From: Octopus vulgaris
Taxonomy: Eukaryota
Length of the DNA: 64,000 nt
Assembly (NCBI GenBank): GCA_951406725.2
Contig: OX597820.1
Coordinates: forward strand, 310,001 to 374,000
Direction of reading: 5' to 3'
The translations under genes and the position numbers were made by a program. This document shows positions 1 to 64,000 of the stretch, piece after piece (within the stretch, counting starts at the first letter, position 1; each line of letters starts with the position of its first letter). The notes below the pieces were generated by a model. That model was not told the DNA's origin. It did not search any database and saw only the letters and a list, made by a program, of their open reading frames with translations.

Positions 1-1177
<1,177 letters not shown>

Positions 1178-2365
1178 TGATTGATTGATTGATTGATTCT
1201 ATTTTCAGCTCATGAGCTGTGGCCATGCTGGGGCGCCGCCATTTGGTGTTGCTACATGGTTTTACTTCACGAAAGCTTTTTAGCAACTGCCATTTGGTGC
1301 ATGAGAGAGTTCGATTCAGCTGCCCTGATCTGCACCTCCTGCCGTGAAGTTGGTTCATCTCGGACACCCGACAGGAAGAGATCCAGTTTCATTTTAAAGA
1401 CATCTGCATCCACCCCATGCAGGTCTCTCAGGTTCTTCGGGAGGATATTGAAGAGCTGTGGGCCTCGGAAGCCCAGGCTATCACAGTATCTTGTCCTACA
1501 TCTTGATGGCAAATTTGGAGTCCTAGGCACCACGCAGTGGCGCCCAGTTTTGGCATTTGTGCAACTCTCGATGCCAAAGTTTGGGACACGTCCCTCCAGG
1601 ATCTTCCAGATGTATATTATGTCATATCTTTCCCGCCTACGCTCCAAGGAATATAGTTTTAATCTCTTGAGTCTTTCCCAGTAGCTTACATTCTGCATAG
1701 AGGCTATCTTCTTCGTGTAGCTACGCTGGATCGCCTCGAGCTCTGTGATCAACTTGACACTGGATGGTGACCATAACTGAGAGCAATAGTCAAAGTGGCT
1801 TAGGACAAGTGTCCTCCAGAGGACCATCATGGTTTCTTGTTCTCTTGTTCTAAAGGTTCTGAGAATCCATCCAGCCAGTCGTCTACATTTCATTGCCAAT
1901 TTAGCAACATGTACACGAAAGGTTGCGTCATCACTCATGTAAATACCCAGGTCATGCACTGATTGTGCCTCTGGGATTGCTATTCCTCCGGGTCCAGTGT
2001 ATTCATTGGGTATTGCATTTAGTTTTGCATGCTGATAGTATAAAGCTTGAAACTTTTCAGCATTGAACTGCATGCTATTTTTCAGCCCACTTGTATATTT
2101 TATCCAGCTCACATTGCAGGCGTTTAGTGTCCTCAGGGTTCTGTATTGCCTGTGAAACTTTTGTATCATCTGCATAACTTGTGATCGTGGCTCTCTGCAT
2201 AGCTGAGGGCATGTCTGAGAGGGCCATTATGAACAGTAGTGGTCCCAAAACAGTGCCCTGCGGAACACCGCTCACTATTTGCGTGTTAATGGAAGTGGCC
2301 CCATTGGCTACTACCACCTGACTTCTATCTTTCAGAAAGTCATGAAGCCATTCTCCCAGTTTTCC

Positions 2366-2370
<5 letters not shown>
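1178..2370 (-). mobile_element. 5'-truncated CR1/L2-type LINE (family A), RT C-terminal half with a frameshift, (TCAA)n tail
   Basis: ORFs 2075-2317 ([18 protein letters not shown]) and 1267-2175 (LYSLERRRERY); near-identical to 43925-45400 and 54047-54860; flanked by (TA)n on both sides. Confidence 0.93.
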
Positions 2371-2426
<56 letters not shown>

Positions 2427-2574
2427 GATATATATATATATGTAGATATATATATATATGTAGATATATATATATATGTAGATATATATATATATATGTA
2501 GATATATATATATATATATGTAGATATATATATATATATGTAGATATATATATATATGTAGATATATATATATT

Positions 2575-3122
2575 ATGAGAATTGAAGCTCCCCAAAGGTC
2601 AATCACAAAAAAGATAGATGGCATGTCAGACCTTGACTACTGGGGTAGACTAGAGAAGCTGAAATTGTATTCACTCCAACGACGCCGTGAACACTACATT
2701 ATCTGTATGATGTGGAAAACATTCCATCAGCACTGTCCGAATGATGTTGGCATCACCTTCAAAATGCATCCAAGGCTTGGACCACGTGCCATCCGTCCAC
2801 AACAAAAATCTAAATCGCATCACTTAACGACAATACGGCACAACTATTTCACCTCAATTGGACCCACTCTCTTCAACATTACACCAGGACACGTCAAAAA
2901 AGAAACTGACCACACAAAATTGAAGAAGTCTTTGGACAAATTCCTTCAAACAGTACCGGATAAACCACCCACACCCGGATATGTCTCCGCAAACAATAAC
3001 TCTTTGCTCGAATGGGCCTTGGTGCCCAAATCCTGAACTGAAAGACTTCGCCAGGTGGTGCTATTAAGTTAGACATGGCCTGGGCCAATACTGGCCAAAA
3101 CCTTTCTAAGTTATTCTAAGTT
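2575..3122 (+). mobile_element. 3' fragment of a second CR1/L2-type LINE (family B) with a (TTCTAAG)-like tail
   Basis: ORF 2575-3036 (LKLYSLQRRRE...SLLEW) homologous to 49731-50141(-); shared 3' end GGTGCTATTAAGTTAGACATGGCCTGG. Confidence 0.88.
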
Positions 3123-3216
3123 ATATATATGTAGATATATATATATATATATGTAGATATATATATATATATATATATATGTAGATATATATATATGTAG
3201 ATATATATACATATAT

Positions 3217-3490
3217 CATCATCATCATCATCATCATTTAACGTCCGCTTTCCATGCTAGCATGGGTTGGACAGTTCAACTGGGGTCTGGAGAGCCCGAA
3301 GGCTGCACCAGGCCAGTCAGATCTGGCAGTGTTTCTACAGCTGGATGCCCTTCCTAACGCCAACCACTCCGAGAGTGTAGTGGGTGATTTTATGTGCCAC
3401 CGACACAGGTGGCAGACGAGGCTGGCAGACGGCCACGCTCGGATGGTGTTTTTATGTGCCACCGACACAGGTGCCAGGCCACCGACACAA
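3217..3490 (-). mobile_element. 3' end of RTE-type LINE (non-coding tail ending in (GAT)n)
   Basis: Reverse complement matches 57060-57299 and 60130-60357, which follow RTE coding sequence. Confidence 0.85.
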
Positions 3491-3578
3491 TATTATGTGC
3501 ATGTGTGTGTATATATATATATTTATATATAAACATATATGTATGTCTATGTATATATTCTGTATATATATATATGTG

Positions 3579-3685
<107 letters not shown>

Positions 3686-4136
3686 ATATATACATATGTA
3701 AATCTATCTATATTTGTATGTATATATACACACACACACACACATACATGCACACATGCATGTATATACACAATTAAGCACATAAATGCAAAGCAAGGTG
3801 GAAAAAGTAGTACTCAAATACCAAAGGTAGAGTAATATGCTTTTATAAAGCTGCCTCGGTAGGAAAGGTAGGCAGAGCTTACCTACTTTGAATAAGATAA
3901 ATTGATAGCATCATTTTCCTTTTATGGCAAAATATGTACCAATTTGAAGAAAATTATGAAGGCTCTATCAAACTCTGGGCTCTTATTATCAGCCACAAAT
4001 CTGGCTACAGCCTTCTGGCTAACCAGCGTCCATTAAACCCTTCAACTTATGCCAGCATGGAAAATGGATATGAAATGATGATGATGATGATGATGATAAT
4101 AAATGTGTGTGTACACAAACACACACATGCACGCAT

Positions 4137-4185
<49 letters not shown>

Positions 4186-4385
4186 TACATATATGTATGC
4201 CTCATGTTCTCTAACCAGTAAATTCACTGCAGAAATTTATTAACTGCAGAGGTCATTCGGGCTTCAGCACGCCAAAAGAAAGACATTTGAAATATACCCT
4301 CAAATATAATAGCAGAACTTTATATACTTTCTCTTTCGGGAAGACATCTGGTGTCTAGTTCTGTAAATTATGTTTTCCATGCGAC

Positions 4386-4452
4386 AACTGCACTGAAGAA
4401 CTGCAGACATTTACACTCGTAAATGTTAACAGCGAAATCTAGGCATGTAGTT
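4386..4452 (+). ncRNA. Degenerate type-I hammerhead ribozyme in a Penelope-derived remnant (~4220-4670)
   Basis: AACTGCA / CTGAAGA / stem II (GACATTTAC-GTAAATGTT) / GAAA / TCTAGG-CA / TGTAGTT; stem I of 7 bp; the triplet reads GCA rather than GUH. Confidence 0.6.
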
Positions 4453-4669
4453 TATCACCAAATTTTGTATCTTTACATTTGTCTTGCTCATTTTACATTC
4501 TGGTTGAAATTTCTTGAGAACACATTCTTCAGGGTAAGATGATTTAGCATCTTCTTCTAGCATATTAGGAATCCACCTTGGGGGTTATTCCTCTTATATA
4601 TGTATGTAATATATTTCTTAGTCTTCGGATTTTTAAGTATGCTAGGCCACTGGTTTAAATTGATATTAA

Positions 4670-4749
<80 letters not shown>

Positions 4750-4906
4750 ACAGAATATATAAGACAGAGACAAACAAAGTGTATTAGTTTGATGCTCAAG
4801 AAAAATGGAAGAAATTTTTGATATTTCAAACCTCCACTCTTTTTGCAGAAAGGAATAATGAAAGAAAACAGTGGAGAGAGGAGAAAATGTTTCTGGATTA
4901 ATGGTT

Positions 4907-4944
<38 letters not shown>

Positions 4945-4948
<4 letters not shown>

Positions 4949-5422
4949 AGCAAAACGCCCCCCCCTTCAAATGGACAGTGCTGAATTGTCAAACATTTAA
5001 ACCAAATTTTCTCAAAACAACTTGTCCGACCATCCCATAGTCCTCTCCTCTGAGAAACTCTGATTTAATCTAAATTTGAGACATCAGCAAAAGAAGAAAT
5101 AAAGATAGACTTTTTTTCTATTCCAAAGAAAAACGATTTTATTCACACAAATATGCAACCGGAGAGTTTAAAGTACCAGTAATGATAAGGCTGTTGACTG
5201 GGAGAACACAAACATGGCTTAAGCAGTAAGCTTGGCACATTTCCATGGCTTTATTTATCGCATTCTCACCTGGAATTGATTTTTGTAATTTTTTCAAGAC
5301 TTATAACACGCCCTGATACCGTCGGTGTCTACATATCAACTTTGAGTGCAATCGAATGGAGGATGCCTGAGATCCTTGAAGACACACACAGACAGACAGA
5401 CAGAATGAATTTTATATGATAG
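4945..5422 (-). mobile_element. Probable non-autonomous Helitron/DINE-like element
   Basis: On - it starts TCTATCATATAAAA followed by (TCTG)n and abuts the 3' CTAG of the next Helitron; its own 3' end is unclear. Confidence 0.4.
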
Positions 5423-5423
5423 A

Positions 5424-5936
5424 CTAGCAGTATCGCTCGGCGTTGCTCGGGTTTGTAAGGGAAATAACTATATAAGCATTTTTAGAGAGTTACTTCCCTT
5501 ATAGATGCCAATTCGGGCTTTCTTAGCCATTTCTGTTTTGGTGTCTTCAAGCCATGAAGTCGTTATTCTAAAAGAACGCTGGTCTCCTTGACAATGCTTT
5601 ACGACGTTGATTTCCTTACACTCCCTTCCCCACAGCTTCATGAGGGAGGGAAGAAGAGGGAGAATCAAACAGGTGCAGATGTGAGTGTGGACGCCAACTC
5701 CGCCGCCATCGACACACAAAAAATTATGCATTAAAATGGAATAAAAAATTATGTTAAATTATTTTTAAAATCGTAGACTCTTCGTAGACGCGCGCTAATA
5801 CCCAGACGGGCTCGATATTAATCACTACTATAAGATACCCGAATTTGGTTAAACTGCACCGCAAAATGTGGGAGTAGTTAGGAATCTAAATCGAAGGGGA
5901 CAGACACTCACACAACTACAGTTTTATATATATAGA
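5424..5936 (-). mobile_element. Non-autonomous Helitron
   Basis: On -: A|TCTATATATATAAAA start; 3' hairpin CCGAGCAACGCCGAGCG then CTGCTAG|T end; no TSD. Confidence 0.8.
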
Positions 5937-5964
5937 TATGTATATAATATGCGCACACACATGC

Positions 5965-6130
5965 AGACAGGCTTCTTTCAGTTTCCATCTACTGAATCCA
6001 CTGACACAGCTTTGGTTGGCTCAGTGGTATTGTAGAAGAGACTTGCTCAAGGTGCTGCACAGTGGGACTGACCCGAAGATTACATGGTTGGGAAGCAAGC
6101 TTCTTACTTGCACTGCCATACCTGCACCTG
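5965..6130 (-). mobile_element. tRNA-derived SINE (family 1) fragment
   Basis: Matches copies at 9860-10022, 31250-31580, 52690-53070, 57915-58305 (-) and 53563-53900 (+). Confidence 0.75.
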
Positions 6131-6318
6131 TTAGTAGTAGTAGTAGTAATATGTTTGCAGAGGCTGTGAGCATGAAGGTGTCTTTCTTTAGTATCATTAA
6201 TTTGTTAAGATACCGAGTTACATGCGATGTCACTAACAAAGATGCTTTAAACCATTGCTTGACTTCCATTATGATGACTATATTGTTTCCTTTTCTCTCC
6301 CTTTTTTTGTTTTTCTAG

Positions 6319-6408
6319 ACTATGATGAAATACGAAATGAAAAGTATGCAAAACAAATATTTAGAAGAAAGGGAAAAAGCCTTGCAAGAAGAGAAAGAAT
6401 CCAGAGAG
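6319..6408 (+). CDS. CCDC91: Internal exon of a CCDC91-like coiled-coil protein (TMMKYEMKSMQNKYLEEREKALQEEKESRE)
   Basis: Polypyrimidine tract + TAG acceptor, GT donor at 6409, 90 nt, phase 0, E/K-rich; joins in frame to the 28078 exon and fits the register of vertebrate CCDC91 as I recall it. Confidence 0.75.
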
Positions 6409-6923
6409 GTGATTAATTTTTGATGTAACAAGGCTCAGTTCCTTGAAAGAAAACATTTTAGTGAGGTGCCCATAACAGTCTGGTGTAAAGTAGGGGTCAG
6501 ATTGAGTATATATACTGTGATACATAAATTACAGACAGTTAGGGGTTTGTTTGTCTTAAGGTAAGGTCTAAAGATTGAATGGAAGTAGTGAATGGAGAGC
6601 TTTCGGAAGATAAAGTACAAATTCAATAAACATTCTGTTACATCTTCAGATCATCATTAAGATAAGCGAGAGGAAGAATTTCTGTGGAAGAGTTTCCCCA
6701 CTTTTGATCTCGGAGCTGCTGAAAGGATCACTTTGCAATAACCAGATTTCCAGTGTTTCTAATTCTAGCAATAAATAAATGGGCTGATATAGTTGCATTA
6801 TCTGCTAATTAGTTAACTATTAACATCATCTCTTTCTTAACGAACAGAATGAAGCTTTTTGCTGACTATATAAGACTTAATCATAGTTTATAAATCTAGC
6901 AAATCGTATGTGTATGTGAGCAT

Positions 6924-6958
<35 letters not shown>

Positions 6959-6959
6959 C

Positions 6960-7195
6960 CAGAGTAAGCACATAAATGTGAAACTAGGTGGGAAAAAATA
7001 GCACTCAAATAGTAGAGGTAGAGTAATATACTTTATTAGTAAAGCTGCAAAAACATCTCAGAGTTTCATGTTCCCGTTTGTCAGTTAAGATCCAGTCTGG
7101 ATCACAATTGCCTGATGAACAGAAACATGAAGCTATGAGTAGCAGTTTCTTTGTGATATTTTTGCAGCTTTAATAATAAAGTACACACACACACA
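6960..7195. mobile_element. Foldback Penelope-derived remnant carrying an HHR motif at 7106-7147 (+)
   Basis: Inverted arms (TACTTTATT..AAAGCTGCAAAAA / TTTTTGCAGCTTT..AATAAAGTA); AATTGC-CTGATGA-..-GAAGC-TATGA-GTA-GCAGTT, with GAAAC intact in the other arm; related fragment at 3773-3855. Confidence 0.6.
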
Positions 7196-8189
7196 AGGTA
7201 AATAGGGTTAAACTCTTGAGTTGTGTCCTCTTGAAGTACATTTACTTCTTCCAGTTTTCCAATACATATATAGTTGTAATATTTGTGTGAGGTATGCATA
7301 AGAGTTGAAAATACTGGAAAACTATTTCCTGACAAGTAATAATATCGAAATAGGAGATTGGAAAATTTATTGGCATTATTCATTCACCACCTCACATGTT
7401 TCATTTGCTAATAGGAGTTAGAAAATTGTACATGTAGCAGAAAACATGTAAGATATCTCCAAGTAGAAGTTCTTCAGACAGAAACTCAAATAGATTAATC
7501 TCTTGTAGGAGATAATCTTACATGTCCACTCCTGCGTTTACAGTTTGTAATTCCTTTTAGCAGTGAAACATGTAATGATGAATAAACAATACCAAAAAAT
7601 TTTTTAGCCTCCCGTTTGCATATACATACATACATACATACACACATACACAAACATACATATACACACACATACATGCATAAGAGAGGAATAGGTAGGT
7701 GTTTATTTATTAACTGGTGAAAGGACCCATTGCAGATCTAAAGTCAGATATTTTTGAAATTTTGCTTGTAGCTGGCCAGCTGCGATGGTAAAGGATTGTT
7801 GTTATCCAAACCACAAACAGTTTAATATTTTAAATTTAAATTACCATTCTTTGGTCATAAACCATTTTTCTTGCATAGGCGAGGAATCTCTATGAAAATA
7901 TATCTGTTAGAGAAATAATAGTCTGTATTAGGTATGAGTCACAATTTTATTTGATGGTAAAATTTGGTCAAATTCCATATCCACGTCATTGAAGGTCATA
8001 TGTACCCCTGTGTTCTGTGATCTTTATTGCAGCCTCATTGAAACTCTTCAAGATACTTTATACCATCATTGTATCTACTTGTGTTGCGGGTGATTTATGA
8101 CGGCTTACTAGATAAAGGGTCAGCAAGCTGTTTATTAGCTGGACCCAGTTTCCAACACATTTGATTTTAATTGTCTCTGTATAAATCAC

Positions 8190-8742
8190 AGCATTTGATG
8201 GCTTAAAAGACTCCCAGGCATATTTGATGGCTTAAAAGACTCCCAGGCATATTTGATGGCTTAAAAGACTCCCAGGCATATTTGATGGCTTAAAAGACTC
8301 CCAGGCATATTTGATGGCTTAAAAGACTCACAGGCATATTTGATGCACTCCAATTTCACTGGCACATATTCAAGATAAAAAAAAGGTCTCACTGCATGAA
8401 AGCTTGTAATAGTGAAAACAGCTTCACATGTAGGACCCCAAAGGATTTTTTTTTCTAAAAAAAAACACAGTGCATCTTATATGCCATCAAACTCAATAGA
8501 TATATGTTTGTATACATATATGTGTATGTATACATATGTATAAATATGTGTGTATATACACACATACACCATATTTGATGGCATAAAAGACATGCTGTCA
8601 ATTTAAATGCATCCCAATTTCAACAACACATATTCAGGAGAAAAAGTTTGTAGCGCATTAAAATGCATAATTTAGGACCCAGGGTGGGACGGAGGGGGGA
8701 TGCCAAGAAAAATTGCACCTTATATATCATCAAATACAGTAG
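8190..8742. mobile_element. Two adjacent pogo/Tigger-like MITEs (~8190-8497 and ~8565-8742)
   Basis: TIR-like CCATATTTGATGGCATAAAAGAC with inverted counterparts TCTTATATGCCATCAAA (~8475) and CCTTATATATCATCAAATACAGTA (~8718). Confidence 0.55.
8193..8345 (+). repeat. 29-bp minisatellite, ~5 copies (CATATTTGATGGCTTAAAAGACTCCCAGG)
   Basis: Direct reading. Confidence 0.95.
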
Positions 8743-9342
8743 TCTTAAATCTGTAATATGAGCAGGTACCTATCAACACTTGAGGTAGTAGGGGGGGTGC
8801 TGAATATTTAATTAGTTATGCTGAGTTTAGATCCGCTGATGTGTATGGCTGTCCCTGTTTCATTTTCCCTAAATACACGAAGACAGTCTTTAAGTCGTGT
8901 TAGTGTGACGTAGTAGGTTGTAGCATGTTCTTGTGTTTTATGTGTATATAACACAATGTGGATGTCTTCAGAAAAGGAACTGGTCATTCTCCTATCCATG
9001 GTACTGGATGAACCAACAGCCCAGCCACAATGAAGTACAGGTGAGGGCGACAGTCTCAAACTCCTTCATACACCAAATGGGCCAATAACCTAGCAGATAT
9101 GAAATCTCACCACCCTGAAGAAATCAGCCTAAGAATGATATGTAAAAGTAGGCAATCATAGCTGTGCTCCAGCAAGACTACAGCTGCATAGCTGAAACAA
9201 ATAAAAAAAGAAAGATTGCCATTGGTTTCATGTCAAGAATTCTCAACAAGTATCCTTGTTAAACCATAAATAAAGAACATTTATCCACCAATGCAGTGTT
9301 GAACACTTGTTCTCACTGTTCAATGTTAGCATATATATATTA

Positions 9343-10022
9343 TTTTCTTTCTTTCAGTCATTTGACTGTGGCCATGCTGGAGCACCGCCTTTAGTGGAAC
9401 AAATTGACCCCAGGACTTATTCTTTGTAAGCCTAGTACTTATTCTGTCCGTCTCTTTTGCCGAACCTCTAAGTATATATATAGATATATATATGTATATA
9501 TATATATATATATATAACACAAAGTAACTTAGGGGTTATGGGTGCAACCCTCTAAGGGATAGTATTTATCCAATATACTGTTGGTAAAGTACCCAGATTC
9601 TTAATACGTAAATGATTTTAATTACAATGCAATTAACTTATTTATTGTATTAAACAGGTGAAGGTAAAGAAATATTTTACCGTTAATTTATAATACAAAT
9701 AAGGAAATGGAGAAACAAATTTGGTTTTTTCATCAACTTTCGGATATTAGAATGTTGGATTATTTATTCATTTTGTTAAATGAATTTGTTTCTCCATTTC
9801 CTTATTCATATTAAATGTAAAAATCACCGTCTGAACATGGCAGATATATAGATATATACAACAGGCCTCTTTCAGTTTATGTCTACCAAATCCACTCACA
9901 AGAATTCGGTTGGCCTGAGGCTATAGTAGAAGACACTTGCCCAAGGTGCCATGCAGTGGGACTGAACCCAGAACCATGTGGTTGGTAAGCAAGCCACTTA
10001 CCACACAGCCACTCCTGTGCCT
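9343..10022 (-). mobile_element. tRNA-derived SINE (family 1) interrupted at its (TA)n region by an AT-rich insert with inverted arms (9697-9721 / 9784-9806)
   Basis: 3' part 9343-9472 and 5' part 9860-10022 match the intact copy at 57915-58305; ATAAGGAAATGGAGAAACAAATT and its reverse complement lie in between. Confidence 0.7.
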
Positions 10023-11179
10023 ATAAATTTTAAATATAGGGTAGAAATTAAATATTCATTTTTTACCATTGACCAGCATGAGTAAAAATGATGAACCATA
10101 GATGGTTTAATGCATTGGTTGATTAACTAACTAATTAGTGTATTTAATTGTTGGCGAAACTTCAAAGTACGGGAATGTCTAATCATTTTTGAATTCTCTG
10201 AAATTGTCTTGCTTGCCTACATTCAACGTGCCAAAATAAGAATAGCTTTTTCTTGGCTTGGGATTTAACTCCCATTTCTAGCATGATAGAAAACCACTTA
10301 GTGGCTTTCCCTCAGTGTATAATTCTTATACACACATATAATATATATATAAATATATTTAACCATGAAATATTAGTCTTCTATTGGCTTACACACCTCA
10401 AACGGTAGTGGATGTCAACATGACATACAGGCATATGTGTTCTCACCTTCATCATGAAAGGTGGGCTGAATTAGGCGATTAGTGGGGTGAGGAGGACCCA
10501 GTCTGCTCACAACTAAATATTCAATCTTCTACCCCAGCACCAACAAACTATATCCATATTATTATTTATTTTTGTTTATTTCATGGAAGATTAATTCTTA
10601 TAATGAAGTGGTATTGAATTACTTTGGAAGATCATTGGTTCTTATCAACCCCTTGTGGAATAAAAAAACAACTCAGCTGTAGCAGGATTTGAACTTGGAA
10701 CAGTAACATACTAAACTCATTACAATATAGCAAATTGCCAGGTAGGCAATTTGTGTCTCAGATATCTCAATTACCCTTGCAACAAACTTCTGTAGAGGTT
10801 GTTTGATCTAGAAATGGCAGCCAAACCTCACTCAAATTGCACTACCATGTTGAATAAAGCAATCCTAGATGAACTAGAAAAAAGACCAGGTGGTCATAGC
10901 TAGAATGCCGTTTAGCATAGGTCTACTCAGTCAGGAGTGACTTGGGGTTAAATAACATATTAATGAAATAAAATAAAAAGAGTGAAAGGAACTAGCAAAA
11001 ATAAAAAAAATTTTAAAAATCTATCAGCTAAGATTAAGCTAAATTTGGAGTGTTTCCAAAGAATTAAGATCTTTTATGCTGTAGATAAAATGTATGGTGT
11101 TACTCTCAGCAGCTCTCGTTTTTGTGTGTACAGACTTCCTGTAAGACTTAAAGTTCAAGTTATTAAATATTTGTAAGAT

Positions 11180-12055
11180 TGGTTTCAAATTTTGACACAA
11201 GGGCAACAAATCTGGGGCTGGGGGTAAGCAAATTACATTGACCCCAGTACGCAACTGGTACTCATTTTATTGACCCCAAAAAGATGAAAGGTAGTTGACT
11301 TTGGTGGAATTTGAACTCCAAATATAAAGACAGAGAAAAATGCCAGTAATCATTCTGCCTGCTCACTGCCTTAACTATTGGTACCATTAAGATTTTATTC
11401 AAGGTAGCAAAACTGGCAGATCCGTTGGCATGCCAGGCAAAATGCTTAGTGCCATTTCATCTGTCTTTATATTTAGATTATTTACATTATTTACATTTAA
11501 CGGATATTTGTCCTCATCTTGTTTGTTGTTAACACGTGTCAGCTGATATACCCTCCAGCCTTCATCAGGTGTCTTGGGGGAAATTTCGAACCTGGGTTCT
11601 CATTCCTAAGGTATTTTTCAATGTTATTATTATTATTCAGGTCACTGCCTGGAATCAAACTCACGGGCATATGGCGTAGTGGTTAAGAGCGCAGACTACT
11701 AACCCCAAGATTCTGAGTTCGATTCTAGGCAGTGATCTGAATAATAATAATAACATCGTAAAATACCTTAGGAATGAGAACCCATGTTCGAAATTTTCCC
11801 AAGACACCTGATGAAGGCTGAAGAGTATATCTGCCAAAACGTTGTGTAAACAACAAACAAGATGAGGACAAATATCTGTTAAATGTAAATAATGTACATA
11901 ATACCTCATCTCTCAAATATAGAACTGTTTTGTTGACTTTGCTTTTCATCCTTTCAGGGTCAATTAAATAAGTACCAGTTGCGCACTGGTGTTGATGTAA
12001 TCATCTTAGCTCCTTCCCCAAAATTGCTGGCCTTGTGCCAAAACCTGAAACCAAT
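11180..12055. mobile_element. Divergent pair of family-2 SINEs (11180-11370 -, 11403-12055 +); the + copy is interrupted by the foldback element
   Basis: Core GACTTTGCCTTTCATCCTTTCGGGGTC..AAGTACCAG as in 15066-15275. Confidence 0.75.
11477..11926 (+). mobile_element. tRNA-headed, HHR-tailed SINE-like element with an upstream inverted copy of its 3' part (copy 1)
   Basis: Inverted arm 11477-11663; head from 11665 with A box TGGCGTAGTGG and B box GAGTTCGATTC; GACAC-CTGATGA-AGGCTG..at 11803-11847; second copy at 24539-24932. Confidence 0.8.
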
Positions 12056-12752
12056 GTTAAGATTTGATGGAAACCAAAATTTATGAAGTTGTTTAACCTA
12101 ACTAAACAATCTGTGAGCTTTTCTATTGAAATGGTTCTGATTTGATACTTCTCTCACGAAGTTATTCAAAACACCTCTCTCCTTCAGGCTTTTTTTTTTT
12201 TTAAATCTTTCCCTAATATCCAAATGGGCTGTTGTTGCTACTATAAAAAAAGAAAAGAAAAAAAAGAGAGAAAAAGATGTGGAGTATCTTCTTTGCTCTA
12301 TTCTGAATATTTTATTTAATTCCTTATATTGTAAGAATTCCATTCCTTCTTCGGATCACATTATGCCCTAATGTGATTTTATCATTGAGTTGGAACTTTT
12401 TCTTTAGCTTCTTTTGTGGGTTGGGGATGGGTTATCATAACATCACTCTCATCATCATCATTATTTATTTATTTATTTATATTTAAATTATAAATATGGC
12501 AGGTGTTGTATAGTTTGTGGTAATAAATTCTCAAATTACCCAGTTTTGATGAAAACAAGTTGGAGACTTGTATTGCTAATGTATGGACTTCGCAAGCTTC
12601 CACATTCCACCTCTTCTATAAACCTGAGGCTTGATTCCAATGTAGGAATATTATTATTATTGTCAATGTAATCAGTTCCCCACTCCCCTCCAAAAACTGC
12701 TCCCCCCATACCAAAATTTGAAACCATTATTATTATTATTATTATTATTATG

Positions 12753-12970
12753 AAGGCAATGAGCTGGAGCATCATTAACATGCTGGACAAAATGCTTAGT
12801 GGCATTTCTTTCCGCACCAATATGTCCTGAGTTTAGAGTCCACTGAGGTCAGCCTTACCCTCCATCCCCCTGAGTTCAATAAGATAAATACCAATTGAAC
12901 ACTGGGGTTGATGTACTCAACTTATCCCCTCCCCTCAAAATTTCTGGCCTTGTGCCTATTGTAGAAAGAA
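12753..12970 (+). mobile_element. Family-2 SINE
   Basis: Similar to 15066-15275. Confidence 0.7.
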
Positions 12971-13973
12971 TGGCCATTATTATTATTATTATTATTATTA
13001 TTGACTGCTTAGGCAAAGGAGTTGGTGCAAACAGTAAAACCAATGTAAATGTAAAGGTTTAACCAGTCATTGCTGCATTCAAGACACTTTTGCACTGATG
13101 CATTTGTTCCTCCTTTAAGTAACTCTGTATCACCACCACCACCACCACCACAGTCAATTCAGTCCGCCCTCTCACCCCACCCATACATGTACAGACACAC
13201 ATTACCAATCCATTACAGAAAAAGATCCTCTTTTTATTCCTAGCAAAAAGAAATCCTAGTTATTGTGAGAATTAGGAGCAGAACAGGTTGTGCCTGTGTG
13301 ACCTTAAAAAAAAATTTCAGTTTTAGGTCACTTAAGGCTTTTCCAAAAAATGATTAGTTAATTTCAGTCATATTAATATTTAGAATGCTTAGGTGCACCA
13401 TGTGACTACACGAGTTTTCTCTGTGGTTGTAGGCACGTTGTGTTGCATTGAGAGGGAAGAAAACTCATATGGCAACATGATGTGCTGACTACCATACTGA
13501 AGATTGTAATAAATATTCTAGTACAAGAGATAAGACATATTTTTTACCACTTTGGTCAGGAGACAAGACAATACTTGTGACCCTTCACAAGTTATTGAAT
13601 ACTGATAGGTGAGAATTAAGAATCCCTCAAACCAGAAACCTGATCCAAATTCTTACAAAAGATTCAACTTTGCTGGAGGTAACCAAAGACCAGGTGGTAA
13701 TTATTGCTCCAGGCCACAGGTTTAATCCACCACCCAATTTTATATCACTGACCTTGGCCTTCTTTGGATATCTTCAGCAGAATTTCATCTGTTGCTAGCA
13801 TTTTGGGGCCAGTTTGCATACTGGAGGTAATATCTTCCACCCAGTAGTTGCAGAAGTCATGGACATAACCTTTTCATTGTCTGATTAAATCATGAATAGA
13901 AAATTAATTTTTGAAGATTTAAATCATAAGAATTTAGAAACTCCCAGAGACATGAAATAATTTGTTTTTAGTG

Positions 13974-14324
13974 GTGGAACTTGAAGTAGATAAAGCTATA
14001 AATAATAATGTGTAAATATTGGGTTTAAAAAATCCTGTTCATAGAAAAAGTTGAAGTCTGCTTTCAAGAGTGAAACCCATGTCTTTTGTAAATATGACCG
14101 TCATTCTACCAGTGTAACCATGGGACTTGCTGGCCAGAACAATGCTTCTAAAATGGACAAAGAAGTTCAGAGGATTGCTTTAGTCCAATGGTAAAACATC
14201 ATGTTTGCAGAAAATGTAGGTTCAAGTCCCACTGGCAACTTTTGACTTTTCCCATCCAAAAGGGTTTTTTAACCTAATATTAACATGCTATATTATTTAT
14301 AGCTCTATCTACTTCAAGTTCCAC
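13974..14324 (+). mobile_element. Old element with a tRNA-like segment (14172-14238) bracketed by ~62-bp inverted repeats
   Basis: GTGGAACTTGAAGTAGATAAAGCTATAAATAAT.. (13974-14036) vs its reverse complement (14262-14324); A box TAGTCCAATGG, B box GGTTCAAGTCCC. Confidence 0.55.
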
Positions 14325-14569
14325 TGTTAAAAACAAAGTCATACTTTTGTTTCTTGTTTTCAATATAAAATTTTTACTTACACCATATATTTTTATCCTT
14401 GGATAAAGTGTAAACATGGGGGTATTCCTGTTCCCTTCCTTTAAAATGTTTTTTTTTTGTCCCCACATCTAAAGAATTTAATAGAAGAGCATTGTAGTCC
14501 AGCAGTTGAATAATAAATGAAATGAGGACTAAGGAGAGCTTCTAACAATGCAGAAAGTTTACTAAGGTC

Positions 14570-15900
14570 GATAGTATCGACCCCTTCCCCCATTAAATTT
14601 CAGGCCTTGTTCCTTTGTGAGAAACAGTTGTTATTAAAAGGTAACAGGCAAGAAAATCAGTAACACATCAGACAAAATGTCTTTGAGTATTTCGTTACTT
14701 CTCTTTAAAATCTGTGTTCAATTCCCTCTAGGGTTTAACTAGCTTTTCATCCTTCTGGGGTTAATACACTGATATACCAGTTAATTGCTGGCATCAATTT
14801 ATTTAACCCCCCCCCCCCCCAGCATCTCCTGAATATGTGGCTTTGTGCCAAAGTTGGGAATCATTACTGTTAAAGACTGGAAAGTGCTGTGCTGTGGTGG
14901 CCACTTCTTGGTAAATTGTGTTTGCAGGTTCAATTCCACCTCTTTCATTAACATTGTTTTTTTTGTTTTTTTTATATATATTTGTTAATGATTTCATAAA
15001 AGATACAAATGAGTGTTTCTGCTTCTGGTTTCAATATTTCATTATAAATAAGACATGGGGGGGGGGGAGCTGGCAGAAACGTTAACACACCAGGTGAAAT
15101 GCTTAGCAGTATTTCGTCTGTCTTTACGTTCTGAGTTTAAATTCTGCTGAGGTTGACTTTGCCTTTCATCCTTTCGGGGTCGTTAAATTAAGTACCAGTT
15201 GTGTACTGGGGTCGATCTAATCGACTGGGCCCCCTCCCTCCAAATTTTGGGCCTTGTGCCTAGAGTAGAAACGAATATTTCTTTATAAATAACAAAATAG
15301 ATTTTACTACCATTTATCGGTTAACCACTGAAGAGCGGAAAAGTTATGAATAAATTAATAGAACATCCATCATCCAATTGGATCTCTATGAACTCATTTG
15401 CATTAATTATCTAATTAAGGTGACAAGCCCAAAATTTCAAGCCTTGTACCTATAGTAGAAAAACATTATTAAGGTGGTGAGCTGGCAGAATTTTTTACGC
15501 ATTGACCAAAATGCTTAGCAACATTTCTTTGCACTCTTTATGTTCCTAGTTGAAACTCTGCCATGGTCAACTTGACCATTTACCATTTCTGAGCCAATAA
15601 AATGAGTGCTAGTCAAATACTGGAGTTGTTGCAACCAGCAACACCACCTACCTCCTCTCCCACCCTGAAATAACTGGCCTTCAGCCAAAATTTTTATTTT
15701 GGCAAAAATTATTAATTCTCTATTTTGTGCTATTTGTTCCAGCTCTTTATGTTGTGAGTTCAAACCCCACTGAGGTCAACTTTTGTCTTTCATCCCTCTG
15801 AGTCAGCAAAATAAAGTAAGACAACTATTAGGCTCAATGGAATCAACTAGCTCCTACCTCCCACAAATTTCAGGCTTTGTGTTTATATTAGAAACCCATT
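14570..15900 (+). mobile_element. Cluster of family-2 SINEs (best copy 15066-15275)
   Basis: Repeated GAGCTGGCAGAA..AAATGCTTAG..GCCTTTCATCCTTTCGGGGTC..GGCCTTGTGCC; the central core resembles the MetaSINE/Sauria-type conserved domain (from memory). Further copies at ~23070-23300, 26600-26800, 36672-37050. Confidence 0.75.
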
Positions 15901-16369
15901 AATGCCCAAATTTATTATTAACCCATTAATGTCCAATTTAAAAAAAAAAAATTCATTATTAAAAAACTAAACTGAAATTTGAGACCCCAGTTGCCAATAT
16001 TCAACAAAATGTAGATGAAATATTTAAATGACTCTTCAATCTTTATAACTAATTAAATATATCTTTGTAAAATACAGTTTTTGGTGAAATATTATAATTA
16101 TTCTTATTGTCCCAAACCAAAGGAACCTGGGGTACATAGGGGTTAATTCTTTAATTTAAAATATGACTATTACATCTACCCAAAAATATTGCTTTAATGT
16201 AAAAAGAAAAAAAGTAAATACTAGTAATATACTGGTGTGTGTGTGTGGGGGGGGTTGATTCAATCAATTCTACCACACCTTTTATTAGAACCTTGTTCCT
16301 AAGCCAAAGAAATTATCATTATTATCTTAATAACTGACAATAATCTCACTACATTATTTATTTATGTAG

Positions 16370-16465
16370 AAAGCATTTGACAATGTTGAAAGCAGATTGC
16401 ATGTGTTGTTAACTCTTGCCATTGTTAACCTCAGCGAATGTTTTTGTGGGCAGCAAGTGCTGTGA
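16370..16465 (+). CDS. Candidate alternative terminal exon of the CCDC91-like gene (KAFDNVESRLHVLLTLAIVNLSECFCGQQVL*)
   Basis: CTGAC branch-like motif at 16334, T-rich tract, TAG acceptor at 16367-16369, phase 0 compatible with exon 6319-6408, followed by ~4.6 kb of 3'UTR-like DNA; no homology support. Confidence 0.25.
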   Translation, partial: KAFDNVESRLHVLLTLAIVNLSECFCGQQVL

Positions 16466-17735
16466 CTGACTTTGTTGTATGTTCAATCATTTGGGAGAGA
16501 TTCCCTATTTATATTTTTCTTTGTTTTATTGATGTCAACCTATTTATTGGAATTTTTTATTAGAAACTGCAACAATCATTTTGAATTGAAAGAATTTAGC
16601 TTCTCCTCACACAAAATGTATGTCAGGCCGATATCTCTGCTTTTATTATTCCATTTGTATCACTGTGCAAGGAAATGAAAACATTTTTTTTTTGTATTTT
16701 CAAAGAAAACCACAAAAAAATAAGTTGCACCCTTATTTTCCCTCATAAAAAAAAGAAATAAAACATTGTGGGGGGAGGAGGAAAAAAGCAAAGCTAAGTT
16801 ATTGTGGAATGGAGCCAATATAGAAATTTCTCTTTTTTTATATATATTATTTATTTATTTTGGTGACCAAAACATGGTAAATTGATATTAATTATTATAT
16901 TGCTGAGATATAAGACAAGATGTTTTGTGGGGGAGGGGCATAGTTTAATTAATGTGTGGTGATGAGTATTATCATCATCATTTTTCTTTTCTTTCTGTTA
17001 ATGCATTAATTTTTCCATGTTTGATATGGTTGAAATGATTTTAATGGCACAATTTGTTTTTACACCTGGATACTCTTCATACTGCTGACGACTCATCTAA
17101 GACGTGCTGATACCTTGTAGCCAAGTGTAATTCTACATTCTACCTGGGTGTCACTACACAGTTGCTGTAGTAAGGTTTAAACTTGTGACCTTCTACTAAG
17201 AAGTCCAGCACAAGAATCTCATATTTCTTGTGCTTTTTTTCCTTTTAATTATGAACATAATGTAAAGTAAATAATTATCAGGTATACAGGTGTATGTAAT
17301 ATTGGATTTGCAGGTGCATGTAATATAATGCTAGGCAATGAGATTGGGAAACGGTGTACAATTTCTTGCCCAAATACTTTTTTTTACTGTAGCATATACA
17401 ATACATTTACTTTTTTTTTTTTTCATTATATATAAAAAGCAAAAGTAACCTCATTAAATATGCTGGCAAATATAGCATCAGTTACTTGTGTATACTTTAG
17501 AATTCTGGTTTCATTCTCACATTTGTTGTTGATTGTTAGGTTTTTCACTATTGCCACAATCTGCACAAGATGTCACTTCCGTGTTTTGTCTTGTCAGTTT
17601 TCCTCTTGCCAAAGATTTACTGTCCATGATATTTCACATATCTCATCTGGATTAAATGTTTTATTTAATTTAACCCCCTTCAACAAATCTACTCTTTTTA
17701 AAAAAAAAACATAATTATAAAATCAATGTCAAATC

Positions 17736-18007
17736 CAAGCCTGCACAGCTTAGAAAATGGCGGTGGTCACATGACTACAGGCTGCAGTTAACTTTTTCAA
17801 GTAAAGTAAATAAGATTTTGAAATATTTCTATTTTTAATTATGAATCGTAAATAAAGGATAAAGAAATGATTTGGGGGTTTTCATTCTGCTCCCATACAT
17901 ATAGAAAGTTTTATTCCTTTCCCTGTCATTTTAACAGACTCTCTCTTAATTTTATCCTAAACGAACATTTTAAAATTTGTCACGGGTGACATGTTGTGCA
18001 GGCTTGG
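17736..18007. mobile_element. Old hAT-like MITE
   Basis: TIRs CAAGCCTGCACAGC / GTTGTGCAGGCTTG. Confidence 0.5.
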
Positions 18008-18452
18008 TTCAAACTATTTAAGCAGGTATTTTATATTGAAATGGAAAAAAAAAAAGAATTGAAAAAATTTGGAAATGGAAAAAAAAAGTTTAAAAAATCT
18101 AAAGTGAAGATTTATTGTAAAGTTTAAACAAAAAATATTTGATATATATTGCGTATGTTTGATGAATTAGCAAATTATGCTGACACCCATATTTAAAAAA
18201 AAAAAGACAAACAAGCTATTACTGTCTGATCTCAGATGCTGTAGCAAGTGTTATGTGATGGTAAATATTCAGAGTCTGGTGTTTGATCTTGTATAGTAGC
18301 TGTCAGATGATAAAAAGCACTGTTTAGATACTCTGTAGTCTTACACGTGATGGAACAATGTTTAGTTCTGTGGTGATCCACAGCAAGGCCCACCTGACGT
18401 TACACTGTTTGTTATATTATGTGTTATTTAATGTTCCGTAGCAGGTCTTATT

Positions 18453-18485
<33 letters not shown>

Positions 18486-18707
18486 TTCTGTTTAACTGTA
18501 AGGGGTTTTTGTTATTACTTGGGACAAAATAATTTAATATCCCTGGTCCAAGTAGAAGATATGTGATGTATCTGGTACCATTGATCTATCTAATACACAT
18601 ATAGAATAACTGCTGTTAGTGATTTTTATAGCAGGGAAAGTGTAGACAATATGAAACCTGCTGAGGATTTAATAAATTTGCATAATATCTAAAACCTCTT
18701 TAGGAAA

Positions 18708-18940
18708 TATTGGGTTGTCAGACAAATTTGATTGTTGTTTTTTTGTACAAGTCGTATATCTGAAAAGAGGTAAAATTTATTCAGATTTCAAAAATGATAA
18801 ACAAAAATTGTAGAGGAAGAATAGGGCTGAAAAGAAAAAAACTAAAGCACTACGATAAAGATAATTCAAATAACATTGGAAAGGATTTTTTAAAAACTGG
18901 TCAGGTAATGGGGACAACAAATTTATCTGTTAATCTAATA
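18708..18940. mobile_element. Old Tc1/mariner-like MITE
   Basis: Degenerate TIRs TATTGGGTTGTCAGACAAATTTG / CAAATTTATCTGTTAATCTAATA with TA ends. Confidence 0.45.
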
Positions 18941-21738
18941 TTTAGTGCCACTGACTTTTTTAGAAAAAAACACTTGACATATTTGGTACCAGTAACATTT
19001 ACAGGAAATATGTCCATTACCTAGTGTTACTATATTCGAAACAGATAAAATATCTGACATCACTAAGCTGTGGAGTAAATATGTGAAATTTCTGTGACCA
19101 GTGGCCTCGAGTGACTGTGTTTAGTATTTAATGCCATTAATGTTTGTAGTAAATTATTTGTGATATATTTAACATCACATTGCTGGTTTGCTTGTTGAAA
19201 ATTAGAATTACAATAAAAAAAAAAGATAAAGAAGTGCTTATTTGTGTGTTCTGCGAGATGAAGCTGAAGCTAATGTTTTATGCAGAATCCTTCATCATAG
19301 ACGAAAGGACTCTACTTTCGCCATATTGTTGTTGTTTGAATTTTAGTAAAACGTTTTGTTATAGCACTATCATTGTAGCATCCTCAAACAAAACAGGCAC
19401 TAATGAACTATAATCACTAAGTAGTCTTCTAAATGTAGTTCCAACATTTGGTAGCTAGACGCTACCTGTTTTTTAACCTTCCATAGTCCAGTTTGATAGA
19501 CAGCACTTAAACTTTAGTTATAGTTGCAGCCCTGTGGTGGTAATGGTGGTGGTGACAAGGTAGTCTGTATAACTTACAATTTTATGGCTAGTCCTCTGAT
19601 TAAAATCTATGGTTGTTTTATTTCCCTGGCATGTGTGATAAAAACAAATAAAGAAGACAAAAGACAAAATAATACGTAGCCAGTGTGTGATAATTCTAAA
19701 TTCACTGGTTCTATTTCATAAAGTTGATTGCCGGACTGACAACTCACTGCTAACATGTCCCGTTTTTAATTTCATCATCAATGTTCACTCAGTTCTCTGC
19801 AATCTTTTTCATTACTCACTATTTCCCAACATCAGTCTTTTTTTTTTTTTACTTTAAAAAAACAAACCACTAGTCAAATAAAAACTGACTATCATTTCTG
19901 TAAATGCATCTAAATTATACATTAAATATACATTGTAAAATGCTTGTCAAGAAATACTTTTTAAAGATATTAAAAAAACATGTCACTGATTTTTATTAAT
20001 GAAAAGATTTTCTTTATAGTTTTTAAACAAGCAGAGCTTTTGGGGCATTGAAAGAATATTTCGTTTTATGGATTTTTTACATCAATTTAATTTTTTTTTA
20101 TCTAGACACAATGTAGTGTAGTATATGTATGTGTTACAGAAATTATAAGTATCTGTGAGGCTGATCAATTGTTTAAGAAATTTTTTTTCCAAAAGCTTGA
20201 TAGCCACTTGTTAATTATTTAATGGTTGATTAACTGCTGTTTTAATTAACATCCTCTCTTTTACAGTAACCTTATTTCAATTTGTTGTTTTAGTCGAGAA
20301 TCTATGTTATTGGATCCTAACTGTATTGTTGTATATTCATTGGTTGTTTCTATCATATGGTTGTGTTTTTTTTGGGTCTCATGTCTGACTATAACAGTTG
20401 GAGAACTATTGTATAACCTTAATACATGTATCCCATATCCCTCTACTTTTTTTGTCTTTATTTGTATTAGGATGGCTTTTGTTATTTTGTAGAAGTGTAT
20501 GACAATATTCTAAAGGATCTGCCTATCAAATTCCCATTATTTGCATTCATAAAATCTACATATTCTGCTCTTTTCACATTGCATCAACCCATATATTGAC
20601 AGCAGTCTGCTTATATTCACACAAGTTTTTATTAATGTGCAAATCATTGTGATGTTTACAACTGTCATGTGGGCATAGAACTTTCTGTACAAATATATAT
20701 TGGTTTATTGTTCTAAAATTTTGTTGATAGTGTTCTTAATGTTATTGTGTTTTTTAGCGTTTTTTTTGCTAAAGGGGGAGGCAGTTACACATCTTTTGTT
20801 TGTAAACTAACTAATATTATAGTAACTTTTACACTTTTCACAAACACATGCACTCACACACACACACACACAAAGCAATATTTAACTCTCTTACAAACAC
20901 TTTTAATATATACACACTCTGATGTCTGAAATTGTTTTGAAACCTGTGCATGTATATATTTTTTGACTTTTGGTTTTATTATTCCAGCCAAGATTTCCTC
21001 TTGCCACAAACTGACTGTCAGAAACATTCCATATATTTCAATTCAAGATAATTAAAGAATATGTTTGCTTATTTGTTTTTTTTTATTCAGAACCCCAACC
21101 GCCAAACTTAGCCTCATCTTTTTTTTCTTCTTCTTGGTCTCCCCCATGTCAAACCAGCTGAATGAGGACTCACTTTTTCATTCATTCATTTTCTCATTCA
21201 CTCTATATCCACCAGAAACACTTGGTTTTAAAAAATGAATGATTTAAATCAAAAGTTATTAAATTCAGTGTCTGAATAATGGTGGGAAGGTTTTTGTGAT
21301 CAGATCTTGTATGTGACATCCAGAGCAAAATCAAATCAAAAGCTTAACATATATGCATCAAGAGGCCCCAAAACTATTTTAGATTCAACGTATAGATATA
21401 AAACTGTTAACTAATTTGCCCAATTACAAAAAGAAATAATTAACAGCACATAATTTTTAACCTAACATCAAAATGAGACATCGCTTCCTATACTACATCC
21501 GTTACATGTGTTGTGTATTGAAAACAACACTGTTCTATTTTTATATTTCTTTTTATCAAAGTGTTTTCATATTTTCATTGACGATGAATTTACAAACTTT
21601 ATTGTTCCAAACAAACTGTAAGGGACTCGTACACAAATATGAAAAACTGTGACAAAAAAAGATGAAACTAGAATACTATGTGTTTTCAATGTATCTGTAA
21701 AAAAAAATTTGGCCCTGCATATATATATATACAAATAT

Positions 21739-21771
<33 letters not shown>

Positions 21772-21796
21772 CAAATATACACATATATACAAATAT

Positions 21797-21845
<49 letters not shown>

Positions 21846-21883
21846 AATATACACACACACACACATTATATATATATATATAT

Positions 21884-22180
21884 ACAATTAATTAAGGGTA
21901 GAAATTGATATTTATCAATTAAGACCAGTGGTCTAGCATATTAAAAAAGAATCCGAAGATTAAAATATTTATATATACCAATTAAGGACTGAACACGAAA
22001 AGTGGACAGTCAACATGCTAGATATAGATCAAATATTCACCACAAAAGATTATGTTCTCAGATCAAACTCTGTTGAGTTTGATCTGAGAACATAATCTTT
22101 TGTGGTGAATGGCGATTTGACGTCTATATCTAGCATGTTGACTGTCCACTTTTCGTGTTCAGTCCTTAATTGGTATATAT
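21884..22180 (-). mobile_element. Foldback remnant (~100-bp arms, TGTT loop) of a Penelope-derived family, embedded in (TA)n
   Basis: 21971-22070 is the near-perfect reverse complement of 22075-22180; the unpaired tail on - (TCTTCGGATT..TATGCTAGACCACTGGT) matches 4622-4666. Confidence 0.7.
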
Positions 22181-22192
22181 ATATACAAATAT

Positions 22193-22272
<80 letters not shown>

Positions 22273-23020
22273 ATATAATTATATTTGTATATATGTGTAT
22301 GTATTTTTTTTATATGTTGATATTCCGTTCTTCATTACTACGGATATAGGTAAAGTTAGACAGCGAATGTAAAATCAGATTAATCTTTCAGTTTTCACAC
22401 ATAAAACTATAAATTTTTCTTCTTCAGTTAAATGTAGAATCCTCCAAAAGCAATTACTCTCTCTCTTTCTTTCTATCTCCCCTATTTCACTTTCTCCCTT
22501 CTATCTATCTATCTATCTTTACCTGTCTATCTTGCTATCTATATGTCTCTCTCTCTCTCTCTCTATTTATCTATCTGTCTCATACACATATTAACACACT
22601 CCCACCCATTCTTCTTTCATTCATTGGTGATAAACATTTTGTCATTTCTCTCTTGTCTGCAAAACCATGGATTTCCAAGCTTCTCTCAGAATGGATTCAT
22701 TTAACAAAGACTCGAAAGTAAAACTGCTTCTACTGTCTCCTTTCCTCATTGATTAATTAAATATTTTGTATCATCTCTTTTGAAGAATTGTGAGTTGAAA
22801 ACCTTGTACAGTATCAGTGAAACAAACTCTATGTAACTGGGCTGGCTAGGACTATCAATGCCACCATTTAACATAAAATATTAGAAAAAAAATTATGTGA
22901 TATGATGCAGATAAAAAACAACAATAATTACATTAGCTTTTTTTCATGTTTCTGATGTTTGTTTTCTTCATGTTTTTTCTCAATGCTTGGAAAAAAAAAG
23001 GAACATCTTTAATTTGTTTC

Positions 23021-23056
<36 letters not shown>

Positions 23057-24538
23057 GGATGGGGTGGGTAAGGTGGTCAGCTGGCAAAATCATGTTGGAC
23101 AAAATTGCTTCACAGCATTTCACCTGTCTTTACATTCTGGGTTCAGATTCTGTGGAGGTTCACTTTGCATTTCATTCTTTCGGGGTTGATAGAAAAAAAA
23201 AAAATAAAATAATAATAAAGTACCAGTTGAACACTAGAGTTGATGTAATCGACTTACCTCCTCCCTCCCCTCTGACTTGTACCAAAATTTGAAACCATTG
23301 TTATGGGTGGGGCTTCAAACAAAATCATCTTCAATCAAAATAATGTCCCTTTTACCTTTCTGGCATCGATTCAATGTTAAAAGGAACAGACAAGCCACAG
23401 GTCTATGCCAAGCTCCAATGTCTGCTTTGACATGGTTTCTATAATTTCATGCCTTTCCTAATGCCAACCACTTTACAGAGGGTACTGGGTACTTTCTTAT
23501 TTTCTTTTTGGAGGCACCAGCATCAGTGAGGTCATTGAGTACTCACAAGACAAGATCTTTCCTCAACCGAAAGGGGTAAATTATGATAGATAGGAACAGG
23601 TGTGTTGTTGAAGAGGGGGATACATGGCTTCCTAAAATGCTTAGTGTTATTTCATCGTTCCATCCATTTACTTTCCAAAGTTCAAATTTTATTGACACCA
23701 ACTTTCTTTCATTCTTCAAAATTCAATAGCATAAAGTATCAGTGAAGTACTGACTTCACTTCAATAGGCTTTACCACACACAATTTATAATCTTGTACCA
23801 AAGTTTAAAAAAAGTATCATTATGATTAAAATAGTCATCTGTGCATCATACTTAATGCAAATACATCTCAGCAAACAAAGTTTACTATGGTATTCATTGA
23901 GAGCTAATATCACTTATGGGCATACAGTGTTAAATGACAAAAATTTAATGGTAGCAGAAGAAAATTGTCCAGTAGTAGTGGAAGTGAGGATGTTAGCTGG
24001 GCATTTCTGCCTTTTTGGGCTTCGGCAGCAGCATGTACTCAGTAGTAGCCACTTGGCAAAACAAAATCCATCATCACTGATATAGGAAAATAGTAACTGA
24101 AAAATCACTGATGTTGCAATAAGCTGGCTGGTTGAATAAAATTGATATATGCAACAGAAGCATTCCCACTCTGCTGTTGGATGATTTTTGTCTACTACAG
24201 ATATATATTTCTGTGTTTTTTAACATAAGAGATACTATCTCCAAATGAATGCTGCAGTTAATTTGGCTTTCTATACTGTATCTGCATTAAGTATGATGCA
24301 CAGGTTGCTATTTTATGCAAATACTGCTTCTGTTGCACAAACCAAATAATGATGGTTGTGTAAAGAGCTGTCAGGTAATTGATAAATTTCTAGCTAGCCA
24401 TGCATGTACTTACATTTACCAGTCAAAATAAATTCATGTCCTTTATGCTGTTAATGCCCTTTGGGACAACATGAAAACCCCCATTACTTTGCTGTTTCCC
24501 CTACAGAATTGTGGTTTGTGTCACTTATACTACTGGTG

Positions 24539-24932
24539 CATTATTTACATTATTTACATTTGACGGATAATTGTCCTCATCTTGTTTGTTAACACAACAT
24601 TTCATCTGATATACCCTCCAGCCTTCATCAGGTGTCTTGGAGAAATTTCGAACCTGGGTTCTCATTCCCATGGGCATATGGCATAGTGGTTAAGAGTGTG
24701 GGCTTCTAACCCCAAGATTCTGAGTTCGATTCCAGGCAGTGACCTGAATAATAATAATAATAACAACATCAAAAAATACCTTAGCAATGAGAACCCAGGT
24801 TCAAAATTTCTCCAAGACACCTGATGAAGGCTGGAGGGTATATCAGCTGAAATGTTGTGTTAACAACAAACAAAATGAGGACAAATATCTGTCAAATGTA
24901 CATAATTCCTCATCTCTTAAATATAGAACTAG
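24539..24932 (+). mobile_element. tRNA-headed, HHR-tailed SINE-like element with an upstream inverted copy (copy 2), flanked by a 10-bp TSD
   Basis: ACTACTGGTG at 24529-24538 and 24933-24942; inverted arm 24539-24668; tRNA-like head from 24672; HHR motif 24816-24861. Confidence 0.85.
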
Positions 24933-25099
24933 ACTACTGGTGTTATTGATAAAATTATAGACATCATAAATTACCCCATTTCTCTCTCGTTTGAAGTCCT
25001 CTTCATACATAAGAGCTCTATTCTAGTGTAGTGTGCCAGAGAGCAAAAGTCAGTTATTTATAAACAAAAGACTAGCACTCCATTGGTCACTCAATGAGA

Positions 25100-25385
25100 G
25101 TTTCAGTTGGTCTGGTCAATGGAACAACCTGCTTGTGAAATTAACATGTAGGTAGCTGTGCACTGAAACATGTGGTACCCTTCATGTAGTTCTGAGGAAG
25201 ATTCAGCTTGACACAACATGATAGGGCCAGGCCCCTTGTGAATTACAGGTACCACTCATTTTTGCCTGCTGAGTGAACTGGAGCGATGGGAAATAAAGTG
25301 TCTTGCTCAAGGACACAACATGTCACTAGGAATTGAACTCACAACCTAACAATCATAATCTGAATATCCTAACCACTGAGCCATG
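25100..25385 (-). mobile_element. tRNA-derived SINE (family 3)
   Basis: Reverse complement of the copy at 35170-35470 (CTTGAGCAAGACACTTTATT..CTCCAGTCCACTCAGC). Confidence 0.7.
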
Positions 25386-25420
25386 TTGTACTTCACTTTA
25401 CACAACTATTTAAAAACTGT

Positions 25421-25645
25421 TTTAGCCCTTCAGCATTCAGCTCATTCTGTCAACTCTAAAACTTACTTCACATCGTTCTGAATGAATCATGCATTGCTTT
25501 GTAGCTCTGAGATTTCAGTGATGTGATTGTTTATTTTTAGAACGACATTGTAGAGTAGGTGTGAAAGGCCAGATCTTGCTGGAATTAACATAAACCAGTG
25601 GAACATTCGGGTCTGATGTGGCCAGTTTAAATGCTAAAGAGTTAA
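25421..25645. mobile_element. piggyBac-like MITE
   Basis: Ends TTAGCCCTTCAGCATT / AATGCTAAAGAGTTAA; second copy at ~34258-34485. Confidence 0.65.
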
Positions 25646-26258
25646 ATGGATATCATTTGGTGTCAGGCCTTCAGTTGTTATTGAGGTGGCCCTGTTACTG
25701 ACCTGTGGCTAAATTCTGTTCAATCCTGGAAAATGGATAACTTTATTGTTCACTTCAATGTCAGTTGGAGACATAACAATTGAGACATCACTTCCAGAAA
25801 TAACACCACTGACTGACTCTGCCCAGGTTTACAGAATATCAATTATAGGTACAAGCCTTATCAGTGGTCCTCAACTGACATGTCTGTGTGGTTAAGAAGT
25901 TCACCTTGTGTCTTGTAGGAATATAACCAGTTTATGGCACATAAATCTTAACAAAATCTTATATGGACCCTGGGTAGGGAACTATTGAACTGAACTCTTC
26001 AATGTAAGTGCCCCAGTATGGCAACAGTCCAGTGACTGAAACAAGTAAAAAAAAACAAAACAATCAAAGCTTTATCTCTGGTTAAATAATCTCTGTTGAA
26101 CATTCAGTTAAAATTTCTATCAAGTTCCTAGCTTAAGAACCTTTATTTTCTCCCCACCCCTTCTGAAATGTTCTTAAACTTCATTTATATTCTTTTAATT
26201 AAATATTGATTACATTTCCAGTTTGTATGTTTTCTTCTTAAATGTTCCTCTTTTCCTG

Positions 26259-26488
26259 TTAACCCTTTCGTTACCCTATTTCTGTTGAGATGATCCTACG
26301 TTTCTTTCAATTACTTTAAATTTAACAAAGAATTTAGTAAAATAACTTAGTTATCATTAAGCTAGTGTTAGGAATATAAATTGTGACTAAGGTTTGGTGG
26401 AAGATTTTAATTCAGAACTTATGAAATCAAGACATTTGTACTACAGAACCCGAACCGGTTTCAGCTGGTTTGGTATCGAAAGGGTTAA
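26259..26488. mobile_element. piggyBac-like MITE
   Basis: TTAA-CCCTTTCGTTACC ... GGTATCGAAAGGG-TTAA; a related degenerate copy lies at ~34648-34842. Confidence 0.8.
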
Positions 26489-28077
26489 ATCTTGTTGGAT
26501 CTACAAAAATGGTTGTGATCTTTATGACATGTTTCTGATGTTGCTACTCTTTCTCAAACAGCAACCACTTTGATGCATTGATTGCTAATATATTGAGATT
26601 ATACTACAAGACATCAAACTGGCAAAATGGTTGGCATTTTGTCCATCTTTACGTTCTGAGTTCAAATTCTGCCGCGATTGACTTTACTTTTCGTCCTTTC
26701 AGAGTTGAGAAGCCAAGTACCAGTTGTACACTGGGGGTTGATGTCATCGACTCACCCCACCCCTGAACTTGCTGGCCTTGTGCCAGAATTTGAAACCAGT
26801 GCATTGAGAGGGATCTTACCTCAACAGAAACCTTATGTCCCTCTCTTCTTCTGTTATCTTTTGTTGACATGGTTATAATTTTGTTTTTTCATTTTGTTTT
26901 TTTAAATTTGAATTTCCCTTAAATTTTCATTTAATTTTAACTTTTTACAGATGTCTCAATCCCTATTGCAAAAAACAGAAATTAATTTCATCAATATTGT
27001 AATTTTATGATTTTCATTTTTTAGCCCTTCATATATAATTTTTGGCAGCCTTTTTGTTAATTTTAATTTACAACTTTTGTTGTTGTTTCTCTGTATTTTT
27101 TAAAATTTTATTTATTTAAACTTTTGTTTTCCTTTTTGTAAACAATTCCCCTGGTCATATGATGTTGAGTTGATATTGTTTTTGATACTCTTAGCAAAAG
27201 CATGTCTCCATTACCCAGTCTTTTAAACAAACTGGGCTTTGTGCCATGTAAAAAAAGAAAGAAAAGAAAAAAGCAGGAAAAACAAATTTCCATGGGCCAC
27301 ACAAAACATGGCTCATCACCAGGCAAGCCACACTAATAAAAAAACTGAAGGTAATTTTAACATTATTTTCCTTGTGATATTAGGCATGCCATTCAGGAAG
27401 TCCTGTGAGCCACATGTGGCTGAAGAGCTGCACTTTTGCCCAGGACTGATTTAGAAGAATAGAATAGAATTATGGAACCTGCTGAGATAGTTGAACATAT
27501 GGAGTGCTCCAGTTTGGTACCTCCTTATTGTTCCAAGACCAAATCTTGACTCAGCTGACTTCACTTTTCTACTCTCTCCGATATTTATATCATAAATCCC
27601 AGCAATAGATAAACTAACTTTATTTCTCTTTAATCACAATAAACTGTCTTCTCAAATGGATATATATTGTTATATACGTATATTATTTACAGTGAATTTA
27701 ATTTCTTTTTTTTTATTTGATTTAATAAATTTCTTTTAAGTTTTATTTCCTCTGGTGACCTCTCCTGTTGAAATGCAAGAAAACATTACAAATGCAAAGG
27801 AAAGATAGAAAATTAAATTTTGGTTTTGATTATTTTTCCTAGCTGGAGCTGTTCCAGACTATTGGTTAGATGGAGTCTTCAAGTTTTGTCTCTCTTAAAG
27901 TGATGTGAATACTAAGAGAAACAACAACAACAGTTATATACCCCCCCCCCCCACACACACACACACACACATACATATATGAGTAAATATACACACTGAT
28001 ACATGCACACAGATGATATTTGTAAACACATAACAAGAAATTGTTGATCAACAAAAGCATTTTTCACATTTTGTCAG

Positions 28078-28191
28078 AAACTGCTGAATGACGTTGTGCA
28101 GAATGAGAGACGGAAGTTGAGCCAGATCAGAGCTGAAGTAGTGTCCGACTGCAAGACGGAGATGAAAAATTACATGGCAGAGCAGCGGCAG
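28078..28191 (+). CDS. CCDC91: Penultimate coding exon of the CCDC91-like gene (KLLNDVVQNERRKLSQIRAEVVSDCKTEMKNYMAEQRQ)
   Basis: TTTTGTCAG acceptor, CAG|GTGGGT donor, 114 nt, phase 0; ends EMKNYMAEQRQ, similar to ELIEYIKEQKR of vertebrate CCDC91 (from memory). Confidence 0.85.
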
Positions 28192-28298
28192 GTGGGTTTA
28201 GAATTTGTTGGGCTGTTACCCATTCCCTCCTTTAACTACAGGCTTCACTTAGTTCTTCAACTCTCTCTTTCTTTCTCTTCCTCTCTCTCTTTTTCTTT

Positions 28299-28339
<41 letters not shown>

Positions 28340-29456
28340 CTGCAACAAGCAAACACACTCATCATATATGAATACCATTCACAAGTAATGAGGGAGCATC
28401 CATGTTGTTGCCCTCAACATGTTAGAAAAAAGTAAGATTTTCCTCAAATCACACTCTACTTGCCTAAGAAAGGAAGGACACAGTGGTCCTTGATATTTTC
28501 ATCATCATTACACATCCACTTTCCCATGCTTCCATGGGTCACATGGAATTTACCAAAGCATATTTTCTGTGGCTGGATGCTCATCCTGTTGCCAACCTTC
28601 CCGTAACCAAATGAGATAAGATTTCCTTTGCCCGGACATGTTTTTCCTTGGAAGATTGGAAACAAACATCACCTGCATGATGATGACCATCATTTACAAC
28701 CACCACATGATGTCAGAACAAGGGCAACTCACACAGACACACTTTCAGTTTATGTCCAATAAATCTACTCACAAGACTTTGGTCGCTTCAGAACTATATT
28801 AGAAGACATTTGTCTCAGGCGACGTGCAATGGGGATTGAATCCAAGACCAAATGGTTGAGAAGCAAGCCTCTGAAGCACAAAAAAAATTAGAACATAGTT
28901 TAGAATGCCTGAAAAAGATGGAATGATCATGGTTTCACTGCTCTTGATCATAAGTTTACTCAGTGAGTGCTGACCTGGGGCTAAACAATAATGTTAAGTT
29001 CAGACATTTACCTATTGTTTGTACAAGTCTCGATGTCCTTCCTACCACCAGGTGTAGAATTCATCATTTAATGCCTGTATTTGATGGTTTGACAGGAACT
29101 GGTAAGGCTACGAGCCACACCAGGTTCCATTGTCTGTTCTGGCAGGGTTGCCACGGCTGGATGCCCTTCCTAATGCCAACCACTTTCCAGAATATACTGG
29201 CTGCTTTTTACATGGTGCCAGTACAGGTGCTTTTTAAGTAGCACCAACACAGGGGGTTTTTTTATGTGGCATCAGCACCAGTGCTTTTTATGTAACACCA
29301 TTATTGGTGCTTTTCACATGGCACCAACACCACCAGGATCCGCAAGTAACTTGCAAGTAGAAACAGTATCTCTTGTGAACTAAACATAAAGAACAATGTG
29401 CTTTACCTGAACATCCAATACACTGACTGCCAAGGTAAAAGGCTGGATTCATCACC

Positions 29457-29980
29457 TTAACCCATTAACTGTTAAATTTTTTTATTCATATTTTTTGGCT
29501 TTACCAGGTTTCTTAGGAGTTAGAATAATATATAATATTTAAATTTTCTTCATATGTGAATTATTTTGGAAATTATAAATTTTTCGAAAAGTCCCAAATG
29601 GGGATCACTGAAAAACAAGCATATTTATCCTTTTCTATTCAATTGCAATAATAAACATTTTAGTTGTTTTTTTTTTTTGAAACTGTAATATCAAATGCGA
29701 AGGTGAATGAAATATCAACGAATGATATAAATGGGAAATGCAAAAACAAAACAAAATACGTTTTCAAAACAGTCAATATTTTTGTAGTTCAAAAATTGCG
29801 ATTTATGACATAAAATGTCCTCTAGAATTAACCAGAGCAAATAATGACAGACTTTAACGACTAAATATTGTTAAACACACCTCTGCAAATGCAATGTCCA
29901 TAAGCAATTCACTTGAAATACAACGAACGACCGGCAGTGAGACTGTTTTTAGCAGGGGTTCATGGCGGGCAATGGGTTAA
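29457..29980. mobile_element. piggyBac-like non-autonomous DNA transposon
   Basis: TTAA-CCCATT ... AATGGG-TTAA termini. Confidence 0.6.
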
Positions 29981-30653
29981 TCTTAATTTGACACTCTGAT
30001 ATTGGTGACGTGGTTAAATACTGGGTTAATTGTTGTACACTACTTGATTTTAAGTCTCCTCTGTCTGAGTTCAAATCATGTTAGTGCTGGGTTTGCTTTT
30101 CCTCCTGCAGAGTTCATTACCTGAATTTTCAGTAATGTCATCCATGTTATAAAACCCTGACAGGATTAACTGTGTCACCTGCTCTATGACAATACTTACT
30201 CACACACAGCACTTGCTATAATGGAAATACAACCCACCACCACTTCCACATACAGATGCACTAATATATAGTATAATATATGTGTGTGTGTAATACGCAC
30301 ACAAACTGCAGAGTACCTCAAGTAGTCTAGTATGGAAAATATGGGCACAAATGATGATAGCAGTGCTTATAAAGCTAGATTTATATATCCTAAAATTGCA
30401 GAAGAATTTGTCGTTGGGGTAGTTTAGCTTAATGGTAAAGCACTTGACACATAAGCATAGGGATGTGAGTTTGATTCTCATGGCTGGCCGCCAACAGATT
30501 TTTCCGCAAAATATGGATAGTTTATCCTGTTCATGCTATATTATTAGCATTATCCGGCATCTGAGAATAAAATTAATTCCTTATCTCTATCTTTCAATAC
30601 ATCTCAATGCTTCTAAAGCAAACTTTGTTTGTTGACTTTCAATGTAAGTTGAA

Positions 30654-30698
<45 letters not shown>

Positions 30699-30952
30699 CA
30701 TATATACATACATATATATATGTATCATTGCTATTATGCAAAAGTGTTGTAAGTCCCAAATGTTGATTTTTAAAAATAGTTTCACTATTCCATAGCAAAA
30801 CTGTTGTACTACACTTTTTGATATCTTGGCATCTGAAGCAGCTGGAGATAAGATAGTTTGACCAAAAGAACTGGGTATGGCAAGCAAAAATAAATATTGA
30901 AAGAAAAGCATTTGGCCAAATTTGGACATATGACAGTTTAACATAATAGTAA

Positions 30953-31020
<68 letters not shown>

Positions 31021-31028
<8 letters not shown>

Positions 31029-31213
31029 GAAGGAGCTTCTACAGGACTAGAACTGTTTCATTCAAGAGAAATCTTCAGGAGCTTCCTGAAGATTTCTCTT
31101 GAATGAAACAGTTCTAGTCCTGTAGAAGCTCCTTCTATATAATAAATTAATTTTACTCTGCTATGTATTGAGTACCTTATTTACTGTGGTTAACCCTGAA
31201 TCAACCCGGGACC

Positions 31214-31215
<2 letters not shown>
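31021..31215 (+). mobile_element. Perfect foldback (60-bp arms, 31021-31080 / 31084-31143) Penelope-type remnant inserted in (TA)n
   Basis: Exact inverted repeat with a 3-nt spacer plus a unique 70-bp tail; contains an HHR. Confidence 0.8.
31078..31132 (+). ncRNA. Type-I hammerhead ribozyme with an intact catalytic core
   Basis: Stem I GGAGCTTC/GAAGCTCC, CTGAAGA 31086-31092, short stem II TTC/GAA, GAAA 31105-31108, stem III ACAG/CTGT, GUA with predicted cleavage after 31124. Confidence 0.75.
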
Positions 31216-31249
<34 letters not shown>

Positions 31250-32907
31250 CTTGTTTCAGTCATTTGATTGCAGCCATGCTGGAGCATCGCTTGAAGAATT
31301 TTTAGTTCAATGAATTGACTCCAGTACTTATTTTTTAAGCCTAGTACTTATTCTGTCAGTCTCTTTTGCCAAACTGCTAAGTTATGGAGATGTAAACACA
31401 ACAACACGTGTTGTCAAGTAGTGGCTAGAAACAAACACACACACATATACGATGGGTTTCTTTCACTCACAAGACTTTGGTCAGCCCAAGGCTATAGTCA
31501 ACATGGTGTCACACTGTGGGATTGAACCTAGAACCATGTGGTTGGGAAGTATGCTTCTCATCACAGCCATGCTTGTACCTATATATGCATATATATTATA
31601 CACACGTATGCACATGCATGCATACACATATACAGAACAAAGAGAAAGGAGTATGCAATCCTAGAAGGTAGAGTTATAAATCTCTGGAAGATTGTAAAGA
31701 AAATGGAACGTTTGGAAGATTTTTGTTCAAGTCAAAACATAAGACATAAACAAAACTAGAACCAAGCATTGACTCGTGATTGTATGGAGTCTGCCTATGA
31801 CTCTTGAAATGAAAGATCTTGTTGGCTGATCATCATCATATACTTGAACTTTAAGACTAAAACTTCACACACAGAGAAATGTGCCTACATGTGCTGGTGC
31901 CACATAAAAAGCACCCAGTGCCACTCTGTAAAGTGGTTGGTGTAGGAAGGGCGTCCAGCTGTAGAAACCATGCAAAACAAGATAATTGGAGCCTGGTGCA
32001 GCTCTCCAGCCTTGCCAGCTCCTGTCAAACCATCCAGCCCATTCCAACATGGGGGATGGGTGTTAAAGGATGATGATGTATATCAATATTGTATGGGGTT
32101 AAGAAACTCACTTTGCAATCGTACGGTTTCAGGTTCAGTTCCATTGCATGGCACCTCGCACAAGTGTCTGCTACTGTGGCTGTATGCCAACCAAAGCCTT
32201 GTGAGTAGATTTGGTAGACAGAAACTTTGTAGAAGCCCATTGTATGTATATGTATGCACCTGTGCCTCTTTGCTTGTCCCCCACTGCCGCTTGACAACGA
32301 TTGTTGGTTTGTTTACATCCCTGTAACTTAACAATTTGGCAAAAGAGACTGATAGAATTAACCCCAGACCTACCTTTTAAAATAAAAATTTAAAATGTAC
32401 TCTGGTTGATTTGCATAGCTGAATCCTTCAAAGTGGTGCCCCAGCATGGTTGCTGTCCAGTGACCAAAACAGATAAAGTATATATAATATACTCGCACAC
32501 ATTCATGCATGTGTACATAAGCACACACACACACGTCTGTGCTTATATACATGTGTACTTGTTTATTTCTATTTCTCTCTTACTGATGTACTTATATACC
32601 TATATCTATCTATCTATCTATATATATACATATATACACTCAATGCCTTTCAACCTTAGGTTATGTTGTTAAAAGCTAAGTTGATTAACTCTTATGACTT
32701 TCTCTCTAAATATCCTTCTAATATTTTTTTCCAAGACATTCAAAGGGTGAAGTCCCAACTAACATATCTGCCTGTCCCTCAGCATTTAGGGAGTTCAGTT
32801 TCATCCTAGAAATCTCAATTCCTGGCTTCTTAATCTAAATCTATAACAGCTGAACCATCTGCCGACCATTCTCGGTTTTACCTTCAACCTCCCTCTCTTT
32901 ACTTCAG

Positions 32908-33300
32908 CTGGACAATCAACTGCGCCAACAGCACTACGTAGCTCTGGACCTGTTTCTGGAAAGTGCAAGACAACAGCTCAAGTTGTTGATGGACAATGGA
33001 AGCCGGACTGAACATGCACCTCACACCGGCCCCGATTCCCGTGCTGGCTGCGCTACTTCACCTTTCTCTTCCTCATCACTCTCACTACCACCACCACTAT
33101 CATCATCATCGTCATCATCGTCATCATCATCACAATCATCAAGCACAACAGGAGCTGCTGCTGCAACACCACTATCAACATCGTCCACTGTTGCTACTGC
33201 CACTTTAACAACAACAACAACAGCAGCAGCAACAACAACAAGCTCCTCTTCTTCCTCCACCTCATCACAACAAACCAAGTCTAATAACGACTCTAGTTAA
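32908..33300 (+). CDS. CCDC91: Last coding exon of the CCDC91-like gene, with a Ser/Thr-rich low-complexity tail
   Basis: Pyrimidine tract + CAG acceptor; LDNQLRQQHYVALDLFLESARQQLKLLM resembles the CCDC91 C-terminus LDQVIRQRSLSSLELFLSCAQKQLSALI (from memory); in frame with ORF 32983-33300. Confidence 0.85.
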   Translation: MDNQLRQQHYVALDLFLESARQQLKLLMDNGSRTEHAPHTGPDSRAGCATSPFSSSSLSLPPPLSSSSSSSSSSSQSSSTTGAAAATPLSTSSTVATATLTTTTTAAATTTSSSSSSTSSQQTKSNNDSS

Positions 33301-33782
33301 ATGGAAAACGCTGCAGACTCACGTTGAGGTGTTGCAGTTGTTGAGGATTGATGTAACACATTAACCGAGAGGTTGCACTAGAGACCGGTCAGTCGGCTGC
33401 AGTGTTGCTCTTCCATTTCGTGAAGGTCATCGACAATACCTTGTAACGTTCACGCCCAACATCAAGTCAGCAGGTGGCAATTAACGGTTGGTGAACTGTG
33501 GCAATTAACGGTTGGTATTCTGTGACAAATAGGATTTTAAATTCGTATCGCATCAGGGATTTTTCATTTTGCTGTGGTGAAAAAAAAAAGAAAGGAAGAT
33601 TCTACGTTCTGTTTGTTATGTTTTTTGTTATCCCACAATAACAATATCTTGGTTACTGCTGCTGTTATCGACTTACTGTTCCTATCTAAAGAAGAAATCT
33701 GGATTTTATGGCTCTTTTTTTTTTCGTTTTTTGTCGAGTATTTGAGTGAATTTGGTTTCAAACTCCTTCTTTCGTTGAAGAA

Positions 33783-33813
<31 letters not shown>

Positions 33814-35169
33814 ACGACTGCTTTCAGTAAAATGGTTCAAATACTACAGAATTTATGAGATTGAAATTTGTTTTTGTTTTTTTTTTTTTAATAATAACTG
33901 CTGAATGGGAAACAGGAAAAAACTTTTTAATCTAGAAACTGTTCGACTGATCCTGCTTTTGTACAATATTTCAGTTGTTTAAAATTTGAACTCAGGATGG
34001 TGAGGGAAAGCAATGAATCGCACTTATTGAGCTTCAAATTTCTTTGCAAATATTGTCTGTTGTCTTTCCAGCTTTCCCCATTCTCTCTGTCTCACACAAA
34101 TACATTAACAAAGTATTAGCTATAACTAAAGACATTGTAGCAAGCTAGATAATATTTCTCTTAAACCTCTTTCAATGAATATATTATCTTCTGTGAAAGA
34201 CACCAAAACTAGAAATGTCTTCCCAGATAACATTCACTGTTTCATTGAGAACAGTTTGTAACTCTTTAGCATTCAAATTACTCCATCAAATCTAAGGCTC
34301 ATTTATCCTCGTTGTTTTGAATTAATCATGCATTATCTTGTAATTTCGATATTTCAATAATTTGACTGTATTTTTAGAATGACATTGTAGGGTAAGTGTG
34401 AGAGGTCAGATCTGGCTGGTTTGAACATAAACCAGGTGGAATATTTGGTCCCTGGATATGATCAGATTAAATGCTAAAGGGTTAAATCAGTCATGGGCAA
34501 CATGTGGTCCACGAGACTTTCTGAATGGCAAACTTAATGAAAAATTACTTTGAATTTTTTTCGTAGTGTTGCCCACCTAATGATGAACCATGTCTCATGC
34601 GGTCCACTTTTCTAAAATGGTTACCCATTGCTTGATTTAAGCAATATTTAACCTTTTTGATATCAGCCTACTTAAGACCACCCCTGATTCTGTGATAAAG
34701 GCTTCCTGTTTCAAAGCAAAAATTTCATGTTATCTTCCAAACACAAGATTAATAATGACTAAAGTATTTCACCAAATTCTTCACTGTCTTTAAAATCAAC
34801 TGAAACAGCATATTTCTACAGAAATATGGCAACAAAAGGGTCATAGTGGGATTGCATACTTTGATATTTTCTCTTTACATTTAAAATATTTCACTGAAAT
34901 CCTTGTATCTATTCCTTTCCATGCACCACCCAGCAATTCTCTTGCCTTAATTATCTGTTACCATTGAGAAAAAGAAGACATTAGAATTGTTTCTGTTGCT
35001 TTTAAGGAATTATTTTCTTTATTTCTTGTACCATTTCTCATCAGTTATTTTTTTTTAATCTTTCGCATCATGATCATCATGTCCTAGTTTTACACATACA
35101 CACACAAATTTCTGTGCGTGTGAGTGTATATATACATACGTGTGTGTGTGTGTACACACCATGAGTATT

Positions 35170-35470
35170 CTGGTGTGAAGGTAAGTGGCTTAGTGGTTAG
35201 GGGTATTTGACTCACAATCGTGAGGTTGTGAGTTCGATTCCCAGCAGTATGTTGTCTCCTTGAGCAAGACACTTTATTCCACATTGCTCCAGTCCACTCA
35301 GCTGGCAAAAATGAGTTGTACCAGTAATTCAAAGGACTGAACTTGTCATATTCTGTCATGCTGAATCTCTCTGAGATCTATGTTAAGGGTACGTGTGTCT
35401 GTGGAGTACTCAGTCACTTGCATGTTAATTTCATGAGTGGGCTGTTCCATTGATCTCCTCAATTGGAATC
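35170..35470 (+). mobile_element. tRNA-derived SINE (family 3)
   Basis: A box TGGCTTAGTGG, B box GAGTTCGATTCCC, (CAT)n-like tail. Confidence 0.75.
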
Positions 35471-35964
35471 ATCATCATCATCATCATAACTGATGGAATG
35501 CCAGTTTTTTTTTTGCTTTTTTAAAAATTATTCTGATGCTAACTGTTATGTGCCTCTGGTTGACTGGTAAGTCACTGGTGTCCTGTAATTGGGGTTGTGC
35601 TGATCTGACCATACCATTGAACAGGTCCTGTCCTACTAGCAGTAAAGCATACAGTGGGTGGGGAATACTTAGGGGGTGAATTACCACCCAACTAACCTGA
35701 AGCTGAATACTCTTACAAATGTGAATAAATATCAAATTTGAATGAGAGCCAAGAGTAAGCAACGGTTCTTTGATGTGTTCCTTGGTAAAAGCACAACCGA
35801 TTCAGTTGGTCAACATCCGAGTTTCTCAGAAGACATTCACACCTGACCCTTGACCAAAGCAAGATTCTATTTCTTAAGTAGTTGGCTTCTTCAATATATC
35901 CATCTTGTCTGCCCACTATTCGTGGAAGTGGAGTCCTCGGGCTCCCTCTCCACAGGGTCCCTCT

Positions 35965-36290
35965 TCATAGGGTCCTATCAGAAGCAACTGTCATTACACT
36001 CTCCAACTGGATTCCTAAGCACGACCAATTGAGACAATGGACATTATCCAGCTGGGTCATTTGGGGTCTATTCTTGGATCTTCTGCCAGTTGACTTGCCT
36101 TGAACAATCTGTTTTGTGATTCTTCCACCAGAGCTGTGACCTCTCAAACGCAGAGAAGTAGCGGCTTGACCTGGAGAGAGACTCCCTGATATCCAAGCTA
36201 CATTCCTTCTGAATAATGCTACTCCAGATATCCTTAGGGGGAACCCCCATTTCAGCTGCTTGCATCTGTGATCATCCTCTTTCAGCCATT
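35965..36290 (-). pseudogene. Decayed RTE-type LINE C-terminal fragment
   Basis: RITKQIVQGKSTGRRSKNRPQMTQLDNV resembles the RTE GxRxxGRPxxxWxD motif. Confidence 0.55.
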
Positions 36291-37489
36291 ACCAAGCCTT
36301 TGTGTCCATAAGTGAAGACGCGCAAAAACCAAATTAAAGATTAAGTTTGACTTTTGTTACCAACTTCTCGTCTTTTGAGGATTGAATGCTAAAAAGCTGG
36401 AGCAATTACTGTGAAAGTAACCAAATGTAATCAAGAATTGTTGGCCTAACTTTGTTTAATCCTCTGTGACCTCATTCAAGCGATCTCATATTAAATAGTG
36501 ACAACTCTGTAAGCTTTCATGTGAAGGTGTGAAATTTTGTTTTTAAAGCAAGCAGCATCTGAGGACGAGATAGTCAGTGATGTGTGTGTGTGCTCTTGCA
36601 TGTGTTTGCCATCCAGGCTATCAAATATATCAGTTATTATTACAGTTTGTATTATTATTTTTATCATTATTAAGGCTGCAAGCTGGTAGAATCATTACTG
36701 CACTGGACAAAATGTTTGGTGGTATTTGTTTTGGCTCTTTATATTCTGAGTTCAAATCCTACAAAGGTCGACTTTGCCTTTCATTCTTTCAGGGTCGATA
36801 AATTAAGTACCAGTTACACACTGGGGCCGACGAAATCGACTTCCCACCTCCTCAAAATTGCTGGCCTTGTGCTGAAATCAAAAGGATTACTATTATTAAT
36901 AAGGTGTTGAGTTGGAAGAATTGTTCGCATGCCAAATGAAATGCTTTGTTAGCATTTTGTTTGTCTTTATATCCTGAGTTCAAATACCGCTGAGGTCATC
37001 TTCACCTTTCATCCTTTCGGGGGCCTATAAAATAAGTCCCAGTCAATTTTGATGCCAATATTTTAAGTAATTATTCTTATCGCCCGCCCCAACCCCTGCC
37101 GGTTCTTTCAGGATCCTCCGAACACAACAATAAAAGAAATGTGATAATATACAGTATTTTCTTTGTTATTTAATGAACAGATCTTTTAGTTTGGGATGAG
37201 TCCATATGGTAAGATAAAGAAAGAACCTTCCCTGGGGTTTGTTTTTGATCTTGTCCAGTATAGTGAGGCAGGAAATATTGTGAAAACTGCAGAATGGATC
37301 TTGGTCTAGTTCTCATTTGTCATTTTAGTAAGTTAAGTCCTTTTTAGAGAGTTATTACCCCTTTCAAGATTGCTGAATCTTGGGAGGATCATTATGCCAA
37401 CAGCACACACATACAGACTCTGTTTCACTTATTTCTATTTAGCCAAATAACTAATCGTTTGGTCACACAGAAAACCTCTTCGTACAAGC

Positions 37490-40400
37490 ACGGGGGTTTG
37501 GACTGTACCTTTTACGATATGTATCGCTTCCAGTTGTTTGATTATTAATCTTTTATTTTCCTTTAATATAAGCTAACATCTCAGTTACGATTTACGACGC
37601 CATCTTTGTTTACATTCTGAGAATAACTTTCTTTCGATTTCTGTTTCACTTTCAATCTACCTTTAAGTTAATCTCTATAAAACTAATATTTAAAAATTCT
37701 TTTCATGTTTATTTTCCTGTAATTAGTTTAGAATTAAATAATTCCTTCATTTCCTCACTTTTTTCTACCTCCTCTCTCCTCCCTTACATATATTCCCCCA
37801 CTTCCAGATCTTTTCTCCCTTCCTTTATCTCTCTTTACGCTTACCCTTTCCCTCTCTCTTGCATATCTTACTCTTTTTCTCATCTCCCCTCCTCCCTTTG
37901 ATATCCTCCTCTTCTCTCATTTCTCTTTCCTTTCCATCTTACATCTACCTCTCCTCTCGTCACCTCACCCTCTCTCTCATATACTTCTCATTCGCCCATT
38001 CTTCTCACTCAGTCTCTCCCTCTCTCTCACATCCTTCATCCTGTCTCTCCTTCACTCTGTCTCTCTTTCTCTTGCTATCCTCTCCCTCCCTCTGTTTTCT
38101 GTTTCTCTTCCCCTCCTCTCCTTCACTCTGCCTCTCTTTCTCTTCCCCTTCACTCTGTCTCTCCTTCTATTCCCCTCCTCTCCCCCTTCCCTACCTTCCT
38201 CTATCTCTTTAACACACCACACCCCTTGCTTTCCTCCTATCACCCTCTCGATTTCTTTCATAGCACCTCTCTCTTTCCTTCCTATCTCCCTTTCTCTTTC
38301 CCTATTTCCCCCCTCTGTGTTTCTCCCTCTATCCCTCATTACCTCTCTAGCCTCTACTCCCCCATCTGGACCTCAAAACGAAGATGGCACCAAAGTGGGA
38401 AAAGAAAGAGTTAAATCTTCTGCTGAGAGCATGGACGATTGCTTGTGGCGATCCGCCGAACAACATCATCACTGCCGCGCTAAAAAACAATGGATTTCAT
38501 AGAACCATTGACCAGATAGAGCGGAAGAAAAATGAGTTTATCCGGTCTTACATGCTTATAAGACCACACATCAAAACATTGGATAACATAATTGAAAATC
38601 ATTGTGGCAAAGCTGATGAAGATGAAGAGGACGAAATAGAGAAGGAAGCCAGAAGTCTCTGTGATCCAGGGGTTCCTCAGAAAAATGGATCACATACCCC
38701 GGTGAACGACCAAGTAGTGAAGGATAGGGGAGCCAAGGGAGCAGAAACTGGAAGCCCCGCTGTACCAGTGGTCCTACGAACAAATGAAAAATTAGAAAAA
38801 CAGAAGAAAAAAGGAAGGACCGAAAACAAAAATAAGGAGGGAAAAGGAGGAAAAGGCAAAACAACGAAAGCTGAAACCCCAACCCACCACACAAACAGCA
38901 GAGAACCCCATGGATGATCCAATGCCACCCAGTACACTTCAGGAAAGAAGAAATCTGGAAGGCACCGAAGAACCTGTAAATTCTACCTGCGGGGCAAATG
39001 TTGGCATGGTGAGGACGGGAAAAACTGCCGGTTTGCCCACCCGACACCCTGCCAGAACTTCAGGGGACTCAAAGAGAAAAACTTTACCGAGGGAACACAA
39101 GAAATGTCTCCCAGGAAAACTTTCAGAAAAGAAGTGTGCTCCTCAGATGTTCTGCGCAACGCAGCAGCTGAGCAAGAGTCTTTTTTATGCATGGCGGAAA
39201 GAATTGTCCGGCAGCTAATCTGGCTACACCAAGCACAGAGAAGGAACCCTGTCCACCACAGTCAACAGACACGGGATGGCCTCCCCTAACTCCTGCACAG
39301 CCGTCACCCCAATACTTTTACTAAATATTGGGGGCCTGTTATATCAAAATAGAAACAAAATTTCTTTCCTGAGAGATCTTACTGCATGCAATCAAGCCCT
39401 ATGCATAGCACTTGTGGAAACTCACCTCAACCCTGATATAGAGGACGCAGAAGTACACATACCAAACTATGCCATACTGCGAACAGAGGGGTAAGGAGCC
39501 ATGGTGGAGTTGCTGTATACATCTGAGATGACCTCACACCCCAGGTCTTAATGACATACTCAAATTCGGTATGTGACACCTTAATTGTATACATAAGACA
39601 ACATAATATAGTCACATGCAATATATATTGCCCACCGGATGCCCCATATCACATAGGCAAGTTTGAAGATTGCCTCACAAGAATTAAAGAAATCCTCATT
39701 AATCTGGAACACCACGTGACCATATTTCTTATGGGTGATTTCAACTTCCCCAACGTCAAATGGCCCGAAGGTCTCATACTCTCAGGAATGAATCATTGCA
39801 AGCAAGTACAGGTGGAGTCCCTGCTCAACCTCACCAACGCCTTATTCATGGAGCAAGTTGTACTCAAGCCAACTAGGGCAAATAACATTCTGGATCTCTG
39901 CTTCACGAACAATATGGACATCATTCATGATGTGAAAGTGACACCGACATCAGTTTCGGATCACAACATAATAGAGCTGTCTATGTTTTGGCCGAAAGTG
40001 ACCAGAGACATACAGCCTAAAGGAAGCACCCGAAATCTCTCCGATCTGAACTTCCACAAAGCAGATTGGAAATCGATCCAAAAAGAGATCCTCAGAGAGG
40101 ACTGGCCGGAATGTCTCTCCACACCAGACATTGACATGAAACTAGAATGTTTCATGTCTTCTGTGCAAGCCCTATGCCAGAAATATGTCCCAGAGCACAA
40201 GGCCAAAACAAATAGGAGCAAGATTCTAAGAGACAGGAAGATCCTCATGAGACGACGGATGAAGGTTGCAAATCGTTTCAACCAACATCCCAAAAGTATC
40301 GAAACGTCCCGCCTAAAAACAACACTGATGGAGATCGAAAAAAGGCTGCAACAATCCGATGTGAGGGAGAAAGCAGACAAAGAAGCCTGGGTTATAAAAA

Positions 40401-42211
40401 ACATTAAATCAAACCCAAAGGCCTTCTTTCATTACGCGAAAGAAACAGTATCAGTGCACTACAAGATAGGACCCCTCCTAAAGGATGGCTCCCTCACAAA
40501 CAGTCCAACTAAGATCAGTGAGATGCTGAATGACCAGTTCAAAAGTGTCTTTACCACCCCCGTTGGAACACAGACAAGTGAACGAACCAGTGGACTTCTT
40601 TGCCGCCTCACCTATAACCAGCGAGGCGGTTACAATAGAATGTATTGACATTAGCGAAGAAGATGTCCTACTAGCCATAGATGAAGTGGACACAAACTCA
40701 ACTGCTGGTCCAGATGGTTTCCCAGCAATCCTCCTCAAAGCGTGTAAGCATGCCCTGGCAAAACCCCTCAAGATTCTCTTCCAGAGCTTTCTTATAAATG
40801 GCAAACTGCCAAGCAAGCTGAAGGAGGGAATAATATGCCCAATACATAAAGGTAGAGCAGATGCCAAAAACTATAGGCCTATCTCTCTGACTTCACACAT
40901 CAGCAAAGTCATGGAAAGGATAGTCAGAAAGAAACTAATCGCATTCCTTGAGGAAAATAACTTGCTGAGTGATACCCAGCATGGTTTTCGACCAGGTTAG
41001 AGCTACCTGACCCAGCTCTTACAACATTATGACTGGGTGTTGAGGCAGTTACTCAACAAATCAAATGTGGACATAATCTACCCTGATTTTGCAAAAGCTT
41101 TTGACAAGGTGGATCATGGTATGATATGCCACAAACTGCGTGACCTCGGCATTGCTGGAAAACTTGGAGTGTGGTTACATGACTTCCTGAAAGATAGGAG
41201 TCAGGCAGTAGTGGTTAATGGAGCCACCTCTATGAACACACAAATAGTGAGCGGTGTTCCACAGGGCACTGTCTTGGGACCACTACTTTTTATAGTGGCC
41301 CTCTCAGATATGCCCGGATAGCCACTCTGGCCAGCTATGCAGACGATACGAAAGGCTCGCAGAAAATACAGAACCCCAGCGATGTGTTCCGCAGGGCACT
41401 GTTTTGGGTCTACTACTGTTCATAATGGCCCTCTCAGACATGCCCTCAGCCACGCAGAGAGCCACGATCACAAGTTATGCAGATGATACAAAAGTTTCAC
41501 AGGCAATACAGAACCCTGAGGACACTAAACGCCTGCAATGTGAGCTGGGCAAAATATACAAGTGGGCTGAAAAGAATAGCATGCAGTTCAATGCTGAAAA
41601 GTTTCAAGCTTTATACTATCAGCATGCAATACCAAATGAATACACTGGACCCGGAGGAATTGCAATCCCAGAGGCACAATCAGTGCGTGACCTGGGTATT
41701 TACATGAGTGATGACGCAACCTTTCGTGTACATGTTGCTAAACTGGCAATGAAATGTAGACGACTGGCCGGATGGATTCTCAGAACCTTTAGAACAAGAG
41801 AACAAGAAACCATGATTGTCCTCTGGAGGACACTTGTCCTAAACCACTTTGACTATTGCTCTCAGCTATGGTCACCATCCAGTGTCAAGTTGATCACAGA
41901 ACTTGAGGCGATCCAACGTAGCTACACGAAGAAGATAGCCTCTAGGCAGAATATAAGCTACTGGGAAAGACTGAAGAGATTAAAACTCTATTCCTTGGAG
42001 CGTAGGCGAGAAAGATATGCCATAATATACATCTGGAAGATCCTGGAGGGACTTGTCCCAAATTTTGGCATTGTAAGCTACACCAATGCTAGAACGGGAC
42101 GACACTGCATAGTGCCAAGGATCTCAGCAATGCCATCACGCTTCAGGACCAGCTACTGCAACAGCCTGGGTTTCAAGGGCCCACAGCTCTTTAATATTCT
42201 CCCAAAGAGTC
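37490..42211 (+). mobile_element. Near-full-length, inactivated CR1/L2-type LINE (family A relative): CT-rich 5'UTR, ORF1, ORF2 (APE + RT); the 5' boundary is approximate
   Basis: ORF1 38384-39289; APE motifs (LLNIGGL, ALVETHL, GDFNFP, LDL, SDH) in 39276-40000; RT (NYRPISLTS, DFAKAFDKV, SGVPQG, YADD) in 40860-41500; several frameshifts and stops. Confidence 0.9.
38384..39289 (+). pseudogene. LINE ORF1: N-terminal Myb/SANT-like (trihelix) domain and a CCCH zinc finger, one internal stop at 38915-38917
   Basis: W..KE..LLLRAW...L...GFHRT..QI..K pattern; in the same frame past the stop, CKFYLRGKCWHGEDGKNCRFAH (38975-39040), continuing into ORF 39104-39289. Confidence 0.75.
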
Positions 42212-42545
42212 TGACGCTTGCGATGGTATGGTCATGTACAACGGATGGATGAGGAGAGATGTGTGAAGAAGTGCCACTCCCGAACAGTTAGAAGGAATCA
42301 GGGGGGAGAGGTAGACCCAGGAAGACATGGGATGAGCTAGTCAAGCATGACCTCAGAGCGTTGGGCCTCACTGAGGCAATAGCGAAGGACCGAGATCTCT
42401 GGAGATGTGCTGTGACTACTAAGACCCGGGATGCTTCAGGCACCAGTTCCGCATACCCTCTGCCCATTCAAAGTACCTTTGATCCCGGAACATCTCGCTG
42501 TGCTTGAGGAGACCTATTGAGTCAAGTGCATATACATGAACATCG
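42212..42545 (+). mobile_element. 5'-truncated RTE LINE 3' end joined to the CR1/L2-type LINE
   Basis: RLRWYGHVQRMDEERCVKKC..GRGRPRKTW, homologous to 56678-57010 and 59505-59860. Confidence 0.85.
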
Positions 42546-43824
42546 AACCAAATATCAATGGAAACAGTAGTTGTGATACCTGTACCGGTGTCACATAATA
42601 ATCACCATCCGAACGTGGCCGTTGCCAGTGGACATTGAACCAAATATCAATGGAAACAGTAGTTGTGATACCTGTACCGGTGTCACATAAAAATCACCAT
42701 CCAAACGTGGCCGTTAACAGTGAACATTGAACCAAATATCAATGGAAACAGTAGTTGTGATACCTGTACCGGTGACACATAATAATCAACATCCAAATGT
42801 GGCCGTTGCCAGTGAACATTGAACCAAATATCAATGGAAACAGTAGTTGTGATACCTGTACCGGTGACACATAAAAATCACCATCCAAACGTGGCCGTTG
42901 CCAGTGAACATTGAACCAAATATCAATGGAAACAGTAGTTGTGATACCTGTACCGGTGTCACATAAAAAATCACCATCCAAACGTGGCCGTTGCCAGTGA
43001 ACATTGAACCAAATATCAATGGAAACAGTAGTTGTGATACCTGTACCGGTGATCACAAAAATCACCATCCAAATGTGGCTGTTGCCAGTGAACATTGAAC
43101 CAAATATCAATGGAAACAGTAGTTGTGATACCTGTACCGGTGTCACATTAAAAATCACCATCCAAATGTGGCTGTTGCCAGTGAACATTGAACCAAATAT
43201 CAAGGGAAACAGTAGTTGTGATACCTGTACCGGTGTCACACAATAATCACAATCCAAACGTGGCCGTTGCCAGTGAACATTGAACCAAATATCAATGGAA
43301 ACAGTAGTTGTGATACCTGTACCTGTGTCACATAATAATCACCATCCAAACGTGGCTGTTGCCAGTGAACATTGAACCAAATATCAATGGAAACAGTAGT
43401 TGTGATACCTGTACCGGTGTCACATAATAATCACCATCCAAACGTGGCCGTTGCCAGTGAACATTGAACCAAATATCAATGGAAACAGTAGTTGTGATAC
43501 CTGTACCGGTGTCACATAATAATCACCATCCAAACGTGGCCGTTGCCAGTGAACATTGAACCAAATATCAATGGAAACAGTAGTTGTGATACCTGTACCG
43601 GTGTCACATAATAATCACCATCCAAACGTGGCCGTTGCCAGTGAACATTGAACCAAATATCAATGGAAACAGTAGTTGTGATACCTGTACCTGTGTCACA
43701 TAATAATCAACATCCAAACATGGCCGTTGCCAGTGAACATTGAACCAAATATCAATGGAAACAGTAGTTGTGATACCTGTACCTGTGTCACATAAAAATC
43801 ACCATCCAAACGTGGCCGTTGCCA
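42538..43824 (+). repeat. 92-bp tandem repeat, 14 copies visible, running into an assembly gap
   Basis: GAACCAAATATCAATGGAAACAGTAGTTGTGATACCTGTACCGG.. recurs at 42545, 42637, 42729 ... 43742. Confidence 0.97.
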
Positions 43825-43924
43825 NNNNNNNNNNNNNNNNNNNNNNNNNNNNNNNNNNNNNNNNNNNNNNNNNNNNNNNNNNNNNNNNNNNNNNNNNNNN
43901 NNNNNNNNNNNNNNNNNNNNNNNN
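43825..43924. other. Assembly gap (100 N); others at 52246-52345 and 53947-54046
   Basis: N runs. Confidence 1.
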
Positions 43925-46199
<2,275 letters not shown>

Positions 46200-46200
<1 letters not shown>

Positions 46201-46404
46201 ATAGATATATATATGGTTCATATTTGTAGATATTTATCAGATCAGATATATATAGATACATTTTTTACATACATATATATCATATCATTCGGATTAGCGC
46301 TTGCTCCCATTCTAGTGGGTTTTCAAATCAAATCAGTTGTGGGTAGTTTGAACCTTTTTATAGTTTCGTAGTAGTGGGTGAGGAGGAAGTGAGACAGAGA
46401 GAAA

Positions 46405-46474
<70 letters not shown>

Positions 46475-46665
46475 ATTTATATCTGAGAGTGAAGAAGTGT
46501 TATTTCCGTTGGTCTGCTGGACCCCCTGTGGTTTTATAAGAACTTTGGCTGTCCATTTCAATGTCACTGAGTGTGTGTTGTGCATAGGTTGGCCTGGCAA
46601 ATGTCATTTGGGGTCACACTTTCTATGATCATTCTGTGGAGGTGTGTGTGTGTGTGTGTCTCTGT

Positions 46666-46714
<49 letters not shown>

Positions 46715-48750
46715 TGTGTGTGTCTGTGTGTTTGGAGAAGGGAGAGAGACAAAAAGAGAAAGGAAAATAAAAATAATAATAATAAAAATAAAAAATAAAA
46801 AATTAAAAAAATAAATAAAATAAAATAAAAACAAAAAATAAAAAATAAAATAAAAAAATATAAAGAATAAATAAAAATATAAAGAATAAAAAATAAAAAA
46901 ATAAAAATAAAAATAAAAATAAAAATAAGGGAGGAAGTGGAGAAGAAAAAATATTTTTGTGTGTTGATATTTATACCAACACATATATATACACACACAC
47001 AGACTTATACATAAAATATTTGAAAAAACCTTTTTATCGGTTCAAAATGAACAACCAAATTATACCATCTTGAAAGTTGTATGTCATAGGAAAGTTAAAA
47101 TTAAAGTGACAATTAAAGGGTAAAGATGGAAGTGAATTATAAAGATAATAATATAATATGATGTATATAACAGGCAATACACACATCTACACACACACAG
47201 ATTTTTCCTTCAATGTATGTTGAGTAAAGTTTCAGCCATTTAATTTGGGGGAGAACTTAGCTATGAAATGTTTTTCCATATTCCTCCTGAAGGGGGTGTC
47301 ATTCTTCGGACACTTGTAGAAGGGAAATATCTTAAATTTTCCTTCTCCACATGTAGCTAGGTGTGTGCTTAGTGGTATTTTGCGTAGTTCTTCCTGCCGA
47401 ATATGTTGTCGGTGGATCCTGGCTCGCTGGCACAAAGAATTACCAGTTTCTCCTACGTAATTCTCCTTGCATGTGGGGCAGGTTATGCAGTATATGACGT
47501 TCTGCGTCTTGCAGTTCATATCTGCATTTACTTTGAATATGACACCATTTTTAAATCTTATCTCTCTGTTGCTCTCTATGTATTTGTAGGTGGGGTTGCT
47601 GCAGGTCCCACATCTACCATCTCCGCACTCTTTTGCAAAGAATTCCGTTTTAGTTTCTGAAGAGAATTTCGCTCTTGTTAGGTGTTTTTTTAGGTTTTTG
47701 TCCTGTCGTCTACTGTTTTTTATGCTATATTTGTTTAATATGTTTTTCATTTTGGGGCTCTGTAAGGCTATTGGTAGGTTTGAATGTATGGTTTGGAAGA
47801 TGTTGGTAACTCCAGGGTTGTGTGTGTTTATAAAAGGGATAGTGTTTTCTTTGTTTTTTGTTTTGGGTGTCCTGAGTTGTGTGATGTCTAGTTTTAATGC
47901 TCTTGTGATTCCATTTTCTATTAGTTTAAGGGGGTATTTTTGCTCTAGGAGGAAGCTTTTGAGTTCATCTAGTCTTATTAATCGTATTTGTGAATCAGTT
48001 ACTATGCTACATATTCGTCGTGCCATACTATATGGGATGTTTCTTTTTGTGTGGGATGGGTGGCAGGAGTGGAAATTTAAGTATTGATGTGTGTCAGTTT
48101 TTTTGTAGTGGATGTCTGTTGTGACGATGGAGTTGTGTATTTTGATGTTGATGTCTAGGAAGGGAAGTTCGTTGTGGCTGGTATCTATTGTGAAATTGAT
48201 AGATGGGTGCAGCGTATTGAGGATGTTGTGGAATGTTTGTAGGTCCTCTTCTGATCTGTTCCAAAAGATGAAACAGTCATCGAGGTAGCGTTTCCACTTT
48301 TTCTTGATGTCTTCTCTGAAGTCGTGTTCGAAGACTTTCCCTATTTCGTCATATAGTTTTTTCTCCAGGAAGCCCATCACTAGGTTGGCATATGAAGGTG
48401 CGAATTTTGTACCCATAGCCGTGCCTTTTATCTGTCGGTATGTCTTGTTGTTGAATGAGAATGTGTTTTCTTCTAGTATTAGTTGGGTGGCTTGGGTGAT
48501 AAAGTTTGTCTTGAAGCGTTCATCTATAAGTTCTCTGTATTTTTCTATTGATTGTTTTATAGCTTCTAGACCTAGGGTGTGTGGTATGTTTGTGTATAGA
48601 TTTGTGACATCAAAGCTTGCAAGTATTTGATTTGATTTGATTTGAAAACCCACTAGAATGGGAGCAAGCGCTAATCCGAATGATATGATATATATGTAAA
48701 AAATGTAATATATAAATAAATATCTACAAATATGAACCATCTGATCTGAT
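46200..48750 (-). mobile_element. 5'-truncated Penelope-like element (probably Neptune clade) with an inverted copy of its 3' terminus at the 5' end
   Basis: ~120-bp inverted repeats at 46213-46335 and 48629-48750 bracket the RT-EN ORF and a (CA)n/T-rich 3' region. Confidence 0.9.
47232..48628 (-). CDS. Penelope-like reverse transcriptase + GIY-YIG endonuclease (N-terminally truncated, no internal stops)
   Basis: ASFDVTNLYTNIP, GTAMGTKFAPSYANL, RYLDDCF; linker CGDGRCGTC; NVIYCITCPTCKENYVGET..R..H endonuclease; the first ~38 aa of the tracked ORF come from the inverted repeat. Confidence 0.92.
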
Positions 48751-49624
48751 TACCTCAATTTTTCTATTATATATATATATATATATATGTATATAATAAT
48801 ACAAAAAATGGAACAAGTACGCAACGGGTGAGAACGAAATATCCAGACAGTTAGATGATACAAAAGGGACAAGAAAATACAAGGACGGGTCATTCGGAGT
48901 TTTCTTTTCTCAGTCGAGTTCCTGATCATCTTCGCAGTTTCGGCTGGTTATAGGAGGATATGACTATTATTTAACATAACGATCATATTAAGTGGCCAGC
49001 ATGAAAAAAAAAAACAAAAACTTATTATTATTATACATACATAATATAATTTTTATTGAGGGTACCGAAGAGGAACCAATATGCAAGAAATGACAGTCAA
49101 AACTAATTCTAAAACCACATCATAGCACAGGTGAAAAGATGAAGGAACAAAGAAATAAGCAGAAATCGTCGACATGGAGTTAACCATTCAGTGTTTGCTA
49201 ATTTCTTTGGTCATTTATCTTATCACCTGTGATATATGAATGCATGATGTAGTTTTAGTCAGTTTTGACTGCAAGAGCTGGCTTGGTGGTGCGTCTTCGG
49301 AACTCTTAATTATATATCTAAATCTATATATGATAAATATACATATATATTATGATATATATATGTATATATGACATATTAGGATATATATTTATGTATA
49401 TATGACATATTAGGATATATATATATATGTATGTATATATGACATATTAAGATACATATATTTGTATATTTGACATATATTATGATATATATACATATAT
49501 GTATATGACATATATATTATGATATATGTATATGACATATATATTATGATAAATGTATATATGACATATATTATGATATATGTATATATGATATATATAT
49601 TATGATATATGTATATATGACATA

Positions 49625-50678
49625 TAAACTTAGACTTAGATAAACTTAGACATGTTTCGACCAAAGATTGGTCCAGGCCATGTCTAACTTAATAGCACCA
49701 TCTGATAGGATTATTCGAATCCTGTTTAAGTCAAGTTTTGTTTATGGTCCATTCAAGTAGTGAGTTCTTGTTGAGTGAGTTATATCCAATTATGGGTGGC
49801 TTATCTGGTATTCTTTGAAGGAATCTATCCAGACTCCGTTTGAAGTTGATGGGATCCTTTTCCTCTTTGATCTCCCTCGGGGCAATGTTAAATAGGGCAG
49901 GGCCTGTTGAGGAAAAGAAATTGTGTTGCAGTGTACATGTATGTTGTGATCTTGAATTGGGCAGGGGACGTATGGCCCGTGGTCCCAGTCTTAGATGAAC
50001 CTTGAAGCTAATGTTAAGGTCGTTTGGGCAAAGTTGGCGGTATATTCTCCACATCGTACAGATGATGTACCGCTCACGGCGACGCTGGAGGGAGTAAAGT
50101 TTCAAGGCTTTAAAGCGATCCCAATAATCGAGAGCAGCCATGCCTTCAATTCGTTTAGTGAGTGCTTTCTGGGGTGATGTTTTATCTTGTATGTTTTATC
50201 TTGTATGGGGAGACCACAGTGGGCAGCAGTATTCAAGGTGTGGCCGTACAAAGGAGGAGAAAAGTTGTATGATGACACCTTGTTCTCTGGACCGGAAAGT
50301 TCTTAAGATCCAGGAACTCATCCTACGAGCTATATCGACCTTCTTGTTGATGTGTGCACTCCAACGGAGATCGTCATCAACAATTACACCCAGGTCTCTG
50401 ATATTGTTAGAGGCTGTGAGCGGTTCCCCTGAAGGAAGAGAGTATGGCTGTTTTAGTGAGGAATTTCTTTCAAAATGCATCAGCTCAAATTTTCCCTCAT
50501 TCAGTTGCATTTTGTTTCTGTCTGCCCATTGACTCACAGCATATAGATCAGACTGGAGTTGAGTTCGGTCTGCTTCTTCATTGACGATTTGCTGGAGCTT
50601 AGTGTCATCAGCAAATATTTTCACTTTGCAGTAATGTATGACACTGGAAAGGTCGTTTATGTAAATTATGAAGAGTAA
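49625..50678 (-). mobile_element. 5'-truncated family-B CR1/L2-type LINE within TA-rich repeats
   Basis: [35 protein letters not shown]; (TCTAAG)n-like tail. Confidence 0.9.
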
Positions 50679-51783
<1,105 letters not shown>

Positions 51784-52109
51784 AACTCAAGCCATACAAG
51801 AGTATTTGTAACGGTTTATGTGCATACAAACAGTTAAAAGTGTTAATACATTTCTACGGTGAATACGAACGCAATTCCAAAGTTTATACATAAATCTGAG
51901 AATTAGAAGAAGCTTAACAAAAACTATTTAATATCAGCTTATTATTCCTCCCTTTGTGAATTATAATAGGTGTTAATGGATCATTTCAACACATGAAATT
52001 TGTTTGCAATATAAGTCGCTATTAACGATTTCTTCTATGTTGATATTAATGATATCGAAATCAAAAACAGTATTCACACATACAACAAACCAACCCTAGA
52101 CGTACAGAC

Positions 52110-52171
<62 letters not shown>

Positions 52172-53562
52172 AAAAGAACAAAAGAACGAGTTGCTCTTCA
52201 CACATTCAGATGGAGTTACAAGTATTCAGGAACAGCTTGGCTCAGNNNNNNNNNNNNNNNNNNNNNNNNNNNNNNNNNNNNNNNNNNNNNNNNNNNNNNN
52301 NNNNNNNNNNNNNNNNNNNNNNNNNNNNNNNNNNNNNNNNNNNNNATCAAAGAAACGGTATCCCAGTTCTTAATGAAATTGACGACGGATTACGAAGACA
52401 GAAATGAAAAAGAAAATGAAAGAAAAGACAAATTCTACAGAATCACATGACAAACAAGACATTGAAATGAAAGAGCTCTTAAGACAAGAAAGAGATCCAT
52501 GCTAAATGAGAAAGAACTCGCCATTATGAAAGGTGACGGCACTTTATTGAACAAAACGAGCAGCTCAATTAAAATCCCAAACTGTTTTATTAAGATTAAG
52601 ATGGAAACGAGAACCAATGCAGTGATAATAGTAAGAAAGTAGGAGAATTCGACAGGAAGAATATGGAGAGCAGTTGGTATGATTCTTTTATTTTTTATTC
52701 TTTCACTTCTTTCTGTCATATGACTGCTGTGGTACCGCTTTAAAGAGATTTAGTCGAAGAATTCGATCTCATGGCTTATTCTTTTGCCGAACCGCTATGT
52801 TACGGGGGTGTAAACAGCAACATCGGTTGTCAAGCGATGGTGGGGGACAAACACAGATACAAAGACACATTCACACAAAAATATATACATTCATTTATAC
52901 ATACATACATACGTACATACATACATGCATAAATACATACACATATATACGAGAGACTTCTTTCAGTTTTCGTATACCACTGACAAGGCTTTGGTCAGCC
53001 CGGGGCTATAATAGAAGACAGACGGCCAAGATGTCATGCAGTGGGACTGAACCCGGAATTATGTGGCTGGGAAAATGCAGGAAGAATGCATGAAGTAGTC
53101 CATATACCACAAAATGCAACAACAGGAAACTCTCTCGAAAATGACGAAAACTTTCAAGCATCAGGTTAAAATATCTATTCCTGCTGGCAAAAAATATTTT
53201 GGGAAGAGAACAAAAACATTTTAATTCTTAAAATTGATGACGCGATCTAAATTACAGACCTGTAACATATTTTCCAATATAAGATCACAGCAGCAGTTTT
53301 ATGGCAACGAATATATACTCACCTCAACTAAAGCAACAACATTGCTTCAGGAAAAAAAAACACCTTAGTTTAAAAGTTATGTGGGTATAATGATCAGATG
53401 TTGGTCAACAAAGCCTTGGTTAAAAATTATGAGAAGGATATCTGAGAGCAAAGATTGGATTGATTACCAGCACTCTTTTGGCAACAGGGAACGGCTTTCT
53501 GCTCATGGATTCTAGAACCATTAGTATTATAGCACCCGTAAAACAAAACTGAAATGTACTTC

Positions 53563-53905
53563 AGTCCCACTGCGTGGCACCTTGGGCAAGTGTTTTCTAC
53601 TATAGCCTCGGGGCAACCAAAGCCTTGTGAGTGGATTTGATAGACGGAAACTGAAAGAAGCCCGTCGTATATATGTATACATACGCGTGTGTGTTTGTGT
53701 GTCTGTGTTTGTCCCCCCAACATCGCTTGACAACCGATGCTGGTGTGTTTATGTCCCCCTTAACTTAGCGGTTCGGCAAAAGAGACCGATAGAATAAGTA
53801 CTAGGCTTACAAAGAATAAGTCCTGGGGGTCGATTTCCTCGACTAAAGGCGGTGCTCCAGCATGACCGCAGTCAAATGACTGAAACAAGTAAAATAGTAA
53901 AAGAG
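53563..53905 (+). mobile_element. Family-1 SINE (5'-truncated), in inverted orientation to the copy at 52690-53070
   Basis: Ends GGCGGTGCTCCAGCATGACCGCAGTCAAATGACTGAAACAAGTAAA. Confidence 0.85.
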
Positions 53906-54046
53906 TAAAGGAGTAAAGAAAGGTACGATGCCCATGGTTGGAATGTNNNNNNNNNNNNNNNNNNNNNNNNNNNNNNNNNNNNNNNNNNNNNNNNNNNNNN
54001 NNNNNNNNNNNNNNNNNNNNNNNNNNNNNNNNNNNNNNNNNNNNNN

Positions 54047-54860
54047 TATTGATTGATTGATTGATTGATTCTAGTTTCAGCTTATGAGCTGTGGCCATGC
54101 TGGGGCACCGCCATTTGGTGTTGCTACTTGGTTTCACTTCACGAAAGGCTTTCTAGCAACTGCCATTTGGTGCATGAGAGAGTTCGATGCAGCTGCCCTC
54201 ATCTGCCCCTCCTGCCGTGAAGTTGGTTCATCTGGGACACCTGACAGGAAGAGATCCAGCTTCATTTTAAAGACATCTGCATCCACCCCATGCAGGTCTC
54301 TCAGGTTCTTCGGGAGGATATTGAAGAGCTGTGGGCCTCGGAAGCCCAGGCTATCACAGAATCTTGTCCTACATCTTGATGGCAAGTTTGGAGTCCTAGG
54401 CACCACGCAGTGGCGCCCAGTTCTGGCATTTGCGTAACTCTCGATGCCAAAGTTCAGGACACGTTCCCTCCAGGATCTTCCAGATGTATATTATGGCATA
54501 TCTTTCCCGCCTACGCTCCAGGGAATATAGTTTTAATCTCTTGAGTCTTTCCCAGTAGCTTACATTCTGCATAGAGGCTATCTTCTTCGTGTAGCTACGT
54601 TGGATCGCCTCGAGCTCTGTGATCAACTTGACACTGGATGGTGACCATAACTGAGAGCAGTAGTCAAAGTGGCTTAGGACAAGTGTCCTCCAGAGGACCA
54701 TCATGGTTTCTTGTTCTCTTGTTCTAAAGGTTCTGAGGATCCATCCGGCCAGTCGTCTACATTTCATTGCCAATTTAGCAACATGTACACGAAAGGTCGC
54801 GTCATCACTCATGTAAATACCTAGGTCACGCACTGATTGTGCCTCTGGGATTGCTATTCT
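54047..54860 (-). mobile_element. 5'-truncated family-A LINE
   Basis: Near-identical to 1178-1985. Confidence 0.93.
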
Positions 54861-54861
54861 A

Positions 54862-55065
54862 TGAGGCTCCGGCAGGGGTTGGTGGGGGTGGTGGCGATCC
54901 CTGCTATTCTCTTTCGCCACAACTTTCTCTCACTCTTTCTTCTGTTGGCCAGCTCGCTTAGCCAGCAGGGTGGCGTCATTTGACGGCTAAAACAATGCGA
55001 AGCGCATTGTGACCAGTGATGTGTAGCAACATCTGAGAGCCTGGTCGGTCACGGTGGTCAAGGTG
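54862..55065 (+). mobile_element. tRNA-derived SINE (family 4), 5'-truncated
   Basis: Reverse complement of 60372-60560. Confidence 0.75.
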
Positions 55066-55097
55066 ATATATATATATATATATATATACATGAATAT

Positions 55098-57299
55098 AAA
55101 GGAAGAGTGATTTGGAGACTAAACCAAAATGGTGAGTTTTTTAATATTACTTGTTTTTTTGGCTTGGAGAAGCCATTACGAAAGACTGCTGAATGTGGAG
55201 AATGAATGGGAGGAGGAGAGTCTGCCAAATGTCGACCCAACTGAGGGACCAGCTATCCGAATAGATAGCTTGCTGGTAGATAAAGCAATTAAGGGTATGA
55301 AGTCAAGAAAAGCCTCCGGCCCACCAGAAATCCCTACTCTGATGCTTAAAATATCTGGTGGTGTGGGCTATGGCCTAGTCATCCGTATTGTAAATCAGGT
55401 AGTTCACAAAGGAATCATACCCAACGACTGGCATAGCAGCACCATAGTCAACTGCTACAAAGGTAAAGGTGATGCTCTAGGTAGAAATAACTGCAGGGGT
55501 ATCAAACTACTGGATCAGCTGATGAAGGTCATCGAGAGGGTCACAATCCATCTCATTAGGGAGAGAATCCGCTTTGATGAGATGCAGTTCGGTTTTGTGC
55601 CGGGTAGAAGCTCCACTGATGCCATATTCATGGTTCTACAACTGCAGGAGAAATACTTAGCCAAATGCCTATACTTAGCTTTTGTGGACTTGGAGAAAGC
55701 CTTTGACAGGGTCCCCTGATCCCTTATATGGTGGGTGATGCGGAAACTGGGGATTGACGAATGGTTAATAAGGGCTGTACAAGCCTTATACAGAGAAGCC
55801 GTTGGGAAGGTTAGGATTGGCAATGAGTAAAGTGAAGAGTTCCGGGTAGAAGTAGGGGTCTACCAAGGATCAGCCCTCAGTCCCCTTTCATTCACCATCG
55901 TCCTCTAGGCAATAACAGAGGAATTCAAGATGGGTTGCCCCTGGGAGCTCCTCTATGCTGATGACCTGGCCTTCATAGCAGAATCACTACCGGATCTAGA
56001 GAAGAAATTTCAGGTGTGGAAGCAAGGTTTACAATCAATGGCCTTAGAGTCAATGTAGCAAAGACCAAAGTTCTAGTAAGTAGGAAGGCAAACTCATCAC
56101 ACCCTCAGGTAGGTGGTCCTGCTTGATCTGTAGAAAAGGTGTAGGTAGAAACTCCATAAGATGAACCCAGTGTAAGCTATGGACACATAAGAGGTGCAAC
56201 AACATCAAAGAAAGATTAACCGAGAAGATAGCTTTTGTGTGCAGCAGATGCATTGGGGTAATAAACACCACAGATGCTCAGAAATTAGATTCCATCACAC
56301 TCCAGGGGAAGAAACTAGAAGTAGTTGAAAGCTTCCGCTACCTAGGTGACCAAGTTAGTAGTAGGGGAGAATGCTCTGAGAGTGTTACCACTAGAGTAAG
56401 AATAGCCTGGGCAAACTTCAGAAAGCTTCTACCCCTACTGGTGACAAAGCTCTCATGCTCAGAGTGAAAGGTAGATTGTACAAAGCATGTATGCAAACTG
56501 CCATGCTTCACAACAGAGAAACATGGGCCATGACTGCGGAGAACATGCGTAGGCTTGAAAGAAATGAAGCTGGTAAGATCCGCTGGATGTGTACTGTCAG
56601 TGGGCACACACGACAGAGAGTAAGCACCCTGAGAGAAATGCTGGACATAAGAAGCATCGGGTGTGACATGCAAGAGAGACGCTTGTGCTGGTATGGTAAT
56701 ATACTACGGATGGACGAGTGGAGCTGTGTGAAGAAGTGACACTCCCAAACAGTTGAAGGAATCCGGGGTAGAGGTAGACCCAAGAAGACATGATAAGGTA
56801 GTGAAGCATGACCTTTGAATGTTGGACCTCACAGAGGCAATGATGAAAGACCAAGACCTCTGGAGATATGCTGTGACTGCGAAGACCCAGCAAATAAAGT
56901 GAGTTCACGGCTGTATCCTACACCAGTTACAGCCCTAGCCCATTCAAAAGCACCTTAGATCATAGGGCGACCTGCTTGAGGAGACCTATTGAGCTAAGTA
57001 CATCAACATCAAAATGAAAATCAAATGGAAATTGTAGTTGTGATACGTGTGCTGGTGGCATGTAAAAAGCACCACCCAAACGTGGCCGATGCCAGTGCCA
57101 TCTTCACTGGCTTCCAGGCCGGTGGCACGTAAAAAGCACCCACTACACTCACAGAGTGGTTGGCGTTAGGAAGGGCATCCAGCTGTAGAAACATTGCCAG
57201 ATCAGATTGGAGCCTGGTGCAGCCCCCTGGCTTCCCAGACCCCAGTCGAACCGTCCAACCCATGCTAGCATGGAAAACGGACGTTAAACGATGATGATG
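55098..57299 (+). mobile_element. Decayed RTE-clade LINE (RT, PHD insert, 3'UTR, (GAT)n tail)
   Basis: RGIKLL, QFGFVPGRSSTDAIF, AFVDLEKAFDRVP, LLYADDL, FRYLG, GRGRP; stops and frameshifts. Confidence 0.92.
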
Positions 57300-57914
57300 C
57301 AAACACACACATATATATGTATATATATATATACACACGCATACACACACACACATATATACATACGTATGCACACATATATATACATACGTATGCACAC
57401 ATATACATACATATACACACATATACATACATATACACACACATATATATATACATACATACAAATGCACACACACATACATACAATAACACACACACAT
57501 ATATATACACATACATACATGTATATATACATACATATGCAGGTACATATACATATGCACACATAAATCTATATATAAATATGCACACCTCTCTATCTAT
57601 ATATATATATATATATGCACACATATCTATAGATACACACACAAACATATCTATATAAACACACACATATGCACACATACATATACACATATATACATGC
57701 ATACGTACACACAGATTTAAATACAGATATCTATATATATATACTTCCAAACATATATCAATATATACATATAGACACATGACTATATACATACACACAG
57801 ATCTATATATTCATTCAGACACATGTCCATATATACATATACACACATAACCCATGCTAGCATGGAAAGCGGACGCTAAACGATATCTATATATACATAC
57901 ATATCTATATATAC

Positions 57915-58305
57915 GTATACTCTTTTACTTGTTTCAGTTATTTGACTGTGGCCATGCTGGAGCACCGCTTTAAATCGAGCAACTCGATCCCGGGACTTAT
58001 TCTTTGTAAGCCCAGTACTTATTCTATCGGTGTCTTTTGCCGAACCGCTAAGTGACGGGGACATAAACACACCAGCATCAGTTGTCAAGCAATGCTAGGG
58101 GGACAAACACAGACACACAAACATACATGCACATATATATATATATACATATATACGACGGGCTTCTTTCAGTTTCCGTCCATCAAATCCACTCACAAGG
58201 CTATGGTCGGCCTGAGGCTATAGTAGAAGACACTTGCCCAAGGTGCCACGCAGTGGGACTGAACCCGGAACCATGTGGTTCGTAAGCAAGCTACTTACCA
58301 CACAC
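57915..58305 (-). mobile_element. Near-complete family-1 tRNA-derived SINE
   Basis: On -: TGTGTGGTAAG A box, GGTTCAGTCCC B box, LINE-like 3' end. Confidence 0.85.
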
Positions 58306-58344
58306 ATACATATATATCTACATACATATATCTATATATACATA

Positions 58345-60357
58345 CAGGGGTTTCAAGCTGTTGGATCAGGTAATGAAGGTTACAGAGAGGGTCACAGCCC
58401 AACTAATTAGAGAGAGAGTTAGTTTAGATGAGATGCAGTTTGGGTTCGTGCCAGGGGAAAGTACTACTGATGCTATATTCCTGGTAAGACAGCTGCAGGA
58501 GAAATACCTAGCCAAAGATAAGCACCTGTACCTGGCTTTTGTTGACATGGAGAAAGCCTTCGACAGGGTCCCCCGATCCCTTATCTGGTGGTCAATGAGG
58601 AAACTAGGGATAGATGAATGGTTAGTGAGAGCTGTGCGAGCCATACAGAGACGCTGCTAGTAAGGTTAGGGTTGGCAATGAGTACACTAAAGAATTCCGG
58701 GTAGAGGTAGGGGTCCACCAAGGTTCAGTCCTCAGCCCCCTCCTATTTATCATAGTCCTCCAGGCAATAATGGAGGAATTCAAGACAGGATGCCCCTGGG
58801 AGCTCCTCTATGCTGATGACCTTGCTCTAATTGCTGAGTCACTATCAGAACTGGAGGAGACGTTTCAGGTGTGGAAGCAAGGATTAGAATCGAAGGGCCT
58901 TAGAGTCAACCTAGCTAAAACCAAAGTCCTAATAAGTAGGAAGGTAGACAAATCACAAATGCTTTCAGGTAGATGGCCCTGCTCGATCTGTAGAAAAGGC
59001 ATAGGTAGAAACTCTATAAGTTGCACCAAGTGTAAGCTATGGACACATAAGAGGTGCAGCAATGTCAAAGGAAGGCTAACTAGGAAAATAGTTTTTGTAT
59101 GTGGCAGATGCTCTGGTGCAATAAACACTGAAAATGCGCAGAGACCAACTTCTGCCACTTTCCAGGGAGAAAAACTAGAAATAGTTGATAGGTTCCGTTA
59201 CCTAGGTGACCAAGTCAGTAGCGGGGGTGGGTGTGCTGAAAGTGTAACTGCTAGAATAAGAATAGCTTGGGCAAAGTTCAGAGAGCTCTTACCTCTGCTG
59301 GTGACAAAAGGCCTCTTGCTCAGAGTAAAAGGCAGACTGTATGATGCATGTGTACGAACAGCCATGCTACATGGTAGTGAAACATGGGCCCTGACTGCTG
59401 AGGATATGCATAAGCTCGCAAGAAATGAAGCCATACTTGACAGAATGTAAGTACCTTGAGAGAAAAGTTGGACCTAAGAAGCATCAGTTGTGGTGTGCAA
59501 GAAAGACGTTTGTGCTGGTATGGTCATGTGACGAGAATGGATGAAGATAGTTGTGTGTAAAAGTGCAATACCCTAGCGGTTGAGGGAACCTGTGGAAGAG
59601 GTAGACCCAGGAAAACCTAGGACGAGGTGGTGAAGCACGACCTTCGAACTTTAGGACTCACCGAGGAAATGACTAGAGACCGAGACCTATGGAAGTATGC
59701 TGTGCGTGAGAAGACCTGGCAGGACAAGTGAGACCATAACCCATGGCCTCTACCTGGGATGTAGCCAGTCCACTTATGCATACCTTTCCCTCTTGGGACA
59801 CAAAACTCTAATTGTGAAGACCTGTTGAAGTGAGAATCAAAATTGAAATCGATCAACATCAATAGAAATTGTAGTTGTGATACCAGTGCCGGTGGCACGT
59901 AAGCGAACCATCCGAACGTGGCCATTGCCAGAGTGCCAGTGCCACGTAAGCGAACCATCCGAACGTGGCCGTTACCAGAGTGCCGGTGGCACGTAAGCAA
60001 ACCATCCGAATGTGGTCGTTGCCAGTGCTGCCCCAACAGGCCTCCGTGCTGGTGGCACATAAAAAGCACCATCCGATTGTGGCCATTGCCAGCCTTGCCT
60101 GGCCCCCGTGCTGGTGGCACGCAAAAAGCACCATCCGACCATGGCCGTTTGCCAGCCCCGCTAGCACCTGTGCCGGTGGCACGTAAAAAGCACCCACTAC
60201 AATCACGGAGTGGTTGGCATTAGGAAGGGCATCCAGCCATAGAAACATTGCCAGATTAGACTGGGCCTGGTGCAGCCTTCTGACTTCCCAGACCCCAGTT
60301 GAACCGTCCAACCCATGCTAGCATGGAAAGCGGATGCTAAATGATGATGATGATGAT
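58345..60357 (+). mobile_element. 5'-truncated RTE-clade LINE with internally repeated 3'UTR (59885-60190)
   Basis: ORFs 58361-58660 and 58770-59450 (LLYADDL); (GAT)n tail. Confidence 0.93.
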
Positions 60358-60371
60358 ATATCTATATATCA

Positions 60372-60666
60372 CCGTCACTGTGACCAACCAGGCTATCAGA
60401 TGTTGCTACACATCACTGGTCACAATGCGCTTCGCATTGTTTTAGCCTTCAAATGACGCCACCCTGCTGGCTAAGCGAGCAGGCCAACAGAAGAAAGTGT
60501 GAGAGAAAGTTGTGGCGAAAGAGTACAGCAGGGATCGCCACCACACCCTGCTGGAGCCTCGTGAAGTTTTAGGTGTTTTCGCTCAATAAACGCCCGGTCT
60601 GGGATTCAAAACTGCGATCCTACAACAATGAGTACGCTGCCCTAACCACTGGGCCATTGCGCCTCC
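60372..60666 (-). mobile_element. tRNA-derived SINE (family 4), full length
   Basis: On -: GGAGGCGCAATGGCCCAGTGGTTAGGGCAGCG..GTTTTGAATCCC head. Confidence 0.8.
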
Positions 60667-60719
60667 ACATATCTATATATACATACACATATATATCTAT
60701 ATATCTACATATATATATA

Positions 60720-61452
60720 TCTCTATATATAAAACTGAAATGCGTTTTTACCGCTTGGATCGCTTTGAAGGCCACTACATCCCGTCCGATTCACTCCAAA
60801 ATTTACAGGGATATGTAAAATGAGGTGACGATGCCCGTGGGCTACCTTAGAAATCCCTATCTTAAAAGGCGTCGTTGCTAGGGCCAAAAACCCACTTTGA
60901 CAAGTTCACTCCGGTTCTTTAATGTATCTGTCTTCCTCAACTCACTCTCGCTATTTCCTCTCTTCCCAGCACTTTTTCACTCAGTCTATTTCCTGCATTC
61001 CCATTACTTTCACTTCCTCAAACGACCTTCTTTTATGTATCTGTCTGCATTCATAGAGAGAATTATCATCGCCACAGCTATCACATTCTATTGTCTGCCT
61101 GTCAACGAGCCAATCGAGCAAATACAAACAGAACACACCAACCAGCATTCGTGTTCTGGTGATAACGTAGGTTTTTCGTATCTATTACATTTTAACATTT
61201 ATTTAGAACCCTGCAAATTTTTCGTGCTAAATTTTCATTTTTTACTACTTTATTATTTTTTCTTAAATTGATGCTTTTATTAAAATTAATTCTAATTGTC
61301 TGGGTCAACAGTTAATTTCCTCAGAGGATATGGAAATTCTTATTACCCGTCAGAGAAATAACTCCAGCAGCTCACAACTATTTCAACAAAGACAAGGTTA
61401 CCTGCTTACCAGTCGAATTCAGCGTCAACGCTCACATATGACAGAGACTCCA

Positions 61453-61485
<33 letters not shown>

Positions 61486-61507
61486 CATAATGTGTGCACA
61501 CACACAT

Positions 61508-61590
<83 letters not shown>

Positions 61591-62774
61591 GTGTGCATTA
61601 TGTGGTCGGTCGGTTCAGCTGAAAATATGCACACCTATGTTAAAAGTGCTCGCAAGTTTGCATGACAACTATTTTTTTCCCTCAAATGAAAAGCGTGACC
61701 TCTAGGACAAAATTCCTCATCTTATAAAATGTAGCCCCAGTAGACCCAAATGAAATCGGATTATATTAACCAAAATGTGAAAAGGGTCTAAAGGGGGCTG
61801 GAAGGGGATTAAAATTTAAATGAGCGAGTGTTTAGGAATTCTCTGTTACATCAAGCTAAAAAATTTGCACCAGCCTTTTAATCGTCAATGTGTTGCCGTC
61901 CATGATGAAGTTTTGAATGCTTGCCATGGTGAGTCTACTGTCGTGAGAAAGAATCACTTCAAAACTTGGTGTTTACGAATTTTCTTTTACATCAAGTTCA
62001 AAATTTTACGCCAGCCGTTAAACTGTCAATACGTTGCTGTCCGTCGTTAAGAAATACTAGCCATGGTGACTCTACTATCCTCAGATTCTATCCCTTCAAA
62101 CTTTGGTTTCCAATATTTTATTATTCTTATTCAGCTCGCAAGTTCGTCTGTCCCTTTTAAATGTTAGGGTTTTGCTGTCTGCCTTGAAGCAGACCTTTCC
62201 ATTGTTACCGCCTGATATTTATGATTGATCTTTCTAAATATTTTATTTATCAACTTACTCAAGATCTTTTGTTGTTTATAAATGGGAGAGAGATAGATAA
62301 AGATAGAGAGTAAGAGAAAGCGAGGGAGAGTCCGAGAGAAAGGAAGAGTAAGAGAGCGGGGAAAGTGAGAGAGAAAGGAGAGAGAAACAAAGAGGGAGAA
62401 TCATCATCATCATCGTTTAACGTCCGTTTTCCGTGCTAGCACGAGTTGGACAGTTTGACCGGGATCTGGGAAGCCAGGAGGCTGCACCAGGCTCCAGTCT
62501 GATCTGGCAGTGTTTCTACAGGTGGATGCCCTTCCTAACGCCAACCACTCTGTGAGCGTAGTGGGTGCTTTTTCGTGCCGCCGGCACAGGTGCCAGGGGG
62601 GCTGGCAGCGGCCACGATCAGTTGGTGCTTTTTACGTGCCACCGGCACAGAAGCCAGTCAAGGCAGCGCTGCAATCGGCCACGTTCGGATGGTGCTTTTT
62701 ACATGCTGAAAGGAAGCAACAGAAAATAACAACCACACTCTTACCCGCGCGTAGAGCGGGTCACCTTCAGCTAG
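60720..62774 (+). mobile_element. Non-autonomous Helitron, copy 1
   Basis: A|TCTCTATATATAAAAC start; hairpin ACCCGC-GCGTAGA-GCGGGT followed by CTAG end. Confidence 0.85.
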
Positions 62775-63790
62775 TCTCTATATATAAAACTGAAATGCGT
62801 TTCGACCACTTGGATCGCTTTCAAGGCCACTACATCCCGTCGGATTGACTCCAAAATTTACAGGGACATGTAAAATGAGGTGACGATGCCCGTGGGCTAC
62901 GTTAGAAATCCCTATCTTAAAAGGTGTTGTTGCTAGGGCCAAAAACCCACTTTGACAAGTCCACTCCCATTCTTTTACGTATCTGTCTTCCTCACTCACG
63001 CTATTTCCTCCATTCCCCTCTAACTCCCCTTCAGTTTCCCTTTATAAGTTCGTCAAACGGCGTTCTTTATCTCGCTGTCTGCATTCGTAGAGAGAATTAT
63101 CATTGCCACCAACAACACACAATCATGAGAACAAATATTATGAATCAGATATTTCTTGCGTTCATTTATATATGTGTGTGTGTGTGTTCTATATATAAAT
63201 ATGCATATATAATGTATATATACAAAGTGTACATATCTGTATTTATGTATATTAAACTTTTTAATACTTTTTGATAGTTATATATATTTTTAAACAAATT
63301 ATAAATATAATTTAATAATTATTTTAAATTTAAATAATTTAAATTTTTCAATTTTATATTTTATATATTTTATATATTATATTTTTATGTTTTTGTTTTT
63401 CACTGTTTGATTTGCCTATTAGTGGTTTTATCTCTAATTTAATTTATACATATATATATAATTTCCGTGCTAGCACGGGTTGGACAGTTTGACCGGGGTC
63501 TGGGAAGCCAGGAGGCTGCACCAGGCTCCAGTCTGATCTGGCAGTGTTTCTACAGGTGGATGCCCTTCCTAACGCCAACCACTCTGTGAGCGTAGTGGGT
63601 GCTTTTTTTGTGCCGCCAGTACAGGTGCCAGGATCGGTTGGTGCTTTTTATGTGCCACCGGCACAGAAGCCAGTCAAGGCGGCGCTGCAATCGGCCACGT
63701 TTGGATGGTGCTTTTTACATGCTGAAAGGAAGCAACAGAAAGTAACAACCACACTCTTACCCACGCGTAGAGCGGGTCACCTTCAGCTAG
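62775..63790 (+). mobile_element. Non-autonomous Helitron, copy 2, head-to-tail with copy 1
   Basis: Same 5' ~230 bp and the same 3' hairpin + CTAG|T. Confidence 0.85.
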
Positions 63791-63832
63791 TATACATATA
63801 TATCTATATATACATATATCTATAAATGCATA

Positions 63833-63872
<40 letters not shown>

Positions 63873-64000
63873 TATATTTATATATATATATATATATATA
63901 TACTATATATGCATATATATATCTATATATACATATACATATCTATATATACATATACATATCTATATATGCATATATATATCTATATATACATATACAT

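Follow-up and report, generated by a model that had tools for sequence, protein, structure and literature searches.

The window analysed here is a stretch of 64,000 nt of Octopus vulgaris DNA (contig OX597820.1), and all positions given below refer to it. At 24529-24942 we observed a composite of 414 bases (copy 2), in which a 10-bp sequence is followed by an inverted arm, a forward element and the same 10 bp once more. The two 10-bp copies, ACTACTGGTG at 24529-24538 and at 24933-24942 (plus strand), match exactly, and neither strand of the 64 kb holds a further occurrence; an earlier note on this DNA had likewise placed a 10-bp target-site duplication (TSD) around the whole composite. When 20-nt windows were paired at random with a similar spacing, 5 of 5000 such pairs had 10 nt or more in common.

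The inverted arm (24539-24668, minus strand, 130 nt) is a 5'-truncated copy of the 3' half of the element; it lacks the terminal tail, ends in two TAAATAATG units and is identical to the forward copy in 102 of 109 aligned columns. The forward element (24669-24932, plus strand) is full-length, with a tRNA-like head, an (AAT)n linker, a body, a predicted hammerhead and a 3' tail in this order, and it is 84% identical to the forward element of a second composite in the window (copy 1) over 271 columns. The right inverted repeat of copy 2 is separated from the TSD by 24-32 nt.

With 264 nt and no ORF of at least 100 aa at the locus, the element is non-coding and shorter than 700 bp, as SINEBase requires of SINEs. 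No ORF with reverse transcriptase (RT) and GIY-YIG domains was found at the copy 2 locus, so it is not an autonomous Penelope-like element (PLE). The head carries an A-box-like motif (24679-24689, plus strand) and a B-box-like motif (24724-24733, plus strand), both found by pattern match. The Rfam tRNA model matched the head weakly at 24679-24735 (14.3 bits, E-value 9.2, below the gathering score), and ARAGORN called no tRNA at the locus. Between the head and the body we read an internal (AAT)n/(AAC)n linker (24747-24767, plus strand), which is shorter in copy 1.

A minimal type I hammerhead is predicted in the 3' half of forward copy 2 (24816-24861, plus strand), with a stem I, a CUGAUGA core, an unpaired A, a 6-bp stem II, GAAA and no real stem III. 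This layout resembles the minimal hammerheads of metazoan PLEs, for which the available text of PMC4209133 reports that stem I is short, that an unpaired base precedes stem II and that stem III is missing. The motif in forward copy 2 has decayed at two CpG sites (most reads have C at 24848 and 24853), and a decayed minimal motif is also present in the arm (24591-24636, minus strand, with the CTGATGA...GAAA match at 24600-24631).

We aligned 14 hammerhead motifs from the window and related loci, sequences that are kin and were partly chosen by the motif itself. In this alignment 89.7% of the cells were paired, compared to 18-44% in slid controls, and the core was invariant at most positions. 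Two pairs of stem II showed two-sided changes (C-G in 10 motifs and U-A in 3; G-C in 7 and A-U in 5), and their count was reached by none of 500 shuffles. The compensatory changes support the hammerhead fold, while ribozyme activity is predicted only. At the gathering score Rfam detected neither a hammerhead nor a tRNA, and the lower-scoring matches were at the level of chance. Free-energy folds of the hammerhead and of the head were no better than those of shuffled sequences (z from -0.56 to 1.74), as expected for motifs that are minimal and decayed; we did not count these folds as support for the hammerhead.

The element ends in a unique 3' tail (24899-24930, plus strand), which the forward copy has and the arm lacks. 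A simple-repeat tail, as in the SINEBase definition, was not found: unique sequence makes up the full end, and the flanks beyond it are unrelated, with an agreement of 0.43-0.48 among public contigs behind 24930 and neither poly(A) nor a microsatellite there. Fragments of LINEs are common in the 64-kb window. The element matched none of them, and at neither the copy 1 nor the copy 2 locus did we find a tandem repeat of the kind that makes up head-to-tail retrozyme arrays.

Copy 1 consists of a tail-less inverted arm of 187 nt that extends to the B box (11477-11663, minus strand) and a forward element (11662-11926, plus strand), the arm and the forward head overlapping by 2 nt. It lies within another SINE and has no TSD. 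The target in the host SINE measures 22 nt here, compared to 35 nt in all four uninterrupted host copies measured; thus, the insertion of copy 1 left a 13-nt deletion rather than a duplication. No long palindrome was seen at the junction of either window copy.

The arm lengths given in the earlier note were close to those measured. The arm of copy 2, put at about 130 bp and said to stop at CTCATTCC, has 130 nt and the same end, while the arm of copy 1, put at about 185 bp, has 187 nt and does reach the B box. Both arms had also been said to lack the last 30 or so nt of the forward copy; indeed, 32 nt (24899-24930) are absent from the arm of copy 2, and the arm of copy 1 is likewise deficient. 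If the last unit of the copy 2 arm is taken as the homologue of TACATAAT, the deficit becomes about 24 nt instead of 32.

Near the 3' end a 9-nt unit is repeated, and its number varies within the family. Two TAAATAAT(G) units stand at the end of each arm; in forward copy 1 there is a single unit plus TACATAAT, and in forward copy 2 there is no such unit. In contigs of public runs, other family copies have one or two 9-nt units before TACATAAT. The extra unit that the earlier note gave to both arms is therefore due in part to a loss in forward copy 2, since other copies hold the units missing there. Loose contig ends accumulated before 24895 (295 contigs in run X14, 341 in X12 and 318 in X19), and opposite-strand joints linked 24539-24543 to 24894-24899. 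The loose ends before 24539 finish in the complement of TACATAAT, at a low agreement of 0.43; this suggests a stop behind two units and TACATAAT for many of the ends that lack the tail.

To view the family as a whole we aligned contigs of four public runs (X1, X12, X14 and X19, from four studies) on 24150-25350 at 85% likeness; about 1,900-34,000 contigs per run were aligned. Contigs with 12-18 differences span the passage from head to body and that from body to hammerhead. Such divergent contigs show that the fusion of head and hammerhead belongs to the family and is no local scar. The left junction of copy 2 was bridged by contigs under a 31-letter rule in X12 and X19 and crossed by 30 letters in X1 and 25 in X14; the right junction was crossed by 29 letters in X1. 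In three runs there was no contig cover at 24970-25051, which we did not take as absence.

Among the 15 of 286 contig joints listed for the four runs, 7 connect an arm to a forward copy, 6 are due to the 9-nt unit, 2 belong to another repeat and none is an empty-site allele of copy 2. A second table, with 12 of 205 rows listed, gave 7 further arm-to-forward pairs, so that the joints listed include at least 14 distinct ones, all head-to-head. These joints were called from short sides of 19-38 nt at 85% likeness. On the arm side, the 14 listed joints fall within 24560-24649; on the forward side, 6 fall in the head (24667-24676) and 8 inside the element. From this scatter it follows that the arm length and the 5' end of the forward copy both vary. 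The earlier proposal that the inversion breakpoint is not fixed, and that there is no fixed terminal inverted repeat (TIR), is borne out by the 14 different joints. A MITE-like element with fixed inverted repeats at a fixed TSD is refuted by the variable arms.

In the four runs, 27, 418, 417 and 443 contigs reached the full 3' end of the family at 24930. An end without the tail, at 24539, was seen in 222 contigs of X12 and 204 of X19, and did not appear among the rows listed for X1 and X14. In X14 the depth rose from 15.6 on the flank to 91,000-1,500,000 over the element; the copy number of the family is very high, though depth figures of this kind are no copy counts. Exact motifs of the window had no match in metagenome, viral or genome contigs. 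The reading frame of the 3' half (with X at one stop) matched the first 25 residues of XP_052830334.1, a gene model of Octopus bimaculoides, with 72% identity over the matched stretch, which places the family in Octopus.

Among ten protein matches to the 3'-half frame, eight are translated direct tandem repeats with a period of 43 codons (129 nt) that contain the same hammerhead, and none contains an RT. One of the ten (P0123) was dropped as an unrelated bacterial-type surface protein. With the alignment of the tandem repeats we found related sequences in two bacterial MAGs, in contigs that are AT-rich and eukaryote-like. We also dropped 8 of 10 genome-contig matches, in which contigs of 49-72% GC had only a 20-nt motif, and 3 viral-contig matches.

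Three related loci, together with the two window copies, make up a set of five inverted composites. At L004 an arm is joined to a tRNA-headed copy within a 12-bp TSD, and the tail is nearly identical to that of the window; here the 3' sequence of the arm extends about 55 nt further than that of the forward copy, whose end abuts the TSD. At L005 a 10-bp TSD surrounds an arm, a copy with a tRNA-like head, a spacer and a second, direct truncated copy, and the arm exceeds the copy at the far TSD by 41 nt of 3' sequence. L024 belongs to the family of L005; its arm is a different one, its forward copy is 5'-truncated, and it has a borderline 9-bp repeat, which is AT-rich and lies 9 nt off the arm end. 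L001 is a solitary tRNA-headed copy with neither arm nor TSD. A decayed locus (L003), one cut by the contig end (L010) and one with an unrelated tandem motif (L025) were kept outside the set.

Flanking duplications of 9-12 bp were present in four of the five composites, one of them the borderline case of L024; of 3000 random pairs, 10 reached 10 nt and 25 reached 9 nt. The tail was found on a single outer end in all five, on the forward side in three and on the arm side in two (L004 and L005), with a length of 24-32 nt in the window copies and 41-80 nt in the related families. The heads differ among the families, while the hammerhead and the tail are kept, as expected if an enzyme still reads them.

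A comparison of the arm and the forward copy of one locus gave a mixed picture. In copy 2 both have a T (24641 and 24811) where about 94% of the read depth has C, and they additionally share a CpG change; the arm and the forward copy of copy 1 have another private T in common. The overall identity fails to match each arm to its own partner: the arm of copy 1 agrees with the arm of copy 2 in 99 of 106 columns and with its own forward copy in 99 of 109. Both arms differ from both forward copies by a C at one CpG column and an A in the last unit. The shared private variants are a modest signal of what may be a common template, and gene conversion could be another source of them.

The window contains a coding PLE as well, a 5'-truncated copy (46153-48795, minus strand; coding part 47232-48749) with the Pfam domains RVT_1 and GIY-YIG. 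Its inverted 3'-end arm at 48633-48795 matches 46153-46335, and so the comparison with autonomous PLEs that the earlier note had called for found the same kind of inverted arm in the window itself. We rejected this PLE as the partner of the SINE, as it has no similarity to the SINE 3' half and belongs to a different family. A DNA profile of the module from hammerhead to tail matched none of 46 PLE loci, nearly all of them from other organisms. In 3 of the 46 loci, hammerheads of similar layout lie downstream of the ORF match. The 3' half was also considered as the start of a PLE ORF, and this was rejected with no word-index match and no similarity to 120 PLE proteins; no long protein matching the 3'-half frame was found.

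Published insertions of PLEs offer a close parallel. According to excerpts of PMC3846280, PLE insertions have an inverted pseudo-LTR (pLTR), a 9-10-bp TSD and a 31-bp tail, some being without TSD, and pLTRs alone move non-PLE cargo in trans. The accessible part of PMC8557442 describes an inverted 5'-truncated copy with a 30-40-bp tail at either end and calls the origin of the inverted repeats and tails undefined. In the in vitro experiments, as given in excerpts of PMC11167929, a PLE protein, predicted to be a dimer, cuts each of the two target strands and extends it, with two start sites on the RNA that are separated by the length of one tail; insertion does not require the ribozyme.

The explanation that we consider best, with a probability of about 0.78, is a SINE-type element moved in trans by a PLE, with the arm written at insertion. 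We are nearly sure that the arm is made at each insertion and, with a little more reserve, strongly expect that a PLE enzyme does the insertion. We infer the PLE dependence from the insertion anatomy and the hammerhead; variable breakpoints, a 3' end unlike that of a LINE and an anatomy matching published PLE insertions all agree with the PLE-dependent SINE that the note had suggested. The 414 bases of copy 2 are likely one insertion, made by the RT and GIY-YIG endonuclease of a predicted partner PLE. As for the suggested origin of the inversion, a PLE-type template jump anew at each integration, the novelty per insertion stands, whereas the jump is only one of two routes.

The steps could be as follows. 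Pol III would transcribe the element from the A and B boxes, and the 3' 145 nt of the RNA, folded as predicted and as the covariation suggests into a minimal hammerhead followed by the tail, would mimic a PLE pLTR. To judge from the TSD, the cuts of the PLE protein in the two target strands would lie about 10 nt apart, and both free target ends would prime cDNA on the SINE RNA. One priming would occur at an outer start site, include the tail and, in copy 2, run to the 5' end; the other would occur at an inner site, leave the tail out and stop early. Finally, a head-to-head junction with 0-3 nt of microhomology would unite the two cDNAs, at a point that differs from insertion to insertion.

This two-ended priming is the route towards which we lean. 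The other route uses the same PLE enzyme with one priming, after which the RT turns to the new cDNA as its template, by fold-back or by a jump, and so produces the arm; we regard it as the less likely one, if still a serious candidate. The private variants common to arm and forward copy and the short microhomologies at the junctions would fit it, and self-priming was proposed for inverted PLE structures in the excerpted text of PMC3846280. An arm copied from the first cDNA cannot, however, exceed that cDNA, and the arms of L004 (by about 55 nt) and L005 (by 41 nt) do; since these arms hold tail sequence absent at the other TSD, two primings on RNA fit better than copying of cDNA. The arm of copy 2 has, moreover, two 9-nt units that are missing in forward copy 2, though a later loss could explain them, and the absence of a long palindrome at both window junctions does not favour a fold-back either.

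Explanations that would dispense with a single PLE-driven event fare worse. It is very unlikely that the element is a LINE-dependent SINE with an old captured PLE end, inverted by L1-type twin priming or DNA repair. Twin priming inverts a non-overlapping upstream part, and the arm here duplicates the 3' part instead; the full 3' end consists of unique sequence that neither poly(A) nor a microsatellite follows, and the hammerhead and tail are conserved between families with differing heads. These observations outweigh the tRNA-like head, the short tandem unit near the 3' end, the frequent LINE fragments of the window and the occurrence of solitary copies (L001), with all of which LINE dependence would agree. 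Slightly lower still we rank two independent insertions, a truncated second copy having homed before an existing one and the TSD being inherited or due to chance. The accessible part of PMC6765202 says that PLEs insert into or beside copies already present. Copy 1 lacks a TSD, 10 of 109 columns disagree between its arm and its forward copy, and no empty site is among the listed joints; yet the TSD encloses the whole composite in four of five cases (one borderline), private variants are shared within a locus, and 14 of 14 listed joints are head-to-head. Hardly any weight goes to a DNA transposon of the MITE or Mutator-like kind, non-autonomous and with long TIRs, a 9-10-bp TSD and a tRNA-like insert: copy 2 with its 130-nt inverted repeats and 10-bp TSD could pass for one, but arm lengths vary (130, 187 and the 14 further listed joints), the right repeat stands 24-32 nt away from the TSD, the target of copy 1 shows a deletion, and forward copies are often 5'-truncated.

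Under the preferred reading, a SINE-type element moved by a PLE, the octopus element would work like a non-autonomous PLE that looks SINE-like at its 5' end. The insertion anatomy itself is already known, and so are non-autonomous elements derived from PLEs (MRC1 and the retrozymes). In the excerpts available, Penelope and Poseidon insertions (Pen2a_Av and Pen2_Av of Adineta vaga, PAc of Anolis) have an inverted 5'-truncated copy, as seen here. Endonuclease-positive PLEs and the octopus element are also alike in having a 9-10-bp TSD or none and an optional tail of 30-40 bp on one end (parts of PMC3846280 and PMC8557442), as well as in the minimal hammerhead layout (parts of PMC4209133 and PMC11167929). 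The octopus element differs from PLEs in being an ORF-less unit of 264 nt with a tRNA-like head, and it matched none of the autonomous elements compared.

MRC1 of Chlamydomonas is non-coding and thought to borrow PLE enzymes (available text of PMC8557442), which is what we propose for the octopus element. Animal non-LTR retrozymes, in the excerpted text of a preprint (bioRxiv 10.64898/2026.07.22.740005), are likewise non-coding and thought to use borrowed PLE enzymes, with type I hammerheads related to pLTRs; relatives of the octopus 3' module form 129-nt direct tandem units in a retrozyme-like manner. MRC1 and retrozymes are, however, described in these excerpts as head-to-tail arrays, whereas the window copies are dispersed, head-to-head and tRNA-headed; the word tRNA is absent from the retrozyme preprint. 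Sm-alpha of schistosomes likewise has a tRNA-derived head and a hammerhead, and it is a Pol III element with more than 10,000 copies (parts of PMC2770079 and PMC6765202). Compared by description only, Sm-alpha forms tandem multimers cut by an active ribozyme, unlike the octopus copies, and the available parts of the same two papers name no mobilising enzyme, inverted arm or tail for it. Helenus, Ajax and Cassandra provide a precedent for a small-RNA-derived part on non-LINE machinery, but this is LTR machinery (excerpts of PMC10886601); the word Penelope occurs 0 times in that paper.

With classical tRNA-derived SINEs, as defined in SINEBase, the octopus element shares a length below 700 bp, the lack of coding capacity, a tRNA-like head and a high copy number. 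That definition needs a partner LINE and a simple-repeat tail, in place of which the octopus family has a unique end and an inverted arm. Ohshima and Okada reportedly described tRNA-derived SINE families of octopus in 1994, and the octopus genome paper of 2015 is said to have named an abundant SINE 'Twin'. The present family may already carry a name in Repbase or Dfam. The literature that we searched, which took in few subscription papers, nowhere describes a tRNA-headed SINE that a PLE mobilises, or a tRNA-headed element with the insertion anatomy of PLEs. Excerpts of PMC13282606 state that 893 of 900 recently active SINE families of octopus are unclassified; the words 'hammerhead' and 'ribozyme' are absent from the supplement of that paper.

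We would put at slightly better than even the wider proposition that there is a tRNA-headed SINE-type group, in octopus and at least one other animal, with a PLE as partner instead of a LINE. Different Pol III heads would sit on one module from hammerhead to tail, and thousands of insertions would record two-ended priming and a one-sided tail, and the 9-nt unit might be copied repeatedly at the start without tail, in the manner of telomerase; Sm-alpha would be counted in this class too. A non-coding element with very many copies and a length of 264 nt has complete insertions that fit into single reads, and it is a minimal RNA for the existing in vitro PLE assay, so that the question is directly testable. 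If true, the proposition would add a new pairing of SINE and enzyme beside SINEs as passengers of LINEs, and SINEs of the PLE type may explain a part of the unclassified SINE load of octopus.

The locus L005, situated in an AT-rich eukaryote-like contig filed in a bacterial MAG, presented a composite (1408-2268) in which an inverted arm, a full element, a spacer and a second, truncated direct copy were all enclosed by one 10-bp duplication. The spacer between the element and the second copy was ~150 nt long and contained (TA)n; together with the second copy, it is likely to be 3' read-through carried along. In the public sequencing runs X12, X14 and X19, the arm-to-head joint 24564 -> 24674 had a depth of ~10-26x the flank depth, reflecting either a recurrent breakpoint or a single composite amplified later.

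The window also contained a 5'-truncated coding Penelope-like element (PLE) at 46153-48795 (-), with a 505-codon frame for RT and GIY-YIG, whose best named relatives were found in molluscs (50-60% identity). This PLE was inserted in (TA)n, and its 5' junction bore an inverted copy of its own 3' end. A possible U3-A8 hammerhead variant was read by eye in the end of the same element.

We observed that an ATG inside the hammerhead core of the SINE opens a frame of 36 codons, 24824-24931 (+), which reaches the end of the element and is interrupted by one CpG-type stop. Such an arrangement resembles those PLE pseudo-LTRs that hold the first codons of the ORF. The frame had no match among the 120 PLE proteins compared. 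In an Octopus bimaculoides gene model, XP_052830334.1 (P0129), the first 25 codons were derived from the SINE hammerhead region, matching 24824-24898, with the start at this ATG within the catalytic core; this is either exonisation or an annotation artefact. Directly upstream of the predicted hammerhead, a second hammerhead-like layout with a non-canonical core was seen at 24780-24815 (+), made of AAUGA, a 4-bp hairpin, GAAA and UUUC.

Long eukaryote-like contigs inside bacterial MAGs (C16 and C52 of G001, C278 and C340 of G002, and those of loci L031-L074) carried SINEs, LINE fragments and PLEs, and are host contamination of GTDB genomes.

Tandem arrays in the window at 42537-43824 (14 copies of a 92-nt unit) and 59885-60194 (47- and 62-nt units) were made from one dispersed repeat, with a further copy at 57024-57097. 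In a short-unit array at the locus L025 (1296-2008), each unit held only the 5' half of a hammerhead core, and the GAAAC half occurred once, at the array end. The unnamed database 'proteins' P0124-P0128 and P0130-P0132 were translations of 129-nt tandem repeats bearing the hammerhead; their source repeats are retrozyme-like arrays of the 3' module also seen in the SINE.
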